Assembly (NCBI GenBank): GCA_046538485.1
Contig: JBKHIT010000001.1
Location: forward strand, 128,001-192,000
Source of the DNA: Candidatus Brocadiia bacterium
GTDB lineage: Bacteria; Planctomycetota; Brocadiia; SM23-32
DNA: 64,000 nt
Direction of reading: 5' to 3'
Shown piece after piece: positions 1 through 64,000 of this stretch; the first letter of the stretch is position 1, and every line of letters starts with the position of its first letter. The position numbers and the translations under genes were made by a program. Under the pieces are notes generated by a model. That model did not search any database and was not told where the DNA came from. It was given only the letters and a program-made list of their open reading frames with translations.

Positions 1-384
1 TGCTCCAGTAAACTGTCCACACATACCGCCTCCTTTTACACCGCCGGCCGAGTGGTTGCTCTCTCCCATTTTCTTCACCACTCGCATCGGACTTCTCCTA
101 TCGAACGGAGGATCGTCTCAACCGGATCACCTGACTCTGTCAGCAACCGCCGTCAGGCTACCTTTACGATGCCTACGGATGTTCGTTTTCCTACGGTCTA
201 TGCGTTTGCCTGGCCGCTCGGACTGACTTTGAGTCCCCGCCCCAAATGGAACGGTTTCCCGTCTGGCGACTTTGTCACTGCGCGTCGGGGTCTCCCCCGG
301 CAGTCAGACTACGTGTCCGAAATGAGAAATTGACACGACTGGGACTCTCGCCCAGCCAGCTTACCCAGCCTTACCTGGGCACAC
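1..384 (-). mobile_element. Group II intron, 5' end (domain I); the rest, including any RT ORF, lies beyond the left window edge
   Basis: The minus strand starts GTGTGCCCAG at 384 (GUGYG 5' consensus). It contains segments typical of group IIB domain I (GGCGAGAGTCCC; AACGAACATCCGTAGGC; GGCGGTGTAAAAGGAGGCGGTATGTGTGGACAG). A hairpin loop GTTCGAT (106-100) and CGTAAA (168-163) are complementary to the upstream exon. Confidence 0.85.
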
Positions 385-457
385 ATTCAATGAGCGTAAA
401 CCCCGTTCGGCAATAAGAGGTAATCCGTTTATTTTTCCGTCGCGTTCTGATAACCAA
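385..457 (-). CDS. 5' exon of an intron-interrupted prepilin-type N-terminal cleavage/methylation protein
   Basis: A TTG start at 457 downstream of AGGAG/GGTAGG reads (M)VIRTRRKNKRITSYCRTGFTLIE plus one T, then the intron begins. This is a basic leader with the G|FTLIE motif, in tandem with two intact paralogues. Confidence 0.85.
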
Positions 458-515
458 ACCTACCGATTCTCCTGTTTTTGTCCAGCTCGCAGGTAATTCT
501 CACACAATGATTGGT

Positions 516-1394
516 TCAATACCAGGGCGGTGTGGCCCCTTTCCAACCCGGGGGAGCATCCGGCGCCGCCTGGGCGCAGTCCATTCCGCCCCCGGAATGC
601 CACCACCATTCCGATCCCCATTCGACGTGGCCATCGGCAAAGAGAAGATTGCCACCTTCCGGCCCCCACCCGGTAGCGTGTCGCCAATCTCCACCATTCC
701 TTTGAACGTTGCCGCACGGGTTACTACTACCTGATAGCGGGTACATTTCCACACTTATTGTGATTTCGCTGTGTCCCTTAAGCAGGTTCAGTCGGTTCAT
801 CCCCTCCTTGACAGGCCCCATTGTCCATCCTGGCCCTACGCCGTAATGATCGTAGTACCAGACGTCTGCCCGTCGCCACATATGGTGGTTCGACTGCCAT
901 GAGAGCATATGCATATGTTGGTGGGTCAGATGGCCAGTGACCTCAACGCTTCCCCAATCCCTGTATATCACCTCTTTTGTCATACTCTCTGGAAAGTATC
1001 CACCTCCATTTTGCGCGAGAGATTTCACACTACAGTTATTGCGACCCGGGTGAGAAGGACAGACCCAGACGTGAAATCCCTCGGTAAATCCCCACAATTC
1101 ATTCCGTTCCTCTTCAATTGCCCATCTGCTCCAGCGGTCCGTATGGGGGCGTTGTGCCGGCAATCGACTCTCATGATTCATGATAAACGAAAGGATCGAC
1201 ATTCCCTGCTGACGGTAGTTACTGGCGCACGTGATCCGCCTTGCTGATTCCCGCGCCCGTTCCAGCGCCGGCATGAGCATGGCCGCAAGAATTGCGATGA
1301 TCGCGATCACAACCAGTAACTCAATAAGGGTAAATGCCCTACGAAAACAGGGCATGACTCCTCTATTTCGCTGTTCTGTTTCAATAAACCTCAT
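516..1394 (-). CDS. Prepilin-type N-terminal cleavage/methylation protein with C-terminal H-X(n)-DG motif (DUF1559-like)
   Basis: [37 protein letters not shown]...[13 protein letters not shown]. Confidence 0.9.
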
Positions 1395-1541
1395 AGCTCT
1401 CGCTCCTCTCTATGTTTCGATATGTGACAAATTGCTAAATCACCACATTTTTCGCTTTACAATGGAACGAATCAGCGCATCGACAACTCCGCGTAAGCGG
1501 CGGCCCAATCCTCGGGAAGGCTAACTGAAGATGTTTTCGTT

Positions 1542-2504
1542 TCATTTTGCCGGTTCTCCGTATTGGCGGCACCAGCCGACGAAATTATCCCAGTGGCTGA
1601 CACCCGTGGAACCGTATGCACTACCGTTGGCCAGGATGTGGTAACTTCTATTTGGATCCTGAATCCATCCTGGTTCGGCAACTTCGCCGTAACTGATCCA
1701 GCGCGCCGATCCATCGTAGAATACGGCATTCGATCCCTCTCCCCCGTGGCTCATCGCGCGCCATTGATCAGCATACACCGTTTCCTGGGCGCAGGTGATC
1801 AGAACCGGCGAAACGCCTGTTCCCGGATCGTTTTTGTTCCGCCAGTTTTCCACGATGTAACGGAGCCGCGTATTCTCTCTCCCAACCCAGTAAGCGGGAG
1901 CGTCGGGGCTATACTGCCAGAACTGGTGGGCGACACCGAGGTAGTATCGATACGAACATATCCCACCCTCCACGTCATAATCATACTCGCCGTTCAGGTC
2001 TGGCCATGTCTTTCTACTGCCCCAGAACGTGTGACGGGGATCATTGAGACTCCACTGCGTGCCGCTCATGCCGTCTGGTTTTCGCCACGCGGGGCAAAAA
2101 AGCAGATCCGCGGATTGAAAATATCCCATCCGGACGAATGTGCCCCAGGCCACGATCAATCCGTTCGACCCATTGGCCTTGTGCGTGCGGACGGCCTGGT
2201 GCCATTCCGTAGTTCCCGTGCTGAAATTCGTTGTGTGGGCCGTATAGATCGATTCCTTGATACTCGCAGTCGTTGCCCAGGGCAAACGCTCATCATTGTC
2301 GTTGGCGAACATCATCACCTGTATCCCGTTCTGTCGTCTATCACTCAAACACGCCGCCCGCGTGGCGGCATCCCGGGCTTGTTCCAACGCCGGCATTAAC
2401 ATCGCGGCCAGAATTGCTATAATGGCGATTACAACCAGCAGTTCGATAAGTGTAAAGGCCTGCCCAAATCGACGATTCACTTTCTCTTTTCGAGCGACCA
2501 ACAT
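1542..2504 (-). CDS. Prepilin-type N-terminal cleavage/methylation protein (DUF1559-like)
   Basis: [53 protein letters not shown]. Confidence 0.9.
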
Positions 2505-2522
2505 AATGTTTGTTCCTCTACT

Positions 2523-3992
2523 CTAAGGATGTATCATTTCCACAGCCAAATCCAGTCTTCGGAGAGTATTTTCGACGCTGATCTCGCCGTTCAAGAAAGG
2601 CGCCCTGAAGCTCAAACTTTTTTCCAACCGATCCGAACCGGCTTCCTGCCACCTGAGCGTGCTGGATTTGAGAGCTGCATGGACACCTTTTTCACCAGCC
2701 GGATGTCGGGCCAGCCACTCATCAGAAAGCGCCACGTCTCGAAGAACCGAGGGATTGCCGGGAACCTCCCCAAACTTTCGCTGGACCTCCGAGGAACACA
2801 GATATCGACACAGGTCCAATGCTGCGCCGGGTTCGTCGGTCTCTTTTCGAATCGCAAGTAAAACCAGGTAGGCTTTTATCCGACAATCGGCGGCCACCGG
2901 AACCGGATCTGCCGACCATGAGAAATCGGCTTCCCTCTGGAAACGCGGCACCTCAAAACTGCAATGATGGTGGAACGCCAGACGTCCCTCCAGAAACAGG
3001 CCGCTCGTTGCGCCCTCTTTCGCAGGCTCAAACTGGCCGGCGCGGAAAGATTCGAGAACTTCCCGTGCCCGTTCTCTGTCGAGTTGGATCTGTCCGTCCC
3101 CCAGATACAATGCCCCCGTCGCCATTAACCAATCGACAAATCCCGTCAGAACCAGCCCATGCGGGGGCTTTTCGCCTGCATCAAAACAGCGATTGACCGC
3201 CCTTGCGCGGTCCATGACCTGTTGCCACGTCGTCGGCGCATCGGTCGGGACTTCGGCTTCCTGAAGCAGATCAAGATTCCTGAAAAGAAAGTGAAGGGTC
3301 AGTGAAAACGGCAACCCCGGCAGCTCCTCCCGCCGGGAAACCCAATCCGCCACGACCTGCAGGAGTTCGTCGCGATCCCCGCCCAGAGCCTCATAGGAGG
3401 GAAACGAAAGAAAATCCTCGGTCCCGAGGTGATTGATAATCTCCGGCGTGGTCTGGATAATATCCACCGACCGATCGGCCAGGATATCTTCGATATGGCC
3501 GTCCCGGCCCGTAAGCAGTTCGCATTCCACCGACCGGCTCCGTCCCTCAAACTCGTCCAGCACATCCCGCCAGATATCGATGTTGCGGGGAAGCAGTTCC
3601 GATACGTAAACGGTCAGCCCTGCCGTGCGAACACGCGGAGCCAGAAGCTCGCTTACTGAATTCGGCTTTGTCGCCTCCTGAGCCGGACGGGAGTCTGAGG
3701 ATTCTTCTCCAACCAACTGCGGGGCATTCTCCGCAACAAACGATCCGCTACGCCGTCGCGTGTAGATAAGTTCCTGCTCTTTGAGTTTCTCAACCGCTTC
3801 AACGGCAACCGTCTGGCTGACTCCGTACAGATCCTGCATCTCGCGCAAAGAAACCAGCCTGTCTCCCGCCGTCAGCTCCCCCGCCGCGATACGCCGTCGG
3901 ACATCATCTACGATCGTATCGCACTTACGCGGACGCTTCAGAGACGTCTCAACACCATTCCGCTCCTGCTGGTCCACCGTCGAACCTGCCAT
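2523..3992 (-). CDS. GntR-family HTH regulator fused to an ABC-type sugar solute-binding domain
   Basis: N-terminal wHTH (IAAGELTAGDRLVSLREMQDLYGVS...RRRSGSFV) and a C-terminal SBP-like region (LFRNLDLLQEAEVP..PTTW, FLEGRLAF). Start moved to ATG 3992, which has a GGAGG RBS and an upstream promoter. Confidence 0.85.
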   Translation of the reverse strand: MAGSTVDQQERNGVETSLKRPRKCDTIVDDVRRRIAAGELTAGDRLVSLREMQDLYGVSQTVAVEAVEKLKEQELIYTRRRSGSFVAENAPQLVGEESSDSRPAQEATKPNSVSELLAPRVRTAGLTVYVSELLPRNIDIWRDVLDEFEGRSRSVECELLTGRDGHIEDILADRSVDIIQTTPEIINHLGTEDFLSFPSYEALGGDRDELLQVVADWVSRREELPGLPFSLTLHFLFRNLDLLQEAEVPTDAPTTWQQVMDRARAVNRCFDAGEKPPHGLVLTGFVDWLMATGALYLGDGQIQLDRERAREVLESFRAGQFEPAKEGATSGLFLEGRLAFHHHCSFEVPRFQREADFSWSADPVPVAADCRIKAYLVLLAIRKETDEPGAALDLCRYLCSSEVQRKFGEVPGNPSVLRDVALSDEWLARHPAGEKGVHAALKSSTLRWQEAGSDRLEKSLSFRAPFLNGEISVENTLRRLDLAVEMIHP

Positions 3993-4035
3993 AAGGCCTC
4001 CCAATCTGTGTATTCTCTGCACCCTTTCTGTATAT

Positions 4036-4064
4036 ATACTACCCTTTTTGTGCGTTTTTGTCAA
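4036..4064 (-). promoter_or_regulatory. Sigma70-type promoter of the GntR-SBP/prepilin operon
   Basis: TTGACA-17 bp-TAGTAT on the minus strand. Confidence 0.7.
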
Positions 4065-4152
4065 CCTGTTTTTGCTCGTATATGGTCCATAATAGTTCCC
4101 GAAGTCCAGCACTGGCGGCCGAGGCGGACAATTTGCCGGTGGTTCCACGGGC

Positions 4153-4186
4153 AAGGGACAGAAGGGACTTAAGGGACGAAAGGGAC
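4153..4186 (+). repeat. Short periodic repeat, AAGGGAC x4
   Basis: aagggacag aagggactt aagggacga aagggac (9-nt period). Confidence 0.75.
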
Positions 4187-4268
4187 TCGGTGTTTCCTGT
4201 CGCGTTCCCTGACATGACCCATGAGCAGACTGGGCTTCAGCACCACTACGGCGACAACCTCAAAAGTT

Positions 4269-4433
4269 TCACCTTCCATACGTTGCTGGACCGTTTTGGT
4301 CATGCACGTGACAGAATCTGCCTCTCCCCCAAACCACCGCGAAGCATTGATCTCCGCCTTCTTTGTAAGCGGGAGCATGGGCACCCAGTATACCCCCGTC
4401 TCCAAAAATGCCAATTTTGATCCTGTCTTTCAC
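4269..4433 (-). pseudogene. Internally deleted Gfo/Idh/MocA oxidoreductase remnant
   Basis: GGGAG RBS, then GTG-KDRIKIGIFGDGGILGAHAPAY (Rossmann start). The DNA immediately after reads RWFGGEADSVTCMTKTVQQRMEGE in another frame, a mid-protein Gfo/Idh/MocA motif. Confidence 0.65.
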
Positions 4434-4526
4434 AACTCCCTTTTTCTTTTTTTGTTGTCGGATTACAATTCCCGTCTATTTTGTCAACCTTTCCCCTCGC
4501 AAACATGAGAAGATCCTGGGTATTTC

Positions 4527-6392
4527 TTACCGCAACAGTTCATGCGAAAGCTGCACCACCAGGCAGCCCATGATAGCACGAGCAACACCCTTCTCTCCGT
4601 TGCGGTGCCGCTCCAGAAGTTGCTCTACGCCAGCCGGGCTGAAATAACCCTTTTGGCGAAGCACTTTTTCGGAAAGCATCTCCCTGGCAAATTCTGGCAG
4701 GGGCCCGCGCAACCATACGCGATAGGGAGATTGAAGGGCACGTTTCTTCCGGTTAGCAATCCTGGCTGGCAAAAACCTCCTGGCAACTTCCCTCAGTATT
4801 TGTTTGCGGAGCCCGACCGGTCGCGCCGGCGGAGGGGGGATCCGCGCGCAAAGTTCCAACAGTTCATGATCCAGAAACGGCAATCGGGTTTCCACAGAAT
4901 ACGCCATGGCATCATGGTCATTCATTCGCAGAACAAAATCCGGCAACCGCACTTTAATATCAAAAAACTGCAGTTGACGAAACGGATGCCACCGGCGAAA
5001 ATCCTTCGGCAAAGCCTCCATTACGTCATCATAGTTCGTTTTGGCAATCATTTCCCGAAAACTATCCGAAAACAATTGCTTAAAAGAAGGTGGCCGTGGT
5101 GCAACGAGGGCTCGGAATTTCTCCAAATCAATCTTTCCAGCGCTGGCAAGAATCCGGGCGGGAAGCTTGAAGAGGTTCGGAAGTCGCTCCCCCAGGAAGC
5201 TAAACTGACGTAACCAGCGTGGCAGCAAGGAAAACGGTCTCAAGAGCGCTTCTCTTTGATAGTAAGAGTAGCCTCCGAATACTTCATCCGATCCCTCGCC
5301 GGTCATGGCTACTTTAAATTTCTGCGAAGTTGCACGTGCCAGAAGCAGTTGCACGATCTCAATTCCTGTCGCGCTCATATTCTCACACTGCCGTACCGCT
5401 TGTGGCAGCATCTCGAAGTGTTCAATCCGAACGGGAACTTTGTGGTTGTAAGGAGAAAAATCCGCGTGATCCGCCAGGGTAAACTGGTAACTGAATTCAT
5501 CGCGGCGGGAGGCTTCGAAGTCCAGTGAAAATGTATGCACAGGCTCCGCTTGTTCCTGTGCCATCAGCGCAGCAATCGTGCTCGAATCGACCCCACCACT
5601 AAGCCAGGCCGCTGCGGGCACGTCGCTACGCAGATGAACATGCACGGTCTCACGCAGTTTGTCTTCAAGGGCATCCACCCATTCCCCCCATCCGCGCACA
5701 GAGCGCTGACGAGGAGAAGCCGGGAACTCCCAGTAGCGGCGGATCGATATCCGGCCATTACGATAAACCATACAGTTACCCGGCCGGAGCATATTGACCT
5801 CTTCGAGAATGGTGTGCGGCGCCAGGATATAACCAAATTCAAAGAGATCCCGGATGGCACGAGGATCCAGTCTCTCCGTCAAATCCACTGACTGCCGAAG
5901 CGCTTTCATCTCCGAGGCAAAATGCATTCCAGAGGAAGAATGCACATAGTAAAGAGGCTTGATCCCCAGCCGATCACGACCAAGCACGAGCTTTCGCTGG
6001 CTGCTATCCCAGAGTGCAAACGCAAACATGCCGCGTAACGACTCAACAAACTGGAGCCCCTGCTCCTCATACAGATGCACCATGACTTCAACATCGCAGG
6101 ACGACGAAAATTCATGGCCGCCCTTCAAGAGTTCTTCCCGGAGTTCCGGCGCATTATAAATCTCCCCATTGCAAACGAGTGCAACTGTGTCATTTTCATT
6201 GTAAAAAGGTTGTTGTCCTCGGGGCAGATCAATAATTGCCAGTCGGCAAGCGCCGAACCCAATCCCTGCATCATGATAGAAACCGCTGCTGTCGGGGCCA
6301 CGATGACCGAGTATTTTTGCCATCCTCTCTAACTGTTCGACTGAAACATCCCGGTCTGGATCGGAGAAAGCCATCCCAAAAATTCCACACAT
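4527..6392 (-). CDS. asnB: Asparagine synthase (glutamine-hydrolysing)-type amidotransferase
   Basis: MCGIFG N-terminal nucleophile, HRGPD, NGEIYN, RDRLGIKPLYY, LSGGVDSS, TGEGSDEVFGGY, ETRLPFLD. Confidence 0.9.
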   Translation of the reverse strand: MCGIFGMAFSDPDRDVSVEQLERMAKILGHRGPDSSGFYHDAGIGFGACRLAIIDLPRGQQPFYNENDTVALVCNGEIYNAPELREELLKGGHEFSSSCDVEVMVHLYEEQGLQFVESLRGMFAFALWDSSQRKLVLGRDRLGIKPLYYVHSSSGMHFASEMKALRQSVDLTERLDPRAIRDLFEFGYILAPHTILEEVNMLRPGNCMVYRNGRISIRRYWEFPASPRQRSVRGWGEWVDALEDKLRETVHVHLRSDVPAAAWLSGGVDSSTIAALMAQEQAEPVHTFSLDFEASRRDEFSYQFTLADHADFSPYNHKVPVRIEHFEMLPQAVRQCENMSATGIEIVQLLLARATSQKFKVAMTGEGSDEVFGGYSYYQREALLRPFSLLPRWLRQFSFLGERLPNLFKLPARILASAGKIDLEKFRALVAPRPPSFKQLFSDSFREMIAKTNYDDVMEALPKDFRRWHPFRQLQFFDIKVRLPDFVLRMNDHDAMAYSVETRLPFLDHELLELCARIPPPPARPVGLRKQILREVARRFLPARIANRKKRALQSPYRVWLRGPLPEFAREMLSEKVLRQKGYFSPAGVEQLLERHRNGEKGVARAIMGCLVVQLSHELLR

Positions 6393-6492
6393 ATGTATAA
6401 CTCTCCTATGCCGGTCTTTGCTCCGTCCACCCGGGGGAACTTACAGATTTCAAATCACCGAGTTTTGCTGTCGGCGCATCGCTGAATCATAT

Positions 6493-7200
6493 CTACGTTT
6501 CCCTGTCGTGTTCGAACAGCAATGCAGGCTCAAAACCCACGTGATCCGCACTCACGCAACGGTATTCAACACCACCTGTATTCCCTTCCATTGCGTCCTG
6601 TCTCGCTTCGCCATGCAGATGGCCGTAGACAACCCAGTTTATCCCTGCATCCGACACCATTTCACAGACCTGGGACCTGCGCTCGCGCGTCAGCGGCGGA
6701 TAATGGGACATGGCAACGGCCACTTCCCAATCAAGTTTCGAAAGTGCGGTCAAAGAAAGCTCAAATCGCTCAAGTGCCCGATCCCAGTGTTTGCGATCAT
6801 TGTCCTCAACATACTCAGGGTACCCGGGCCAAGGCCAGCCCCGCACTCCACAGATTCCGATTCCCTGGTAGACATGAGCGTCAAATCGCACGAGATGCAG
6901 CGTGGGATCCAGGACGGATCGGACCTTCTTGGGACCCGAAAGCCAAAAGTCATGGTTGCCCCGGATAAAGTACTTTTGTCCGGGCAGCGACCCAATAAAA
7001 TTCAGGTCAGGCTTCGCTTCTTCCAACCGCATTGCCCAGCTCAAATCCCCCGGAATTAAAACAAGATCGTCACTCTCAACTTCCTGCTGCCAGTTTTTTT
7101 TTATTTTCGCGGGGTGGTCGGTCCATTCTTCCCCGAATATATCCATCGGCTTATCCACAGCGAATGAAAGGTGCAGATCGCCGATTCCGAAAATTCGCAT
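6493..7200 (-). CDS. Calcineurin-like metallophosphoesterase
   Basis: GDLHLS, PGDLSW, RGNHDFW, HYPP, YGHLH motifs. Confidence 0.9.
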   Translation of the reverse strand: MRIFGIGDLHLSFAVDKPMDIFGEEWTDHPAKIKKNWQQEVESDDLVLIPGDLSWAMRLEEAKPDLNFIGSLPGQKYFIRGNHDFWLSGPKKVRSVLDPTLHLVRFDAHVYQGIGICGVRGWPWPGYPEYVEDNDRKHWDRALERFELSLTALSKLDWEVAVAMSHYPPLTRERRSQVCEMVSDAGINWVVYGHLHGEARQDAMEGNTGGVEYRCVSADHVGFEPALLFEHDRET

Positions 7201-7388
7201 CAGTAACTCTCCATATCACAGCCGGGAAATCCCGGCCACAACGCTTGCTGTCCCGCATTTCGCTCAGATAACCGTGCGATATATCTACAATGAGCAACAC
7301 GGGCAAGTAAAATCATTGCTTGCCCGTGCCACACGAAACACCTCAACGTCCGGTTGGCTCCGTTCATCGGCCGATCAGATGTCGGAAA

Positions 7389-7751
7389 TCATTCCTCTTT
7401 TTCTTCACCTTCCCGGCGCGATATTCCTCCTTTGCTGACTTCCATGCGGACATTGTTGTCTTTATCGATCAGGAGGATGAAAGAATCCTCCTTAACTTTT
7501 ACAATCTCTCCGTGAATGCCTCCTATCGACACAACGCGTTCGTTCTCGCCCAGGCTGTCCAGCATTTCCTGGCGTTCCTGTTTTCGTTTTTTATCCGAAC
7601 GATGGGTCAACCAGAAAAACACAATAACAATCAGTACCATTGGCACGAAAAAGGAGAGGCCCGCGCCGCCTCCTCCGCCTCCGTCAGGTTGTCCCCCGCC
7701 TCCATTCGCGCCAGCGAAAATTAACAGATGCTTCCCGAGCTGTGTCAACAT
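7389..7751 (-). CDS. yajC: Preprotein translocase subunit YajC
   Basis: Single TM segment, basic stretch, VVSIGGIHGEIV; lies downstream of tgt. Confidence 0.9.
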   Translation of the reverse strand: MLTQLGKHLLIFAGANGGGGQPDGGGGGGAGLSFFVPMVLIVIVFFWLTHRSDKKRKQERQEMLDSLGENERVVSIGGIHGEIVKVKEDSFILLIDKDNNVRMEVSKGGISRREGEEKEE

Positions 7752-7765
7752 ATCAGACGTTCCTT

Positions 7766-8869
7766 TCAATCAGCGTACCGGCTCAAAAACTCGCTGCAAA
7801 ACGACGCAAATGAATTGGCATTGATCGCATCTCGCGCCGCCAGCATCATGCGGTGGTAAAACTGGATATTGTGAATGGTCAAAAGAATTGGCCCGAGCAT
7901 TTCCTGAGCGCGAAATAGATGGCTCAGGTATGCGCGAGAGTATAACCGGCACGTTAAACAATCGCAAGCCTCCTCAATCGGGCGCTTGTCGTCCTGGAAT
8001 GCGCTGTTCCTCAACCTTAGACGCCCCTCTTCGGTAAAAGCCGTGGCATTCCTGCCCATACGGCTCGGAGCGACACAATCGAATAGATCGAGCCCTTGCC
8101 CGACCGCATGAAGTAAATCGCTCGGGAAACCGACTCCCATCAGATAACGCGGCTTCTCTTCCGGCAACATCGGCGTCGTGAATCCAACGACTTTTCGCCG
8201 CGAGGATTTGTCTTCACCCACACTGACGCCACCGATCGCATATCCGTCAAAATCCAGATCCTCCAGGCATTCGGCGCAATCCTTTCTGAGTTGTTCAAAC
8301 TCCCCACCCTGAACGATGCCGAAAAGCGCCTGATTCTTTTTGCTATGAGTTTCCTTACACATTTCCGCCCATTTCAGGGTGCGATCGACCGCCGCTTCTG
8401 CCGTCTCACGAGAACATGGACAGGGCGGGCACTCATCGAAAGTCATTGCTATATCTGAGCCCAACTTGCCCTGAATCTCGATAGCTTCTTTGGGCCCAAG
8501 AAACATCAAAGAACCGTCTCGCGGGCTTCGGAACTCAACGCCATCGCTGTTTATCTCCCGCAGCTCAGAAAGCGAAAACACCTGGTAGCCACCACTATCG
8601 GTTAGAATCGGCCGATCCCAGCCCATGAACCGATGCAGCCCGCCCTGTTCCTGAATCCGCTCTGAGCCCGGTTGCAATTCGAGATGGTAAGCATTTGCCA
8701 GCACGAACTGGCTGCCGCAATCCATCAAACGGTCCGAAGGAACCCCTTTCACTGCTGCTGAAGTTCCAACCGGGGCGAAAGCCGGCGTTTCGATCGTCCC
8801 ATGTATCACCTCAAGACGGCCCGTCCGGGCGGAACTGGATGTGTCGCGATTCTCCAACTCAAATCTCAT
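7766..8869 (-). CDS. tgt: tRNA-guanine transglycosylase
   Basis: ETPAFAPVGT, TDSGGYQVFSL, FDECPP, GIVQGG, RYLMGVG, CDCLTC zinc site. Confidence 0.95.
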   Translation of the reverse strand: MRFELENRDTSSSARTGRLEVIHGTIETPAFAPVGTSAAVKGVPSDRLMDCGSQFVLANAYHLELQPGSERIQEQGGLHRFMGWDRPILTDSGGYQVFSLSELREINSDGVEFRSPRDGSLMFLGPKEAIEIQGKLGSDIAMTFDECPPCPCSRETAEAAVDRTLKWAEMCKETHSKKNQALFGIVQGGEFEQLRKDCAECLEDLDFDGYAIGGVSVGEDKSSRRKVVGFTTPMLPEEKPRYLMGVGFPSDLLHAVGQGLDLFDCVAPSRMGRNATAFTEEGRLRLRNSAFQDDKRPIEEACDCLTCRLYSRAYLSHLFRAQEMLGPILLTIHNIQFYHRMMLAARDAINANSFASFCSEFLSRYAD

Positions 8870-8900
8870 GAAAACTGTTCTCCGTCACGCTGGCTAAATT

Positions 8901-10124
8901 CTACGGGTTCTCCACCGGCGTCAGACTCGCCCCGGGGTAATAATGCAACAGAATATCTTCACAGGATTTGCCGTTTTCGGCCAATCCTCTTGCGCCCCAC
9001 TGGCATAAACCCACTCCATGGCCCCATCCGCGACCCGTAAAAGAAATATCATTCTTTCCGCTTTGGATATCAAAAATCGTGCTTTTGATTGTGTTTACTC
9101 CAACGGCCGATCGGAAGGTTTCTGCGGGCAACTTTCGGCTTTGATTGATAATAACGTTTTCAACACGTCCGCACCGGTCCGCACCGTCGGCACGAATCTG
9201 CTTAACTTGCGCCACTCCTCGTGAAGAAAGGGCAGCAATTATATCCGATCGTAAAAGGGTCGCCTGCCAGTGATAATGCGGGCTATTTTCGCATGTTCCA
9301 CAAGCCACGCCCTGAAGCGGTGGAATCTCCGGCTCACCAAAAACATCTTTAACCGACGACGTACACCCCCCACAGGTGCTGTGATAATAGCTCGGGGGCA
9401 AACGACCTTCCCATTTAAGCACCGTCCCACCTGTCATCTCGACGGACATATCGGTTCGGGGAGATTCAGCATTAAGACCTCTGTATGCCATATCGCTGGA
9501 ACGCAGATATGGCCGGCCTTGAAACTCAGTTCGATAAAGGGCAAAAGTTCGCGACGCCACGGCCTGCGCCATAAGTGCCTGCAGCGGCCAGTGACGGCCC
9601 ATCTCGCTGGGGACAACCGCGCGAATGTAATCCTCAAGCGCCACTTCCTCCGTGGCTTTCAGGTATTCTCCACTGGTTTCAATTATGAGTTCGCCCCGGT
9701 AATGGCGGTCCCCCAGCTGAAAAACGCTGTCTTCGGGAACAAATCGCACTTTGCTTGTGGGAGCGATTTCGCCGTCAACCTGCACCAGAAGATCGCTGAC
9801 CTGCACGTGAACCTCCCCTCCTGCGACCTGCTTTTCCCAGGTGTGAGACGGCTCTTCACGCCATAATCCACCCTCGGACGACCCAATTTGAAGCTCTGTT
9901 TCGGACGCCCGCAGCCTTACCTTGACTGTGCGCCCCGTTTTCATCGCCGGTGCCGGGGTCACAATAACCGGACGAGGTTCCTGGGTTTCCCGGGATCCAG
10001 GACAAAAAAGCACGATGCCTGCGCCGCCCCCCAAAAAAAGAACAAACAACCCGAAAATGCATAACTTCATACTCAGAGCGCGGTATATAGTTTTAGAAGA
10101 CCGTCGACTTTCCCGTTCAGCCAC
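8901..10124 (-). CDS. SpoIID/LytB domain protein (lytic transglycosylase-like)
   Basis: LEDYIRAVVPSEM, ALMAQAVASRTFAL, YHSTCGG, GRGWGHGVGLCQWGA, ILLHYYPG. Confidence 0.9.
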   Translation of the reverse strand: MAERESRRSSKTIYRALSMKLCIFGLFVLFLGGGAGIVLFCPGSRETQEPRPVIVTPAPAMKTGRTVKVRLRASETELQIGSSEGGLWREEPSHTWEKQVAGGEVHVQVSDLLVQVDGEIAPTSKVRFVPEDSVFQLGDRHYRGELIIETSGEYLKATEEVALEDYIRAVVPSEMGRHWPLQALMAQAVASRTFALYRTEFQGRPYLRSSDMAYRGLNAESPRTDMSVEMTGGTVLKWEGRLPPSYYHSTCGGCTSSVKDVFGEPEIPPLQGVACGTCENSPHYHWQATLLRSDIIAALSSRGVAQVKQIRADGADRCGRVENVIINQSRKLPAETFRSAVGVNTIKSTIFDIQSGKNDISFTGRGWGHGVGLCQWGARGLAENGKSCEDILLHYYPGASLTPVENP

Positions 10125-10689
10125 TCGACTGACCTCCGCTCCCGCGATAGATATGTTTTTTTGTGTTTATATACCGGTCGTATTCACTGAAAATGCAGCC
10201 GCAGTACTGTTGTAGATACAAATTCATTGATTTCCCATCATCGTGATTCGGTTCGGCCAGATGACGCCAATCCCGGTACAAAAAGGCAATATCTTCCTCG
10301 TCTGCACACGCTTCACCGATTTCTCTCACCATGTTATGTTTTTGATGTTCACTCGCCAGCAATGTCGTCGTAAACGCATCAAATCCTTCTCCTGCCGCCA
10401 TGCGAGCCGTTTTTATCAGCCGCATCCGGTAACAGCCGCGACATCGGTTTCCCCCTTCCCAATCCACCTCTTTCAGGAAAGTGCGGAGTCCGTAATCTTC
10501 CTCGAACTCGACTTCGACCGGCAACCGATCCTGTAGAACTTTAACAGCTTTCAGACGACGTCGGAACTCGATCAGTGGGTGGATGTTCGGGTTGTAAAAA
10601 TAGGCTTTTACCTCGTGGGCATCCTCTGTCAGAACCCGCCACGGTCCAATTGTGCAGGGTCCACAACAAATGTGAAGCAGAATGCGCAC
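10117..10689 (-). CDS. queH: Epoxyqueuosine reductase QueH
   Basis: LLHICCGPC, YNPNIHP, RCRGCY, QQYCGCIFS; clustered with tgt. Confidence 0.9.
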   Translation of the reverse strand: MRILLHICCGPCTIGPWRVLTEDAHEVKAYFYNPNIHPLIEFRRRLKAVKVLQDRLPVEVEFEEDYGLRTFLKEVDWEGGNRCRGCYRMRLIKTARMAAGEGFDAFTTTLLASEHQKHNMVREIGEACADEEDIAFLYRDWRHLAEPNHDDGKSMNLYLQQYCGCIFSEYDRYINTKKHIYRGSGGQSSG

Positions 10690-10878
10690 AGCTTATCTCC
10701 TGACAAAAAATGCGGATTGCTTTTCAGTATAAGGCATTATCAGACGGGGAAACGAGTGGGACACACGCTCAATCAGGCTGAATCCCCTGGAACTTCTCCG
10801 AGCCTCCCTATCGAAGAAGTCTTAAGCGATCATTACTGCTTTCCTCAACACGTGATCTTAATGTCCCTTTCCCGGGAT

Positions 10879-11928
10879 TCACCAGAGATTTTCCTGCGGG
10901 CCAGTATCGGGTGCTTCGCCGGGGTCCAGATCGAGGTAATCGTATCCGCGTGGCGTGAGTAAACGTCCACGGGAAGTCTTCTCGAGCAGGCCCAACCGAA
11001 TGAGAAACGGTTCGTAAACGTCCTGGATGGTTTCTTCCTGTTCCCCCACAACCACGGCGATGGTTTTTAGTCCGATGGGCTTCCCGGCATTCTGCGCGAC
11101 GGCCAGCAGTATCCGCCGGTCCATTTCACAGAGTCCACTCTGGTCAATACCAAGCCTTTCCAAACCCTCGCGCGCAACGTCTTTCGTAATCTTCTCTTTG
11201 CCCTGAGCATGCGCAACGTCACGCACGCGCCGCAGAAATCGGTTTGCGACCCGGGGGGTTCCTCGTGCGCATGAGGCCAGCAGAGTTGCTCCTGATTCGC
11301 TGATTTCAAGCTTTAATTTTTCAGCGCTCTTCAAGATAATATTTTTCAATTCTTCTTCTGGATAGTAATCAAGCCGTTCGGAGATCTGGAACCGTGATCG
11401 GAGCGGAGGTGAGAGCAGGCCCTCGCGTGTGGTCGCCCCGATAAGTGTAAAAGGTTTCAGTGGAAGTGAAATTGAGCGGCTGTGGGGCCCCGGGTCGATC
11501 ACAATGGATATTTTGTAATCTTCCATCGCCGTATAGAGATATTCTTCAACACGCGCATCCATGCGGTGAACTTCATCGATAAACAGCGCATCCGCTTTTT
11601 GAAGATTCGTCAGTATTCCGACCAGATCCCGGGGTTTGCTGAGCGCAGGTCCGCTCGTGGCACGAATAGAAACGCCCATTTCATTGGCGAGGATATAAGC
11701 GAGAGTGGTCTTCCCCAACCCCGGCGGACCGCTCAGAAGAACGTGATCAAGGCTTTCTTCTCGTGTTCTGGCCCCTTCGATCCACGTCTTGAGATTTTCA
11801 ACAACTCCTCCCTGTCCGACGAATTCCTTGAAACTCCCCGGCCGCAGGGATGGCTCCACAACGCGGTCTTCTTCCTGTGGATAGCCCGAGTATATTGCGT
11901 CTTCGTCCATACTCATCGGGTAGGGCAC
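10879..11928 (-). CDS. ruvB: Holliday junction branch migration helicase RuvB
   Basis: SLRP, GPPGLGKTTLA, FIDEVHR, LIGATTR, RGTPRVANR, YEPFL. Confidence 0.95.
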   Translation of the reverse strand: MPYPMSMDEDAIYSGYPQEEDRVVEPSLRPGSFKEFVGQGGVVENLKTWIEGARTREESLDHVLLSGPPGLGKTTLAYILANEMGVSIRATSGPALSKPRDLVGILTNLQKADALFIDEVHRMDARVEEYLYTAMEDYKISIVIDPGPHSRSISLPLKPFTLIGATTREGLLSPPLRSRFQISERLDYYPEEELKNIILKSAEKLKLEISESGATLLASCARGTPRVANRFLRRVRDVAHAQGKEKITKDVAREGLERLGIDQSGLCEMDRRILLAVAQNAGKPIGLKTIAVVVGEQEETIQDVYEPFLIRLGLLEKTSRGRLLTPRGYDYLDLDPGEAPDTGPQENLW

Positions 11929-11943
11929 AATCTCAATTAGGGT

Positions 11944-12522
11944 TTATTCGGCCAGCACCTCACGCATCAGCTCTTCTTCTCCGGCATCAGGCCCGAGTTT
12001 CTCGAGAGCATTTTCGACTATTTTGCGCGCGTTTTTTTCGCTTTCGCCCAGAGATATAAGGGCCTTCACAACATCCCCCGCTACGGGATTTGCGAGCAGT
12101 TGTTCCTGATCTTCGACCTCGGCCAATTCGCCTTTAAGTTCGAGCACGAGCCTCTGGGCCGTCTTCTTGCCCACCCCTTTCACCATGGAAGCAATCTGTT
12201 TAACATCGCCAGCGCCGATCAGAGATTTGAACTCTTCCACGGAGCAACTGCTGAGTACTTTGAGCGCTACTGAAGGTCCGATCCGCGTCACGTCGAGGAG
12301 GCGAACAAAAATCTGTCGTTCGGCTTCTGTGGCAAATCCGAACAGCTTCAATTGGTCTTCCCGCACGTACAGAAACGTAAAAAGCTGCACATTTTCGCCC
12401 GTCGCGGGCAAACCCGAAAAAGTCGAGATAGGCACATTTATGAGGAACCCAACTCCACCGACTTTAAGGGTAGCCTCGGTCGGGCTTTTCGAAGCAAGTG
12501 TCCCTTCCAGCGTATCAATCAT
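11944..12522 (-). CDS. ruvA: Holliday junction DNA-binding protein RuvA
   Basis: VGGVGF, YVREDQLKLFGF, KGVGKKTAQRLVLELKG. Confidence 0.95.
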   Translation of the reverse strand: MIDTLEGTLASKSPTEATLKVGGVGFLINVPISTFSGLPATGENVQLFTFLYVREDQLKLFGFATEAERQIFVRLLDVTRIGPSVALKVLSSCSVEEFKSLIGAGDVKQIASMVKGVGKKTAQRLVLELKGELAEVEDQEQLLANPVAGDVVKALISLGESEKNARKIVENALEKLGPDAGEEELMREVLAE

Positions 12523-12528
12523 ACCGAA

Positions 12529-13857
12529 CTATTCTTCACTCAAGGAAAGCCCGAGTTCGCTGAGTTTTGTTTTGATCTCTCCCACGCTGGTTCGACCAAA
12601 ATTTGGAGTTTCAAGCAGCTCTTCTTCCGTATGCTCCACCAGATCACCAACAGTCTCGATATTGAGCTTTTCCATACATTTGCGGCAACGAGTTGAAAGG
12701 CTTAAGAACTCCACCGGAGTATCCATTTTTTCCATCATTTCTTCCGTCTGCGTGTCAGCGCGGCCGGAATCTGCCTCTTCTGCATCGACCGTTTCTTCCC
12801 CGAGCGAGAGTCCGTGCCGCGACAACATATCTTTGATTTCCTGGAGACTTGTCTCGCCAAAATTCTTGAACTCCATCAATTCTTGTTCGGTTTTCCCTGC
12901 GAGGTCTTCAAGAGTCTCCGCTCCCAGTTTCTCCAGGACGTGCCGGCTTCTCGCGCTCAATTCGATATTCGAAACGGGGAGTTGCAGCAGATTCTCGTGC
13001 TTGCGCATACGGCGGCGCCGTTCTTCGTCGATGAACATATTCATGGAAGCCTCGGCATCCTTCAGGTACATACGCACTCGTTGGTGAGCTGGATCCATCG
13101 CGAGAACGCGCTTATAGCAATCGACCGCTTTGTCGAATTCCTGCCTGTCTTCATGAAGCACACCCAGATTGACCAGAGCGGCCACGAAAGTTGGTTTGAG
13201 GGAGGCGCACTTCTTATAAAGATCTATGGCTCTTTCGTCATCTCCGTTGAGGTCACAGTTAAGTGCGAGCCGAAACAAACTCTGGCGATGTTCTGGATCC
13301 CGCTCTATTGCTTCTTCATACCGTTCCATGGCCTCCCCATAATTCCCCTCTGTCTCCAGCGTTCGAGCAATACCATAAAGCCAGTCGGGGGCATCGTCGT
13401 GCGTCTCGCTGTACTTCTCACATAACTCTCGCGCCTTTTCGCTGTCGCGCTGATGACAATAAATATCCGTCAAAATCATATCCGTGACAAGATCATCATC
13501 GCCCTGTCTGCCCTTCTCCAGGAATTCGATGGCTTCCTCCATTCGGCCCAAAAGGCGGGCCACGCGCCCCAGAAAATGCGAGGCTGTTTTGCGAGTCTTT
13601 ATATCCTGTAGGTGATCGTAGGCTTTTTCGTTCTCACCAAGAGCATGAAAAACAATCCCGAGTTTCTCGTGAATGTCTCGTGCCTCGTCATCTGAAGCAT
13701 GCTCAAGCTCGGCAAGCAAACTTCTGGCCGCATCGTGAGTGGCATCAACCGTTTTAAAAGACTCGTAGATGCGCTCAAGCAACTCATCGTAGTTTTCACG
13801 ATTTATCGGTTGTTCCAAAAAATCTTCAGGCTGCATTTTTTCAGTGGTTTCAGGCAT
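12529..13857 (-). CDS. TPR-repeat protein with two RNA polymerase alpha C-terminal domains
   Basis: TPR helices followed by two alphaCTD-like repeats (LSARSRHVL...KNFGETSLQEI; LSTRCRKCM...PNFGRTSVGEI). Confidence 0.85.
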   Translation of the reverse strand: MPETTEKMQPEDFLEQPINRENYDELLERIYESFKTVDATHDAARSLLAELEHASDDEARDIHEKLGIVFHALGENEKAYDHLQDIKTRKTASHFLGRVARLLGRMEEAIEFLEKGRQGDDDLVTDMILTDIYCHQRDSEKARELCEKYSETHDDAPDWLYGIARTLETEGNYGEAMERYEEAIERDPEHRQSLFRLALNCDLNGDDERAIDLYKKCASLKPTFVAALVNLGVLHEDRQEFDKAVDCYKRVLAMDPAHQRVRMYLKDAEASMNMFIDEERRRRMRKHENLLQLPVSNIELSARSRHVLEKLGAETLEDLAGKTEQELMEFKNFGETSLQEIKDMLSRHGLSLGEETVDAEEADSGRADTQTEEMMEKMDTPVEFLSLSTRCRKCMEKLNIETVGDLVEHTEEELLETPNFGRTSVGEIKTKLSELGLSLSEE

Positions 13858-13981
13858 GTTCCCGGCCGGAAAAAGTGATGGAAAACACCAGGGCGAAAGT
13901 CGAGAGTATAATGAAGCGATTCCGTCCGAATCTGTTAGTTCACATTCAAAAATAAACCAGCTGAAACGCCCGCTTTACCCC

Positions 13982-14065
13982 TTACCTGGCGGGCAATTGG
14001 GACGATTCCGCCTTTTTACAGATCCAGCAAACAGGGAAATTGTCTCGTGAACATCGCTCGGGCAT
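13982..14065 (-). CDS. Putative 27-aa small protein upstream of the TPR-alphaCTD gene
   Basis: GAGGGAGT-ATG; MPERCSRDNFPVCWICKKAESSQLPAR*; downstream of a TTGACA-17-TAACTT promoter candidate. Confidence 0.3.
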   Translation of the reverse strand: MPERCSRDNFPVCWICKKAESSQLPAR

Positions 14066-14086
14066 ACTCCCTCTTGTAGTTTTTGG

Positions 14087-14130
14087 AAGTTAGCAGAAAG
14101 TTTGACGGCTGTCAAGCTATTTGCTATCGT
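14087..14130. promoter_or_regulatory. Overlapping divergent sigma70-type promoters (kdsA side and TPR-ruvAB side)
   Basis: TTGACGGCTGTCAA supplies -35 boxes on both strands: TTGACG-17-TATCGT (+) and TTGACA-17-TAACTT (-). Confidence 0.5.
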
Positions 14131-14200
14131 AAGCTTGTTTGATGTGGTCTTTATTCTGGCCGGTCAGGCGGACAAAAGGTAACCGGCTTAAGGGGTTGTA

Positions 14201-15025
14201 ATGAAAAGAGTTAGAATCACAGAAGAAATAGACGTTGGTGAGGGGTTTCCGCTGCTGATCATTGCCGGACCGTGCGCGATCGAATCAAGCGAGCTCTGTC
14301 TCCAAATTGCAACGAAAATGCGGGAGATTTGTGGCGAACTGCACCTGCCTTATGTGTTCAAATCGTCTTTTGACAAAGCCAACCGCACCAGCGCCAGCTC
14401 CTTTCGTGGACCCGGTATTGAAGAAGGATTGCGGGTACTTGAAGATGTCCAAACACAGCTCGATATACCGGTTCTCACCGATATTCATTCTCCCCCGCAG
14501 GCAGAAATAGCCGCCGAAGTGGTCGATTTGCTGCAGATACCGGCTTTCCTCTCCCGTCAGACGGATCTCTTGTTTGCCGCGGCCGAAACAGGTCTCCCTA
14601 TCAACGTGAAAAAAGGACAGTTCCTGGCTCCCGAAGATATGCAGCATGTGGTCAAAAAAATCACCGGACGGGGAAACTCCAAAGTGCTTCTGTGCGAACG
14701 AGGAACCTGTTTTGGATACCACAATCTCGTGGTGGATTTCCGCGGTATCCCAAGAATGCAGGAAATCGGGCAACCCGTCATATTTGACGCCACTCACTCA
14801 ACTCAAAGACCTGGCGGAGAAGGGGATAAAAGTGGTGGAAACCGTCAAATGGCTCCCGTGCTGGCCGCTGCTGCGGTCGCTGCCGGGGTGGACGGACTCT
14901 TCATTGAAACTCATCCCGACCCCGAAAAAGCTCTCTCCGACGCTTCCACTATGCTTCCGCTTGAATCAATGCCAGAGCTGCTGAGAAGAGCCCAAAAAAT
15001 CGCCGAGGTGACGACAAACGCCTGA
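14201..15025 (+). CDS. kdsA: 3-deoxy-8-phosphooctulonate (KDO8P) synthase
   Basis: IAGPCAIES, KSSFDKANRTS, QIPAFLSRQTDLL, NVKKGQF, FDATHS. Confidence 0.95.
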   Translation: MKRVRITEEIDVGEGFPLLIIAGPCAIESSELCLQIATKMREICGELHLPYVFKSSFDKANRTSASSFRGPGIEEGLRVLEDVQTQLDIPVLTDIHSPPQAEIAAEVVDLLQIPAFLSRQTDLLFAAAETGLPINVKKGQFLAPEDMQHVVKKITGRGNSKVLLCERGTCFGYHNLVVDFRGIPRMQEIGQPVIFDATHSTQRPGGEGDKSGGNRQMAPVLAAAAVAAGVDGLFIETHPDPEKALSDASTMLPLESMPELLRRAQKIAEVTTNA

Positions 15026-15120
15026 TATATCCGAAGCGGCATAGCCGCCTTCGGACCCCCTGCTGAAGCTTTTGCCATCCCCGAAAAAGAAAGCTTCAAA
15101 GATTCTTGAAAGGCATCAAG

Positions 15121-15735
15121 ATGGATCGAATCGGGATCTTTGGCGGATCTTTCAACCCTGTCCACGTGGGCCACTTGTTGCTGGCCGAACATGCGCGACA
15201 AGAAGCCGATCTGAATTCGGTTTTGTTCATCCCTGCTTGCCAGCCTCCCCATAAACGCACCGATCGCCTATTGCCAGCCCACCACAGATTGCAAATGTTG
15301 AAACTCGCGATAGCAGAAAATCCTTCTTTTGAAATCTCCACCCTTGAACTCGACCGCGAAGGGCCTTCCTACACACTCATCACTGTGCGAGAACTTAAAG
15401 CACATTACCCGGATAAAAAGCCGGTCCTCATTCTGGGCAGTGATAGCATTCTGGATCTTCCCAATTGGTGGCACGCGAAAGAACTGGTTCAAGAAATTGA
15501 ACTCCTTGGTATGAATCGTCCCGAACACACACTTGAAAACACAGAAAACCTGGCTGATCGCTTTGGCGAGGAAATAACCCGACAGCTTCGCGGTTGTATC
15601 ATTGAGGCCCCGCTCATCCAGATCTCTGCCACTGAAATCCGACACAGAATACAGCAAAATAAGTCAGTTCGATACATGGTTCCCGAACAAGTCCGGACCT
15701 ATATAGAACAACATCAGCTCTACGTGGAAACCTGA
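15121..15735 (+). CDS. nadD: Nicotinate-nucleotide adenylyltransferase
   Basis: GIFGGSFNPVHVGH, PPHK, SYT, ISATEIR. Confidence 0.95.
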   Translation: MDRIGIFGGSFNPVHVGHLLLAEHARQEADLNSVLFIPACQPPHKRTDRLLPAHHRLQMLKLAIAENPSFEISTLELDREGPSYTLITVRELKAHYPDKKPVLILGSDSILDLPNWWHAKELVQEIELLGMNRPEHTLENTENLADRFGEEITRQLRGCIIEAPLIQISATEIRHRIQQNKSVRYMVPEQVRTYIEQHQLYVET

Positions 15736-15747
15736 ACGTTAAATCGG

Positions 15748-15775
15748 TTGTCAGATTACATGCGTTCCCTATAAT
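15748..15775 (+). promoter_or_regulatory. Sigma70-type promoter of glyA
   Basis: TTGTCA-16 bp-TATAAT. Confidence 0.6.
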
Positions 15776-15818
15776 ATAAGTTCCTTGAAGTTGTGATTAT
15801 GGTTACGGAGATGCAAGT

Positions 15819-17078
15819 ATGGACGAGACCACGTGTCAGGACTCAGCTTTGAGCGCAACGGATGCGGCCATGGCAAGCGCCATCGATTCCGAAAGACAGC
15901 GGCAGCACGAACAGATTGAACTGATCGCCTCCGAGAACTACTGCAGTAAAGCCGTTCGTGAAGCGATGGGGTCAGTTCTAACAGATAAATACGCGGAGGG
16001 ATATCCGGGGGCGCGCTGGTACGGGGGATGCGAGTGGATGGACAAAGTCGAAAAACTCGCCATCGAAAGGGCGAAAAAACTCTTCGGCGCCGAGCACGCC
16101 AACGTCCAACCACATTCGGGAAGTCAGGCAAATATGGCCGTCTACATGGCCGCCGTGCGTCCGGGAACAAAAATACTTGGTATGTCGCTCGCGCACGGAG
16201 GGCACCTTACTCACGGCCATAAAAGCAACTTCAGCGGAGAACTCTATCAGTTTGTAAGCTACGGGGTCGATCGAAAAACCGGCATGATCGACTACGATGA
16301 AGTGCGACGAATCGCTGAAGAGAATAATCCCGGGCTCATCATCGCCGGAGCAAGCGCTTACAGCCGTGCCATAGATTACGAACAGTTCCGCGATATCGCC
16401 GACAAAGTCGGTGCTTTCCTCATGGTCGATATGGCACATATCGCCGGCCTGATCGCGGCAGATCTCCACCCCGATCCGGTCCCCCACGCCGATTTTGTCA
16501 GTTCCACAACACACAAAACGCTGCGCGGACCCCGGAGCGGGTTCATCCTGTGCAAAGAAGAACACGCTCGCCAGGTCGACGCCTCGGTATTCCCGGGAAT
16601 CCAGGGCGGACCCCTCATGCACGTCGTCGCCGCGAAAGGGGTCGGCTTTCTCGAAGCGATGAAACCCGAATTCAAAGAATACCAACAACAGTGTTTGCTC
16701 AACTCGCGCGCGATGGCTGAACACTTCATCGAACGGGGCGTCCCGCTTGTGAGCGGGGGAACTGATAACCATCTGATGCTCCTTGACCTGAGCAACCGGG
16801 ATATCACAGGGAAAGAAGTCACGGATACCCTCGCAATCGCCAATATCACAGTCAATAAAAATGCTATCCCCTTCGATCCGCGAAACCCGGCCGAAGCAAG
16901 CGGTATCAGAATCGGAACACCCGCTATCACGACGCGCGGGATGAAAGAAGATGAAGTCTGTCAGATAGCAGACTGGATCGTTGATATTCTTACCGCAAGC
17001 GACCCGGAAGCGACTGCCCGGAAAGTGCGTGGAAAAACCCAGGAACTTTCTGCCGCTTTCCCCATTCACGGTTTTTGA
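15819..17078 (+). CDS. glyA: Serine hydroxymethyltransferase
   Basis: [42 protein letters not shown]. Confidence 0.97.
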
Positions 17079-17181
17079 AATACCCTTTCGTCAGCTCAGC
17101 CGTCGGGCAGCCCGATAATCCACCTTTAGCCAGTATCTCTCTCAGACGATGGCAGAACTGTCCCCCGAAAGGTGAAAAAAT

Positions 17182-18174
17182 ATGAACCAAAAACTGAATG
17201 TTGCATGTTTCGGAAACAATGGACACCAGATCCTCGGAAAACTTAAAGGCCATCCCAAAGCCAGACTGGCTGCTGTCGGCAAAATCTCACCCCAACAAGT
17301 CGAGAAAAACCTTGGTTCTGAAGCCGCGTCAACAGTAAAGTTCATCGACGATCTGGATTCGATTATCAACGACGAAGAGATCGACCTGATCTCCCTGTGC
17401 TCACCTCGGCGTGACCAGCAATGCGACCACGCAATCGAATGTTTGCTCGGTGGGAAACACGTGCTGGCCGAGAAACCGGCCGCTTTCACGATCTCCCAGC
17501 TTGACAAACTGCGCGCCGTAGCCGCAGAAAGCTCCACGCATTTCCGACAAATGGGATCCTGCGGAGAAGAGAAGATTCTCGTCGCCATCCGCGAACTCGT
17601 CGACTCCGGCGAGCTGGGAGAAATTGTTCACGTCTTCGCACAAAAGAGTTATCCCTACCACGATGGTCGACCGCAAGATCGCGGAATTGATGGTGGATTG
17701 ATCCGTCAGGCCGGGATCCACGGCGTCCGGTTCATCCAGTGGGCGACGGGGCTGCGGGCAACCCGGACCTCAGGAATTGATACAACAACCGGCAACCCCA
17801 AAAATGGCCGCCTGCAGATGGCTTCTTCCGTCTCGCTCGAACTTGAAAACGGGGCCGTCGCCTCACTCCTGTGTAATTACCTCAACCCCAACGGCATCGG
17901 CTATTGGGGTAACGACCAGCTGCGCGTATTCGGCACAAAAGGAATGGTGGAAGCAGTCGACGGATTCAACCGCTGCCGCATGATCCTGGGGGAACATGAT
18001 CCTCAACCCATACCGAACATCACGGATGAATTCCCGGATTTTTTCGACACCTATGTCGACTTCATCACCAGGGGGACTCCCATGCCCTATTCTCCGGACG
18101 ATGACCTGTATGCCCTCCAAACCGTGATCCGGAGCCAGGAAGCCGTCGATTCGGGAACCATCCTGGATATTTGA
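17182..18174 (+). CDS. Gfo/Idh/MocA family oxidoreductase
   Basis: GKHVLAEKP, GGLIRQAGIHGV. Confidence 0.85.
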   Translation: MNQKLNVACFGNNGHQILGKLKGHPKARLAAVGKISPQQVEKNLGSEAASTVKFIDDLDSIINDEEIDLISLCSPRRDQQCDHAIECLLGGKHVLAEKPAAFTISQLDKLRAVAAESSTHFRQMGSCGEEKILVAIRELVDSGELGEIVHVFAQKSYPYHDGRPQDRGIDGGLIRQAGIHGVRFIQWATGLRATRTSGIDTTTGNPKNGRLQMASSVSLELENGAVASLLCNYLNPNGIGYWGNDQLRVFGTKGMVEAVDGFNRCRMILGEHDPQPIPNITDEFPDFFDTYVDFITRGTPMPYSPDDDLYALQTVIRSQEAVDSGTILDI

Positions 18175-18207
18175 AGACACACCAAATTTATTTCCCGGCC
18201 CCACCCC

Positions 18208-19455
18208 TTAAAGAATGCCACTCAGATCAGCAACATAGACCCGCCGTGTACCATCGGCAAAACCGTTGAACGCAATCCGGCGATAATCCCGATCCCAGGC
18301 AGGATGCGGATCGACACGCAAAGCAGACTCCCCGCCCTGGTGTGAGGTCTCCGTACGAATTCGGATCAAATGTGTCTCCTCGCGTTTTCGCCGATCAATC
18401 CAGCGGATTGGAATCGTGCCATCGCCATACGCGACAGGCTCAGTGATGTATGAGTCGGTAAGAATATGGCGTCCGTCAGGATGAACCGTTGGATGACCGC
18501 CGCCCGGAGGATCGTCAAAAAGCTTCCTCACAAAAGACCCATCACACGCCGCCTCGCAGAATTTCATCCCGTCTCCGTCCATATTTAGATTGAACGAAAT
18601 CTTCTGTCCATCCGGGAAGAAATTGCTGTGATGTCCCCCTTTCTCCCAGTACTGCGCTGGAACGGCATCATGGATATCCGTACCATCGGGGCTAAGAGTC
18701 AGCACCTCGAAATGTGTCGGCCACATGGCAAATTCCTCATGCGGGGGCGTATGCCGCAACGAAAACATCAGCCGCTGCCCGTCCGGGGTGAATTTACTGT
18801 GAAAACCATAAGTTTCGCCTCGCTCGTATTCATCCATATCGATACGATCCGAACATGCTTCTACTGCCTCTCTGATCGAAATCACCATGTGCATCTCGCC
18901 GCTCTCGGTATCGGTCAGATACAACCCATCATCTTCCTTCAATCCCTGATTCCGCGCCACCAGTTCGTCCGGAATCATCACACCATATCCCGTTTGAGTC
19001 CTCCGCATGGTCGTCATATTGGCTGAAACGAGCCATTTACCATCAGGAGAGGCCTGATAAACGCATCCCTCCAGACGCTCCCGTTCCCCGCTGACCAGAT
19101 CGAATTTGACCGCAAATGGTTCCCACGTCTCCAGGTCTACGTCATTGTAAAACAGGGTCGAATCGTCGCCGCCCCAGTTCAAATTAGCCCCCATCTGCGG
19201 CTCCCACCCGCACGTTGTGTCAATCACGCGTTCTTCCCCATCTTCGAGATCTACCACCACGATTTCCCCCATGTCTCCGGGTTCCGGACAACGGTCTTCG
19301 AACGGCATACGGAACACCGCCACAGACCGTCCGGATGGACTAAAAGGCGAGGTGTCGAAAAACCGATGGATACAACGTCGCTCCTCAGGCGTGATGCACC
19401 AGACGGGAATTTTCGGATTGTAGTCTGTATATCGCGGGAAATCATCCAGGGCCAT
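18208..19455 (-). CDS. TolB-like beta-propeller protein (oligogalacturonate-lyase-like fold)
   Basis: Repeated SPSGR/SPDGK/TPDGQ/HPDGR blades and RVDPHPAW; start at ATG 19455 after AAGGAG. Confidence 0.65.
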   Translation of the reverse strand: MALDDFPRYTDYNPKIPVWCITPEERRCIHRFFDTSPFSPSGRSVAVFRMPFEDRCPEPGDMGEIVVVDLEDGEERVIDTTCGWEPQMGANLNWGGDDSTLFYNDVDLETWEPFAVKFDLVSGERERLEGCVYQASPDGKWLVSANMTTMRRTQTGYGVMIPDELVARNQGLKEDDGLYLTDTESGEMHMVISIREAVEACSDRIDMDEYERGETYGFHSKFTPDGQRLMFSLRHTPPHEEFAMWPTHFEVLTLSPDGTDIHDAVPAQYWEKGGHHSNFFPDGQKISFNLNMDGDGMKFCEAACDGSFVRKLFDDPPGGGHPTVHPDGRHILTDSYITEPVAYGDGTIPIRWIDRRKREETHLIRIRTETSHQGGESALRVDPHPAWDRDYRRIAFNGFADGTRRVYVADLSGIL

Positions 19456-19562
19456 TGTGAACTCCTTCATGATCCAGTCTGAGTGTCCATTACTTTATAG
19501 AATTTCTTTTTTGGCCGAGCAAATCCCATCTCCCCCGGGAAACACGCTGGATTTGCGGCCAA

Positions 19563-20423
19563 TTACCAGCTTTTGGCCAGAAGAATCAAAATCAACCAGA
19601 AGAACCCGAGGAAAATCGCCCAGCCCGTCGCCTTTTTGCCTTCCAGACGTTCCTCGCTTACAAAAAGTGTCCGCGCGCACCACCCTCCGAGCAGAAGGCC
19701 AACCACAGAGATCGCAATTGAGAACGGCATCGGCAACAAAAGCCCCACCGGTCCGGCCGCGCTCACCATGAGCGCGTAATCGGCCAGTGGATAGTCTATC
19801 GGCCGCCTTTTGGCCGGCCGTTCAGTGGGCTCCACCCGCAGGTCTTGACCGCAATTCTCACAGAAATTGTCGTCCGCAAAAACGGTGCGACCACAATGCC
19901 AGCATTCGACTTCAACAGAAGGGGCTTCCGCCTCCTCCAGTTCCGTTTCCTCAGGCGGTTCGGTCCCGATTTGCGTGCGGGAAATCCTTTCCTGCTCCCG
20001 CGCCGGAACAGCTTCCTCTTCACGCACCCGGATTATAGCCCCCTCGCCCTGCTCTGTCCCGGTGGAATCCTCATGCGCGGACGGTAGAGCCTTAGGTGTC
20101 TGATTCTGCTCGATCTCTTCGCGGCTGATTGGACGGCCATCCGGCCGGAAGAGTTCCGCCCCCTCTTTTCCCTTCGAGGTGGCAATTACGGCATTCTCAA
20201 TATGCAGAACCTGCTGGCGCCTGTCTTCGGAGCGCCCGTCCAGAAACTCGCCGCAGTGTTTGCATTTAATGGCCTTCGCTTTGATCAATTCCCCGCAGAA
20301 CGGGCATTCTTTTTGTTTCTCACCCCGAATCGTCATCTTATGACAATACGGGCAACGTGCGGTATCCACCGGGATAACGTGCCCGCAGTGACGACAATAT
20401 TTGACCTCGATCCGATCCGGCAT
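19563..20423 (-). CDS. Multi zinc-ribbon protein with C-terminal membrane helices
   Basis: Six CxxC pairs (CRHC, CPYC, CPFC, CKHC, CWHC, CENC) and a hydrophobic C-terminus. Confidence 0.8.
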   Translation of the reverse strand: MPDRIEVKYCRHCGHVIPVDTARCPYCHKMTIRGEKQKECPFCGELIKAKAIKCKHCGEFLDGRSEDRRQQVLHIENAVIATSKGKEGAELFRPDGRPISREEIEQNQTPKALPSAHEDSTGTEQGEGAIIRVREEEAVPAREQERISRTQIGTEPPEETELEEAEAPSVEVECWHCGRTVFADDNFCENCGQDLRVEPTERPAKRRPIDYPLADYALMVSAAGPVGLLLPMPFSIAISVVGLLLGGWCARTLFVSEERLEGKKATGWAIFLGFFWLILILLAKSW

Positions 20424-20620
20424 CAGACCACTCCTCGCTCTGAGAACATTGATTCAGTTTTAAAAATTCAGCGGGGACAAATTCAACAGATCCCGGCAAC
20501 AGTTCTGTCAGCAATTCAAGGTATCCGCCGAGCTACCTCAGTGCAACATAATATCATTCCTCGTGTGATTTTCGCGGCGTATAATTATCCGAAATATGCG
20601 GGAAAGAAATCGAGAAAAGC

Positions 20621-20648
20621 TTGAAACTATATTTTTGTATAGTATACT
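20621..20648 (+). promoter_or_regulatory. dinB promoter with a palindromic operator filling the spacer
   Basis: TTGAAA-[CTAT-atttttgt-ATAG]-TATACT. Confidence 0.6.
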
Positions 20649-20688
20649 GCCTGTGTCGTCTGGTCGATTTCCAAAAGGAGGAACACAG

Positions 20689-22035
20689 GTGGAACAACCG
20701 CACATTCTTCATGTGTATCTTGATGCGTTTTTTGCCTCGGCAGAACGTGTACTCTCGCCCGAACTGAAAAACAAACCAGTCATTGTCGGAAGCGCTCAGG
20801 AAAACCGTGGTGTGGTTGCATCGGCTTCCTATGACGCCCGTTCGAAAGGTGTAAAAGCCGGGATGCCCATTTATCAATCTCGCCGGCTCTGCCCTGAGGC
20901 CGCCTACCGGCCGGGAAATTATTCGGAATACAAACGGCTTTCGCAAGAGGTCTTTGCTATCCTTTGGGAATTGACGCCCAAAGTGGAACCGGTTTCCCTG
21001 GATGAAGCTTATCTTGATGTCTCCGGCTGCGAACGCCTTCACGGAAGCCGCGGGGCAGGCCCACTGGGTCGGCTCCCTTTCGCCATGATTTCTGGTGGCA
21101 CCTATGTGCGTCAGGAAACCGATGCTCTTCCGCCCCCCAAACGGACCCTGGTCCCCCGCCATCACCGGTGGATCAGCGCCCTGGCGATGACCATTAAACA
21201 GACCGTGCGAACCCGCACAGACCTCACCGTATCGGTCGGATGTGCGACCAACAAACTGGCTGCAAAATCCGCTTCTGATTTTTGCAAACCGGACGGACTT
21301 GCATTGATAACACCGGGCACAGAAGAACAGTTCTTTCTGACACTGCCCCTTGGAGAGATACCTGGAATTGGCCGGGCCACGAGAGAAAAATTCCACAAGT
21401 GGAACGCCCATACCGTCGCCGAAGCCCGTCACCTCCCGCGCTCGCTGCTGAAAACAGCCTTCGGAGACCGAGGCTGTTCCATCCATGCCGCTTTGAGAGG
21501 CCAGGGCGAAACGGAACTGACCCTGCCCGAACATCCCCGTTCTTTAAGCCGGGAGAGGACATTCTGGACGCCCTCCAACGATCGCAATTTTGTGGAAAGT
21601 ATGCTCTTCTATCTCACAGAAAGACTCGGGAAAACGTTGCGCAAAAAGCAACTCGTCGGCCGAACGGTTCACGTAAAACTCCGCTACAATGATTTCACGA
21701 CCGTAGAACGCTCGCGATCGTTGAAAACACCTGCTGATCTCGACGAGGAAATTTTCCCGGTCGCATCTCATCTCATGGATCGGCGCTGGGACCAGAGACG
21801 TCGTCTGCGGCTGGTAGGAGTGAAAGTATCCGACCTCCGACCTAATTGTCAGCGCCAACAGAAACTTTTCGATGACAAATTGGAGCGGCAACGACGAATC
21901 GATCGATGCGTGGATGAGCTGCGGGACAAATTCGGATTCAACGTGGTTCAGAAAGGTCTCTCAATTGCCTTGAATTCGAGGCTTGAACGAGATGATAAAG
22001 GGTTTCAACTCCGCACGCCCGCTCTCTCGCAATAA
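20689..22035 (+). CDS. dinB: DNA polymerase IV (Y-family)
   Basis: HVYLDAFFASAE, RGVVASASYDAR, SLDEAYLD, KPDG, IPGIG, LRLVGV; GTG start after AGGAGG. Confidence 0.9.
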   Translation: MEQPHILHVYLDAFFASAERVLSPELKNKPVIVGSAQENRGVVASASYDARSKGVKAGMPIYQSRRLCPEAAYRPGNYSEYKRLSQEVFAILWELTPKVEPVSLDEAYLDVSGCERLHGSRGAGPLGRLPFAMISGGTYVRQETDALPPPKRTLVPRHHRWISALAMTIKQTVRTRTDLTVSVGCATNKLAAKSASDFCKPDGLALITPGTEEQFFLTLPLGEIPGIGRATREKFHKWNAHTVAEARHLPRSLLKTAFGDRGCSIHAALRGQGETELTLPEHPRSLSRERTFWTPSNDRNFVESMLFYLTERLGKTLRKKQLVGRTVHVKLRYNDFTTVERSRSLKTPADLDEEIFPVASHLMDRRWDQRRRLRLVGVKVSDLRPNCQRQQKLFDDKLERQRRIDRCVDELRDKFGFNVVQKGLSIALNSRLERDDKGFQLRTPALSQ

Positions 22036-22043
22036 GGGGTAAC

Positions 22044-22071
22044 TTGACTCATTACAACCCGATGCTAAAAT
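22044..22071 (+). promoter_or_regulatory. Sigma70-type promoter of efp
   Basis: TTGACT-16 bp-TAAAAT with a TG extended -10. Confidence 0.6.
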
Positions 22072-22129
22072 GCCTGCTCAGGGTGGTACGTTAACCGGCA
22101 AAAATAATAACTCCGAAGGAGTCTGTGCA

Positions 22130-22687
22130 TTGATCGAAGCTGGAAATATAAAAAATGGAAACGTCATCGAATACGAAGGATCTCTCTGGGTTGTCCTCGA
22201 TACACAGGTAACATATGTGGGGAAAAAAGGTGCCTATTCCCAGATCAAAATGAAGAATTTGGATGACAAACATATCGAAACCGAACGGTTCTCCACATCC
22301 GACAAGCTTAAAAAAGCCTTTCTTGAATCGCGCCGGATGACATATCTCTATGAAGATACTGCTGGTTACGTTTTTATGGATCCCGATACTGGTGAGCAAA
22401 CCACTCTCGATCGTGACATGATGGAGGGGCTTGTTCAGTACCTGCCATACAATGCGGAAGTACAGGTAGAATTTTACGAAGACCGAGCGATCTCTATCGA
22501 GCTGCCACCAAATGTCGAACTGGAAGTGACCGATACCGACCCGGCGATCAAAGGGGATACAGCCACAAGCGTAACAAAACCCGCAACTGTCGAAACCGGC
22601 CTGACCGTCAAAGTCCCCGGTCACATCAAACAAGGTGAAAAAATCAGGGTCGATACAAGATCGGGGGAATTTCTGGGACGCGCCTGA
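22130..22687 (+). CDS. efp: Elongation factor P (non-canonical loop)
   Basis: TTG start after AAGGAG; YLY..GYVFMD, TDPAIKGDTA, KPATVETG, VDTRSGEFLGRA. Confidence 0.9.
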   Translation: MIEAGNIKNGNVIEYEGSLWVVLDTQVTYVGKKGAYSQIKMKNLDDKHIETERFSTSDKLKKAFLESRRMTYLYEDTAGYVFMDPDTGEQTTLDRDMMEGLVQYLPYNAEVQVEFYEDRAISIELPPNVELEVTDTDPAIKGDTATSVTKPATVETGLTVKVPGHIKQGEKIRVDTRSGEFLGRA

Positions 22688-22721
22688 AAACATAATCTCT
22701 CACTGGATGGGTGGATAGAAC

Positions 22722-24287
22722 ATGGGACACCAGTCAGTTGGTTTTTCCGGCCATTACCGCAGGTTTCTCAATGAATTTTCGGACCAAATCGGCGAACCCT
22801 CGGCTCGATATGGACAGGCAAACCAAAATATCCGGGAAGAAGTCGTCCGCTGCCTGTGGTTCGGTGCCCATTTCTCGAGCGACGACCTGCGCACCGATGG
22901 AAACCGGCGGGTCGAAGTGCTCTCGGCCGGATGGTGGAACGTTGAAAGCGGCCCTGATTTTATACAGGCAGAGATCCTGCTCGAAAAGGAGGGAAGGCTC
23001 ATCGGAGATGTCGAAGTCCATACGGTTGCTTCCTCCTGGTACGGTCACGGTCACCATAAACAACCGGAATACAACGGCGTGGTGCTCCATGTTGTAATGT
23101 GGAACGATTGCGAAGATCGCCCCATTCTCCGGGAAAATGGCACCGCTATTCCTCAGCTGGTCCTCAGCGACTTTGTGGAAGAAGAAATCGATGAATTGGT
23201 CGAGATAATCGATCTGGAAGCCGACGAATCGAACTCTCCGCCGGCGCCGGGACGCGTCCGTGGATTTTGTCGTGAAGCGCTCCAAAATGGGGAAATGGAC
23301 CCCGATTGGTTGGGCCAGTTCCTCGATTGCGCTGGCGACCACCGTATCCTGCGCAAAGCCGAGAGAATGGAAGAATTGTTCAATGGGAAATCTCACGAAC
23401 AGGTTCTCTACCAGTCACTCGGCGAAGCGCTCGGTTACAAAAGCAATCGGATGGGATTTCTGCAGCTCTGCGAATCCGCTCCTGTGCCTTTGCTCCGTGA
23501 AATCGTTCCTGTGAACACCACCCCCCAACACAAACGCGAGGTGCTCGATGCGGCGCTCTACGGAACCGCCGGTTTCCTTAATAATGAGGTGATTGAGAAT
23601 CCGGATAACGAAACGACTCGCTACTTGAATAGTTTGCAGGAACGTTGGAATGCAATGCCCTCAAAGCTCCACGACAATCAGCTCTCACGCGAACACTGGA
23701 GTTTTGGAGGGACGCGCCCGGTTAATTATCCCACACGCCGTCTCGCCGCTCTTTCAACACTTTACGTTGCGTACCTGCCTGCCGGTCTGTTCGGGAGTGT
23801 ATCGCGCACTATCCGTAGCGCGTCCCCCGAGAAAAAGCGGCGAATCGATACAGTTATCCGGGCTGCACTCATCGATATGTTCAATAGTCTGGAACACCCA
23901 TATTGGTCGTACCGTTACAAATTTGGCGGCAAAAAACTATCGGGCCCGCGAAGTCTGGTTGGAAAACAACGAGCGACCGCAATACTGGTCGACGTCCTCA
24001 TTCCCCTGTGTATCGCCCACAGCCGCCAGGAAGGCGATGCGGAAATGCAAAACCGCGTCGAAGCCGTCTGGAATGGCCTGCCCCGTCGGTCTCCCAATAC
24101 CATCGTTCGCCGAATGAGTGGGCGCCTTTTCCCAAACAAAGAACAAATATCGGCTGTGCTGAACTCGGCCCGTCGACAACAGGGCTTGCACGCACTGTAT
24201 AATAATTTTTGTGCGGCTGATGACGGTTGCGAAAACTGCGTGCTTTACCTCGCACATCAAGCCGGGGAAAAAATGATCGAGGTGTAA
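22722..24287 (+). CDS. DUF2851-like protein
   Basis: WNVESGPDF, GDVEVH..SSWYGHGH, VVLHVV, RPVNYPTRRLA, C-terminal Cys cluster. Confidence 0.75.
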   Translation: MGHQSVGFSGHYRRFLNEFSDQIGEPSARYGQANQNIREEVVRCLWFGAHFSSDDLRTDGNRRVEVLSAGWWNVESGPDFIQAEILLEKEGRLIGDVEVHTVASSWYGHGHHKQPEYNGVVLHVVMWNDCEDRPILRENGTAIPQLVLSDFVEEEIDELVEIIDLEADESNSPPAPGRVRGFCREALQNGEMDPDWLGQFLDCAGDHRILRKAERMEELFNGKSHEQVLYQSLGEALGYKSNRMGFLQLCESAPVPLLREIVPVNTTPQHKREVLDAALYGTAGFLNNEVIENPDNETTRYLNSLQERWNAMPSKLHDNQLSREHWSFGGTRPVNYPTRRLAALSTLYVAYLPAGLFGSVSRTIRSASPEKKRRIDTVIRAALIDMFNSLEHPYWSYRYKFGGKKLSGPRSLVGKQRATAILVDVLIPLCIAHSRQEGDAEMQNRVEAVWNGLPRRSPNTIVRRMSGRLFPNKEQISAVLNSARRQQGLHALYNNFCAADDGCENCVLYLAHQAGEKMIEV

Positions 24288-24290
24288 AAC

Positions 24291-26576
24291 TTGGGCCCAA
24301 CAGACGAACCTCAAAGTCCGCAATCTCTCAGAATAATCTGGATCATTGCTGCCGCGCTTGCCTGTCTGTATTTGCTCGGTTGGTTTTTAGCTATGGGAGT
24401 GGGGGGGGCAATGCGGGGGCCTCGCTCCACGATGGCATTTATTTCCGTTCTCGGTTTCGCCCGGCGCGCGATCTGGCCCACGTTGCTCGCGCTGATCATC
24501 TTCGCCAGTTCTCTCTCCCTTGGCATTTCTGCCCTGCGCCTGTTTCGTATGAACTTCGAACGTCCCGCCTTCAAGCTGGTTTTCTCGGCAGCCATTGGTC
24601 TGGGCATATTTCCCTATCTCGTGCTGGCCCTTGGGACCTGTGGTTTCCTCAATCCAATTGCATTCTGGATTTTGATCATTGTCTGCCTCATCCCGGGATA
24701 TCGCTCTACCTGTCAGCTCCTTATTAAACTGGCACAAAAGGTTACCGGGGCCTCTCGAAACTGGGGCAAATTCGAGTGGTTCCTGGGGGCAGGAATCATA
24801 GCTTTGATTGCGATAGGGCTTCTATCCGCTGGAACACCTATCTCGGATTACGACACGTTGGAATACCATCTCGGCGCGCCAGCAGAATATCTGCGCCAGG
24901 GCCAGATCTCATTTCTCCGACATAATGTCTACGCCTGTTTTCCTCAGCACGTCGAAATGATTAACCTGGCCGGCCTTGTTCTGGGCGGAAACAAAACTGT
25001 TGGTGGCGGAACAGCCGTGATGTCGCAGTTCTTCTTCGGACTTCTGGCCGCGCTGGCCGCCGGTTTGCTTGCTCAAAAAATTTGCGTTAGCAGAGATAGT
25101 TTAGAAACCAGGCCGGGCTCCAAACCCGAAACGCCTGAAGCAAACAAAGTCGATCGCTCCGACGGACCTTACTCACAGATCGGTTTACTGGCTGCTGTTT
25201 TTTTCTTGAGTTGTCCTCTGCTCATAATTGCGTCGATACGGGCTCACATCACTCTGGCGAGATGTTTCTACAAAGGGGCGGCCGTACTCGCATTGTTCTG
25301 CTGGCTGTTCCCGAAAAGAAAAGACACCGGCAACTTAAAATGGCTGATCGTAGCAGGCATTTCTTGCGGAATATCAGTTGGAGTTAAATATTCAGGCGCT
25401 CTTTTCCTTTGCCTCCCTCTCGCTCTGATAACGCTCATAGGCGGGCTGAGGAAGGGCAAAACTTTATTGGGACGCATCAAACCCGTCTTCGCCCTGACAT
25501 TTATAGCGGTTCTGGCTGCAGCACCCTGGTTAATTCGACATTTCTACTTTACAGGCAATCCCGTTTACCCGCTGCTCCATAATATCTTCGGTGCCCGTGG
25601 ATGGTCGGATCTGCAGGCTGCTAAATTTGCTGCCGCCCACTCTCCTGGCTCTCTGTCGGGAATATTCGTGAAACTCTGGGCATTTTTGACTTCCAATAGA
25701 ATGGGGTTCGCAAGCCCTCTGGCGCTCGTGTTTATTCCGTTTCTACTCATAGACATTCTCTCGCAAGCCGAAAAGCAGGTCGTCATTCGTATGATGCTTC
25801 TCCTGCTCGCATACACAATCTTAATTGTCGTTCTCTGGGCCTTTTTCACGCATCAAATCGTGCGCTTTCTTGCCCCCGTGCTTCTCTTTTTGGCCGTATT
25901 ATCCGCCGCGGGGCTCATCGAACTGAGCTCCCGGTCTCAGGCGAGAAAAATCGGCTTTATTGTGACAACAATCTTTTTTGCGATTGCCATTTTGATCCAG
26001 AGTGTGATTGCAGTTAGCTCAGGCGCCATAGGGGGGACCCTGGCCAGTGAAGGCCTCAAAGAATACGCTCGCCGTTTCGATGCAAAAGCTCAGCTTGCTT
26101 ATGCCAATGCCGTCGAATGGGTTAATAATCCACTAAAGGTTCCGAAAAGCTCGTGCCTGATGCTCGTTGGAGAAGCAAAAACTTACTATTTTGATCGTTC
26201 TCTGAGCTATTCGGTGGTTTTCAACGAGCATCCCATCGAGCCGGCCCTCAAACAGGCAGACGAGAACCTCCCCCGCGCGGTCCAGACGCTTAAAAATACC
26301 GGTTGCCGTTACGTCTTAATCAACTGGCCCGAACTGGAACGTCTGTCCAGAACCTATCGTTTCGAATATAAGGGAAAAATGCACGTGGGTTACCTTCCCC
26401 AACTCAATCTTCAAGAATCTCGCCATCCCTCAGAAATAAAACAAGCCGCTGCGCCCCTGAGAAAACTTCTTGAAGCCTCGGGCAAAAAAGTCGCGCAGTT
26501 TGGCAATCTGCGCGGCTCGCAAACCTCTGGTCGGGAATCGGCAGCCATTATTGAGGTTTATCGTATAGGGCCCTGA
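24291..26576 (+). CDS. Polytopic membrane glycosyltransferase (GT-C/ArnT-like)
   Basis: Many TM helices; DYDTLEYHLGAP, GVKYSG, APWLIRH..TGNPVYP, RFLAP. Confidence 0.65.
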   Translation: MGPTDEPQSPQSLRIIWIIAAALACLYLLGWFLAMGVGGAMRGPRSTMAFISVLGFARRAIWPTLLALIIFASSLSLGISALRLFRMNFERPAFKLVFSAAIGLGIFPYLVLALGTCGFLNPIAFWILIIVCLIPGYRSTCQLLIKLAQKVTGASRNWGKFEWFLGAGIIALIAIGLLSAGTPISDYDTLEYHLGAPAEYLRQGQISFLRHNVYACFPQHVEMINLAGLVLGGNKTVGGGTAVMSQFFFGLLAALAAGLLAQKICVSRDSLETRPGSKPETPEANKVDRSDGPYSQIGLLAAVFFLSCPLLIIASIRAHITLARCFYKGAAVLALFCWLFPKRKDTGNLKWLIVAGISCGISVGVKYSGALFLCLPLALITLIGGLRKGKTLLGRIKPVFALTFIAVLAAAPWLIRHFYFTGNPVYPLLHNIFGARGWSDLQAAKFAAAHSPGSLSGIFVKLWAFLTSNRMGFASPLALVFIPFLLIDILSQAEKQVVIRMMLLLLAYTILIVVLWAFFTHQIVRFLAPVLLFLAVLSAAGLIELSSRSQARKIGFIVTTIFFAIAILIQSVIAVSSGAIGGTLASEGLKEYARRFDAKAQLAYANAVEWVNNPLKVPKSSCLMLVGEAKTYYFDRSLSYSVVFNEHPIEPALKQADENLPRAVQTLKNTGCRYVLINWPELERLSRTYRFEYKGKMHVGYLPQLNLQESRHPSEIKQAAAPLRKLLEASGKKVAQFGNLRGSQTSGRESAAIIEVYRIGP

Positions 26577-26741
26577 TGGGCTTCCCACCATTGAAGCAAA
26601 TGGCTCGGCTGCTTACCTTTTTGTTTCCCCGGGCCGTCACGCAAAGCAACTTATGAAAAAGACTCCACTCCCGGGGGACATATAGAGTTAAATCAAAAAG
26701 ATAAAATTAGGGGATAAAAAAAGGCAAGTAACCGCGCGCGC

Positions 26742-27698
26742 TCAGCTTTCCTGTTGAGCCGCTTGCACCGTTGTCCCCTCGTCCTGTTCACTGCCGTCCG
26801 CACCCTCTTTTTTATTCTCCTCCGACCGTTTGGCAGTTTCTTCAAAATGGAACTCACCCTTGCGGAACAACTCAATACACACGTCAACCACTTTGGCATC
26901 GTAGAGCGTACCCTTATTTTTTTTGAGCACGTTCAAGGCCTTCTCCCGTCCCAGTCCTGCACGGTAAGGACGGTTGGAGACAATTGCCTCGACCGTATCC
27001 GCGACAGCCAGGATTCGTGCCTCAAGCAAAACCTTTTCGCCCGACAACCCACGCGGATACCCTGACCCGTCCAATCGTTCGTGATGTTGGTGAATGATTT
27101 CACCAAGTGGCCAGGGGAGGTCCATTTCGCCCATTACTTCTGCGCCGGTGCTCGGGTGCCGCCGCACGAGGGCAAATTGCTCTTCACTTAAACCCGCCGG
27201 CGAGGTGAGGATTTCCACAGGAATACGAATTTTCCCGATATCATGAATTGAAGCTGCAAGAAAAATGAGCTCGATCCGTTCTTCAGGCAATCCCATGTTT
27301 TCAGCGATAGCACTGGACAGTCGAGCTACCCTTCTTTGATGCCCCGCAGTATAAGGATCGCGTGCGGCGATTACAAAAGCAAGATTTTCAACCATCTGGT
27401 AAAGGACCTGCCGACGCTTTTTTTCCGCTTCCTGCCGAACTTCGTTTTCCCGAGCCAGAATAGCAATCACATGGAATGCATAAGCACTGGCAAGCAACAT
27501 ACACAAAAGGACATAAAGTATCGCACGGCCTGTATATGAAAGACTGAGTTCCCCACCAGCCCGTTCGACAATGAAAAAGATGGCAGCGCCACAAACGAAT
27601 AGAGCAAGAAGTCCACTCTTCGAAAACGCAATATACTTGCGCAACATGCGAGGCTTCTTCTTATTGGTCGACCGGCCTTTTGTAAACTTTCCACTCAT
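26742..27698 (-). CDS. Membrane-anchored HD-GYP phosphodiesterase
   Basis: RDPYTAGHQRRV, HDIGK, HHERLDGSGYP; two N-terminal TM segments; start position uncertain. Confidence 0.9.
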   Translation of the reverse strand: MSGKFTKGRSTNKKKPRMLRKYIAFSKSGLLALFVCGAAIFFIVERAGGELSLSYTGRAILYVLLCMLLASAYAFHVIAILARENEVRQEAEKKRRQVLYQMVENLAFVIAARDPYTAGHQRRVARLSSAIAENMGLPEERIELIFLAASIHDIGKIRIPVEILTSPAGLSEEQFALVRRHPSTGAEVMGEMDLPWPLGEIIHQHHERLDGSGYPRGLSGEKVLLEARILAVADTVEAIVSNRPYRAGLGREKALNVLKKNKGTLYDAKVVDVCIELFRKGEFHFEETAKRSEENKKEGADGSEQDEGTTVQAAQQES

Positions 27699-27788
27699 GA
27701 AACTGACATTTATTATATCAGAGACACACAAACAATGGAAACAAAGACCGGCAAGCGATATCAAGTAAAATCGGCAGTCGCCATGATT

Positions 27789-28421
27789 TCAACTTAGCCC
27801 CAGAGTATCTTTCTCGCATTTCAAAGTCGTGCGGCGACCATGCCCCGGTAGCAGAATCGTATCCTCCGGAAACTCTTCCATTAATTTTTCTATGGACTGC
27901 CGCAACTGGTCCCAATTGCCTCCGGGCAGATCAGTGCGACCCACTCCCCCGGCAAAAATAACGTCGCCACAGAAAATCACTATCGGTTGTTCCTGATCGC
28001 CCACGAGACAAATACCACCCGGCGTGTGGCCCGGGGTATCAAGTACCCTGATAAAACTGGACCCAAACTCGATTTTGTCACCTTCTGTCAGTAACCTATC
28101 CGGTTCAGGGATCTTTTCGCACCCTCCAAACATTCCGGTAAGGTTTCGAAAAGAATCCTGCAGAATGTCGGCATCTTTTTTCCCGATACATAGCTCCGCA
28201 TCCGGATATTCTGCTTTCAAAAAGCCGTTTGCACAGATATGGTCCGCATGGGCGTGCGTATTGATAATTTTGCCAGGTTGAAGATCAAGTCTCTCAAATT
28301 CTTCTGCTATTCGCTGGCCTTCCGCCCCGGGATCTATAATAATTCCGTCCTGACAAGCGTCATCGGCCGCCAGGTAACAATTAGATTCCAGGGGGCCAAC
28401 CGTCAGCATACTAATTTTCAC
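27789..28421 (-). CDS. MBL-fold metallo-hydrolase (glyoxalase II-like)
   Basis: THAHADH, TPGHTPG, GDVIF, PGHG. Confidence 0.9.
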   Translation of the reverse strand: MKISMLTVGPLESNCYLAADDACQDGIIIDPGAEGQRIAEEFERLDLQPGKIINTHAHADHICANGFLKAEYPDAELCIGKKDADILQDSFRNLTGMFGGCEKIPEPDRLLTEGDKIEFGSSFIRVLDTPGHTPGGICLVGDQEQPIVIFCGDVIFAGGVGRTDLPGGNWDQLRQSIEKLMEEFPEDTILLPGHGRRTTLKCEKDTLGLS

Positions 28422-28471
28422 TGTCTAAATCCCTATTGCCAGGGGCTCGCACAAATCAGGAGGTCTTGTGC

Positions 28472-29920
28472 TCAGACCTCATAACAGGCTTCAACAAGGC
28501 GGCATACATCGCACGGTTTAGTCTCCCCTTCGGGAGCATTTGGCATGCCAAGAATCTCAGTTTCCTGAACGGGGTCTTCCTCCGGGTCGCTCGCGTGCGC
28601 GCGATTCTGAAGGACATTTTGTCCGTAAACTTCGCGGAGTTCCCGGAGACGCTGACGAATCACTCTCAGAGCGTCAGGCCCCGAATAAAGAAGCGCCATA
28701 CACTGGGTTTCGCGCTCCGGTTCGATCGGTTTCCCCGTCTCGACGTCGACCCCGGTCATATACCGAATCAATTCGTCAAATTCCGCCTGCGCATTAAGCT
28801 CTTTCAACTCTTCGGCAATCTCATCAAAAAGCGAAGGATCCGGGTGGAAACTATTTGCTTTTTCCTCGAGCAAAGAGCACGCCCGGGCGAGAATATCCGC
28901 CTTTATCTGTCCGGGTTCCGGAACATCGTCCCGGGCAAAAAGCATCTCCGCAGAATGAGCCAGCCTGATGGCCTGAGCGGGAGTTGGCATTTGCTCAATG
29001 CCGTCAACCTCCGAGACAACCGTCTCTGAAAGTCGTCGGGCTTTCTCCATAATATCTTCGGCCTTCCCCCCGACCATAGCTTTTAGCTGCTCGCGAAACT
29101 GCGGCAATTTAGCTGCATAAAATCGACTGGCTTGCTCAACGGTCAGGCTTACCATCTTCGCTCCCGTGATGAACATCCCGGTCCGAGCGAAAAAATCGAG
29201 GAGGTTACCGGGAAGAGGATTGCGCCTTCGAAAACTCTCTGGTTTGAGAATTACCATCGACGTCTCGACCTCTGGCTCATTGATGTGAGGCAATGCTCTC
29301 AAGACATACCCTCCGTCGCTATATGCGTTCCTGCTGAAAAGACGAAGGTGGGATTCTGTCATCTCCGGCGTAACACCTGTGAGAACGGCCGGTTCAAAAA
29401 AACGGTGGTACTCAGGCTCATGCTCAACTTCCTGCAAAGCCGGATAACGCCGAAGTTCCTTTTCCGCTCTTTCCCGCGCCTTTTGGACGTAATCGGCCGA
29501 CCAATCCTCCTGTATAAAATCTCCATAAGTGCCCCGAACATCATCCCCACGCACATCCTGTCCGATATGCCCCGCGGCTTCTTCGATTAAATGCTGGGCA
29601 TTTTCTCCGCGAAAAATGACGAGTAACATCCGATTCGATATTCCCCGCGCATTGGGATACCCGAAATTCTCAAGCACGTATCGAATAAGCAACTTCTGAT
29701 AGCGAAGCGGCACACGTTTCTCTTCGGGATCATAAATCCCATCACAATATTGCCGAATGAAATCGCTGTCAGGCGCCGGCGCATACATACGGACCGCCGC
29801 TAATCTAACATTTGCCCACAGTAGCCGGGCCAGAATGCCCCCTGTTCTGCTCTTGTGAAGCGTGTATGGAGTCACCAACGCATAAGCTAACTCTTCACCC
29901 TTGAGACATTCTTCCGGCAT
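28472..29920 (-). CDS. Long two-domain nucleoside-diphosphate-kinase-like protein
   Basis: SMVILKPESF and NVLQNRAHASD (NDK catalytic His motif); the N-terminal NDK-like domain lacks the His motif. Confidence 0.7.
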   Translation of the reverse strand: MPEECLKGEELAYALVTPYTLHKSRTGGILARLLWANVRLAAVRMYAPAPDSDFIRQYCDGIYDPEEKRVPLRYQKLLIRYVLENFGYPNARGISNRMLLVIFRGENAQHLIEEAAGHIGQDVRGDDVRGTYGDFIQEDWSADYVQKARERAEKELRRYPALQEVEHEPEYHRFFEPAVLTGVTPEMTESHLRLFSRNAYSDGGYVLRALPHINEPEVETSMVILKPESFRRRNPLPGNLLDFFARTGMFITGAKMVSLTVEQASRFYAAKLPQFREQLKAMVGGKAEDIMEKARRLSETVVSEVDGIEQMPTPAQAIRLAHSAEMLFARDDVPEPGQIKADILARACSLLEEKANSFHPDPSLFDEIAEELKELNAQAEFDELIRYMTGVDVETGKPIEPERETQCMALLYSGPDALRVIRQRLRELREVYGQNVLQNRAHASDPEEDPVQETEILGMPNAPEGETKPCDVCRLVEACYEV

Positions 29921-30213
29921 ACCTCAAACCTCAAAACTCTCTTATGAAATTTAATTGGAACGGATGGGCAATATACCACAAGCGACTGAAACGTCGCAAG
30001 GCTCTCATTCAAATGAGCGTCCGGCAACGCAGCAAATCTCGCTTAGCAATGCTTCGTCGCATATTTGTGCAAGTCCGTCCCCTGTGCTCGGCCATGAGTA
30101 CGTCTTGACAAGCATCCGACAAACCATAATATGTCCGTTTACAATGCACTACAGTTCCACTATGCGCACTATCCAAAGTGCCGTGTGTCTGCGACTAATG
30201 AAAGGCCGCTCCA

Positions 30214-31731
30214 ATGCAAACCTTACATATAATTCTGTCCACCGTGATACTCCTCCTCACCATCCCCATCGGCACCCTGCGTGCCAACGTAAAATTGCCG
30301 GCCGTCTTCTCCGAAGGAATGGTTCTCCAACGTGATCGAAAAATCCCTGTCTGGGGCTGGGCCGATGACGGAGAAAAAGTAAAAATCAGCATCTACAACC
30401 GGGGCACAAAACCTCTCATCCAAGCCCAAACCGTCGCCCGCAACGGACGTTTCCGGCTCACACTCGACCCCCTGCCCGTCGGCGGCCCCTACACGATGTT
30501 GATGGAAGCCAAAAATCGATTCATCTTCACAGATATTCTGGTGGGAGAAGTCTGGATCACATGCGGCCAGTCCAATGCTATATGGCCGGTAAGCGAAACG
30601 GCATCCATCGAAGAGGCGCGCGCCAACCGAGATAAATACCCCGGCATCCGCCACATACAGCTCGGACACCGGAAATACCGACAAGCTGACAAGCCGTACG
30701 AGAAACTCGGCGCGTTCTGGGGCCGACCCAAATGGGAAGACTCCCGGTACTCTCTGATGCGCTCCAACAAAGATATCCCCGGATGCCAGAACGCCATCGG
30801 GTATTATTTCGCCCGGGAAGTCTACAAACACTTCGACGGCAAAGTTCCCGTCGGCACGATCGATATTGGCGCCATCATCAGGGTCGAAAGCTGGGTGGCC
30901 GACCGTTTTGTCGCAAAAGATCCCGTGCTGGAAAAGATCCGGGGGAAACGCTACCCCCACGAAACGTCCCGAGCCTACAACGCCAACATCGCACCTCTCT
31001 CCCCCTATCCGGTCCGCGGCGCCATTTATTACCAGGGCGAGATGAATGCCGGAAACGCAAAAGTCTACCGCCATGGACTCGAAATGCTTATAAAAAGTTG
31101 GCGGGCGGCCTGGGACGATCCCGACATGCCGTTTCTCATCGTGCAGCTCCCCGGATTCATAAAGCACAAAGGCCCCAAACATAAATACGACATGGATGCG
31201 AAAAGCCTTGCCAGCTTCAAAGGAAACGACGCCAGCCACGGATTCGTAGGGATCCGACAGGCCCAGTTGCAGGTCTGGCAGAACACACCCCACACCGGTA
31301 TGGCCGTCACGATCGACCTTGGGGAACCTTTCAACATTCACCCTCCCCGCAAACGCGAAGTGGCTGAACGGCTGTTCCTTCAGGCCCGAAAAGTGGCCTA
31401 CGGAGATGAGGAGGTCCTGGCCAGCGGGCCGGTTCCCGCAAAGTTCCAGAAAATCAATAACGGGTTCGCCATCGAATTCAAGAACATCGGACGCGGTCTG
31501 TCCGTTAAAGGCAAAAATCTGACGGGATTTGAACTCGCAGGGGAAAACGGCAATTTCACAGTCGCCGATGCCCGTATCGAAGGTGACCGGGTCATCGTCA
31601 CCTCCGGGGAAATCCAACATCCGAGCGCTGTTCGCTACGCGTGGAAGGGGTATCCGCAGGTCAGCCTCTATAACAAAAAGGGCCTCCCAGCTACTCCGTT
31701 TCGCCACCTTCCAAAAGACCAGAACAAATAG
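30214..31731 (+). CDS. Secreted sialate O-acetylesterase-family (SGNH) carbohydrate esterase
   Basis: Signal peptide; VWITCGQSN, IYYQGEMN, VQLP, NIHP, VRYAW. Confidence 0.85.
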   Translation: MQTLHIILSTVILLLTIPIGTLRANVKLPAVFSEGMVLQRDRKIPVWGWADDGEKVKISIYNRGTKPLIQAQTVARNGRFRLTLDPLPVGGPYTMLMEAKNRFIFTDILVGEVWITCGQSNAIWPVSETASIEEARANRDKYPGIRHIQLGHRKYRQADKPYEKLGAFWGRPKWEDSRYSLMRSNKDIPGCQNAIGYYFAREVYKHFDGKVPVGTIDIGAIIRVESWVADRFVAKDPVLEKIRGKRYPHETSRAYNANIAPLSPYPVRGAIYYQGEMNAGNAKVYRHGLEMLIKSWRAAWDDPDMPFLIVQLPGFIKHKGPKHKYDMDAKSLASFKGNDASHGFVGIRQAQLQVWQNTPHTGMAVTIDLGEPFNIHPPRKREVAERLFLQARKVAYGDEEVLASGPVPAKFQKINNGFAIEFKNIGRGLSVKGKNLTGFELAGENGNFTVADARIEGDRVIVTSGEIQHPSAVRYAWKGYPQVSLYNKKGLPATPFRHLPKDQNK

Positions 31732-31921
31732 CTCTTCAGAATTCTCAGCGTGGAGGACAGCTGACCGGTGTAAAGATAGAAACACACGGACGAAGCGGGA
31801 AAAAGGCCAGAAAACATAACGCAAAAGAACCGTGACTTTCGAAACCAACTGGTTATCGCTATACTTCGTCAGCGTCTGACAACAGATACGACTTTATCGC
31901 GTCTACGGGAAGCCAAAAACC

Positions 31922-33364
31922 ATGAAATCTCTCCCGAATATCCTCTGGATCTGCACGGACCAGCAGCGTGCGGACACGCTCGGATGCTACGGTAACTCTT
32001 TCGTCCACACGCCTAACCTCGATCGGCTCGCCAGCGAGGGGGCTCTGTTCGAAAACTGTTTCAGCCAGAGTCCAATCTGCACCCCGAGCCGCGCGAGTTT
32101 TCTGACGGGCCGCTACCCCCGAACAACCCGAGCCCGCCAGAACGGTCAGGATATCCCCGCCGATGAAATGCTCATCACAAAGTTGCTGGCCGATAACGGT
32201 TACACCTGCGGACTGGCCGGAAAACTGCATCTTTCTACCTGCGATCCCAGATTTTGTCCTGACATCGAACGACGTATTGATGATGGCTACAAAGTCTTCC
32301 ATTGGTCCCACCATCCCAATCCCGATTGGCCAAAAAATGCTTACGCACAATGGCTCGCTGAAAACGATGTGAGCTACGAAACTCCTGCACTCGACGGCAC
32401 CTGGCAGGTGCGGAAAGGTATGCCGGAACAATATCACCAGACCACCTGGTGCGCGGACAAAACGATTGAATTCATAACGGAACAGGCTCAGCAGGGTTCT
32501 CCCTGGCTGTTTTCGCTCAACTGTTTCGACCCGCACTTTCCCTTTGATCCCCCGGAAGAATATCTTGAGCCCTACCTCGACGAGCTCGACGAAATCCCTC
32601 TCCCCGTCATCGAAGAAGGTGAACTCGAAAACAAACCCCGGTGGCAGAAACCGGAATTCCGGGACGATTATCACTACACAGGCCCGCATCATCCGGAAGA
32701 TATGACATCGCGCCAGCATCGTCTCACGCGAGCCGCTTACTGGGCAATGGTGGATCTGATCGACGCGCAGATCGGCCGCGTGCTGGAATCGCTCGACGCT
32801 ACCGGACAGAGGGAAGAGACGCTTGTCATTTTCACCTCGGATCACGGCGAAATGCTCGGCGATCACGACCTTTATTTGAAAGGTCCCTACTTCTACGATC
32901 CCGCCGTTCGCGTGCCGCTGATTGTGAGCCGGCCCGGCCATATAAAACCCGGGCGGACGGATACCCTCGTGGAACTGATGGATTTGGCACCGACGGTCCT
33001 GGAGGCCGCCGGACTCGATCAGCACGAAGGTATGCAGGCTAAATCGCTCTGGCCAGTTCTACAAAACATTAATAAAAACCTCACGCATCGGGAAGACGTC
33101 TACTGCGAGTATTACTACGGGATGGGCTGCGAGGGGGACCCGCCCCCGTACGCCACCATGCTCCGCACTGAAACGCATAAATTGGTGGTCGCCCATGGGT
33201 TGGATCAGGGAGAACTCTACGACCTGGAGCAGAACCCCGAGGAATGCCGGAATCTGTGGGACGATCGGGAACACAAAGAGTTTAAATTTGCCCTGATGAA
33301 ACGTCTCTGCGATCGCATGGCATACACCGTAGACCCCTTGCCTCCGCGGCGGGGCCATTTCTGA
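31922..33364 (+). CDS. Formylglycine-dependent sulfatase (no signal peptide)
   Basis: PNILWICTDQQR, CTPSRASFLTGRYP, GKLH, DPHFP, FTSDHGEMLGDH. Confidence 0.95.
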   Translation: MKSLPNILWICTDQQRADTLGCYGNSFVHTPNLDRLASEGALFENCFSQSPICTPSRASFLTGRYPRTTRARQNGQDIPADEMLITKLLADNGYTCGLAGKLHLSTCDPRFCPDIERRIDDGYKVFHWSHHPNPDWPKNAYAQWLAENDVSYETPALDGTWQVRKGMPEQYHQTTWCADKTIEFITEQAQQGSPWLFSLNCFDPHFPFDPPEEYLEPYLDELDEIPLPVIEEGELENKPRWQKPEFRDDYHYTGPHHPEDMTSRQHRLTRAAYWAMVDLIDAQIGRVLESLDATGQREETLVIFTSDHGEMLGDHDLYLKGPYFYDPAVRVPLIVSRPGHIKPGRTDTLVELMDLAPTVLEAAGLDQHEGMQAKSLWPVLQNINKNLTHREDVYCEYYYGMGCEGDPPPYATMLRTETHKLVVAHGLDQGELYDLEQNPEECRNLWDDREHKEFKFALMKRLCDRMAYTVDPLPPRRGHF

Positions 33365-33497
33365 AAGAGCTGCACTTTCACTCCGTGAATACCGGTTTAG
33401 CGTTTATCAAATTCCGCCATTGGAGTTCACATTTCATAGGCGTCCTACGGCGACTACACGTTTAGCGTGCGTTACACTCAGCCATTCAGGTTCACAT

Positions 33498-33602
33498 GTC
33501 ATTGCGAGGCGTTCCGCGCAGCGGGACGCCGCGGCAATCTCGCTGTTGGGCCAACAAAACGACGAGCTTGCTTCGCCCGTCTTACAATGGACTCGCAATG
33601 AG
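33498..33602. repeat. REP/MITE-like palindromic element (GTCATTGCGAG...GCAATCTC / GAGCTTGCTTCG...CTCGCAATGA)
   Basis: Inverted termini with internal hairpins; related half-copies at 47445 and 60003. Confidence 0.75.
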
Positions 33603-33697
33603 CTGTGGAGCGAAGTTTTCAGGCTAAACAGCCTGCCCGGGATTCAGGATCTCATCCACAACAAGCCGTTCTCGCTCATAACGGTGGCTCAGTCTCG

Positions 33698-33725
33698 TTG
33701 ACTGAAAATCCATCGCCCGTACAAT
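33698..33725 (+). promoter_or_regulatory. Sigma70-type promoter of the large secreted-protein operon
   Basis: TTGACT-16 bp-TACAAT. Confidence 0.6.
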
Positions 33726-33812
33726 GGAAAGAGACAAGAACTGATCGCACCTCCGGATTGGGCGCGGAGAGAGGACGACCAAACACAGAAAATTGAAATT
33801 CAAGGGTAAAAT

Positions 33813-36800
33813 ATGGAACTGAAACGTATCGTGCAGCTGCTTGTTTTGTTTGTGATCACAATTTTAGGGCAGGTTCCGGCGGCAGAAAAGTATACACGTC
33901 TCTACAATGGGATAACGGCATTCGTCGCCAACCCCGATGGCATCGATTTTACTGTCTCCCTTTCCGTAAAAGACGTCAATCGGCACGGCGGTGCTCCCGA
34001 TGAGCTGTTGGCCAAAATTTATGGGCCCGAGGGCAGACCTCTCGTCCGCAAATTCATCCCCGATGACGGAGTCAGCCAAGGCAACTTCGCCGCGCCCGCC
34101 GCCGGGTGGGATCATGAATCATGGTATTACGAAACATGCTATTCGAGAGGTTTACGGCCCGCGATGCGTTGGAGTGCAGTTTCAGAGCCCGAACGTCTGG
34201 AGCAACTGAAGAAAAGGAACGTTTCGTGGGATATCGAGGGGCGTGGGAAAGGCGTCTACCGTATTCTACTTGTGGGCAACCCCGATCTTCTTGTATCCCT
34301 GGATCTCGACCCGAATCTGCAATACGGACTCGCCGGGAGCCCGGAATGGATACATGGAAGCGGGAACGATTTCCGCCGCAGCTACTTCTACATTCCGAAA
34401 GGTGGGGCGGCCGTGCATGCCCTTTTCCTGCAGTTCGACCGTCCGCGCCAGCGCGCATTTGCGGTAAAGGACGATAACGGGGAAATCCTGATGGAAGGCA
34501 GAGCCGTCGATGGACTGCAACGGATGGTATACCGAGCTCCGCCTGGCGAAAGCCTCGACGATAGAATTTTCTCCGTGGAGGTCTCGGAAGGTGCGGGGGA
34601 TTTTCTGCTGAATATCACGATCCAAATGGAAGGCAAATCATTAAAAAAGGCCAAAAAGATCCCGGATCTGACAACGGAAAATTTTGATCAATTTCAGCCC
34701 TGGCGGGGCCCTAAAGCATTGACAGCGGTTCTTTGTTCTGACAAAGAACTTGCCCGTTCCCTTAAAGGTGGAGCCATATACCACGACGACAAAGTTTTCT
34801 GGCAGATGTATCAGGTTCGGCTCTACGATATCCTCCAAAAAATGTCTCCGGACGATTTTGACTACCCGAGCGATCTGCCGAAGCGCAAAGGCTATCATTC
34901 GGTTGGTTCGCATGAGCGTCCCCGTCGTGGCGTGCCCGGATGGGGCGATCGGGTAATGCACAACTATCCGGCACACAAAAATCGCAAAGCTCTCAATTAT
35001 GCCATACGCGACCTGTTTTTCGGGATGTGCCTCATCGGTCACGGCGACCATGTGGCAATCGGCCCGCTCGCCAACCTCGCCTACGAAATGGGATGCTATT
35101 CTTATTTCTTCCCCCGCCCGGCGTGGCGTATTCTCCGGCAGAGCAACGCCCCGGCTGACGTAAAAGCCTGCATCCGGGAATACGTAAACCAGATATGCGA
35201 TCGCATGGCGTTCTGCCGGGGGATGGCACTTGTGAATGGTAACTCCCTGGCCAGTCTCGTCGAAAGCATGCGTTACTGCACGGAAGCGACCGACGACGTA
35301 TTGAACCAGCGGCTTTTCGAGACGTATTTCGAGCGTTTTGAAACGGGCGGCCTTGGAGAACGCATCGGTATCGGGCCATCGGGCGGACTTCAGGAATCGT
35401 TTGGTTATGATTTTCATTACGGTAGCTACGTGCTGCGCGGATGGAACGCCGTGCGGCACGATCTAAAAGCTCCGAGATTCGAACGGGTCTATGACCGCAT
35501 GATGAAATTCTACAGCTACGTCTGGACCCCCGTCGGTTATGCGATATGGAGTTCCCGTACCGGGATCGGAAAAGTCGCGGGAGGCACCTACAATTCGTGG
35601 CACAAAAACCCCGATTATCGCTGGAAAGGCTACGGGGGACCGAACCTGACAGTTGGTGTCAATGGTGCGAATGAATTTTTTGCGGCCCGCCGACAAAACT
35701 ACTACTGCCTGACTTATCACGGACGCCTCACACCAACTTGGATGGGCGAGGGTTTTCGCGGACAAATAGGTTTTGGAGGCGGTGCAATTTGCCAGCTTTT
35801 CGTCCCGGGAAAAGGCAATGGAATGGTCATAACATCAACGGTCAATGGCTCCTATGGCAAAGGCATGCACCTTTCACAATGGCGTAACTTTCACATTCAC
35901 AGCGTTGTCGGAACGACCATCGATGGACAGCCTCTCGTAACAGCCAACAGTGAACATTTCAATGCCCGCCTGGAAGACAATACCGTTACAAGTTCCAGTG
36001 AAGTGCGTCAATCTTCCGTTCGGATTAAACGCAGCTATACTTTTGAGCCGAACTCCATCGTTTGCAATCTGCAGCTCGCGCCTTCCGCCGCAGACAAATC
36101 CTATGCGCTCTGGGCCGGACCGGCAAAATTCCGCCGTGAGGTGAATGAAGCCTACGAGATGATTCCCTACGCCGATGTCCGGCGGAACAGGCGAACCGGC
36201 AAAAAAGGCAAAGGGGCAGCCCGTCTGGTCGCCGTCGATGCCGCGGGCGGTGAAATTGCCGATCTCACCGATGAACCAACACTTGCACAGGGCTTCTTAA
36301 TCGACCGGCATGGATACGGCGCGCGTATTGAGCTCGAAAAGCGCACGCCTCTGCTGCTGGGGAAAAACGACACGGTTCTCATCCAGCTCGCTGACCAACG
36401 CACCCACGCGGACGAAATCGAACTCACCTACCGAATCGTTCCGTTCAGCGGTCAGCCCCCTGCAGGACCGTTCGGGAGCAAAGGCCAAGTACCGAAAAAC
36501 CTGTCCCTGGAGACGAAAACGGTCCGAAAAGCCTCGGAACTCAAAAAAGCTCTGGCCGAATTGGAGCCATTCACAATCAAAAGCAGTAAGGGAAAAAAAC
36601 TGGCCCGGCTGCGCGTGGCACGGAGCGGGGAAAATCTGGCACTTTCCGCGACCGTCTCTGATAGCAAAATTGCGCCTCACAAAACGGTCTGGAAGGGCTC
36701 GTGCCTGGAAATATTTGCCTCGATGCCCGGCACCGCGCAGATTGGACAGGTCTTCCTGGCACCCGCTGCCGGCGAAACCCCCGCCAGAGCCTACCGCGCA

Positions 36801-37058
36801 GGGGAAAAAATTGCGCCGGAACCGGCGATTAAGCTGACGACTCAGCCAGAGGAAGGCGGTTATGATATGCAAGCACTGGTCCCCTTCTCTGCGCTGAAGG
36901 TGGATCCCTCCCGGGCAAAAATTATGCTTGAATTCCAGGTCACTTCCGTTGGCGGACCCGGCGGGAAACTGACAAGAGGCACGCTTTTTGACAGCATCCA
37001 TGCTTACGAAAACAACCAGCGCTACGGCCTGTTCATTCTCAATCCGGAGGCCGAATAA
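33813..37058 (+). CDS. Large secreted protein, possible polysaccharide-lyase-like core with a C-terminal CBM9/DOMON-like domain
   Basis: Signal peptide; GPSGGLQESFGYDFHYGSY resembles heparinase II/III-type toroid motifs; C-terminal domain shared with the 39607 ORF. Confidence 0.55.
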   Translation: MELKRIVQLLVLFVITILGQVPAAEKYTRLYNGITAFVANPDGIDFTVSLSVKDVNRHGGAPDELLAKIYGPEGRPLVRKFIPDDGVSQGNFAAPAAGWDHESWYYETCYSRGLRPAMRWSAVSEPERLEQLKKRNVSWDIEGRGKGVYRILLVGNPDLLVSLDLDPNLQYGLAGSPEWIHGSGNDFRRSYFYIPKGGAAVHALFLQFDRPRQRAFAVKDDNGEILMEGRAVDGLQRMVYRAPPGESLDDRIFSVEVSEGAGDFLLNITIQMEGKSLKKAKKIPDLTTENFDQFQPWRGPKALTAVLCSDKELARSLKGGAIYHDDKVFWQMYQVRLYDILQKMSPDDFDYPSDLPKRKGYHSVGSHERPRRGVPGWGDRVMHNYPAHKNRKALNYAIRDLFFGMCLIGHGDHVAIGPLANLAYEMGCYSYFFPRPAWRILRQSNAPADVKACIREYVNQICDRMAFCRGMALVNGNSLASLVESMRYCTEATDDVLNQRLFETYFERFETGGLGERIGIGPSGGLQESFGYDFHYGSYVLRGWNAVRHDLKAPRFERVYDRMMKFYSYVWTPVGYAIWSSRTGIGKVAGGTYNSWHKNPDYRWKGYGGPNLTVGVNGANEFFAARRQNYYCLTYHGRLTPTWMGEGFRGQIGFGGGAICQLFVPGKGNGMVITSTVNGSYGKGMHLSQWRNFHIHSVVGTTIDGQPLVTANSEHFNARLEDNTVTSSSEVRQSSVRIKRSYTFEPNSIVCNLQLAPSAADKSYALWAGPAKFRREVNEAYEMIPYADVRRNRRTGKKGKGAARLVAVDAAGGEIADLTDEPTLAQGFLIDRHGYGARIELEKRTPLLLGKNDTVLIQLADQRTHADEIELTYRIVPFSGQPPAGPFGSKGQVPKNLSLETKTVRKASELKKALAELEPFTIKSSKGKKLARLRVARSGENLALSATVSDSKIAPHKTVWKGSCLEIFASMPGTAQIGQVFLAPAAGETPARAYRAGEKIAPEPAIKLTTQPEEGGYDMQALVPFSALKVDPSRAKIMLEFQVTSVGGPGGKLTRGTLFDSIHAYENNQRYGLFILNPEAE

Positions 37059-39577
37059 TGTATCGATTACTTATTGTTTCATTATTTTGTTCCGTCCTGC
37101 TGGTCGGCGAAGCCGCCGCGGATATGACACTGGTGGATAAAAATACGGCGCCCTGTTCCGTGTTCATTCCCGACGGGTGCAGCAAAATAGAGCGGCTTGC
37201 CGGTACAGAACTGGCCAGGTATCTGAGCGAAATCTCAGGTCGAAAGTTTGAACTGAAGGCCGTCGCAAAACCACCGACCCGCCGCGTTATTCTTGTGGGA
37301 AATTTTGATCGCTCATACGCAAAGGGGCTTGGGTTTGACGGCTATGCCCTCCGCACCGAGAAAGACCGGCTCATTATCTGCGGCGTCCATTCGATGGGAA
37401 CAATTTACGGCGTATATGGATTCCTGGAAGACATACTCGGCTGCCGCTGGTGGTCGCACAACGAAGAGTTCGTACCGAGCAAGCAAACGATCCGTGTGCC
37501 CGAACTCGATGTGCGATGCGATCCCCCCTTCACAATGCACCACCTCTACAATCGGGAGGCTCAGAACAGGCGCAATAATTTCCGCTACAAATCGCGAAGC
37601 ACAGGGGCGGAATATTTCACCAGCGGCCACAGCCTCTATCCTCTTCTGAAAGATTACGCCAAAGAACATCCTGAGATATACCCCATGAATAAAAAAGGCG
37701 AGCGCAAGGCCAACAATCTTCATTTTTGCTACCTCGCCCCCGGCATCGCCCAAGCTCTGGCCGATGCTCTCGGCAAACACGTGGAGAGGCGGAAAGGCGA
37801 AGTAACGCATGCCATCTATTTCGCCGGCATGGGTGACTGGTACGGCGGGATGTGCCAGTGCGAAAAATGCAAAAAAGTCTATAAAGAAGAAACCTGGACC
37901 GATCCTGACGGTAGAAAGAAACCGGGATATACGGCGACACTTCTGCGCATGATGAACCGTACCGGTGAAATGCTGGATGAAAAATACCCGGGCATTCGAG
38001 TCGGCACGTTTGCGTACATGAGCCTGGAAGCGCCTCCGGCAAAAACCCGACCCGCTGAGAACGTGACGATACGGGTTCCCCGCCTCCGCCACTGCAGCGT
38101 TCACTCGGCCCGGACATGTCCCAGAAACCGCAGTTATCTGCGCAATCTCGAGCGTTGGTGCGAGATAACACCGGCCGGAGTGTACGTCTGGGAATACGGC
38201 GCAAACTTCAAAAACTTCATATTTCCCTGGCCCTGTATCCACTCGATTGCCGATAACATTCGTCTCTACAACCAGATGGGTATCCGGGGCGTAATGGTCC
38301 AGGGCAACTACGTGACGACCGGCAGCGACCTGGTCGTTCTTAAAAATTACGTGTGGCGTCGGCTTATATGGAATCCAAAACTGAAAACCGATCAGCTCAT
38401 TCGCGAATTTTGTGACGGCTATTATGGCCCCGCGGCGGATGAAATGTATGACTACGTCCAATCGTTGGAAAACTCCGTGCGTGAACCCAAGATGGTCCAT
38501 GCCAACGAATTTGCAAAACCGCCTTATCTCAGCGAAGAATCCCGGCAGAAACTCAGCAATCTTCGTGCAAAAGCGATAAAGGCATCCGGCGGCAAATCCC
38601 CCTACGAACGACGTGTCCGGGAAGGTACCGTCGGTATCGAGGCATTGCTCCTTTTTAACCCCGGTCCTCTTCAGAATAAGGACGGCAAACTTGTCGGCAA
38701 ACACATCGGTGAATATACCTATCCGCGCGCTCGTGATGTGGTTTCCCACGTTCGCAACTCCGGATTCAATGAATGGACGAATGGAAAATCCAATTGGACG
38801 GGATTCCTTCTCTCACACGGCGGCCCCCTGCACACACTTGCTGCGGGTGAAACAAAAGTAAAGATCGCGCCTCTGCTCCAGGGGCAGATACGGCAGATAA
38901 ATTACCGGGGCAAATCGTTGCTGGTCCCCGGTTCCGATCCAGAAAAACGATGGCATCCCGCCAGTGGGGGAAGTATAGCTGATATCGGAAATATCCTCTG
39001 GAGTACAGCGGACAAGGCTGATCCCAGAGCACTGACCCTGCACGATGCCTTTCATATACCGGGTTGGCGTTTCAGCAGCAAAGCGACGGCCCAAAAAAGA
39101 ATAGAACTTGGCCAAAAAGGTCAAACCATCCGTGTGCTGATTCAGAAAACTCGTGGGAAACCTGCCGCCGTCAATATCTCCACCACCTATCGGCTCGCCG
39201 GCAAAAAACCGTCAAATATTTGGTTTAAACGTGCCGACACCGACTGGAGGAGTTTATCCTTGAAAGCAGGACAAGCCCAGGCAGGAATTGACCAGATGCA
39301 GGCCTTCAAAATTGAACTTCCCCAACAGAACTGTGCCGCGGTCGACACCTATTCGTCCCCACCGGGCAAGGTGGCACGTATCGTACACGACAGAGAAAAA
39401 GGCACGCTTACAACCGTCGTCGCAACAGATCCCATCGGGAAATGGACAGGGGAAAAACAGTCACTCACCGATATGGAGATGCTGATGCAACTGGAAGAAC
39501 CGGCGAGATCCACCACCTCCAAAAATAAACCGCCCCTCCTGCGGAAACTGGAAATTATCCCTCTTTCCTCCGAATAA
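37058..39577 (+). CDS. Secreted DUF4838-type protein (GH-like N-terminal domain)
   Basis: Signal peptide; AGTELARYLSEISG, GTIYGVYGFLEDILGCRWW, EHPEIY, CQCEKC, FAY, YYGPAA. Confidence 0.75.
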   Translation: MYRLLIVSLFCSVLLVGEAAADMTLVDKNTAPCSVFIPDGCSKIERLAGTELARYLSEISGRKFELKAVAKPPTRRVILVGNFDRSYAKGLGFDGYALRTEKDRLIICGVHSMGTIYGVYGFLEDILGCRWWSHNEEFVPSKQTIRVPELDVRCDPPFTMHHLYNREAQNRRNNFRYKSRSTGAEYFTSGHSLYPLLKDYAKEHPEIYPMNKKGERKANNLHFCYLAPGIAQALADALGKHVERRKGEVTHAIYFAGMGDWYGGMCQCEKCKKVYKEETWTDPDGRKKPGYTATLLRMMNRTGEMLDEKYPGIRVGTFAYMSLEAPPAKTRPAENVTIRVPRLRHCSVHSARTCPRNRSYLRNLERWCEITPAGVYVWEYGANFKNFIFPWPCIHSIADNIRLYNQMGIRGVMVQGNYVTTGSDLVVLKNYVWRRLIWNPKLKTDQLIREFCDGYYGPAADEMYDYVQSLENSVREPKMVHANEFAKPPYLSEESRQKLSNLRAKAIKASGGKSPYERRVREGTVGIEALLLFNPGPLQNKDGKLVGKHIGEYTYPRARDVVSHVRNSGFNEWTNGKSNWTGFLLSHGGPLHTLAAGETKVKIAPLLQGQIRQINYRGKSLLVPGSDPEKRWHPASGGSIADIGNILWSTADKADPRALTLHDAFHIPGWRFSSKATAQKRIELGQKGQTIRVLIQKTRGKPAAVNISTTYRLAGKKPSNIWFKRADTDWRSLSLKAGQAQAGIDQMQAFKIELPQQNCAAVDTYSSPPGKVARIVHDREKGTLTTVVATDPIGKWTGEKQSLTDMEMLMQLEEPARSTTSKNKPPLLRKLEIIPLSSE

Positions 39578-39606
39578 GCGCCTCAGTAGAAAGGCGGATT
39601 GCCCTC

Positions 39607-42600
39607 ATGAAAAGGGTGCTGTGGCCGACCTTAACTTTACTCCTGGCCGTTCTTTTGGCCCCTCCGGCCTCAGCTGCCGAATTGATCACTCTTTCCCCGG
39701 AAAATTACGACGAATATCGACCCGATGGGAAAGAAGCGGAAGGGATATTCGGCGATTACGTGCTGCGCAATGATCACCTCGTGGCTGTGATAGGAAATCC
39801 CGATCTTGTTTCCGGACGAAGTTCCGGACGGTGGGGAAAACACCAGGTTAAGGGAGCCCTTCTGGACCTCACCTCGCGCTCTTCTAACAACGATCAGCTC
39901 AACGCTTTCTGGCCCGGACCCCTCGTGCACCGTCCTGACGCGCCACAGAAACAGAAACATTTCCCTGACGAAGCGCTTACCTGGAAACGCCCCGGTCGTG
40001 AGCCAAAAATGGGTAAGCGCGTGACCCTGGAAATCCCGCCCTACGAGATAGAAAGCGGCAAATTTCTTAAGGACCTTGCCGAGCTTCCTGCCAGCCGTCG
40101 TCCAAAGACGAGAATTTATGTCAAGCTGAATTACACGCTGGCCGACGGATGGGATCACCTGCTGGTGGAAGCGCTCTACAAGAACCCCACCAAAAAGGCC
40201 GTCCGACTCCAACCCGCAGCTATGCTCCGCGTGGACGGAACGTGGAAGTCCAATTTGGCTCTCAGCGGACGTTTTTTCTGGACGTACAATAAATGGTGGC
40301 AACAAGCATACGGCATCCTTGCCGATGGGCATCTCCTCCAGCTTCAGAAAGGCGGGCGTGAGTACCGATTACGCTATACTGCTGCGGAAGGCGACAAAAC
40401 CGCCATTCCGCCCGGAGGCCAGCTCCGCGTCGTGCGCAAGCTCTTTGCCGGCCAGAATCTGTTTGAAATCAAATCGGCGGCGGCCCGGCGGCTCGGTCGC
40501 CCCCTGCGGAACGTCTCGGTCTCAGTAAAAGACGCAAACGGCCCTGTGGCTCGGGCTGACATAACCGCGCTTATAGATAGCCAATCGTATGCCTCTGGCA
40601 GGACCGGCAGGGGTGGCAAACTCAAGATCAACTTGCCCACGGAACGCTGTGTTCTGCAGATCAAAGCCATCGGAAGACCTGCAAAGACAATAACGCTTCC
40701 GGCGAAAGGCCCTCAAAAGGTATCGATCAAACTTGCCCCACCGTCATATATCGCCGCCGAAATAAGCGATCCCGATGGCAAACCAATTCCCTGCAAAGTC
40801 CAGTTCCTGGGCAAAGACGGCACACCTGATCCTTTCTTTTTCCCAAAAACAGGAGCCCGTCTGGTTCGCAATACTGTCTACTCGCGAACGGGACGTTTTC
40901 GGCAGGCAATTGCGCCTGGCAATTACCGGGTTCTCGTCACGCACGGTCCGGAATACAACGTGATTGCCCGGGATCTTGCACCTGGCCGCGGGAAAACAAA
41001 AGTCCTGAAAGGAACCCTTACTCGCACCGTAGACACCACAGGATGGATCAGTGCGGATTTTCATAACCATTCCACGGTCAGCGCCGAGACAAATCTTTTT
41101 TATGTCTATCCTTACAGCTGGAATCCGGGCGTCGATGGTGATTCCAGTGCCAGTCAGAGGGGCCGCGTCCTGAATCTGCTGTGCGAAGGAATTGAATTTG
41201 CACCTCCGACCGAGCACAACACCGTCTCCAGTTACGCACCGCACCTCAAAGCCCTCGCGGCCGAGAATCTGCTGGCCACATGTCCCGGAATCGGTCTTTC
41301 GGCCGGAAGACGCCATACACTCACACACCAGAACGCTTTCCCTGTCCCTTACCAACCTGGGCGACAGGATGGAGGCGCGATTCAGCGTCCCGAACACTGC
41401 AGACAGATCACCTGGCTGCGGGATTGGCCCGGTGGGAACGACATGCTGATCCAGGTCAACGTCCCCCGCGGGGAAAAAGTGAAAGTCCGCCGGGAAATGG
41501 ATGTGCTGGATGTGGAAAATCTCGCCCCCCTGTTCGTCGAAAAGATCAATCCGAAGGATCAGAACCGCATACTCGAGTGGATCGATATCCTTAATAAGGG
41601 CTATCGCCTGCCCGGAGTCGTCGGCAGCGGAGCCTTTGACAATTACCACGGCTCCGGCGGCGTGCGCAATTACGTGAAAAGCCCGACCGACGATCCGGCG
41701 CAAATCAAATCATCGGATATCGTATCGGCAGCGCGCAGAGGAAATCTCATCATGACAACCGGGCCGTTCATCACCGCGGAAGCCAAAGCGACTGCCAATG
41801 GCAAAAACACCAGTGCACCCATAGGCGGGGGATTGAGCTCGGATGATGGGAATGTTCAACTCCACGTTAAAGTGCAGGCCCCCAAACGCATTAAAATCGA
41901 TCGTGTTATGATCCTTGCCAACGGGAAAAAGCGGTCTGATCTCGGTTTTCGGCACGACGGGTCAGACAAGAGTTTCCACGAAGGATCCCCCCCTTTTAAA
42001 AGAACTCTGAAGCTTGATCTGGAAGGTAACGCACACATCATCGTCGCCGTCCAGGGAAACGGTCCAAATCTCCGACGTCGTTCGGCTGATGGACCTGAGA
42101 CGATGAACCATTACGCCGTTGCCAACCCGATTTATGTGGATGTCGGCGGGGATGGTTTTCAGCCCCACTCTCCTTTCAACGATAAATGCAGGTGCGTTTT
42201 GAGCTGGCGCCGGAAACCTCTCGCCAAAGAAGAGGCAAAACCCGGGATCGTGCGTGCCACGATATGGAACCGGGGCAAGAAAGTTAATCGGGACACCATT
42301 TCCCTCCAATCCGAACCTCCCGATTGCATAGAAGTACTGGGAGAAAAACAAAAACGTTACACCGTCGGTCCGGGAGGCGAAGCAAATGTGGATTTTCACG
42401 TCAGGTTCACGGACGAATGGTTGAAGAAAGGCATGCCTGCCATCACTTACAGTTACATTTTCCATCGAAACCCCCGGATTCGTGTGCCCCGGTCGCCGGT
42501 CGGAGAGGGTCGTAAGGCAGCCGCACTCAGGATCAAGTGCAACCACCACGCCGAACAACTTCCGCCGGTCCGCTCTGTCGAAGAAATACCAAAGATCCTG

Positions 42601-43986
42601 AAAGATCAAATCCAATATCCGCTCTGGCGACGGAATCAGCGGTTCGGAACGGTGCGTTTTGCCATCGCCGGTGAGAAACTTGCCCTGCACGCCAATATTC
42701 AGGACGTCTCGCCTCAAAGACACAACAAGGTCAGAGAAAGCTCCAGTGTGGAAGTATTTGCCGCCGAACGGGGCAAACCCATCGGGCAGATTTTTCTGCT
42801 ACCGAAAATCGGCGACCAGGCAGCTGAAGCTCGGCAGCAGGTGAATGGCAAAGTGGTTCCCGCCCCCGGTGTCAAACTCCATTCCACCCCGACACAGCAA
42901 GGTTACGAACTTGTTGGGGTTATCCCGTTTTCCGTGCTGCCGATCGACCCGGCCGATCGCGTCATGATGATGGAATTTCGTGTTCGCACGCATCGCCGCA
43001 AAGGGACTCTCAGGCACGGAACAGTTTTCCAGAGCGGTGCTCCCGACCGTGATTACCTTCAGTTTGGCACTATCCGTGTTGCTGACAGAGTTAACGCAGG
43101 AATAAATGTGCTAAATCCGCCTCATGCGAACCGCAAAGGTCGCCCCGGCAAAATGCGGATCACTCTTCAGAACCGGAGTGATAAGCAGGCCAGTGACGAA
43201 CTGACGCTCGGCGCGCTGCCGGAGGGAGCGATTGAGATAATCGGCGAAAAAGTCCGTCATTACACAGTGGGACCCGGAGCCCGGACGGATATTGAATTCG
43301 ATTTTTGGATAGCTGACGATTTTTCCGGTAATTGCTTCGAGCTTCATATTCCCCGGTCGCCCCGATACGAAATTGTGAGGTCACCACGGCTTAAACTCGC
43401 CGCGCTTGCACAGAAACCGATCAGACTGACATCCGTGCCGGATCTTGGCGACGTTTCTGAAACGCTTGCCGGGTATTACCAGTACAAAATACGCTCAGGA
43501 AGCGGGCATGAAATGGCCCGTTTGCGTTTCGCCGTCGTCTCCGATCAACTGGTTTTGCATGCCCGAGTCGAAGATCCCAAAATCCGTCGCCATAAAACCG
43601 TGTGGAAGGGATCATGCCTTGAAGCGTTCGGAGCCTTACCCGACGAAGACAAAATCGGCCAAGTGTTTCTGGCTCCTGCTTCCGGGAAAACAGAGGCGGC
43701 CGGATTTCAGGCCACGAAACTCGGGATCGTCGCGGCCGAGGAAATAACCGTTGAGACACGCCCGACGGAAAAGGGATATGAGCTTGCGGCTTTGATTCCA
43801 CTCCGCATGTTGGCTCTGGACAGTGCAAAAGATGCGGTACGATGCGAGTTTCAGCTGACTGTCTCCCGCGATTCCAGAGGCAAGGACGTCCTTCGGAGCA
43901 CTCTTTTCGGCAGCAAACTGGCCTACAACAACACGTCCGAGTATGCTCTTGTGTTCATTGGCAAGCCCCGCCCCGAAAAAGATTAA
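39607..43986 (+). CDS. Secreted CehA/McbA-like PHP metallohydrolase with a duplicated Ig-like + CBM9-like C-terminal module
   Basis: Signal peptide; THGPEY, GWISADFHNHS, PTEHN, HQNAFP, TTGPFI, ANPIYVD; tandem repeat of about 300 aa. Confidence 0.75.
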   Translation: MKRVLWPTLTLLLAVLLAPPASAAELITLSPENYDEYRPDGKEAEGIFGDYVLRNDHLVAVIGNPDLVSGRSSGRWGKHQVKGALLDLTSRSSNNDQLNAFWPGPLVHRPDAPQKQKHFPDEALTWKRPGREPKMGKRVTLEIPPYEIESGKFLKDLAELPASRRPKTRIYVKLNYTLADGWDHLLVEALYKNPTKKAVRLQPAAMLRVDGTWKSNLALSGRFFWTYNKWWQQAYGILADGHLLQLQKGGREYRLRYTAAEGDKTAIPPGGQLRVVRKLFAGQNLFEIKSAAARRLGRPLRNVSVSVKDANGPVARADITALIDSQSYASGRTGRGGKLKINLPTERCVLQIKAIGRPAKTITLPAKGPQKVSIKLAPPSYIAAEISDPDGKPIPCKVQFLGKDGTPDPFFFPKTGARLVRNTVYSRTGRFRQAIAPGNYRVLVTHGPEYNVIARDLAPGRGKTKVLKGTLTRTVDTTGWISADFHNHSTVSAETNLFYVYPYSWNPGVDGDSSASQRGRVLNLLCEGIEFAPPTEHNTVSSYAPHLKALAAENLLATCPGIGLSAGRRHTLTHQNAFPVPYQPGRQDGGAIQRPEHCRQITWLRDWPGGNDMLIQVNVPRGEKVKVRREMDVLDVENLAPLFVEKINPKDQNRILEWIDILNKGYRLPGVVGSGAFDNYHGSGGVRNYVKSPTDDPAQIKSSDIVSAARRGNLIMTTGPFITAEAKATANGKNTSAPIGGGLSSDDGNVQLHVKVQAPKRIKIDRVMILANGKKRSDLGFRHDGSDKSFHEGSPPFKRTLKLDLEGNAHIIVAVQGNGPNLRRRSADGPETMNHYAVANPIYVDVGGDGFQPHSPFNDKCRCVLSWRRKPLAKEEAKPGIVRATIWNRGKKVNRDTISLQSEPPDCIEVLGEKQKRYTVGPGGEANVDFHVRFTDEWLKKGMPAITYSYIFHRNPRIRVPRSPVGEGRKAAALRIKCNHHAEQLPPVRSVEEIPKILKDQIQYPLWRRNQRFGTVRFAIAGEKLALHANIQDVSPQRHNKVRESSSVEVFAAERGKPIGQIFLLPKIGDQAAEARQQVNGKVVPAPGVKLHSTPTQQGYELVGVIPFSVLPIDPADRVMMMEFRVRTHRRKGTLRHGTVFQSGAPDRDYLQFGTIRVADRVNAGINVLNPPHANRKGRPGKMRITLQNRSDKQASDELTLGALPEGAIEIIGEKVRHYTVGPGARTDIEFDFWIADDFSGNCFELHIPRSPRYEIVRSPRLKLAALAQKPIRLTSVPDLGDVSETLAGYYQYKIRSGSGHEMARLRFAVVSDQLVLHARVEDPKIRRHKTVWKGSCLEAFGALPDEDKIGQVFLAPASGKTEAAGFQATKLGIVAAEEITVETRPTEKGYELAALIPLRMLALDSAKDAVRCEFQLTVSRDSRGKDVLRSTLFGSKLAYNNTSEYALVFIGKPRPEKD

Positions 43987-43990
43987 GCCG

Positions 43991-44860
43991 TTACGGATGG
44001 TTTGGCTTGCCCCAGAAATACCATGTACGGCTGGGATATTGCATTGTCCAGCCCTCACCGGAAACGGTGCGTTCAGTGGCGCGGTTACGCAGATCGGCAG
44101 ATTTTTTGCCGCCATCTGTCCAGTCGTACCACCGAGCCGAACCGTCGGTCCAGAGATAATTTCCCCCCGCGGGTGTGACGGGATAGCTGGTTTTTGCTGC
44201 ATCTGCTCCGCCGTTTTTCGGATGAGCCTGCACGCACCGGTAATCCCTGAAATTCCTGATCACATCGCCTATGAGCGGTGCTATATCCCGCATGCGCCAG
44301 GTAAGCCCGTAGTATTTCCTTATTCCCGACCATTTGTTCGCAGCCCAGGGATTTTTCAGGGGGAAGAAGTAATTATAGTAGGCATAATCCGTGTCGTCCG
44401 TCGGTTCCCTCACCGCCGGATACCACGAATGACGGACCATGATGTGGAAAGCCGCCGGCCAGTTGTAGCCCCAGTAGAAATATCTGTTGTAATCCACCCT
44501 CGGCGTCCAGCCCAATGACGAACCGGGCTGAACGTGCGGATCGCGCAAGAGACCTGGACACCAGCGAATGTCATCGGGCCAATAATCGAAAAAGGAACCG
44601 TAGTCCGAGGTGTAGGGGCTGGCACACATCCCTGTCCGGAATGCCGGGAGCGCGCCGTCGTGATCGTTCATGAATAGATGCGCGGCAACTCCGCAATCGT
44701 GCAGATTGGACAGACAGGAGATACGCAGCGCCCTCTCGCGCGCACTTTCAAGCGCAGGCATCAGCATCGCCGCCAGGATCGCAATGATGGCGATCACAAC
44801 AAGCAACTCGATAAGAGTAAAACCCCGCCGCTGATTTTCTGTCCATCCCATCTTAAACAC
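43991..44860 (-). CDS. Prepilin-type N-terminal cleavage/methylation protein (DUF1559-like)
   Basis: [37 protein letters not shown]...[13 protein letters not shown]. Confidence 0.9.
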
Positions 44861-44920
44861 ACCGAAAAAAGGTCACGCTCACTGAGCTTCATTATACTTC
44901 GCCATAGACTATTTTTCCCC

Positions 44921-47269
44921 TTATTTCTTACTCCCTTCCTCAGCAATCTTGTTAAACAAGAACATCCGCTCGTAAATTCCGTTCGCCCCGAAACAGTCCC
45001 GGTTGCAGAAGACGCGCAATGCTATCACGTTCTGCCGGCCGGGTTTGAGCATGCCGCCAACGTCCATATCCATGGTGTGCGGCCGGAACCAGGGCGACTT
45101 ATACGGGCGACGTCCCGCGTACGCCCCATTGACCCAGACCCACGCTTCGTCTATGACGGCGGGGCACAGAAGCCGCGCCCGTTCGATGTCCGAATTTTTC
45201 GGCACATCGACGCGCATCCGGTACCATGCCAGCCCCTTGTAGGGATGTCCCTGTTTGTCCCGTAAACCTTCCTCCTGCCAGCCGTGGGTAGTGCTGGCGG
45301 TTTTCCAATCGCTGTCGTCGTAGTCGGCGCTCTGCCAGCGGGCATAAAAACCTTCATCGTGGGGATCTGTTCGGAAACGCGCCTCCCGCGGCATGACGGC
45401 GATCAGCTTGCCCACCGATCCATCCGTCTTTGCCAGCAGTTTCTCCATCCGTTTTTTCTCCCAATCCATATCGTAGACAGCATACGGTCGGTACCCCATG
45501 AAAGGCGTGATTTTGTTGGCGGCGTTATTGAGTTCCATCATCTCGCCCAGCAGTTCCGCCGCTTTCCGGTAATCACAACGCTGTTTGGCTTTTTCCATGG
45601 CCACATATTTCCGGAGATGGTCGAAAAGTAATCTTTCCAGGCGAACGCGAACTTTCTCCTTCTTGTTTTTCGCCAGTTTCTCCGCTCTGTCCATCAGCGG
45701 AGCAAGTTCGGCCATCAGTTTGTCGCTGTATATCTCCGGTAGAATTACATCCTCGTGCGCATGCTGTGGGGCTTCAGCAAACGCCTTTTCCAGCGCCGCG
45801 TAATAAGCCTGCATGGGAGCGGCAGCATGTCCAAACCACTTGCCGAAATAATCGTCAAGAATAGCGTCGACATCTGCCTTCACATTCCACTCCAGCCGGG
45901 CACGGACCACGCGTACAGGCACGCCGCACATTGACCAGTCGGCGTTCCCCTGGTCAAAAAATCCGATCGCGCCCCACTCTTTTACCTGTGGGATGTTCGC
46001 GCGAATTCGATGGACCATCGGCGTCAGAGTGCCTTTCCCCACGAGCATGGTGTAGTTGTAATTATAGATCCAGACCTTATCGCAGATCTCACACCAGCGT
46101 TTCAGCATCCGTCCCTGCCGCTGCATCTGCCAGCAGTGCTCGTCGTCGTAGGAATGGATCGTACAGGCCGGGATGTTTGCAAACATCACCACGAGATTAT
46201 CGTTCTCGTTAAACCCCTCCAGTTCGGGAGGCACATCCCGATTGGCGTAACCGTTCGTGGCGATCATGTGGTTCGGGAATTTTTCGTTCACCTCATCAAG
46301 GATGCGATCGATAAAATAAAACCACTCCTGACTGATTGATTCTCCCAGCTCGGGATCGCGGCTATTGCTGCCCATACCGTCAAATCCTGAGTGAAGTTTC
46401 ATACAATCCTCGCAGTAACACCGCGGGTGGCCATCGTCGGCCCCAATGACAGAAACCCTCTTGCCGTTTCGGGCGTCGGCTTTCACACGTTTGACGAAAT
46501 GTTCGATCATCCCCTCGCTGGTCATGCATGGCATGTGGGGATTGCGTTTCCCATTGCGCCGCAGAGCGAAATACTCGGGGTGTTCCTTGAAAAGGGCCTT
46601 CGACAGGTAACGGCGCACTGAACTGTCTCCCGGCACCCCGATCCAGCGAGCGCTGTCGGGATTCATCTTGTTGCGGATCTTCCATTCTCGCAGCTTCTTC
46701 CCCATATCGCCGCGTCCATGATCCCAGAAATTGCGCACCGGAAACGACGGCCTGTCGATCAGTTTCATCTCTGGAACTTTCAGCGTGGAGCGTTCGGGAA
46801 CGACCTCTCCGAATTCTCCGGGTATAAACCATCTCACCCCCAGTCGATGAAGCAACTCGCAGACGGCATAGCGGGTGCCGAAATACGGTTCCTCATCGTT
46901 GCCGGCGAGAACAAGCCGGTTTTTGTCACACCAAATAATGAAACCTTCTTCGCCGAGATCCCGACTCGAACCGCGCGGGATTTTGAGTCCTTTTATACTC
47001 TCGGTGGTTGAACTCCGACCGACCAGAACAAGCCGACCCTTTGGAGCGTTCCCAGCATCCACGATGGGCAATTCCGCACCGCTGATCTTTCTGACGTAAT
47101 ATTGTAACTCTTTGGCCGCAGTTTTTGCGTTTTCAGACGGTTTTTCCCCAATGACGAGCGTCGCCGCCGGTTTACCCTTTTGGGTCAAGACGAATTCGGC
47201 CGCGCTACATGGAACAGCAACAAAGCCCAACACCGCCATCACGACAAGGAATGAAGTCCCTGTTTTCAT
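44921..47269 (-). CDS. Secreted DUF4838-type protein with a C-terminal GH2-like sugar-binding domain
   Basis: Signal peptide from ATG 47269; AAKELQYYVRKISGA, GTRYAV..LGVRWF, EHPEYFA, CYCEDC; YKGLAWYR, DEAWVWVNG. Confidence 0.75.
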   Translation of the reverse strand: MKTGTSFLVVMAVLGFVAVPCSAAEFVLTQKGKPAATLVIGEKPSENAKTAAKELQYYVRKISGAELPIVDAGNAPKGRLVLVGRSSTTESIKGLKIPRGSSRDLGEEGFIIWCDKNRLVLAGNDEEPYFGTRYAVCELLHRLGVRWFIPGEFGEVVPERSTLKVPEMKLIDRPSFPVRNFWDHGRGDMGKKLREWKIRNKMNPDSARWIGVPGDSSVRRYLSKALFKEHPEYFALRRNGKRNPHMPCMTSEGMIEHFVKRVKADARNGKRVSVIGADDGHPRCYCEDCMKLHSGFDGMGSNSRDPELGESISQEWFYFIDRILDEVNEKFPNHMIATNGYANRDVPPELEGFNENDNLVVMFANIPACTIHSYDDEHCWQMQRQGRMLKRWCEICDKVWIYNYNYTMLVGKGTLTPMVHRIRANIPQVKEWGAIGFFDQGNADWSMCGVPVRVVRARLEWNVKADVDAILDDYFGKWFGHAAAPMQAYYAALEKAFAEAPQHAHEDVILPEIYSDKLMAELAPLMDRAEKLAKNKKEKVRVRLERLLFDHLRKYVAMEKAKQRCDYRKAAELLGEMMELNNAANKITPFMGYRPYAVYDMDWEKKRMEKLLAKTDGSVGKLIAVMPREARFRTDPHDEGFYARWQSADYDDSDWKTASTTHGWQEEGLRDKQGHPYKGLAWYRMRVDVPKNSDIERARLLCPAVIDEAWVWVNGAYAGRRPYKSPWFRPHTMDMDVGGMLKPGRQNVIALRVFCNRDCFGANGIYERMFLFNKIAEEGSKK

Positions 47270-47338
47270 CGCATAACCTCTCAAAAACAGAATATGGAGC
47301 ATATCCCGGAACAATGTGAGTAGTAACACACTTTGAAA

Positions 47339-47366
47339 AGTCTACCGCAAGGCACAACTTTATCAA
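47339..47366 (-). promoter_or_regulatory. Sigma70-type promoter of the DUF4838-prepilin pair
   Basis: TTGATA-16 bp-TAGACT. Confidence 0.5.
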
Positions 47367-47444
47367 CCCCGCTGATCCAGCCCGGGAAGGAACAATAGCC
47401 TTGCAGCCACCGCACCTATTTAGGCCGGGAATACCGCTTCATGA

Positions 47445-47490
47445 GTCATTGCGAATCCATCGCAAGATGGGCGAAGCAATCTCGTCGTTT
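47445..47490. repeat. Half copy of the GTCATTGCGA palindromic element
   Basis: gtcattgcgaatccatcgcaagatgggcgaagcaatctcgtcgttt closely matches the reverse complement of about 33557-33602. Confidence 0.75.
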
Positions 47491-47611
47491 TTTTCAAGCC
47501 AGCGTGGAGCGCTGGCAGGGTACCATAAACGTCCCGCTTTTGTGACACCAGAGTGCAAGGGTCAGTTTCAGCGAACAGAACCGGGATTTCGCGTCAACCA
47601 GTCCCGCCACT

Positions 47612-50608
47612 TCACCTGATACCAACCAGCTCGCCCCCTCCTATCCAGCCCTGAGGTGTATTCGGCCGGTCGAGCTCGAATTTGTTTCCCGCCGTGCTGC
47701 TCACGATCAGTTCAAATTCGTTCCGACCCGGTTTCAAACCGTGCAGATCCCACCGCCAGGGCCGCCACGCACAACACCCCATATCAGCATCATTCACACG
47801 CAGCCGGCCACTATCCACAACTTGATCAAGTTCAAGAATCCAATCCAGCTCCAGATCATCGGCGCTCATCTCCTCTTCCCACCGGTATATGCCACAGCCC
47901 ATGTAATGCGGCATCCCCATATCCTGCCATCCATCCTTTGAAATTTCCGAGTCCGGGGGCTTCAGCACCGGCACGTCCCCTTCAATGTCAACATCAAAAT
48001 CACCTTCCAGGTACAGCTGACTGAGAAGCCCCTCCAGAGCGTCCTCGACGTCAAAGCAAATCTCCACTTCATTCCGAGCCCTCTGGATACCTTCGAGACG
48101 AATGCGGCGTGGCACAGTGTCATGCACCGGGAACGTCAGCTCACCGGTCCGCTCCTCCCCGTTCATAAAAATATGCATCTTCCCGCGGGCGCAGCGCGGA
48201 TCGAGAACGAGCTCAGGATCCGGGATTTCCCCTTCACAGCCAAATTCGAATCGGTACGTTAGCTTAGACTCCTCGACATCGCTTTCCAGAGGAAGCTCGC
48301 CCAGAAAGGTCGTCCATGTTCGGCGGCAACGATATCGACTTGAAAGTTGCCAGTAAGGTTGCGGATGATCGATCTGTCGCGAGGCCTCATCCCCGAGCTG
48401 CACCGAAAAAGCACACAATCTCAAAATATTGGGGTCAACACGTTCAAATCGCCGATCCGATGACACAGCCCTTCGTTCCACAGGCGGAGCGGGCCGGACA
48501 GTGACCGCAGTCGTTCGGAGACGGAAAAGCCCCGCTCCTTGCGGCGGCACCCGCCAGCTCGTCCCGGCGCCCGAGACCTCATAAGCACCATCGGCCTCCA
48601 CGGGTTCCCAGGAGACGCCGTTTTCAGAAGGAAGATCCAGCGACAGTTCATCATCGGACACATTGCTCGCAAGAAACATGTCCCCTTCGTCGCCCGTCGC
48701 TGAGAACCTTCTGACGTAACATTTGTTGGCGTTTTCGCCCTCGACTCTGACCACAGGAACCAGGTTTTTGTCGCACCATGCATCGTCGGGAGCAATTCTG
48801 TCGATCACTTTTCCCGGCAGTTCTGTCACTTCAGCGAAATCTCGATTCGCCGTACGCAACCGGTTGGGTCCTCCCCCAAACCAGTCGACCTCGGCGCCAT
48901 CCTGCACCGCTGTTTGGAGATTTTCCAGAGCCGCAATCGGGAAAATATCGCAGAACGGAATAAGGACCCGGGAGTACTCCCGCTCACCAGCTCCAATGAA
49001 ACCGGCTGCCGAAGCACCCGGTTCCAGATCCTCCAGATCAATCAGTTCCGGGTTGGCGTGATGTTCCAGGCAAAGCAGTAAAATATCCCACATGGAGCGT
49101 CGCATTTTCTCAACTGTTTTCGCCTGCCCTCCCTCGCCGATCTGCCAGAAGGGCATCATGACATTTAATATAGCCACTTGAGCGGGCGACGCGGCATTAT
49201 CCAGCACTCGACCAAGTTCTTTCATCCAGTCATTGACCCGGCACACACCGGGAAAGATGGCGCTCTTGGGACCGTAGTCGGGGGGCGCTTCATAATTCAC
49301 GACTCCTTCCTGGGACATAAAAAAACCGTGTACAAAAAATCGGTCAATCCCGAGCACTTTCTGCCACGTCAGAATCTGCCGCACCTTCTCGGAGGTAACG
49401 TCCCACCCGGAAAGCGCAAGGCTTTCGCTGATAGCAACGGGGCGTCCCTGCTGGTATTTGATAGAAGAAGCGCGCACGCTTCCCAGATTCAACCCGGCCG
49501 CCTTATCATCGCCGAGAAACGGCACGATGACGTCGGTTCCCGGCAAGCTCAGCCGTTTCATTAAGGGCATCACGGACCCGACAGTAACCGCTTCTGCAAT
49601 GGGATCGTCTTCGGGCGATATGTGGCCGACCAGTTGCAAATCGTGAGCATCACACCACTGTCTGTAAGGCTCTATAAAAGCGTTTCGAAACCGTTGCGTC
49701 ACCCATTCTCGGTAATCAATTCTCGTGCGGATGTATTCATCAGAAATCGCTTTGCCAAACAACTGATACATTCTGCTCCGAAGGTCGTAACCATACTCCT
49801 TCGCAAATAGATCGAACAACTTATCCGTGATAGGATATCGGCCGTGCGGTTTGGCCTCATCGGTAAAGATCCCCGGGATAGTCGATCCAAAGTATTCACC
49901 CACGTGCTCGACGTACGGATCGAGAGTAAGCTTCCGGAACAAATCGAATGAATCCGGATTCAGCAAATCCGGCAGAGCATCCCACGGGCCTTCCTGTGAG
50001 GCGGGCTCTCGCGTAACGGCCACCAGCCGGTGATTCTCCGGGATTTTGGGCACACGCACGGCATACCGGGGCCGGACGGCCGCTCCCCGCGGGCACGGGA
50101 ACGGATCGGGTTCCTCGTAGTAATAACGGCTATCCCAGCGTCCCATGAACCAGTCGGTTCTCACAACTCCCACTTCGTCGGTCATCTCCACCGGCTGCTT
50201 GTCTTTGGAGCGAGGGACCAGGCCCGCCCACATCACGGGATATTCCCCAATAAACCAGAGCTCCTCCGGTTGAAGTGGATCGGGTTTTTGGTGGAAGACA
50301 GCCTTCGTGGCCTCCAACTCTGGTCGTTCGGAGGTCACCATCCCGCCGGCTGCGCCGCTCGGAAAGGGATCTTCATCATACAGCCAGATGTCCATACCGA
50401 TCCGGTCACCTTCCTTTACAAGTGACCTGATCATCCGATACCACTCGCTCGACCCGTATGGAATCAAATTGCCGTGACGGCAATGCAGACACAATGCTTC
50501 GATACCGCCTTTGTGGCACCGTCTCATGTAATCGATTTTCTGTTCGACGCTGGAGGCATCGTTGAGCATCCAGAAACCGATCAGTCCATTGCGGAGTTCG
50601 TTTCGCAA
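47612..50608 (-). CDS. GH106-like (alpha-L-rhamnosidase-like) glycoside hydrolase, no signal peptide
   Basis: FWMLN, WLYDEDPFPSGAAGG, PGIFTDE, WCDAHDLQLVGH, C-terminal GH2-like beta domain. Confidence 0.75.
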   Translation of the reverse strand: MRNELRNGLIGFWMLNDASSVEQKIDYMRRCHKGGIEALCLHCRHGNLIPYGSSEWYRMIRSLVKEGDRIGMDIWLYDEDPFPSGAAGGMVTSERPELEATKAVFHQKPDPLQPEELWFIGEYPVMWAGLVPRSKDKQPVEMTDEVGVVRTDWFMGRWDSRYYYEEPDPFPCPRGAAVRPRYAVRVPKIPENHRLVAVTREPASQEGPWDALPDLLNPDSFDLFRKLTLDPYVEHVGEYFGSTIPGIFTDEAKPHGRYPITDKLFDLFAKEYGYDLRSRMYQLFGKAISDEYIRTRIDYREWVTQRFRNAFIEPYRQWCDAHDLQLVGHISPEDDPIAEAVTVGSVMPLMKRLSLPGTDVIVPFLGDDKAAGLNLGSVRASSIKYQQGRPVAISESLALSGWDVTSEKVRQILTWQKVLGIDRFFVHGFFMSQEGVVNYEAPPDYGPKSAIFPGVCRVNDWMKELGRVLDNAASPAQVAILNVMMPFWQIGEGGQAKTVEKMRRSMWDILLLCLEHHANPELIDLEDLEPGASAAGFIGAGEREYSRVLIPFCDIFPIAALENLQTAVQDGAEVDWFGGGPNRLRTANRDFAEVTELPGKVIDRIAPDDAWCDKNLVPVVRVEGENANKCYVRRFSATGDEGDMFLASNVSDDELSLDLPSENGVSWEPVEADGAYEVSGAGTSWRVPPQGAGLFRLRTTAVTVRPAPPVERRAVSSDRRFERVDPNILRLCAFSVQLGDEASRQIDHPQPYWQLSSRYRCRRTWTTFLGELPLESDVEESKLTYRFEFGCEGEIPDPELVLDPRCARGKMHIFMNGEERTGELTFPVHDTVPRRIRLEGIQRARNEVEICFDVEDALEGLLSQLYLEGDFDVDIEGDVPVLKPPDSEISKDGWQDMGMPHYMGCGIYRWEEEMSADDLELDWILELDQVVDSGRLRVNDADMGCCAWRPWRWDLHGLKPGRNEFELIVSSTAGNKFELDRPNTPQGWIGGGELVGIR

Positions 50609-50644
50609 TTTTATCTTTCTTTCAACTTTTACAGGAACCTGTTA

Positions 50645-52552
50645 TTAGTCAATTGGCAGCGCGCAGAGACGATGTTCCGCCGCGAAGAAGTATTTCCCAT
50701 CTGCCAAAGCTCCGCCAGCCGTCGGACACATTTTTTCTTCGCAGATCCATAGCATGTCAACTTCTGTCGTCCCCTTTTCCACCCGGAAAATTCCTTTTCG
50801 TGTCGCACCGACCACAAAATCCCTTCCGCCTCGCAGGCTGACTTCCAGCGGCCATCCCGTATCTTCGCCCAGCGGCCCTTGCTCAACGATTTGCTTTTCG
50901 GGGAGATCCAGCAACATCAATTCCGCTCGCTGCTCTTCATCTTCGAGATGCACGATGGCATACGTCCGTTCTTCTCCCGCCTCACATAGATCCATCACTG
51001 AAATGATTTCCAATCCCAGATCGCCCTTCCAGCTGAGTTCGTCCTGCTCCGGATCCCAGAGCGCCAGGCCGGTGGTCCCAACCCGTGCTTCCGTCCCGAA
51101 GCCACCTGTGATCGCAAACCCAACCGCAATCAGTCCCTGCTCGGGGATATAGGCGAGAGATATGGGACTGCAGTTCTTGAAAATGTGACGGTGGCTGCCG
51201 AATTGCTCACTCCGAGGATCGAACCACGCTAACGTCCCGCCCCACATTCCGTAATCCGGGATGGACGCCGTCCAGACTTTCCCGGCCGGCCCGCACAACA
51301 TATCCCGCGGCCGGTAGGCCACTTCATCCATACGACCCAGCTCGCGGGGATTAGATTCTTTTTCAATGCCAAAACGGTAAGGCCGTTCGGGATCGTAAAC
51401 GCTCAGCCGGGCGCCGGGATACGCGCACATGTAGAGTTTTCCATCGAGAGACCCCATCGAATAAAGCTCGCCCCCCGATGTCGAACAAGCGCCGAGATCT
51501 TCAACGAGCCCCGTCGACGGTACATGCCGGAAAAGGTGAAGAGGAAGAATGCTCGAACCATAGATATCCTCATCCGGTCCCTTCCGAACGAGAAAAATTC
51601 CTGTTCCGTCGCCTTCCCAATTCAGCTCCAGCTGGCGCGTCTCCCCGGATGGCGATTGGATTTGCAGTTGGCGGTACTGATACCCATTCCCTGAACCGTC
51701 TGAAAACTTGAAAGTCGATCCGTCCGGCAGATTGGATTGAGGGGTGTCCCGGTTCGCGCCTTTGATGCCCCGGATAATTTCCTCGCGGCTCTGCCCTTCC
51801 CATTCAGGCTCGTCCTGGAAATCCAGTTCCTCGAAAGGAACCGCAGTGGCGCCCATCACACGGGAAATGCCTCTGTGGCTATCGATATAGAGCAGGTTAT
51901 CGGGACCTTTCCGCAGGTTCACGTGCCCTTCGCCGGTATCGGTATCGGCTACAGGTCCGAGCGGACGGTGCTCTCCGGTCTCAGGATTAAAAGCAACAAC
52001 ATGCGGACGGACCATTTTCACGAGCCCAGCAACCGTGCCATCGGCACCACAGAAGGGATAGAAATACTTGTCTGTCTCGTCCATGCGTCCGTGTCGCGTG
52101 AACTCATTTGTGCCAGGATCATAAGAAGTAAGATCGCAGCCCGGGTAGCTTCCTACGTAAAGCAGCCCTTCGGGGTCCTCACCAATGCGACAGGGAAAAT
52201 TGGCGTCCCCGGGATTGATCTTTCCCAGATCCTCAATGTTTCGTGTTCCCGGGGTGAAACGGAAAAGATGTCCGGGGGTTGATCCGATGAACAGACAACC
52301 GTGGTTATCGCTCCAGTGGGAGGTAGTAGGATGGCTGGCATCGGCTATTGGCGCGTAGAACTGTTGACAGTCTCCCGAGACGGGGTCGACCTGCAGCACA
52401 AACATAGCCGCGCCGTGTTGTCCTATCGTAATGAGTATACATGGTTCGCCACTTTTTTTTCTGCCGGCGAAAGTTCGCACCCAGTTCACGCCTCGAACCG
52501 GCACGCCGATTTCCTCGACTTTTGAAGATCCGCCCATTTCTATTTTCTCCAC
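50645..52552 (-). CDS. Beta-propeller repeat protein
   Basis: Repeated blades (LFIGSTPGHLFRF, LYVGSYPGCDL, IYGSS, LYMCAYPGARL, PDYGMWGGTL). Confidence 0.65.
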   Translation of the reverse strand: MEKIEMGGSSKVEEIGVPVRGVNWVRTFAGRKKSGEPCILITIGQHGAAMFVLQVDPVSGDCQQFYAPIADASHPTTSHWSDNHGCLFIGSTPGHLFRFTPGTRNIEDLGKINPGDANFPCRIGEDPEGLLYVGSYPGCDLTSYDPGTNEFTRHGRMDETDKYFYPFCGADGTVAGLVKMVRPHVVAFNPETGEHRPLGPVADTDTGEGHVNLRKGPDNLLYIDSHRGISRVMGATAVPFEELDFQDEPEWEGQSREEIIRGIKGANRDTPQSNLPDGSTFKFSDGSGNGYQYRQLQIQSPSGETRQLELNWEGDGTGIFLVRKGPDEDIYGSSILPLHLFRHVPSTGLVEDLGACSTSGGELYSMGSLDGKLYMCAYPGARLSVYDPERPYRFGIEKESNPRELGRMDEVAYRPRDMLCGPAGKVWTASIPDYGMWGGTLAWFDPRSEQFGSHRHIFKNCSPISLAYIPEQGLIAVGFAITGGFGTEARVGTTGLALWDPEQDELSWKGDLGLEIISVMDLCEAGEERTYAIVHLEDEEQRAELMLLDLPEKQIVEQGPLGEDTGWPLEVSLRGGRDFVVGATRKGIFRVEKGTTEVDMLWICEEKMCPTAGGALADGKYFFAAEHRLCALPID

Positions 52553-52783
52553 ATGTAAATTCCTGGAGGCCTATTCTGCAGGTTTGCACGGCTGAATTGC
52601 AAGCAGGCCTCTGTGGGTCATGGAGGAAAGACCCGGACTAACACGGACGGAACGGAAGAATGGACGATCGGGCGGGGCTGGGCGCATTCGGCCGCAACCT
52701 TTGAAACCATCACGGGATCAGCATAGTATTGACTGCCTCGATTTCAATGCATGAATTACGTGATATTCAAAACGGAGATTGCA

Positions 52784-53803
52784 ATGACTCAATACGCGGG
52801 AATGATACTGAGACCCTATGAAATCCTCTGCAGCATCTGTGCCCTGGGGAACGTTCCATCGGAAGCGTTCAAACAGAAATTCGCCACGCTCCTCTCGCGG
52901 ATTAGAAAGAACCCCGATATGCCCATCGGGCTCAGATGTAACGTCGGCGGGGCATTCTCTTATCAGGATATCGGAACCGAAGGCGATACGCCTGAAGGGG
53001 CGGAATTTAACGTCAGGCGGGATCTGGAAGTGCTCCACAAATTGAACCTTCCGCCGGGCTGCATCCTGCCGGCCAGAATAATCTTCACCCGCGCCTTCGA
53101 CAGGATTGAGTCCGTCGATGGGATCTGCCGATACGATTCAGTCACCTCAGAGGCTTGGGAAGGCTGTCCGAGGGCCAAAAGTAGGTGCTACGAAGCCGGA
53201 CACGCAAAAGGCATCGAAGCCCTCATTCCTCCTCGGGACGAGGAAGAGATGAAGAGGGAGAAGGAAAAATCCCTGAAAGCGATGTATGACGCCGACGCGA
53301 TTTCGATCCGCCCCCATATCCTGCTCTGCGCCGTCTGCCAGTATGGCAGTGGAGTCAGGCCGCCATATGCACCCGATAATTTGCCCGAGCTGATGCAGCT
53401 TATCCTGGATAAACCGGATACGCCCATCAAGATCGCATCGCACGCAGACTGGATGATGTGCGCGCCGTGCCCCGACCGCGTGCCGGAGACCAATGCATGC
53501 GTCACAAACAAAGGCTCCGGCGGATTGCCCAACCAGATGCGAGATCTACGGGTGCTTCAGAAACTCGGATTGACATATGGGGACACCATAAAAGCCGTGG
53601 ACCTCTACAGACGCATTTTCGAGAGGATCCCCGGGACCTTCGAAATCTGCGCGCTTGATCATTGTGACCCTTCTATCTGGTACACATCCTGCGGGATACA
53701 GACTTCTGACAGCGAAAATTACGATAAGGGTCGACGCATGCTGATGGAGAAAATGGGAATTGGACCGTCCGAAAACACGGAAACAAATTTCGATTCCCCC
53801 TGA
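52784..53803 (+). CDS. Cys-rich protein with two tandem DUF1284-like domains
   Basis: LRPYEILCSIC / IRPHILLCAVC, MMCAPCP, RDLEVLHKL / RDLRVLQKL repeats; GGAG RBS before ATG 52784. Confidence 0.6.
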   Translation: MTQYAGMILRPYEILCSICALGNVPSEAFKQKFATLLSRIRKNPDMPIGLRCNVGGAFSYQDIGTEGDTPEGAEFNVRRDLEVLHKLNLPPGCILPARIIFTRAFDRIESVDGICRYDSVTSEAWEGCPRAKSRCYEAGHAKGIEALIPPRDEEEMKREKEKSLKAMYDADAISIRPHILLCAVCQYGSGVRPPYAPDNLPELMQLILDKPDTPIKIASHADWMMCAPCPDRVPETNACVTNKGSGGLPNQMRDLRVLQKLGLTYGDTIKAVDLYRRIFERIPGTFEICALDHCDPSIWYTSCGIQTSDSENYDKGRRMLMEKMGIGPSENTETNFDSP

Positions 53804-53833
53804 AGGCCTCAATATCACCAAAAATACGTGTTG

Positions 53834-54859
53834 TTACAGCTCCATCACCTTGCCATCCTGCCGGGCCGACTCGACGAGAGCACACAGTATTTTGGTGAGC
53901 GCCAGACCCTCTTCAGCTCCCGTCAGCGGTGGCTTGCCTTCAAGAGCGCAATCAACAAAATGCCGGGATGCTGCGAAAGTGAAACCGGCTGCTTGATCGA
54001 GCGTCGGACCGTTGGTCGGGGTTGACATTTTGAACTCTTTGCCATCGGCCACAGCCAGTTCGCTGCGCATACGGTCGACATCAATCACTCCGTTGCTGCA
54101 AAGCGCGTAAAAACGCGAATCTACCAGGCTCGGATATGAAGAGGGAAGAATCCAGCTCCCCTCCAGAGAGAGCACAGCTCCGCCTTCGAATTCAATCGTA
54201 GCCTGATAGAAATCCGCCGCGTCGAAACCACGTTCGCTCAACACACCTTTCCGATGAACGGCCCGAACCCGCTGCGCTTCCCGCCCTATCCACCACCGGG
54301 CAATGTCCAGACGATGCACGCCGATCCAGTGGGCCAGATGACTCTGTTCGAGCCATGGCAGCAGCTCCGTGGGCACATCAATGCGGTTAGATAACCGTGC
54401 AAAAACGTACCACACATCGCCGATATCGCCATTATCCAATAGTCCTTTCCCTTTCGAAAACGGATACATCCACCGGTTGGAAAGATTGAGCATAAAACAG
54501 CCCTCGCCCTCTTCAGCAGCTTCGACAATTGCCCCGGCATCTCCCAGGCTGAGAGCCATGGGTTTTTCCAGCAGGACGTGTTTGCCCTGCTCCAGCGCCG
54601 CGACGGCCGCTTCGCGATGGAGATAATCCGGCAGCACAATCGCTACCGCATCCACTTCGTCGCAACCCAGCATCTCGTGGAAATCTTCAAACTGAAGCGG
54701 AACGTCAAAATCCTGCGCTTCTTTCTGCAACTTTTGCTCATCAATGTCGCAAATGGCGCGAACTTCCGCACGGGGATTGTTCGAAAAGTTGACAACATGA
54801 CCGTGGCCCTGCATGCCGACACCAATTATTCCAACCGAGAGTGGTTCATCTGATAGCAT
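53834..54859 (-). CDS. Gfo/Idh/MocA family oxidoreductase
   Basis: VGIIGVGMQG, GKHVLLEKPMA, GVHRLDIARW. Confidence 0.9.
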   Translation of the reverse strand: MLSDEPLSVGIIGVGMQGHGHVVNFSNNPRAEVRAICDIDEQKLQKEAQDFDVPLQFEDFHEMLGCDEVDAVAIVLPDYLHREAAVAALEQGKHVLLEKPMALSLGDAGAIVEAAEEGEGCFMLNLSNRWMYPFSKGKGLLDNGDIGDVWYVFARLSNRIDVPTELLPWLEQSHLAHWIGVHRLDIARWWIGREAQRVRAVHRKGVLSERGFDAADFYQATIEFEGGAVLSLEGSWILPSSYPSLVDSRFYALCSNGVIDVDRMRSELAVADGKEFKMSTPTNGPTLDQAAGFTFAASRHFVDCALEGKPPLTGAEEGLALTKILCALVESARQDGKVMEL

Positions 54860-54933
54860 TCGCTTCTCCAAAAAACTCAAAGACACGAGATTCAACCGGT
54901 GTTACGTAACGATTCTTTTGCATGAACCGCATT

Positions 54934-54992
54934 CTGAACTCCAGCCTCCGGCTGAAGTCCAGTCTGCTGCACCATACGGAGACTGGAGTTCA
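54934..54992. repeat. Intergenic inverted repeat (REP-like)
   Basis: ctgaactccagcctccg ... cggagactggagttcag. Confidence 0.6.
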
Positions 54993-55127
54993 GCTGAGCC
55001 AGGCGAAGCGGGACTTGAGGCGGACAAATATGGTGCATGATAGATGAAATCCAGACTGACCGAGCAATGGAACATAAGAGCCCACAAAATGAGCAACTCA
55101 GAGCGCTTCCCAATCAACCCAATCCTT

Positions 55128-55991
55128 TCACGGAAGGTCATATACTTCTTTTTCCGGAGCCTGATCATGTTGGACAACATCGAACATTTTTGATCGGCCA
55201 TCCCAATCGTTCTTCTCCCTGCATCTGTGCCGGAACGGTTCAGCATACTGGACCCCCGCCATCTCACCCCACGCTTGAGCCCGGCCGGCCGCAAACTCGT
55301 CCAGCACTCCCTCAGCAAACTGACTTCCGTAAGATTCGATAGCTTTCTGTTTCGTCCGCACATCTTCCTCAGATATCTCGACGAAAAAATCGGGGTGGTA
55401 GCCGGCGATCGGTCCCCCGCTACCCGGTTCCCAGAACAGCACCTCCGGGGCCGTTCCTTCCGCCTCCATGCCCCCGATCATGTAATCGACGAATCGAGCG
55501 ATACCATAATGGTCGCAGTGCCGGTCGTCGGGCGAATGGGTAAAAATAACATCCGGGGCAAACTCTTCGATCAGCTTTCGCAATCTCCGACGGCATCGGG
55601 CGAAACACTGAGCGTTGGCCAGCGGCGGCAGGCCCTCAAAGATAGCATCCCTCAACTCTTCCTGAACGCTTTCGGGGCTGTCGAAAGACGGATAGATGAC
55701 TGAACCGGGCTCGGGTGTGCTAAAATAATAGCTTTTGAAAGTAAGCCATTCCAACCTGTCGGCTCCCAAAATCTGCGAGGCTCGTGTGGACTCTTTACGT
55801 CGCGTATTCAGGGCTTCGCGGGAACTCTCAACGGTATAGTGATCGCCGACGTAGGCGTTTTCGACGGCCACCACGTAGCATCCCCGTTTTCCCTCGCCCA
55901 CAAGACGAGAAAAAGTTCCGCCCATCCTGAGATCCACATCATCACAGTGCGCCCCAATTGCCATGAAAGCGTCCGTCGAACTGATGTCCAT
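55128..55991 (-). CDS. PIG-L/LmbE family N-deacetylase
   Basis: IGAHCDDVD, RRKES, FTHSPDDRHCDH, YGSQF. Confidence 0.85.
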   Translation of the reverse strand: MDISSTDAFMAIGAHCDDVDLRMGGTFSRLVGEGKRGCYVVAVENAYVGDHYTVESSREALNTRRKESTRASQILGADRLEWLTFKSYYFSTPEPGSVIYPSFDSPESVQEELRDAIFEGLPPLANAQCFARCRRRLRKLIEEFAPDVIFTHSPDDRHCDHYGIARFVDYMIGGMEAEGTAPEVLFWEPGSGGPIAGYHPDFFVEISEEDVRTKQKAIESYGSQFAEGVLDEFAAGRAQAWGEMAGVQYAEPFRHRCREKNDWDGRSKMFDVVQHDQAPEKEVYDLP

Positions 55992-56161
55992 TCAAAACTC
56001 CTCTCATTCAGGCTAACGCGGATTCTGAGAAGACATCTCGCAACTGATCTTGTAAGACAATAGAGTTTTCCAGGTGGAAGGAGACGGTCAAATTGCTCCT
56101 CTGTATCTCACGGCGATTTTGTTCTTCCAGTATCACCCCGAGCACATAGATCACAAGAACC

Positions 56162-57385
56162 TCACGCGTCCCAGTAGAAGGCCAATACTTTCCTTACGGC
56201 CTCCACCGTGTCGTCAATTTCCCCGTCGCCCAGCTCCTCGCGGAGAGGGAAGAAGAAACATTTCTGAATCTCAGATTCGGCCATCGGACAGTCGCCTTCA
56301 CTGTAAGTGATTTGGGACTGGCTGAAGGGCCAGTCAGAATGGTTGAAAGCGCTCCTGTTCTGAAGGTAGATGTAACTTAAATAGACAGGATCGACGTAAC
56401 CCGCCCGGCCGGGGATGCCTTCGGCGTTGATCGCTTCGGCGAATTTCTCAAGATCAATTCCCAGCCTTTCGGTTTCCAGCCGGATCAGGTAGAACCAGTA
56501 CGTCGCATAGGCTCCACCGATTGCTCTGTGAGGATGCACCCCATCGATTTCCGCAAGTCCTTCAGTTAGTCGCACCCCGAGATGGTGTCTGGCCTCTGTA
56601 ATCTGCTCAACTTTCCCGAGCTGAGCAAGAGCCACGGCGCTCTGGAGCTCAGAGATGCGGTAATTTGGGGCCGCAAATGGCAGATCCCGTTTGCCGCCGA
56701 CACGATCGTAACACTTGTCGATCGCCCGCCAGGCGTTCAAGTAAAGTTCTTCCTTGTCAGTGACGATCAGGCCACCCTCACCGGCCGAGATATGTTTGAA
56801 ATCGTTCAGACTGAAACAACCCACATCGCCGAACGTGCCAACCCACTGACCGTCGACTTTGGCATTCCAGCTCTGCGCGCAATCTTCCACGAGTTTCAGA
56901 TTATGTTTCTGGCAAAGCTCGACCAGCGGCTTTATATCCGCGGGGCACCCCGCGAGATGGACCGCGATCACAGCACGAGTGCGATCCGTAATTTGCGGCT
57001 CGACGGTTTTTGCATTGATGCTATAGGTAACCGGGTCGATATCCGCAAATATCGGAATCGCCCCTTCGTAAACGATACCCACAAGTGTTCCGGCATCGGT
57101 GATAGGACTCGTTATGACCTCATCGCCGGGCCCCACTCCGCATGCTTTGAGCGCGCCATGAATAGCAGCGGAACCCGAACTGCATGCTACGACGTGTTCA
57201 GCGCCGCAAAGATCCGACATTTTTTCGCACAACTGCTTCGTTTTCTCACCGTACATGTAAAACAACGTATTCTGCTCGATAGCTTCACGCAGATGCCTGA
57301 GCTCTTCGTCCCCGAAACGCGCGCCACGTTCGGGCCACGGTTCAGAACGCACAGGCTTACCCCCATTCAGTGCCAGCTTGCTCAT
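56162..57385 (-). CDS. DegT/DnrJ/EryC1/StrS PLP aminotransferase
   Basis: GVGPGDEVITSP, VEDCAQS, FSLNDFKHISAGEGG, NYRISELQSA. Confidence 0.92.
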   Translation of the reverse strand: MSKLALNGGKPVRSEPWPERGARFGDEELRHLREAIEQNTLFYMYGEKTKQLCEKMSDLCGAEHVVACSSGSAAIHGALKACGVGPGDEVITSPITDAGTLVGIVYEGAIPIFADIDPVTYSINAKTVEPQITDRTRAVIAVHLAGCPADIKPLVELCQKHNLKLVEDCAQSWNAKVDGQWVGTFGDVGCFSLNDFKHISAGEGGLIVTDKEELYLNAWRAIDKCYDRVGGKRDLPFAAPNYRISELQSAVALAQLGKVEQITEARHHLGVRLTEGLAEIDGVHPHRAIGGAYATYWFYLIRLETERLGIDLEKFAEAINAEGIPGRAGYVDPVYLSYIYLQNRSAFNHSDWPFSQSQITYSEGDCPMAESEIQKCFFFPLREELGDGEIDDTVEAVRKVLAFYWDA

Positions 57386-57638
57386 CCGTATCTCCTTTGG
57401 TTCGTCTGGAACTTGGAGGGAACACGATACAGCCTTTTGTGTCGATATTCAATGCTTGGGGGGACAATATATACTGCTTTCTCGCACCTACCCTGCAGGA
57501 ACATCGTCTCAATAGACTGGAAAGCCCCCTTTTCAGTACGACTGAGGTATATCCATAGTCATTTCGACCTTGACGCTTCGGAGGATACGATCATAATGAT
57601 GAAACCTGTGTGATAGATGTATTCGGCGGTTAGGAAAA

Positions 57639-58400
57639 ATGGCCATGGAAATCTTCGATGCATTCTGCGGGGTCGGGCCCTGGGCGGAGCGTGATCCCCT
57701 CCTGCCATACCGCCCGAAAGAAATTCTTGAACTGATGGATTATTTCGGCATTGACCGCGCTTTGGTCCGCGCAAATATCGCGGCGGGGCGAGGTCGTGCT
57801 TCAGAATGTAACCGCATAGTTGCTGAAGTCTGCAAAGCGGAAGAAAGGTTTGTGCCAGCTTTCACGCTCGCAATACACCCCTATGACGAAGATCCAAATC
57901 CAACAGGTTATGCCCGCATGATGGCAAAAGTGGGCGCTCGAGCCGCCTGGCTTACGTTTCGGACAATCGATCAGTCCTCCCATTTCTCATCCTGGCTGCT
58001 GGAAGATCTTTTGGAAATGTGCGCCGGAAAGAAAATTCCGGTTTTCCTCCACGCGGATACAATCGGTCCGGATGCCCTGCACGAGTTGTGCGCAGAGTTT
58101 CCTTCGCTCCGAGTGGTCCTTGTCGGCTCAGGCTATGGTTCAGACACGTGGCTTTTCAAACTACTGGAGGCGCATCCCAATCTGCACGTCTGCCTGGGAC
58201 ATTATTACATCCCATCAGAAGGCCCCATGCGTTTCCTGAAACATTTTTCTTGTGACCGGTTGCTGTTCGGGTCAGGATTGCCCGCTTTTTCACCCGGCGG
58301 GTTGATCGCTCATGTAATGTATGCCGATATCACACCGACCGAACAGGAAAAAATCTTCTCAAAAAATTTGCAACGAATTCTCTCGGAGGTAGATCTATGA
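57639..58400 (+). CDS. Amidohydrolase_2-fold protein lacking the N-terminal HxH motif
   Basis: IFDAFCGVG, MDYFGID, PVFLH, RLLFGSGLP, IFSKNLQRIL. Confidence 0.75.
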   Translation: MAMEIFDAFCGVGPWAERDPLLPYRPKEILELMDYFGIDRALVRANIAAGRGRASECNRIVAEVCKAEERFVPAFTLAIHPYDEDPNPTGYARMMAKVGARAAWLTFRTIDQSSHFSSWLLEDLLEMCAGKKIPVFLHADTIGPDALHELCAEFPSLRVVLVGSGYGSDTWLFKLLEAHPNLHVCLGHYYIPSEGPMRFLKHFSCDRLLFGSGLPAFSPGGLIAHVMYADITPTEQEKIFSKNLQRILSEVDL

Positions 58401-59173
58401 CCCGCCCGCTGATAGACTACGCTCGAGAGGGCAAACCGCTGAAAGATGTACCGGTTCTGGATGTCCATGCCCACATCGGCGGCATGGCTGGATGGAACCC
58501 TCCCCCTCTGAAAGATCAGGTGGCTGAAATGGATCGTCTTGGCATCGATACAGCCGTCGTCAGTTCATGCCTGGCGCTTACAGGGGCCATCCAAAGAGGA
58601 AATGATGAAGTGATTGAAGCTCACCGGCGTTTTCCCGATCAAATACTGGGCTATTGCCATGTCAGCGGAAATTATCCTGAAGAGATGCTGCCCGAACTCG
58701 AACGTTGCTTCAAATCTGGCGCCTTTGTGGGCATCAAAATTTACGATGTCGGTTGTCCGTACGATAGCGATCTTTTCCAGCCAACCTGGGAATTCGCACG
58801 AGAATATAGCTTCCCTGTGCTGGCGCATACATGGGGCGGAAATATAGAAAGTTATCAACGTACCGCTGAGGCAAACCCTGATATTGCATTTCTGGCGGCC
58901 CACGCCGGTAGCAGTTTTGCCTATAAACCCTATATAGAAGCCGCCTGCCGACACGAAAATTTTTACCTCGACCTGACATACTCCCGGGAACACACCAATA
59001 TGATCGAACACTTCGCTGAATGCCTTGGCCCCGATCAACTTGTATGGGGAAGCGACGCGCCCTGTTTTAGTATGTCCCATCAGCTTGGCAAGATACTCTT
59101 TGCCCGAATCCCCGATCCCGCCAAACGCCAGATTCTCCATGATAATGCCGCGAAACTTTTGGCCCCGGCATGA
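58397..59173 (+). CDS. Amidohydrolase_2 family metallohydrolase
   Basis: DVHAH, GIKIY, PVLAH, AAHAG, WGSDAP, ILHDNAAKL; ATGA overlap with the upstream gene. Confidence 0.85.
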   Translation: MTRPLIDYAREGKPLKDVPVLDVHAHIGGMAGWNPPPLKDQVAEMDRLGIDTAVVSSCLALTGAIQRGNDEVIEAHRRFPDQILGYCHVSGNYPEEMLPELERCFKSGAFVGIKIYDVGCPYDSDLFQPTWEFAREYSFPVLAHTWGGNIESYQRTAEANPDIAFLAAHAGSSFAYKPYIEAACRHENFYLDLTYSREHTNMIEHFAECLGPDQLVWGSDAPCFSMSHQLGKILFARIPDPAKRQILHDNAAKLLAPA

Positions 59174-59339
59174 ATCTGGCTGTTCGCTGAGTCAAAACTC
59201 CCAACAAATCCCGTAATATTCGCCGGGGGCAACGCTATCCTCTCGGCAAAAAGAGAGAAGCAAAATCTTTCAGTACCACATGTCCATTGCCGCTCGAAAC
59301 TGGTCTGGGCGATGATAAGGCTGGTCTCTTCCCCAGGAT

Positions 59340-59970
59340 TTGGTGCCCTGGGACTGTGTCGGTTACCGCCCGGATCGACGTAAGAAAACGCCCGCCACGT
59401 ATCCCATTCATAGTACGTCGTCTGAGTGTAATACCCGAGAGGAACAGCCCGTGAATTGGTCCCTTCCACATACTCGGTCACCCATTCGCAACTCCCTCCG
59501 CCTTCCACCACGTTCATGCCCCGGGGATCCGCCGGCTGATGACACGTCGCGTAATCATACATGAAGGCCCGATGATCGGGGATCTTGTAGCGGAACAAGT
59601 TGTCGAGCAAAAACGCCTTGTGGGCTCCATTGCTGTCCCGACCAGCTTTGCCGATCCGGGAATGCCGACGCGCATCCCCTCCGGCCCAATACCACGTCCC
59701 GAATCCCGCCGGCCAGTAGTCGAACGAAAACCGATGACCGTTGCTCCAATGCCTGCGCCGGAACTCTGAGCCCGGGCAACTCAACAAACCATGCCCTTTT
59801 TCATCCGGGAATCGGGGGACAGTGGCCGTATAGGTCTGAATGTTATCAATCGGCACCCCACCGTACCTTGGTTCCTTCGTATAAAGCGTTATTTGAACGT
59901 AATCATGCACCCAGACCTGCATGCATTTCCCCCACGAACTTCCCCGGCCGACAGTCGCCCAAACAGCGGG
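59340..59970 (-). pseudogene. Headless fragment of a prepilin-like (DUF1559-like) gene
   Basis: LLSCPG and CHQPADPRGMNVVEGGGSCEWV match the C-terminal motifs of the intact paralogues. There is no FTLIELL N-terminus; upstream, the frame runs into a REP remnant and stops at 60004-60006. Boundaries approximate. Confidence 0.55.
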
Positions 59971-60037
59971 CTCCTCGCAATAACGTTCTAAACGTGTTCC
60001 TGGTCATTACGAGCGGAGCGACGCAATCTCGTCGTTT
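59971..60037. repeat. Degenerate copies of the GTCATTGCGAG palindromic element
   Basis: ctcctcgcaataac and gtcattacgagcggagcgacgcaatctcgtcgttt. Confidence 0.65.
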
Positions 60038-60138
60038 GCCGGAACCCGTAAATTCAATTGTCACGGAGCACGGGCGTTGTCAAATAGCGAAATGTCCCAC
60101 AACGCATATTTCTCCTGTACCGCTGATCGTTGAGGTCC

Positions 60139-63100
60139 ATGAGATTTTGCCGTAAGCTGAGATGGCCCATGAGAAACCAAAAAGAAAATAGAAATATCCC
60201 CGCTCCCGCTCTGCTCAGTGAAGAGGGTCTCCATCCCGATCTGGTAGCCCGCCCCCTGGTAGAGGCCGGTTTTGAACTGGACTCCGCCCCGTTTGAAAAA
60301 ATCCCGGACCTTCTGGACAAAAACAATTACAACGTATTGATTCTGGGCCGTTTTCACCTGATGCGTCATACAAAACAGGAAGAACGCGCTTACATGCGGC
60401 GTCTGGGGGAAGCCATTGAGCGATTTCTTCGGTGCGGCGGCGGCGTTTTCATATCGGTGCCGGCTCTGCAGGTCGTCCCCTTTGATCTTGCTCTCGACCG
60501 TTTCGGATGCCGGTTCCTGCCGCTCAACATTCAGCAGAAAGAAAACGTCATTCGCCCCTCCGAAGGAAGCTGGGGGGGACGAGCCTACGCTTATACAAGC
60601 GAAATCCACCCCGGGGACAGCAAGATTGCCCGGGACATCGAAGGGATCTGGTATCCTTTGAGTATGGGACACGCACCGGCCACCTGGCCTGTCAGCACGG
60701 ACCAGAACTGGCGCACCGTGGTCGCCGGTGCTCCCGATAGCCATACGGAAGCAAGGGATCAAGAAGGGTACGGCTTACCAGGAGAGGAAATGGTTGGCTT
60801 TGACTCGTCCGTTCCCATTCTGGCAACACGCGAGGATATGCCCGGTCGGCTGGCCGTGTGCGGAATTCCCGGCCCCTTCTACCTCTACCCCCCGCACAAT
60901 TGTCCGATCGCCGAACCTCTTCTGTCAGACGGTTTTGACGATAAAACATCTGATCTACGAATGCTCATTAAAAACTTATTAAGATGGCTCTCCGAACCGT
61001 CCCGCCAAGCGATGGAACCGGGAGGTCCACGAACCAATCCCGAGGTGCTGAGGCCCCAGGTGCCCCGTTTCCCCGAAGATCCACCCACAAAATGGGCTGA
61101 GCGGGAATTCCCGCCTGATCCCGTCCCGCGACGGGGCATGATCGGGGCCCGAACCACACATTCAACGGGAAAAGTGTCCGTCGAGGATTATGTCGAAAAG
61201 GCCCGCAAAGCCGGCCACGATTTCATCGTCTTCCTGGAAGATTTCAAAGAGCTGAATGAAGAAAAACTCCAGTCACTGAAAACCGTCTGCGAGAAACACA
61301 CCACCGAGGAGTTCTGGGCGGTGCCCGGATATACCTTCGAGGACGTGGTCGGATCCCACTACTTTGTTTTTGGTTGGGAGATCCAACGGCCGCTCGATGA
61401 CGTTCTTTCGGAAGATGGGCAAAAACTGGCGGCCCGCGCGCCGGGGGACGGACGGTCCCGCGGGCGCATTGAAAACGCGCATCTCTCCTTCACTTTCGGG
61501 GAACTCGGCCAGCGCTGCCGGAAAGGATCGTATCGGCACGATGCGAATCCGAAGATGTTCATCGATAACAGGTTCAACGATTCTATCGGACTGGTCACTT
61601 GGCAAAACGGAACGGTCATCGACGACCAGCGGCACCGCTATCATTACCTCATGGACAAAGGCGTGCGGCTGAATCCGACGGTGTTGACTCTCATGAATGA
61701 TCTGGATGATTTTGACCGGGTGCTGGAAGCCGGCTGGCTGAATGTGCTGAGCGACCCCTACGAAAATATGCAAAATCGCGTGCTGCGCAAGCGTATGGCG
61801 CCGGAACTGGAATGGTGGGGCAAGATAGACGAGCAAGCCAACGAAGACCCAAAATACTATTTCGATTCCTGGCAGTACGGCCGGCCGTTCCAGTCAATTA
61901 CCAACGGACCCGTGATACGAACCTGGGCGGTGAGCGCCTCCGATCGGGATTCAGAATGGCGTGCTCCGGACAATGAAATCCCGCCCACCGCCGATTGGTT
62001 TCGCACCGACGTCACGCAGCTGCGAATTCGCATCCGTGCGGCCTCCGAAATAGGACTCCACGAAGTCCGTTTGCTGGACGGAGATCGTCTCATCCGCCGA
62101 TGGCAATGTTCAGGCTCCACCGACTGGGAGAAGGAACTCGACCTGCAACATCACCAGCAGGTGCATCTCATGCTCGAAGTTCGAGACATCGAAGGCGGTT
62201 CGTCGTTCACATCCGATTTCCTGACCTATCGCCGCGACTGGTGTGAGTTCTACTGTGCCGATCGGAATAATCCGCTCTGTATCGGCTACCAGAAAGACGA
62301 AAAGGGATACGCGGATAACTGGGCCGGCACCGAACACCTCACTTACAACAACGGACAATGGGGCGGAAACAGTCCCTGGATCGGGAAATGGTGGTATGAG
62401 GAAGATCGCATACGGCCGGTCCCCCGGGATCCGATCCATGATGAAACGATGCCAGTTGACGGAGGAGTCGGCGAAGCCGGTGCAGGGCTGAAAATAAGGG
62501 TGAACATGCCGGATCTGCATCCGCCGGAACGAGGGTTGATGCTCGAGCCGTTTCAGAGACTCATCAGCACCGACGTCGCGATCTGTGAGTTCGTCTGTGA
62601 CCGCGGCTACAAACCGGACGCTCCCTATTTTTTCGACAGTGAAGAGGGATTTGGGCTCTACGGCGCCTACCCGACGCGTTATCTTGAAGTCACCAGAAGA
62701 GGAATTGTTTTTCGGCCCCGCCCCCATTCCTTCACAACGCTCCTTTATGATTACACATTCGGCTGGAAGAAAGATCCGAAACTCGACGTGCCGTTGCGGA
62801 TCGGCACTATCAACGGAAGATCTCCGTGCAATCTGTATCGAACCGCGGACACCAAAAAAAAAGGTGAACATTGGCAGCTCAGCGGACACGGGATACGAAT
62901 GGAAAAACGGTGAATGGCTCGTTTGCTGGAGCGAGGGAGCCCGACCGGCAATCTTCATCAACGAAGGGGACGATCTCCTTCTAATCGGCGAAAAAGGCGG
63001 CGGATCAAGCATCTACCTGCCCGAAGAAAATCTCCCGGCATACCGGGATGATGCCCATGTTTGTTTCGCCGCGATCGGCGGGACGCACGATCATACCGAC

Positions 63101-63631
63101 GATAATATTGTGGGAAAAATCAGGACAAGCATGGGATTCGCAGGACCTCTGGAATGTGACGTGGATGTCGAACAGGGACGAATCCTCGGACAGCAACTCC
63201 TTCTCGATCTGGAGGCGGAAGAAGGGGGAGCAGCCTTTGAGATTTCAGAAGCCAATCTGCCGATGGCGCTTCCTATTACAGTTCGGAATTTGAACGATCA
63301 CTGGCCCGTGGTGCTGGTCGACCGCAGAACTCACCGCTGGAGACCGTTGGGCATTCTGGATGGCACGGCATACGCGACCCTCGATACGCGCGGCCGCCGT
63401 TCGTCGCTGTTCATCGGACATCCTTGCAAGACAAACCACGAGAACGTGGTTATATCCCTGGCCCAGGTAGCCGAGGACAAATATGTCGTGGAATTTCACA
63501 ATCCTTGTGACCATACAATCGACTGCTCCGTTCAACAATCCCCGTATTTTGATTTTGTTGAACTCGGCAAGAAAGACCTGCAACTCGCGCCCGGCAAGTC
63601 ACAGACGTTTCGGATAAAAGCTTTGGCTTGA
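60139..63631 (+). pseudogene. Large PHP-like domain protein split by a frameshift at an A9 tract (or a sequencing error)
   Basis: ORFs 60130..62913 and 62585..63631 join into one frame if A9 at 62854-62862 is A8; degenerate PHP motif IGARTTHSTG...ARKAGHDFIVFLEDF. Confidence 0.7.
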
Positions 63632-63669
63632 TTTAAGTGGTCCTGCAGCTCCCTCATAATGGCCGGCAG

Positions 63670-63960
63670 AATTGCTCCCTACGGGTCGTGCGCTGGCAGC
63701 CCATATGCGGTGTTGCAGTTCGGCGTGGACCCTTTTGGGTCGAACTTCTCACTGCGCCTTGCATCTGAACCATCGACGACCGGCTGAACACACAAACTCA
63801 AGTGGACTAGCCCGCCGGAGGCGGGCGTTTCAGAGTTAGCGCGAGGTGAGTGAGGCCACTATGGGGCCGAGCGAACTCTGGGTGAGAGCAAGCCCATCAA
63901 CCGCGGATCGCCTCTCCGGAGGCGAGGGCCACGAACATAGTTCGCGCGATCCGCTACATT
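63670..63960. repeat. Cluster of REP/MITE-like palindromes
   Basis: atatgcggtgttgcag...ctgcgccttgcatct; cccgccggaggcggg; tcgcctctccggaggcga. Confidence 0.5.
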
Positions 63961-64000
63961 ACCAGACCATCATCCTCAACCCCGGACTTCCCCGCTCCGC

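Follow-up and report, generated by a model that had tools for sequence, protein, structure and literature searches.

A group II intron lineage that probably homes to the N-methylation motif of prepilin-like genes

RmInt1 is an example of a site-specific homing group II intron without an En domain, and a Bacillus cereus group II intron with a 3' extension offers a partial precedent. Leon et al. (2010) reportedly described IIC-attC introns with outward promoters. Passages of PMC4424553 place bacterial group II introns mostly outside housekeeping genes and give three known target specificities, namely homing sites (the commonest), terminators, and attC sites. In the same passages, the En-less site-specific homing introns fall into classes D, E, and F; the insertion sites of IIC introns lie behind terminator stem-loops or at attC; and Methanosarcina acetivorans shows repeated site-specific homing with nested introns, or twintrons. 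Parts of PMC3919590 and PMC4024640 describe an alternatively splicing group II intron in a surface-layer gene array of Clostridium tetani.

The window analyzed here is a 64,000-nt stretch of DNA that corresponds to positions 128001-192000 of contig C44 in its source genome, G000. The DNA to its left was examined as locus L009 (C44:120001-129000); subtracting 8000 converts an L009 coordinate to a window coordinate. We consider it highly probable that a full-length, En-less mobile group II intron splits a prepilin-like gene (type IV pilin or pseudopilin type) at this locus and that it belongs to a small lineage that homes to FTLIE^L, where the caret marks the insertion point. A search of openly accessible full-text literature returned no description of a prepilin or N-methylation motif occupied by a group II intron, nor of a domain VI that encodes the exon motif.

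The lineage resembles the En-less homing introns in its RT and maturase without En, its 5' GUGYG, its domains V and VI, its EBS1-IBS1 pairing, and the occurrence of truncated and ORF-less derivatives. It differs from them in that the site, rather than lying in a single-copy gene or mobile element, is a conserved coding motif shared by more than 100 paralogues in each genome, that EBS1 places G or U opposite synonymous positions, and that domain VI appears to double as a coding copy of the target. The outward promoters of IIC-attC introns are a precedent for intron-internal signals that drive a downstream gene. However, the candidate module found here combines a ribosome binding site, start codon, and leader with a cleavage motif read in the frame of the 3' exon, and is not just a possible promoter. 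As far as the cited parts of the C. tetani reports describe it, that intron also lies in related surface-protein genes, and the choice of 5' exon sets the N-terminus on a common 3' exon. Several upstream 5' splice sites there serve one intron at one locus, whereas the prepilin-site lineage has many copies at the same motif in different genes and a potential alternative N-terminus within the intron. Repeated homing into intron-borne sequence, with nested or adjacent copies, is shared with the twintrons and nested introns. These lie outside coding genes according to the passages mentioned above, whereas here the intron-borne site is a protein-coding motif and the arrangement is head-to-tail (locus L095).

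Anatomy of the split gene and its intron

The features of the locus are as follows.

window 385..457 (-): exon 1 of the interrupted prepilin-like gene, with a TTG start, the leader MVIRTRRKNKRITSYCRT, G-F-T-L-I-E, and then T
window 516..1394 (-): upstream paralogue 2, prepilin-like, uninterrupted; N_methyl 4.4e-07, TIGR02532, TIGR04294; H-X9-DG-like C-terminus
window 1542..2504 (-): upstream paralogue 1, prepilin-like, uninterrupted; N_methyl 2.5e-07
window 2523..4154 (-): fusion of a GntR-family regulator and a solute-binding domain, first gene of the same-strand cluster; GntR 5e-11, SBP_bac_8 8.5e-09
window 1..384 (-): 5' 384 nt of the group II intron (GTGTG and part of domain I), with the remainder left of the window
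window 100..106 (-): EBS1 (GTTCGAT, intron nt 279-285) in a hairpin loop of domain I, kept in four of the four aligned copies that reach it
C44:126318-128000, equal to L009 6318-8000 (-): remainder of the intron, left of the window
L009 7711-6437 (-): RT/maturase ORF, intact, 424 aa, FADD present
L009 6408-6318 (-): domain V/VI, matching the full RF00029 model (1-77) with 33.6 bits and E 0.0012 (gathering score 40)
L009 6317-5707 (-): exon 2, which starts TG CTG GTG GTC ATT GCG ATC ATC GCC (LLVVIAII...)

The minus-strand ORF at window 457..371 translates as MVIRTRRKNKRITSYCRTGFTLIECVPR and then meets a stop. Its exon part (457-385, ...GFTLIE plus T) joins directly onto GTGTGCCC. The meeting of an FTLIE+T frame with an intron start, pointed out in the initial annotation, is exact: the Glu codon ends at 386, the lone T at 385 is both the last base of exon 1 and the first base of a Leu codon, and GTGTGCCCAGG runs from 384. 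The intron is therefore located between bases 1 and 2 of the Leu codon after G-F-T-L-I-E. GGAGAA lies about 9 nt 5' of the TTG start. If the intron is retained, the exon 1 frame terminates after four codons (ECVPR*).

The split gene stands third after the GntR-SBP gene, behind two uninterrupted prepilin-like genes, and the order and identities of these genes are as initially annotated. By their common strand and short gaps they would constitute an operon. A profile search matched the neighboring paralogues to PF07963 and TIGR02532, and G000 has two prepilin peptidase genes (PF01478), both above cut-off. PVC-type features, namely an H-X9-DG domain and a weak Verru_Chthon match, were also observed in the sequence.

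The intron is 2067 nt long (L009 8384 to 6318, minus strand), with approximately 790 nt of RNA outside the ORF. The ORF product contains RVT_1 (1.6e-41) and GIIM (3.7e-11) domains in a profile search and scores 415.1 bits against the TIGR04416 equivalog for group II RT/maturases (cut-off 300); an HNH/En domain was not found in the 424-aa protein. The 5' GTGTG (window 384-380) is invariant in five of five aligned copies and is present at every other 5' junction. The 3' end reads ...CTAATAGTAC, and the terminus is CUUCUAAUAGUAC, with ...TAGTAC as the last bases. Domain VI of the window copy is paired at 16 of 16 positions and has a bulged A and an AC tail. The domain V/VI element is also kept in copies from three other genomes. 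Window positions 1-3000 alone gave no Rfam match, because domain V falls outside the window. None of the Rfam group-II-D1D4 models matched L009 at E up to 1; together with an RF00029 score below the gathering threshold, this indicates a divergent ribozyme core.

IIB-like, the label that the initial annotation gave to domain I, is a tentative one, since no D1-D4 model matched and the RTs of known structure closest in sequence come from IIC introns (7uim, 4.2e-61; 6ar1, 8.9e-58). The lack of En is a further likeness to the IIC group, and a convincing EBS2 was likewise not found in the present copies. However, the IIC hallmark of insertion after a terminator or at attC with a very short EBS1 was not found at this locus or its relatives. 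The junctions lie in a coding motif, and EBS1 is 7 nt, forming 7 bp.

Both elements that the initial annotation expected to the left of the window are present. Domain V/VI with an AY end was found at L009 6408-6318 with an AC end, and the 3' exon resumes the prepilin frame as T^TG-CTG-GTG-GTC. Exon 2 remains open for 202 codons past the split Leu codon, or 208 counted from the F codon in domain VI. In-silico exon ligation yields GAA-T^TG-CTG, and the prepilin motif is whole only once the exons are joined. The intron would be transcribed with its host gene, and the maturase would aid splicing, with the bulged A of domain VI as the branch point. Joining of the exons would then produce an mRNA for a normal prepilin, which prepilin peptidase would cut at G^F. 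We infer that the window copy splices because all of its parts are intact.

Target recognition and spread among paralogues

GUUCGAU of EBS1 is the exact complement of AUCGAAC, which reads Ile(ATC)-Glu(GAA)-Leu(C..). It forms five Watson-Crick and two G-U pairs with ATTGAAT, the terminal heptamer of exon 1 in the window. The occupied exons vary between ATT and ATC, GAA and GAG, and C and T, and these variants differ solely opposite a G or U of EBS1, so seven pairs are retained throughout. The pairing is 7/7 in six copies and 6/6 in L097, in which six exon nucleotides are visible. In G147, a genome that shares the phylum but not the family of G000, EBS1 changes in step with the exon: GTTCTAT occurs with ATAGAGC, and GTTCGAC occurs with GTCGAGC (Val-Glu). 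The three covarying EBS1 variants are strong comparative evidence for the predicted EBS1-IBS1 pairing, and they also show retargeting to variants of the motif. A complementarity scan for EBS2 and EBS3 gave matches of 5-6 nt, none of them at a position consistent among copies.

The part of recognition that is evident from the sequences is this 7-bp pairing, in which EBS1 reads the codons Ile/Val-Glu-Leu(1). Its G and U residues stand opposite the codon third positions and the first position of Leu, so that ATC or ATT, GAA or GAG, and C or T still pair; sublineages have retuned EBS1 to ATA-GAR or GTC-GAR.

Uninterrupted sites of the form F(T/S)L(I/V/L/T)E-LLVV number 135 in G000. Full pairing (7/7) with GUUCGAU is possible at 88 of them, which agrees with the initial proposal of many homing sites per genome; 44 pair 6/7, mostly those with ATA, and three pair 5/7. 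The base after the site is T in 135/135, which is compatible with a fixed IBS3, and residue -1 is G at 77 sites and A at 56 (133/135 G or A). Targets are numerous, as the motif stands at the head of more than 100 paralogues in each genome. The prepilin-site lineage is of the homing-site type, but its site, the single invariant coding stretch of a gene family, is multiplied more than 100-fold by that family. One element thus meets many targets in a single cell, with a pairing loop that tolerates synonymous codon variation.

A blastn search with the intron located eight 5' ends in G000. Because all eight are preceded by (G/A)FTLIE and one base, C or T, chance is excluded. Across four genomes, including G000, and one metagenome contig, all 14 complete 5' junctions lie at a site of the FTLIE^L type. 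The initial annotation had named insertion of homologous introns at unrelated sites as the outcome that would speak against it, and the same codons were found in each of these 14 junctions. Two junctions at contig starts expose just GAAC or TAGAGC and agree with the site. At L010, whose RT is 72% identical, the junction is FTLIE C^GTGTGCCCGG. It is EFTLIE T^GTGTG at L088 of G029, a genome from the family of G000, and RFTLIE C^GTGTG on the metagenome contig L095. In G147 (RT 60% identical), contigs C260, C134, and C79 provide three junctions, two of them GFTLVE C^ and one GFSLVE C^. Eight of the ten 3' ends read into LLVV(I/V) (C44, L010, L133, L135, L134/L097, L136, L137, and L138). The exceptions are C20a, which leads into a broken frame, and L095, which leads into another intron 5' end.

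Five copies in G000 lie at contig ends, with identical intron starts of 42-51 nt beside unrelated leaders; their 3' ends were not found in the G000 bin. Identical starts beside differing exons at contig breaks are what a multi-copy repeat leaves when it has spread recently and interrupted the assembly, and the intron has probably spread recently among the motif-bearing paralogues. The sequencing depth over domain I is approximately 5-8x that of the flanks in run X1, and mapping of DNA reads from four runs shows paralogous contigs parting at the 3' splice site. An intron-less allele of the window gene was not seen in the four DNA runs, nor was a tandem joint. The introns of L094 and L010 are 99.6% identical, and L094 begins 4 nt before the first base and ends 2 nt before the last. 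Derivatives that are 5'-truncated or internally deleted occur, and many copies are fragmentary, as in the usual decay of bacterial introns. C20:82316 of G000 is an ORF-less deletion form that is also visible as a joint in DNA reads, and C120 is a fragment. In L138, a second intron type is lodged inside domain V of the prepilin-site intron.

The site-specific lineage comprises RTs that are at least 60% identical, and those at most 52% identical are inserted elsewhere. None of the 27 other RT loci from the phylum search (RT 41-52% identical, one of them a second intron in G000) has an FTLIE junction, and the other group II introns of G000 sit at other sites. A peptide-pattern scan of genome contigs yielded 77 loci, mostly with distant RTs, and found the FTLIE junction in L010 alone. 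Among representative or sampled sets, carriers were 2 of 132 genomes of the class (blastn) and 2 of 401 of the phylum sample (18-mer). The RT-based phylum search found one genome of the same lineage, and the metagenome pattern scan gave two contigs. Every genome that carries the lineage is an incomplete metagenome bin (G000 has 88% completeness and 143 contigs), and several junctions are at contig ends.

A second copy of the motif in domain VI

The last 19-21 nt of the intron are at once the 3' strand of domain VI and a second copy of the motif in frame with exon 2. This strand encodes G-F-(T/S)-L-(I/V)-E in the exon 2 frame in eight of nine copies. When the exon 2 frame of the window copy is read back into the intron, it gives ...RRGFLLIV^LLVV, in which the motif has decayed to GFLLIV. 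The motifs in the other copies are as follows.

L097/L134 and L137: RTGFSLIE
L136: RTGFSLVE
L138: AAFSLVE
L010: LRFTLIE
L095: FRFTLIE
L133: VKFTLIE
L135: GKFTLIE
C20a: LGFTLIE

Unconstrained MFE folding closes the helix in eight of nine copies, with one bulged base and a 2-nt tail. The coding strand pairs with the bases directly after domain V, which is the fold of domain VI. In the eight copies tabulated, with the degenerate C20a set aside, helix positions 1-12 give 95 standard pairs in 96 cells, and two-sided, compensatory changes occur at positions 1, 3, 5, 7, 9, and 10. The bulged base at -8 is A in all nine copies, and the tail is AC in eight and AT in one. The coding strand is seen to change mostly at synonymous positions, and the opposite strand follows. 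As judged from these alignments, domain VI is dual-coded: the strand that brings the branch-point A into the RNA helix also spells a protein motif. In this lineage a ribozyme domain also serves as protein-coding sequence, identical to the exon end that the intron displaces.

In L010 and L095, the terminal heptamer complements the copy's own EBS1 perfectly (ATCGAAC and GTTCGAT), as it does in L097 (ATAGAAC and GTTCTAT). C20a, L133, and L135 also end in ATCGAAC; domain VI of C20a is degenerate, and EBS1 is absent from the L133 and L135 fragments. The motif segment would also recreate a homing site at the 3' border of the intron.

Domain VI occurs in two size classes. The compact form is 54 nt (C44, L097/L134, L136, and L138), and upstream of exon 2 its frame runs on without a stop through domains VI and V, for 54-85 codons. 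The long form is 175-208 nt, with an insert in the terminal loop (L010/L094, L095, L133, L135, and C20a). In five of five long-form inserts, a GGAGG-type site lies 6-9 nt before an in-frame ATG at the end of the insert, and the leader after the ATG is basic, 10-17 residues long, and runs into (R/K/G)FTLIE. A sigma-70-like promoter was found in one of three domain VI loops scanned.

The loop insert is, by sequence comparison, part of the repeated element and not of the host genes. L133 and L135, from one genome, are 78% identical in domain VI, whereas their exon 2 sequences past nt 75 are at the shuffled baseline (51% vs 51%). L133 is a 5'-truncated copy in which domain V, domain VI, and the insert alone remain, and in L149, a third fragment from G029, domain V is again joined to the insert. 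L094, which covers all but the last 2 nt of the L010 intron, contains the insert as well. In retrohoming, the reverse transcript starts at the intron 3' end, and an early stop would give a 5' truncation. The truncation of L133 is what an incomplete reverse transcript would probably leave.

The exon 2 frames behind remnants without a ribozyme core are intact (L133, 287 aa; L136, 351 aa; L137, 347 aa; L138, 364 aa). L137 is a 130-nt mini-derivative, and an upstream ATG with GGAGG reads through the remnant into GFSLIE-LLVV. The L095 contig spans 2292 nt, its termini overlap by 30 nt, and in it an intron 3' end directly adjoins an intron 5' end. At L088 of G029, a leader of the domain VI type precedes the intron 5' end.

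Translation from within the intron and alternative explanations

The lineage may carry a spare N-terminus for its host gene, in which the domain VI motif, together with the Shine-Dalgarno sequence, ATG, and leader where present, could be translated without splicing. We propose this tentatively, at a little under even probability. In the long form, the loop of domain VI would supply the Shine-Dalgarno sequence, the ATG, the basic leader, and possibly a promoter. Translation from within the intron would yield the same mature protein because prepilin peptidase removes everything before F. It is also possible, though somewhat doubtful, that the second FTLIE copy is untranslated. It would then be either a relic of exon capture, for example through use of the splice-site-like FTLIE^L in a tandem paralogue further downstream, or else a selfish device, in which an intron that ends in a perfect IBS1 restores an intact homing site at its 3' border upon each insertion and permits tandem stacking. 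The exact match of the terminal 7 nt to the own EBS1 in L010, L095, and L097 fits an untranslated copy, as do the terminal ATCGAAC shared by C20a, L133, and L135 (the first degenerate, the other two without EBS1), the adjoining intron ends in L095, the domain VI-type leader ahead of the intron at L088, the promoter-like site in just one of three loops, and the decayed motif of the window copy. However, target mimicry leaves unexplained the Shine-Dalgarno sequence, in-frame ATG, and basic leader in five of five long-loop copies and the intact ORFs of 285-364 aa behind the unspliceable remnants L133, L136, L137, and L138. The tandem or circular L095 contig could, moreover, be an assembly effect of a flanking repeat.

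Two further explanations concern the intron itself. The window intron could be a dead relic and the split gene a pseudogene, so that the common position would record past homing. Passages of PMC4424553 describe truncation or inactivity in most copies of bacterial group II introns, and the sub-threshold domain V/VI score and the drift of the domain VI motif to GFLLIV point the same way. We nevertheless regard a dead relic as unlikely, given the intact RT/maturase ORF (424 aa, 415 bits on TIGR04416), the 5' GTGTG, a domain V match that covers the full RF00029 model, a domain VI paired at 16/16 positions with its bulged A and AC tail, the 7/7 EBS1-IBS1 pairing, and the 202 open codons of exon 2. 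Alternatively, the common position could stem from one ancient insertion copied by gene duplication rather than from site-specific homing. Such inheritance is conceivable, given that the host genes belong to a single expanded set of paralogues, but the intron copies are far more alike than the host genes and have identical 5' ends beside unrelated leaders. L133 and L135 repeat this disparity, with a conserved domain VI ahead of exons no more similar than shuffled sequence past nt 75. The covariation of EBS1 with the exon, the 5'-truncated copies, and the 135 paralogues that are still uninterrupted also argue against duplication, which is accordingly a highly improbable account.

The initial annotation held that splicing is needed to produce this pilin. 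This may be true of the window copy, whose domain VI motif has decayed to GFLLIV; its gene therefore most likely depends on splicing. As a statement about the lineage, it is weakened by the 3' FTLIE segment and, in some members, the ribosome binding site, start codon, and leader, which may allow unspliced expression. If the domain VI segment is translated, the intron would have a way to cancel the cost of its own insertion, which would be nearly harmless even without splicing, and the 5'-truncated or internally deleted remnants would become permanent 5' ends of working genes. A spare N-terminus of this kind would bear on the spread of introns through coding genes and could inform the design of gene-targeting introns. 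The prepilin-site introns also break metagenome assemblies at prepilin genes, and the split or oddly started genes that they leave behind are liable to be misread by annotation pipelines.

Prepilin-like starts broken at the intron site

Three orphan starts resemble exon 1 of the prepilin-like gene that is split by the FTLIE-type group II intron, and all of them break at an identical point:

Window 10768-10785 (C44:138768-138785), minus strand: ...GFSLIE + C, followed by GTGTGTCCCAC
Contig C7, near 12650: GFTLIE C|GGCCCG
Contig C112:39535: AFTLIE C|GCGCCGG

Past GTGTGTCCCAC, the minus-strand sequence at the window site is unrelated; LLVV is absent, and an intron body is undetectable beyond the break. 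The three starts may be scars of intron loss or of intron-mediated rearrangement.

Contig C73 of the source genome (G000) carries three genes in which the motif occurs twice, beginning AFTLIE-LPFD(G/R) (plus-strand coordinates):

C73, ~36577: doubled-motif gene
C73, ~30185: doubled-motif gene
C73, ~18917: doubled-motif gene

In these genes, a 63-nt insert starts directly after FTLIE+C and contains AGGA and an ATG with a short leader. The insert resembles an in-frame mini-remnant of an intron 3' end, comparable to the 130-nt mini-derivative at L137.

Poly-T tract in the domain VI loops

The domain VI loops of six related intron copies (L010, L094, L095, L133, L135, and C20a) contain a poly-T tract of variable length, with a TTGAC/TTGC-like box on one side of it and a TATAAT-like box on the other. 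The tract is visibly ~7 T in L094 versus ~9-10 T in the near-identical L010. Such variation alters the length of the spacer between the boxes; therefore, if the boxes constitute a promoter, the variable poly-T could serve as a phase-variable switch.

Other group II introns

G000 possesses at least one further group II intron family, which is unrelated to the FTLIE-type intron and lacks prepilin genes in its 3' flanks:

C99:9831-9908, C65, C10, C79, and C113: matches to the domain V/VI model RF00029 (up to 50.4 bits)
C99:8606-9769: RT of this family, 43% identical

A second intron type with a distinct domain V (GCCGTATGCTCAAAAAGG...CGTACGGTTTG) was found in two intron remnants in G147, a genome from another family of the same phylum. 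In L138 (G147:C56), it sits within domain V of an FTLIE-type intron in a twintron-like arrangement, and in L136 (G147:C36), an FTLIE-type domain VI is joined to domain V of the second type.

RNA match downstream of the split gene

A sub-threshold match to the Rfam Acido-Lenti-1 RNA, with 30.2 bits (E 0.00089) against a gathering score of 37, lies left of the window:

C44:125214-125278 (L009 5214-5278), minus strand: Acido-Lenti-1 match

The split gene is on the same strand as this match, and its stop codon lies ~430 nt upstream of it.

Follow-up and report, generated by a model that had tools for sequence, protein, structure and literature searches.

A prepilin-type gene at one edge of the window (the whole stretch of DNA analysed here, 64,000 nucleotides from a Candidatus Brocadiia bacterium, G000:C44:128001-192000, where G000 is the genome carrying the window) is interrupted within its motif by a group II intron. 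A preliminary description of the letters had claimed that EBS1 of this intron matches the codon degeneracy of Ile-Glu-Leu through G-U wobble, that EBS2 matches Phe-Thr, and that the guide is tuned to a protein motif rather than to one DNA sequence, which would let it home into synonymously diverged paralogues. The question raised by this locus is whether a short RNA guide can follow a peptide motif through the synonymous spellings of a gene family, and whether its fit to the degenerate positions was selected or is incidental.

The intron, its host gene and the EBS1 loop

Judged by its sequence, the segment at 384-1 (minus strand) belongs to a mobile bacterial group II intron. It is the domain I part, the first 384 nt of a 2,067-nt element, and the remaining intron nucleotides lie outside the window at G000:C44:126318-128000. 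As in mobile group II introns, the element has a GUGYG 5' end (GTGTG at 384-380, minus) and a 3' end placed after a domain VI with a bulged A. Directly before GTGTG, the exon reads GGG TTT ACG CTC ATT GAA T (403-385, minus), and the 3' end, ...UAAUAGUAC at C44:126318, is followed by TG CTG GTG GTC ATT, by which the Leu codon is completed. The insertion point (between 385 and 384, minus) falls between the first and the second base of the Leu codon in the motif G-F-T-L-I-E-L of the prepilin-type gene, and exon joining restores the reading frame. No joint skipping the intron was seen at this locus in the contigs of four DNA sequencing runs.

The domain IV Open Reading Frame (ORF) encodes a group II reverse transcriptase (RT)-maturase of 424 aa, the intron-encoded protein (IEP), with a TIGR04416 score of 415 bits (cutoff 300) and matches to RVT_1 (1.6e-41) and GIIM (3.7e-11); no endonuclease domain was found among its domain profile matches. 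Its closest solved RTs come from IIC introns (7uim, 4e-61; 6ar1, 9e-58). Checking domain I with group II covariance models, as the preliminary description had proposed, gave a divided answer: the group-II-D1D4-4 core (RF02003) does match at 357-186 (minus; 35.9 bits, E 2.3e-6), yet under its gathering score of 49. Domains V-VI match RF00029 with 33.6 bits (E 4.7e-4), also below the gathering score (40), and the end of this match coincides with the deduced 3' splice site. The window contains no Rfam match at gathering level.

Several other elements were noted in the same genome. A sub-threshold Rfam match to the Acido-Lenti-1 small RNA (30.2 bits against 37, E 3.6e-4) is located outside the window, downstream of the interrupted gene, at L011:214-278 (minus), which corresponds to C44:125214-125278. 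Other group II RT genes are found at C99:8594-9769, C120:7485-8456, C113:35705-36511 and C97:165576-165830; they are 34-46% identical to the IEP, and thus represent further, unrelated intron families in G000. A shared internal deletion, in which intron position 323 is joined to 1631 so that the RT domain is gone and the maturase part is kept, occurs in L002:1501-2215 (G000 C20:82316-83030) and in L003:53-546 (G000 C120); in the C120 copy, the 5' end is missing as well.

The 5' exon of the interrupted gene (457-385, minus) encodes a leader ending in G, followed by FTLIE. Its probable start is the TTG at 457-455, the first start codon after an in-frame TGA (502-500). Beyond the intron and outside the window, the 3' exon continues for 202 further codons and by itself gives only a weak DUF1559 match (16.6 against 23.3); across the intron, the split gene reads TG-FTLIE and then the 3' exon. 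Two uninterrupted paralogues with the same motif, each an empty target site, lie beside it at 516-1394 and 1542-2504 (both minus). Both are above the cutoffs for TIGR02532 and PF07963, and for TIGR04294 (H-X9-DG) the paralogue at 516-1394 passes (21.9 against 19) and the one at 1542-2504 is just under (17.9). By these sequence profiles and the motif, the interrupted gene and its two neighbours encode prepilin-type GFxxxE proteins.

EBS1 is presented by a hairpin at 112-96 (minus), in which a stem of TCCT (112-109) and AGGA (99-96) closes a 9-nt loop (108-100) consisting of CC (108-107) and GTTCGAT (106-100), above a lower stem of 3 bp at about 117-115/93-91 (minus). The heptamer 5'-GUUCGAU-3' (106-100, minus) pairs 7/7 with the final seven exon bases, IBS1 ATT GAA T (391-385, minus), which comprise the Ile and Glu codons and the first base of Leu. 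In the window copy, the pairs at exon positions -5 and -1 are G-U; G of EBS1 faces -1 and -5, and U faces -2. The letters and coordinates of the hairpin, of GTTCGAT, of CGTAAA and of the exon end in the preliminary description were all correct, and its pairings (7/7 with two G-U for EBS1, 6/6 for CGUAAA) were reproduced. The leader of the 5' exon also contains a stretch at 404-412 (minus), CCGAACGG at about exon -26 to -19, that is complementary to CCGUUCG of the EBS1 loop; it consists of two overlapping 6/6 matches, is present in the window copy only, and is probably due to chance.

By themselves, the pairing counts of the EBS1 and EBS2 candidates are within chance. For EBS1, the 7/7 site is unique within the first 640 intron nucleotides, and one or more sites of this kind appear in 21.5% of 2,000 mononucleotide shuffles. 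The placement was examined in seven distinct domain I sequences (the window copy, C20a, G024, L012, L089, L091 and L092; mean per-column identity 86%). RNAalifold placed GUUCGAU in the 9-nt loop, with compensatory changes at columns 90/106 and 92/104 of the 4-bp stem and at 86/111 of the lower stem; at each of these pairs, two sequences are altered on both sides and the pair is retained. GTTCGAT is invariant in all seven sequences, and the two loop bases before it are variable.

A covariance model of the EBS1 region was used to align distant introns, with IEPs 42-43% identical. In L016, AACCGAA occupies the same loop positions and pairs 6/7 with the exon end ATCGGTT, and in two Cardinium copies (L014 and L015) GAUGUAC stands in the same loop register and pairs 6/7 with the exon GTTCATC. 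A third Cardinium copy (L046), whose exon end has changed, fits its own exon at only 2/7 positions. Inspected by eye, L013 fits at 6/7 positions when shifted by one base. Clean boundaries could not be set for several relatives, among them L019, in which GUGYG is absent and only a shifted EBS1 fit was obtained, L017, whose loop is absent in the alignment, and L078, with only five exon bases. Since different letters appear in the same loop register and each matches its own exon, the sequence comparison identifies the GUUCGAU loop as EBS1. In the comparison among homologous introns that the preliminary description had suggested, its assignment of the hairpin loop is borne out by the covarying stem, the invariant heptamer and the register shared with distant relatives.

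Insertion sites and synonymous spellings

Fourteen junctions of the intron lineage were found. The exon end can be read at 13 of them, and at each of these the intron follows the FTLIE codons and one further base. Eight are in G000, where every one follows GFTLIE or AFTLIE plus one base and the leaders are unrelated. Six of these eight constitute family B, in which the first 42-51 intron nucleotides are identical and the identity to the window copy is about 80%. Most family-B junctions stop at contig ends, as a collapsed repeat would, and five other contig ends of G000 carry one shared intron 3' end followed by five different 3' exons. Several near-identical copies at different sites point indirectly to splicing and retrohoming activity. 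Of the six further junctions, one is in a related genome (G024), one in a 2.9-kb contig of the genome collection and four are in metagenome contigs; a single junction among the six shows four exon bases only and is left out of the 13.

The exon end is ATCGAAC at 6 of the 13 junctions and ATTGAGC at 2, while ATTGAGT, ATTGAAC, ATCGAGC, ATTGAAT and ATCGAGT occur once each. Seven of the eight ATY-GAR-Y spellings are therefore occupied and ATA is absent (0 of 13), and all 13 exon ends pair 7/7 with EBS1 through 0-3 wobble pairs, as expected from the earlier claim that EBS1 can pair with any ATY-GAR-Y. The insertions thus stand in many diverged paralogues and in many spellings, with one unchanged EBS1, which agrees with the proposed homing into synonymously diverged paralogues.

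Three of the 13 junctions (L010, which is the G024 fossil, L091 and L092) are in intron-borne copies of the motif and not in host genes. In L091 and L092, the second intron is inserted exactly at the 3' junction of the first copy, and the FTLIE plus C of the first copy's domain VI serves as the 5' "exon". The G024 fossil has a 5' flank (L010:1209-1274) with homology to the intron-borne leader of L091. The head-to-tail introns occupy about 1-731 and then 732-1528 in L091 (minus), and about 118-1658 and then 1659-2292 in L092 (minus).

A search for the intron by DNA and pattern in 61 relatives, 32 genomes of the order and 132 of the class, many of them incomplete and with repeats that often fail to assemble, found it only in G000 and G024, and a pattern scan of metagenomes gave four contigs only. 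Relatives of the IEP at 56% identity or less occupy other targets.

In G000, there are 128 FTLIEL-coding sites, of which 5 are intron 3' ends and about 124 are uninterrupted, while 31 genomes of the same order contain 0-28 motif sites, most of them fewer than 10 (against 129 in G000). The genome in which the intron is multi-copy is thus the one with by far the largest target family. The empty sites comprise 87 ATY and 36 ATA (123 in total), and ATC-GAA-C is the commonest ATY spelling (23 of 87). GUUCGAU reaches all 87 empty ATY sites, whereas a guide complementary to ATT-GAG-T would reach 5.

Whether this reach was selected is a separate matter. GUUCGAU is the plain Watson-Crick complement of ATC-GAA-C, which by itself places G, U and G opposite the three synonymous positions; about one randomly chosen site in four would have given rise to a guide with G/U/G. 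The reasoning of the preliminary description needs one correction here: any guide that pairs with GAA must place U against its last A, so that only the two G's opposite T are informative on degeneracy. The word "tuned", in the sense of selected for degeneracy, is therefore unsupported, GUUCGAU being simply complementary to the commonest spelling.

The wobble fit may accordingly be incidental: EBS1 would record an ancestral home site, ATC-GAA-C, without selection for motif breadth, and the copies at wobble sites, including the window copy with its two G-U pairs, would be tolerated accidents or poorly splicing dead ends. We regard this explanation as possible, at rather less than an even chance. 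It fits the position of ATC-GAA-C as the modal ATY spelling and the exon end at nearly half of the junctions, and the window copy has lost the coding capacity of its domain VI (see below), which fits decay. In RmInt1, mobility dropped by a factor of about 100 when one EBS2 A-T pair was changed to G-T, and none of the pairs recovered at EBS3 was a wobble (accessible text of PMC4075523); within that scope, wobble is not generally neutral. The wobble load at the sites of G000 points in the other direction, with a mean of 1.125 wobble pairs at occupied sites (n=8) against 1.09 at available ATY sites (n=87; computed by hand), and this equality argues for tolerance, although n is only 8. Moreover, the near-identical, and thus recent, family-B copies are at sites with 0, 0, 0, 1, 2 and 3 wobble pairs, and EBS1 has not adapted to its exon in the diverged C44 copy. 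From the above, the reach of the guide over synonymous spellings is supported by the natural insertion spectrum.

ATA codons, which cannot pair with EBS1, are found at 0 of 8 occupied and 36 of 123 empty sites in G000, a difference that is not significant (Fisher p = 0.11). As a separate observation, ATA makes up 29% of the empty motif sites of G000. Its share is 15.5% among the Ile codons of long ORFs, 11.5% within the 16 codons that follow the motif in these genes and 12% (17 of 137) at the motif in the 31 related genomes (Fisher p = 0.001 for the excess at the motif in G000 over these genomes). The idea that ATA is an "immune" spelling is a lead only, as the rare A/T-ending codons ACT and TTA are also about twofold enriched at the motif; the codon usage of the relatives may be a further confounder, and ATA could stem from intron-borne heads.

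The EBS2 candidate, the putative IBS3 and domain VI

The EBS2 candidate, 5'-CGUAAA-3' (168-163, minus), is in a junction strand above the helix GCAUCG/CGAUGC. In the window copy, it pairs 6/6 and by Watson-Crick pairs only with the IBS2 candidate TTT ACG (400-395, minus), the Phe and Thr codons, which is separated from IBS1 by the Leu codon CTC (394-392, minus). In the seven copies compared, the pairing is 6/6 in the window copy and L012, 5/6 in L089 and C20a, and 4/6 in L091, L092 and G024. CGUAAA itself is kept in five of the seven; C20a and G024 carry CGCAGGAGG instead, for which pairing counts and inspection by eye gave no convincing exon partner. The claim that EBS2 matches Phe-Thr is thus right for the window copy and does not extend to the lineage. 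The position is homologous to the EBS2 of relatives, where by eye exon-complementary stretches stand at the aligned place (UUACA/UGUGA in L016, UACAUA/UAUGUA in L014), and on this sequence evidence the placement is plausible. An alternative register, AAGGUAA/UUACUUU, was rejected, as it fits only ACT-TTR sites and fails for the window copy.

CGUAAA faces the wobble base of TTY with A and the fourfold-degenerate base of ACN with C, so that it is not degeneracy-tolerant.

It is also conceivable that CGUAAA is not EBS2 at all, that its 6/6 match arose by chance, and that targeting relies on EBS1 (and EBS3 or protein) alone. Between the exon hexamers at -25 to -8 and domain I, there are five 6/6 Watson-Crick matches where 1.85 would be expected, and 75% of shuffles contain one or more; the weaker pairing in five of the seven copies, the two CGCAGGAGG variants and the consensus fold, in which the CG of CGUAAA is drawn paired within the intron, tend the same way, as does the kinship of the IEP with RTs of IIC introns, which the accessible text of PMC4075523 describes as having a short EBS1 and no EBS2. 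We nevertheless consider it unlikely, given the conservation of CGUAAA in five sequences and the two distant relatives with exon complementarity in the same junction strand. At what would be the IBS3 position, the first base of the 3' exon, the letter is always T.

At the other end of the intron, the 3' strand of domain VI in most relatives encodes (G/R/E)-F-T-L-I-E plus C in frame with the 3' exon, and this coding stretch is preceded by ATG and a basic leader, in four variants also by GGAGG. In family B, the last 38 intron nucleotides read ATG CGC CTC TGG CGG AGA GGC TTC ACT CTA ATA GAA C; these domain VI ends are in the first 53 nt of G000 contigs C99, C140 and C143 and the last 50 nt of C118 and C138. 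A domain VI loop of 160-200 nt is present in L012 (identical in L090), L091A, L092A and the decayed C20a, with GGAGG 7-9 nt before ATG, a basic leader and F-T-L-I-E plus C. Domain VI of the other variants is located at L012:2205-2381, at L002:2245-2424, and in L091 and L092 (minus).

The Phe, Thr, Leu and Ile codons of this head show only synonymous differences among variants, with compensating changes across the helix: its lower part occurs as UCU/AGA, UCG/CGA and ACU/AGU, and the Phe codon has a C-G pair at its third base, replaced by U-A in C20a. For Leu, every variant uses CTA or TTA, which are rarer in the genome than all other Leu codons, and this codon forms the UAAU branch-site bulge. 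In the window copy (L011:1318-1374, which is C44:126318-126374, minus, just outside the window), the helix is kept and the coding is lost, as the strand reads G-F-L-L-I-V and has no ATG. A consensus scan of the domain VI loop found no sigma-70-type promoter; the loop does contain TTGACT/TTGCCA and TATAAT hexamers, but their spacing is 13-14 nt, and this candidate was rejected. The same scan found a 12/12 promoter upstream of the 5' exon of L012.

Read in this way, domain VI appears to be dual-coding: it would act as a ribozyme helix and also supply a Shine-Dalgarno sequence, a start codon, a basic leader and a second F-T-L-I-E, and an invaded prepilin gene could yield the same mature protein without splicing. 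That the lineage is co-adapted to the protein motif at both ends, through a generalist EBS1 and a dual-role domain VI, is a tentative proposal to which we would give nearly, but not quite, an even chance.

A related pattern is seen in seven G000 genes, which contain a 66-nt in-frame insert exactly at the intron site, ending in a second G/A-FTLIE. Four are on contig C73 (36642; 27843, minus; 32097; 39111, minus), and the others are at C23:74625 (minus), C64:17237 and C19:4132. The inserts contain an 8-bp hairpin, GCGUGAAG/CUUCACGC. The upstream motif has decayed in four of the seven genes (TFPLGE, GSTLVE, VFSLLE and GVTLTE), and the downstream motif is intact in all seven. In a related genome, G005 (L096-L100), a different 66-nt unit is found in tandem at the same place. 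The inserts may have been left behind by the intron as scars, or may stem from another type of head duplication, and their sequences fit the replacement-head role.

Spread by duplication or gene conversion of an intron-bearing gene, in place of repeated RNA-guided insertion, is very improbable: long identical stretches flank the site on both sides in paralogues and could seed conversion, and the 66-nt inserts do recur at the same site in several genes, but identical intron ends adjoin 5' flanks whose sequences are unrelated as far as the motif, introns have entered the 3' junction of another copy (L091, L092), and the lineage occupies the motif also in another genus and in metagenome contigs.

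Proposed mechanism and comparison with known systems

We think it probable, with good confidence, that this is a retromobile intron lineage specialised on the DNA encoding the prepilin motif F-T-L-I-E-L, which reaches its synonymous spellings by wobble. The RT-maturase of the lineage lacks an endonuclease domain, and the site would be found by RNA base pairing. EBS1 GUUCGAU, in its hairpin loop, would pair with ATY-GAR-Y, a weaker EBS2 would pair with TTY-ACN, and the invariant T of the Leu codon, the first base of the 3' exon, would serve as IBS3. Through rG-dT and rU-dG wobble, one guide could pair 7/7 with all eight ATY-GAR-Y spellings and exclude ATA, and these wobble pairs would have to be functionally tolerated in both reverse splicing and splicing.

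The target of RmInt1 is a multi-copy insertion sequence. This intron (Sinorhizobium meliloti, group IIB-like) resembles ours in being guided by RNA, through EBS1, EBS2 and EBS3 in RmInt1 (accessible text of PMC4075523) and here through EBS1 with a candidate EBS2 and a putative EBS3. Both also have an IEP without endonuclease domain and a target present in many copies per genome. RmInt1 differs in that its target is a near-identical insertion sequence, while here synonymously diverged paralogues share a six-residue motif. The lineage is closest to RmInt1 in lifestyle and closest to IIC RTs in RT sequence.

Group IIC and attC-associated introns also recognise a recurring motif and not one locus, and, among solved RTs, those of IIC introns are the nearest to our IEP; they insert after terminator or attC hairpins. 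The window intron differs in its GUGUG start, its 7-bp EBS1 and its insertion inside a reading frame. Membership in group IIC was rejected on the in-codon insertion and the 7-bp EBS1, the closest solved RTs being the sole IIC-like feature.

In targetrons (Ll.LtrB, EcI5), a few EBS letters set the target range and some mispairs are tolerated. Those are engineered one-site guides, whereas here a natural guide covers a codon-degenerate set; pairing percentages for EcI5 are given in the accessible text of PMC4075523.

The head in domain VI has its nearest analogy elsewhere. Phages and islands inserted in tRNA genes carry a spare end of the target gene, so that the gene stays whole, and in bringing a copy of the displaced gene segment they may be likened to the intron described here; they differ as integrase-driven DNA elements. 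Full-text literature searches returned no group II intron that sits in a pilin or prepilin motif or whose domain VI is coding.

The usual view is that bacterial group II introns persist by staying out of genes or by homing to single sites. In mechanism, the present one is an ordinary EBS-guided group II intron without endonuclease domain. What is new is its target, a peptide motif of a very large paralogous family of which one guide reaches nearly all synonymous spellings; a conserved protein motif, repeated over a gene family with more than 120 members, serves the lineage as its landing pad. At defined positions of EBS1, the insertions display a natural range of tolerated rG-dT and rU-dG pairs, and they offer a testable case of a short RNA guide that tracks a peptide motif through synonymous drift, which would be useful for the design of broad-range targetrons. 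The coding domain VI, new as well if the replacement head is true, would be a new way for a retroelement to cut the cost to its host and to remodel the 5' ends of genes.
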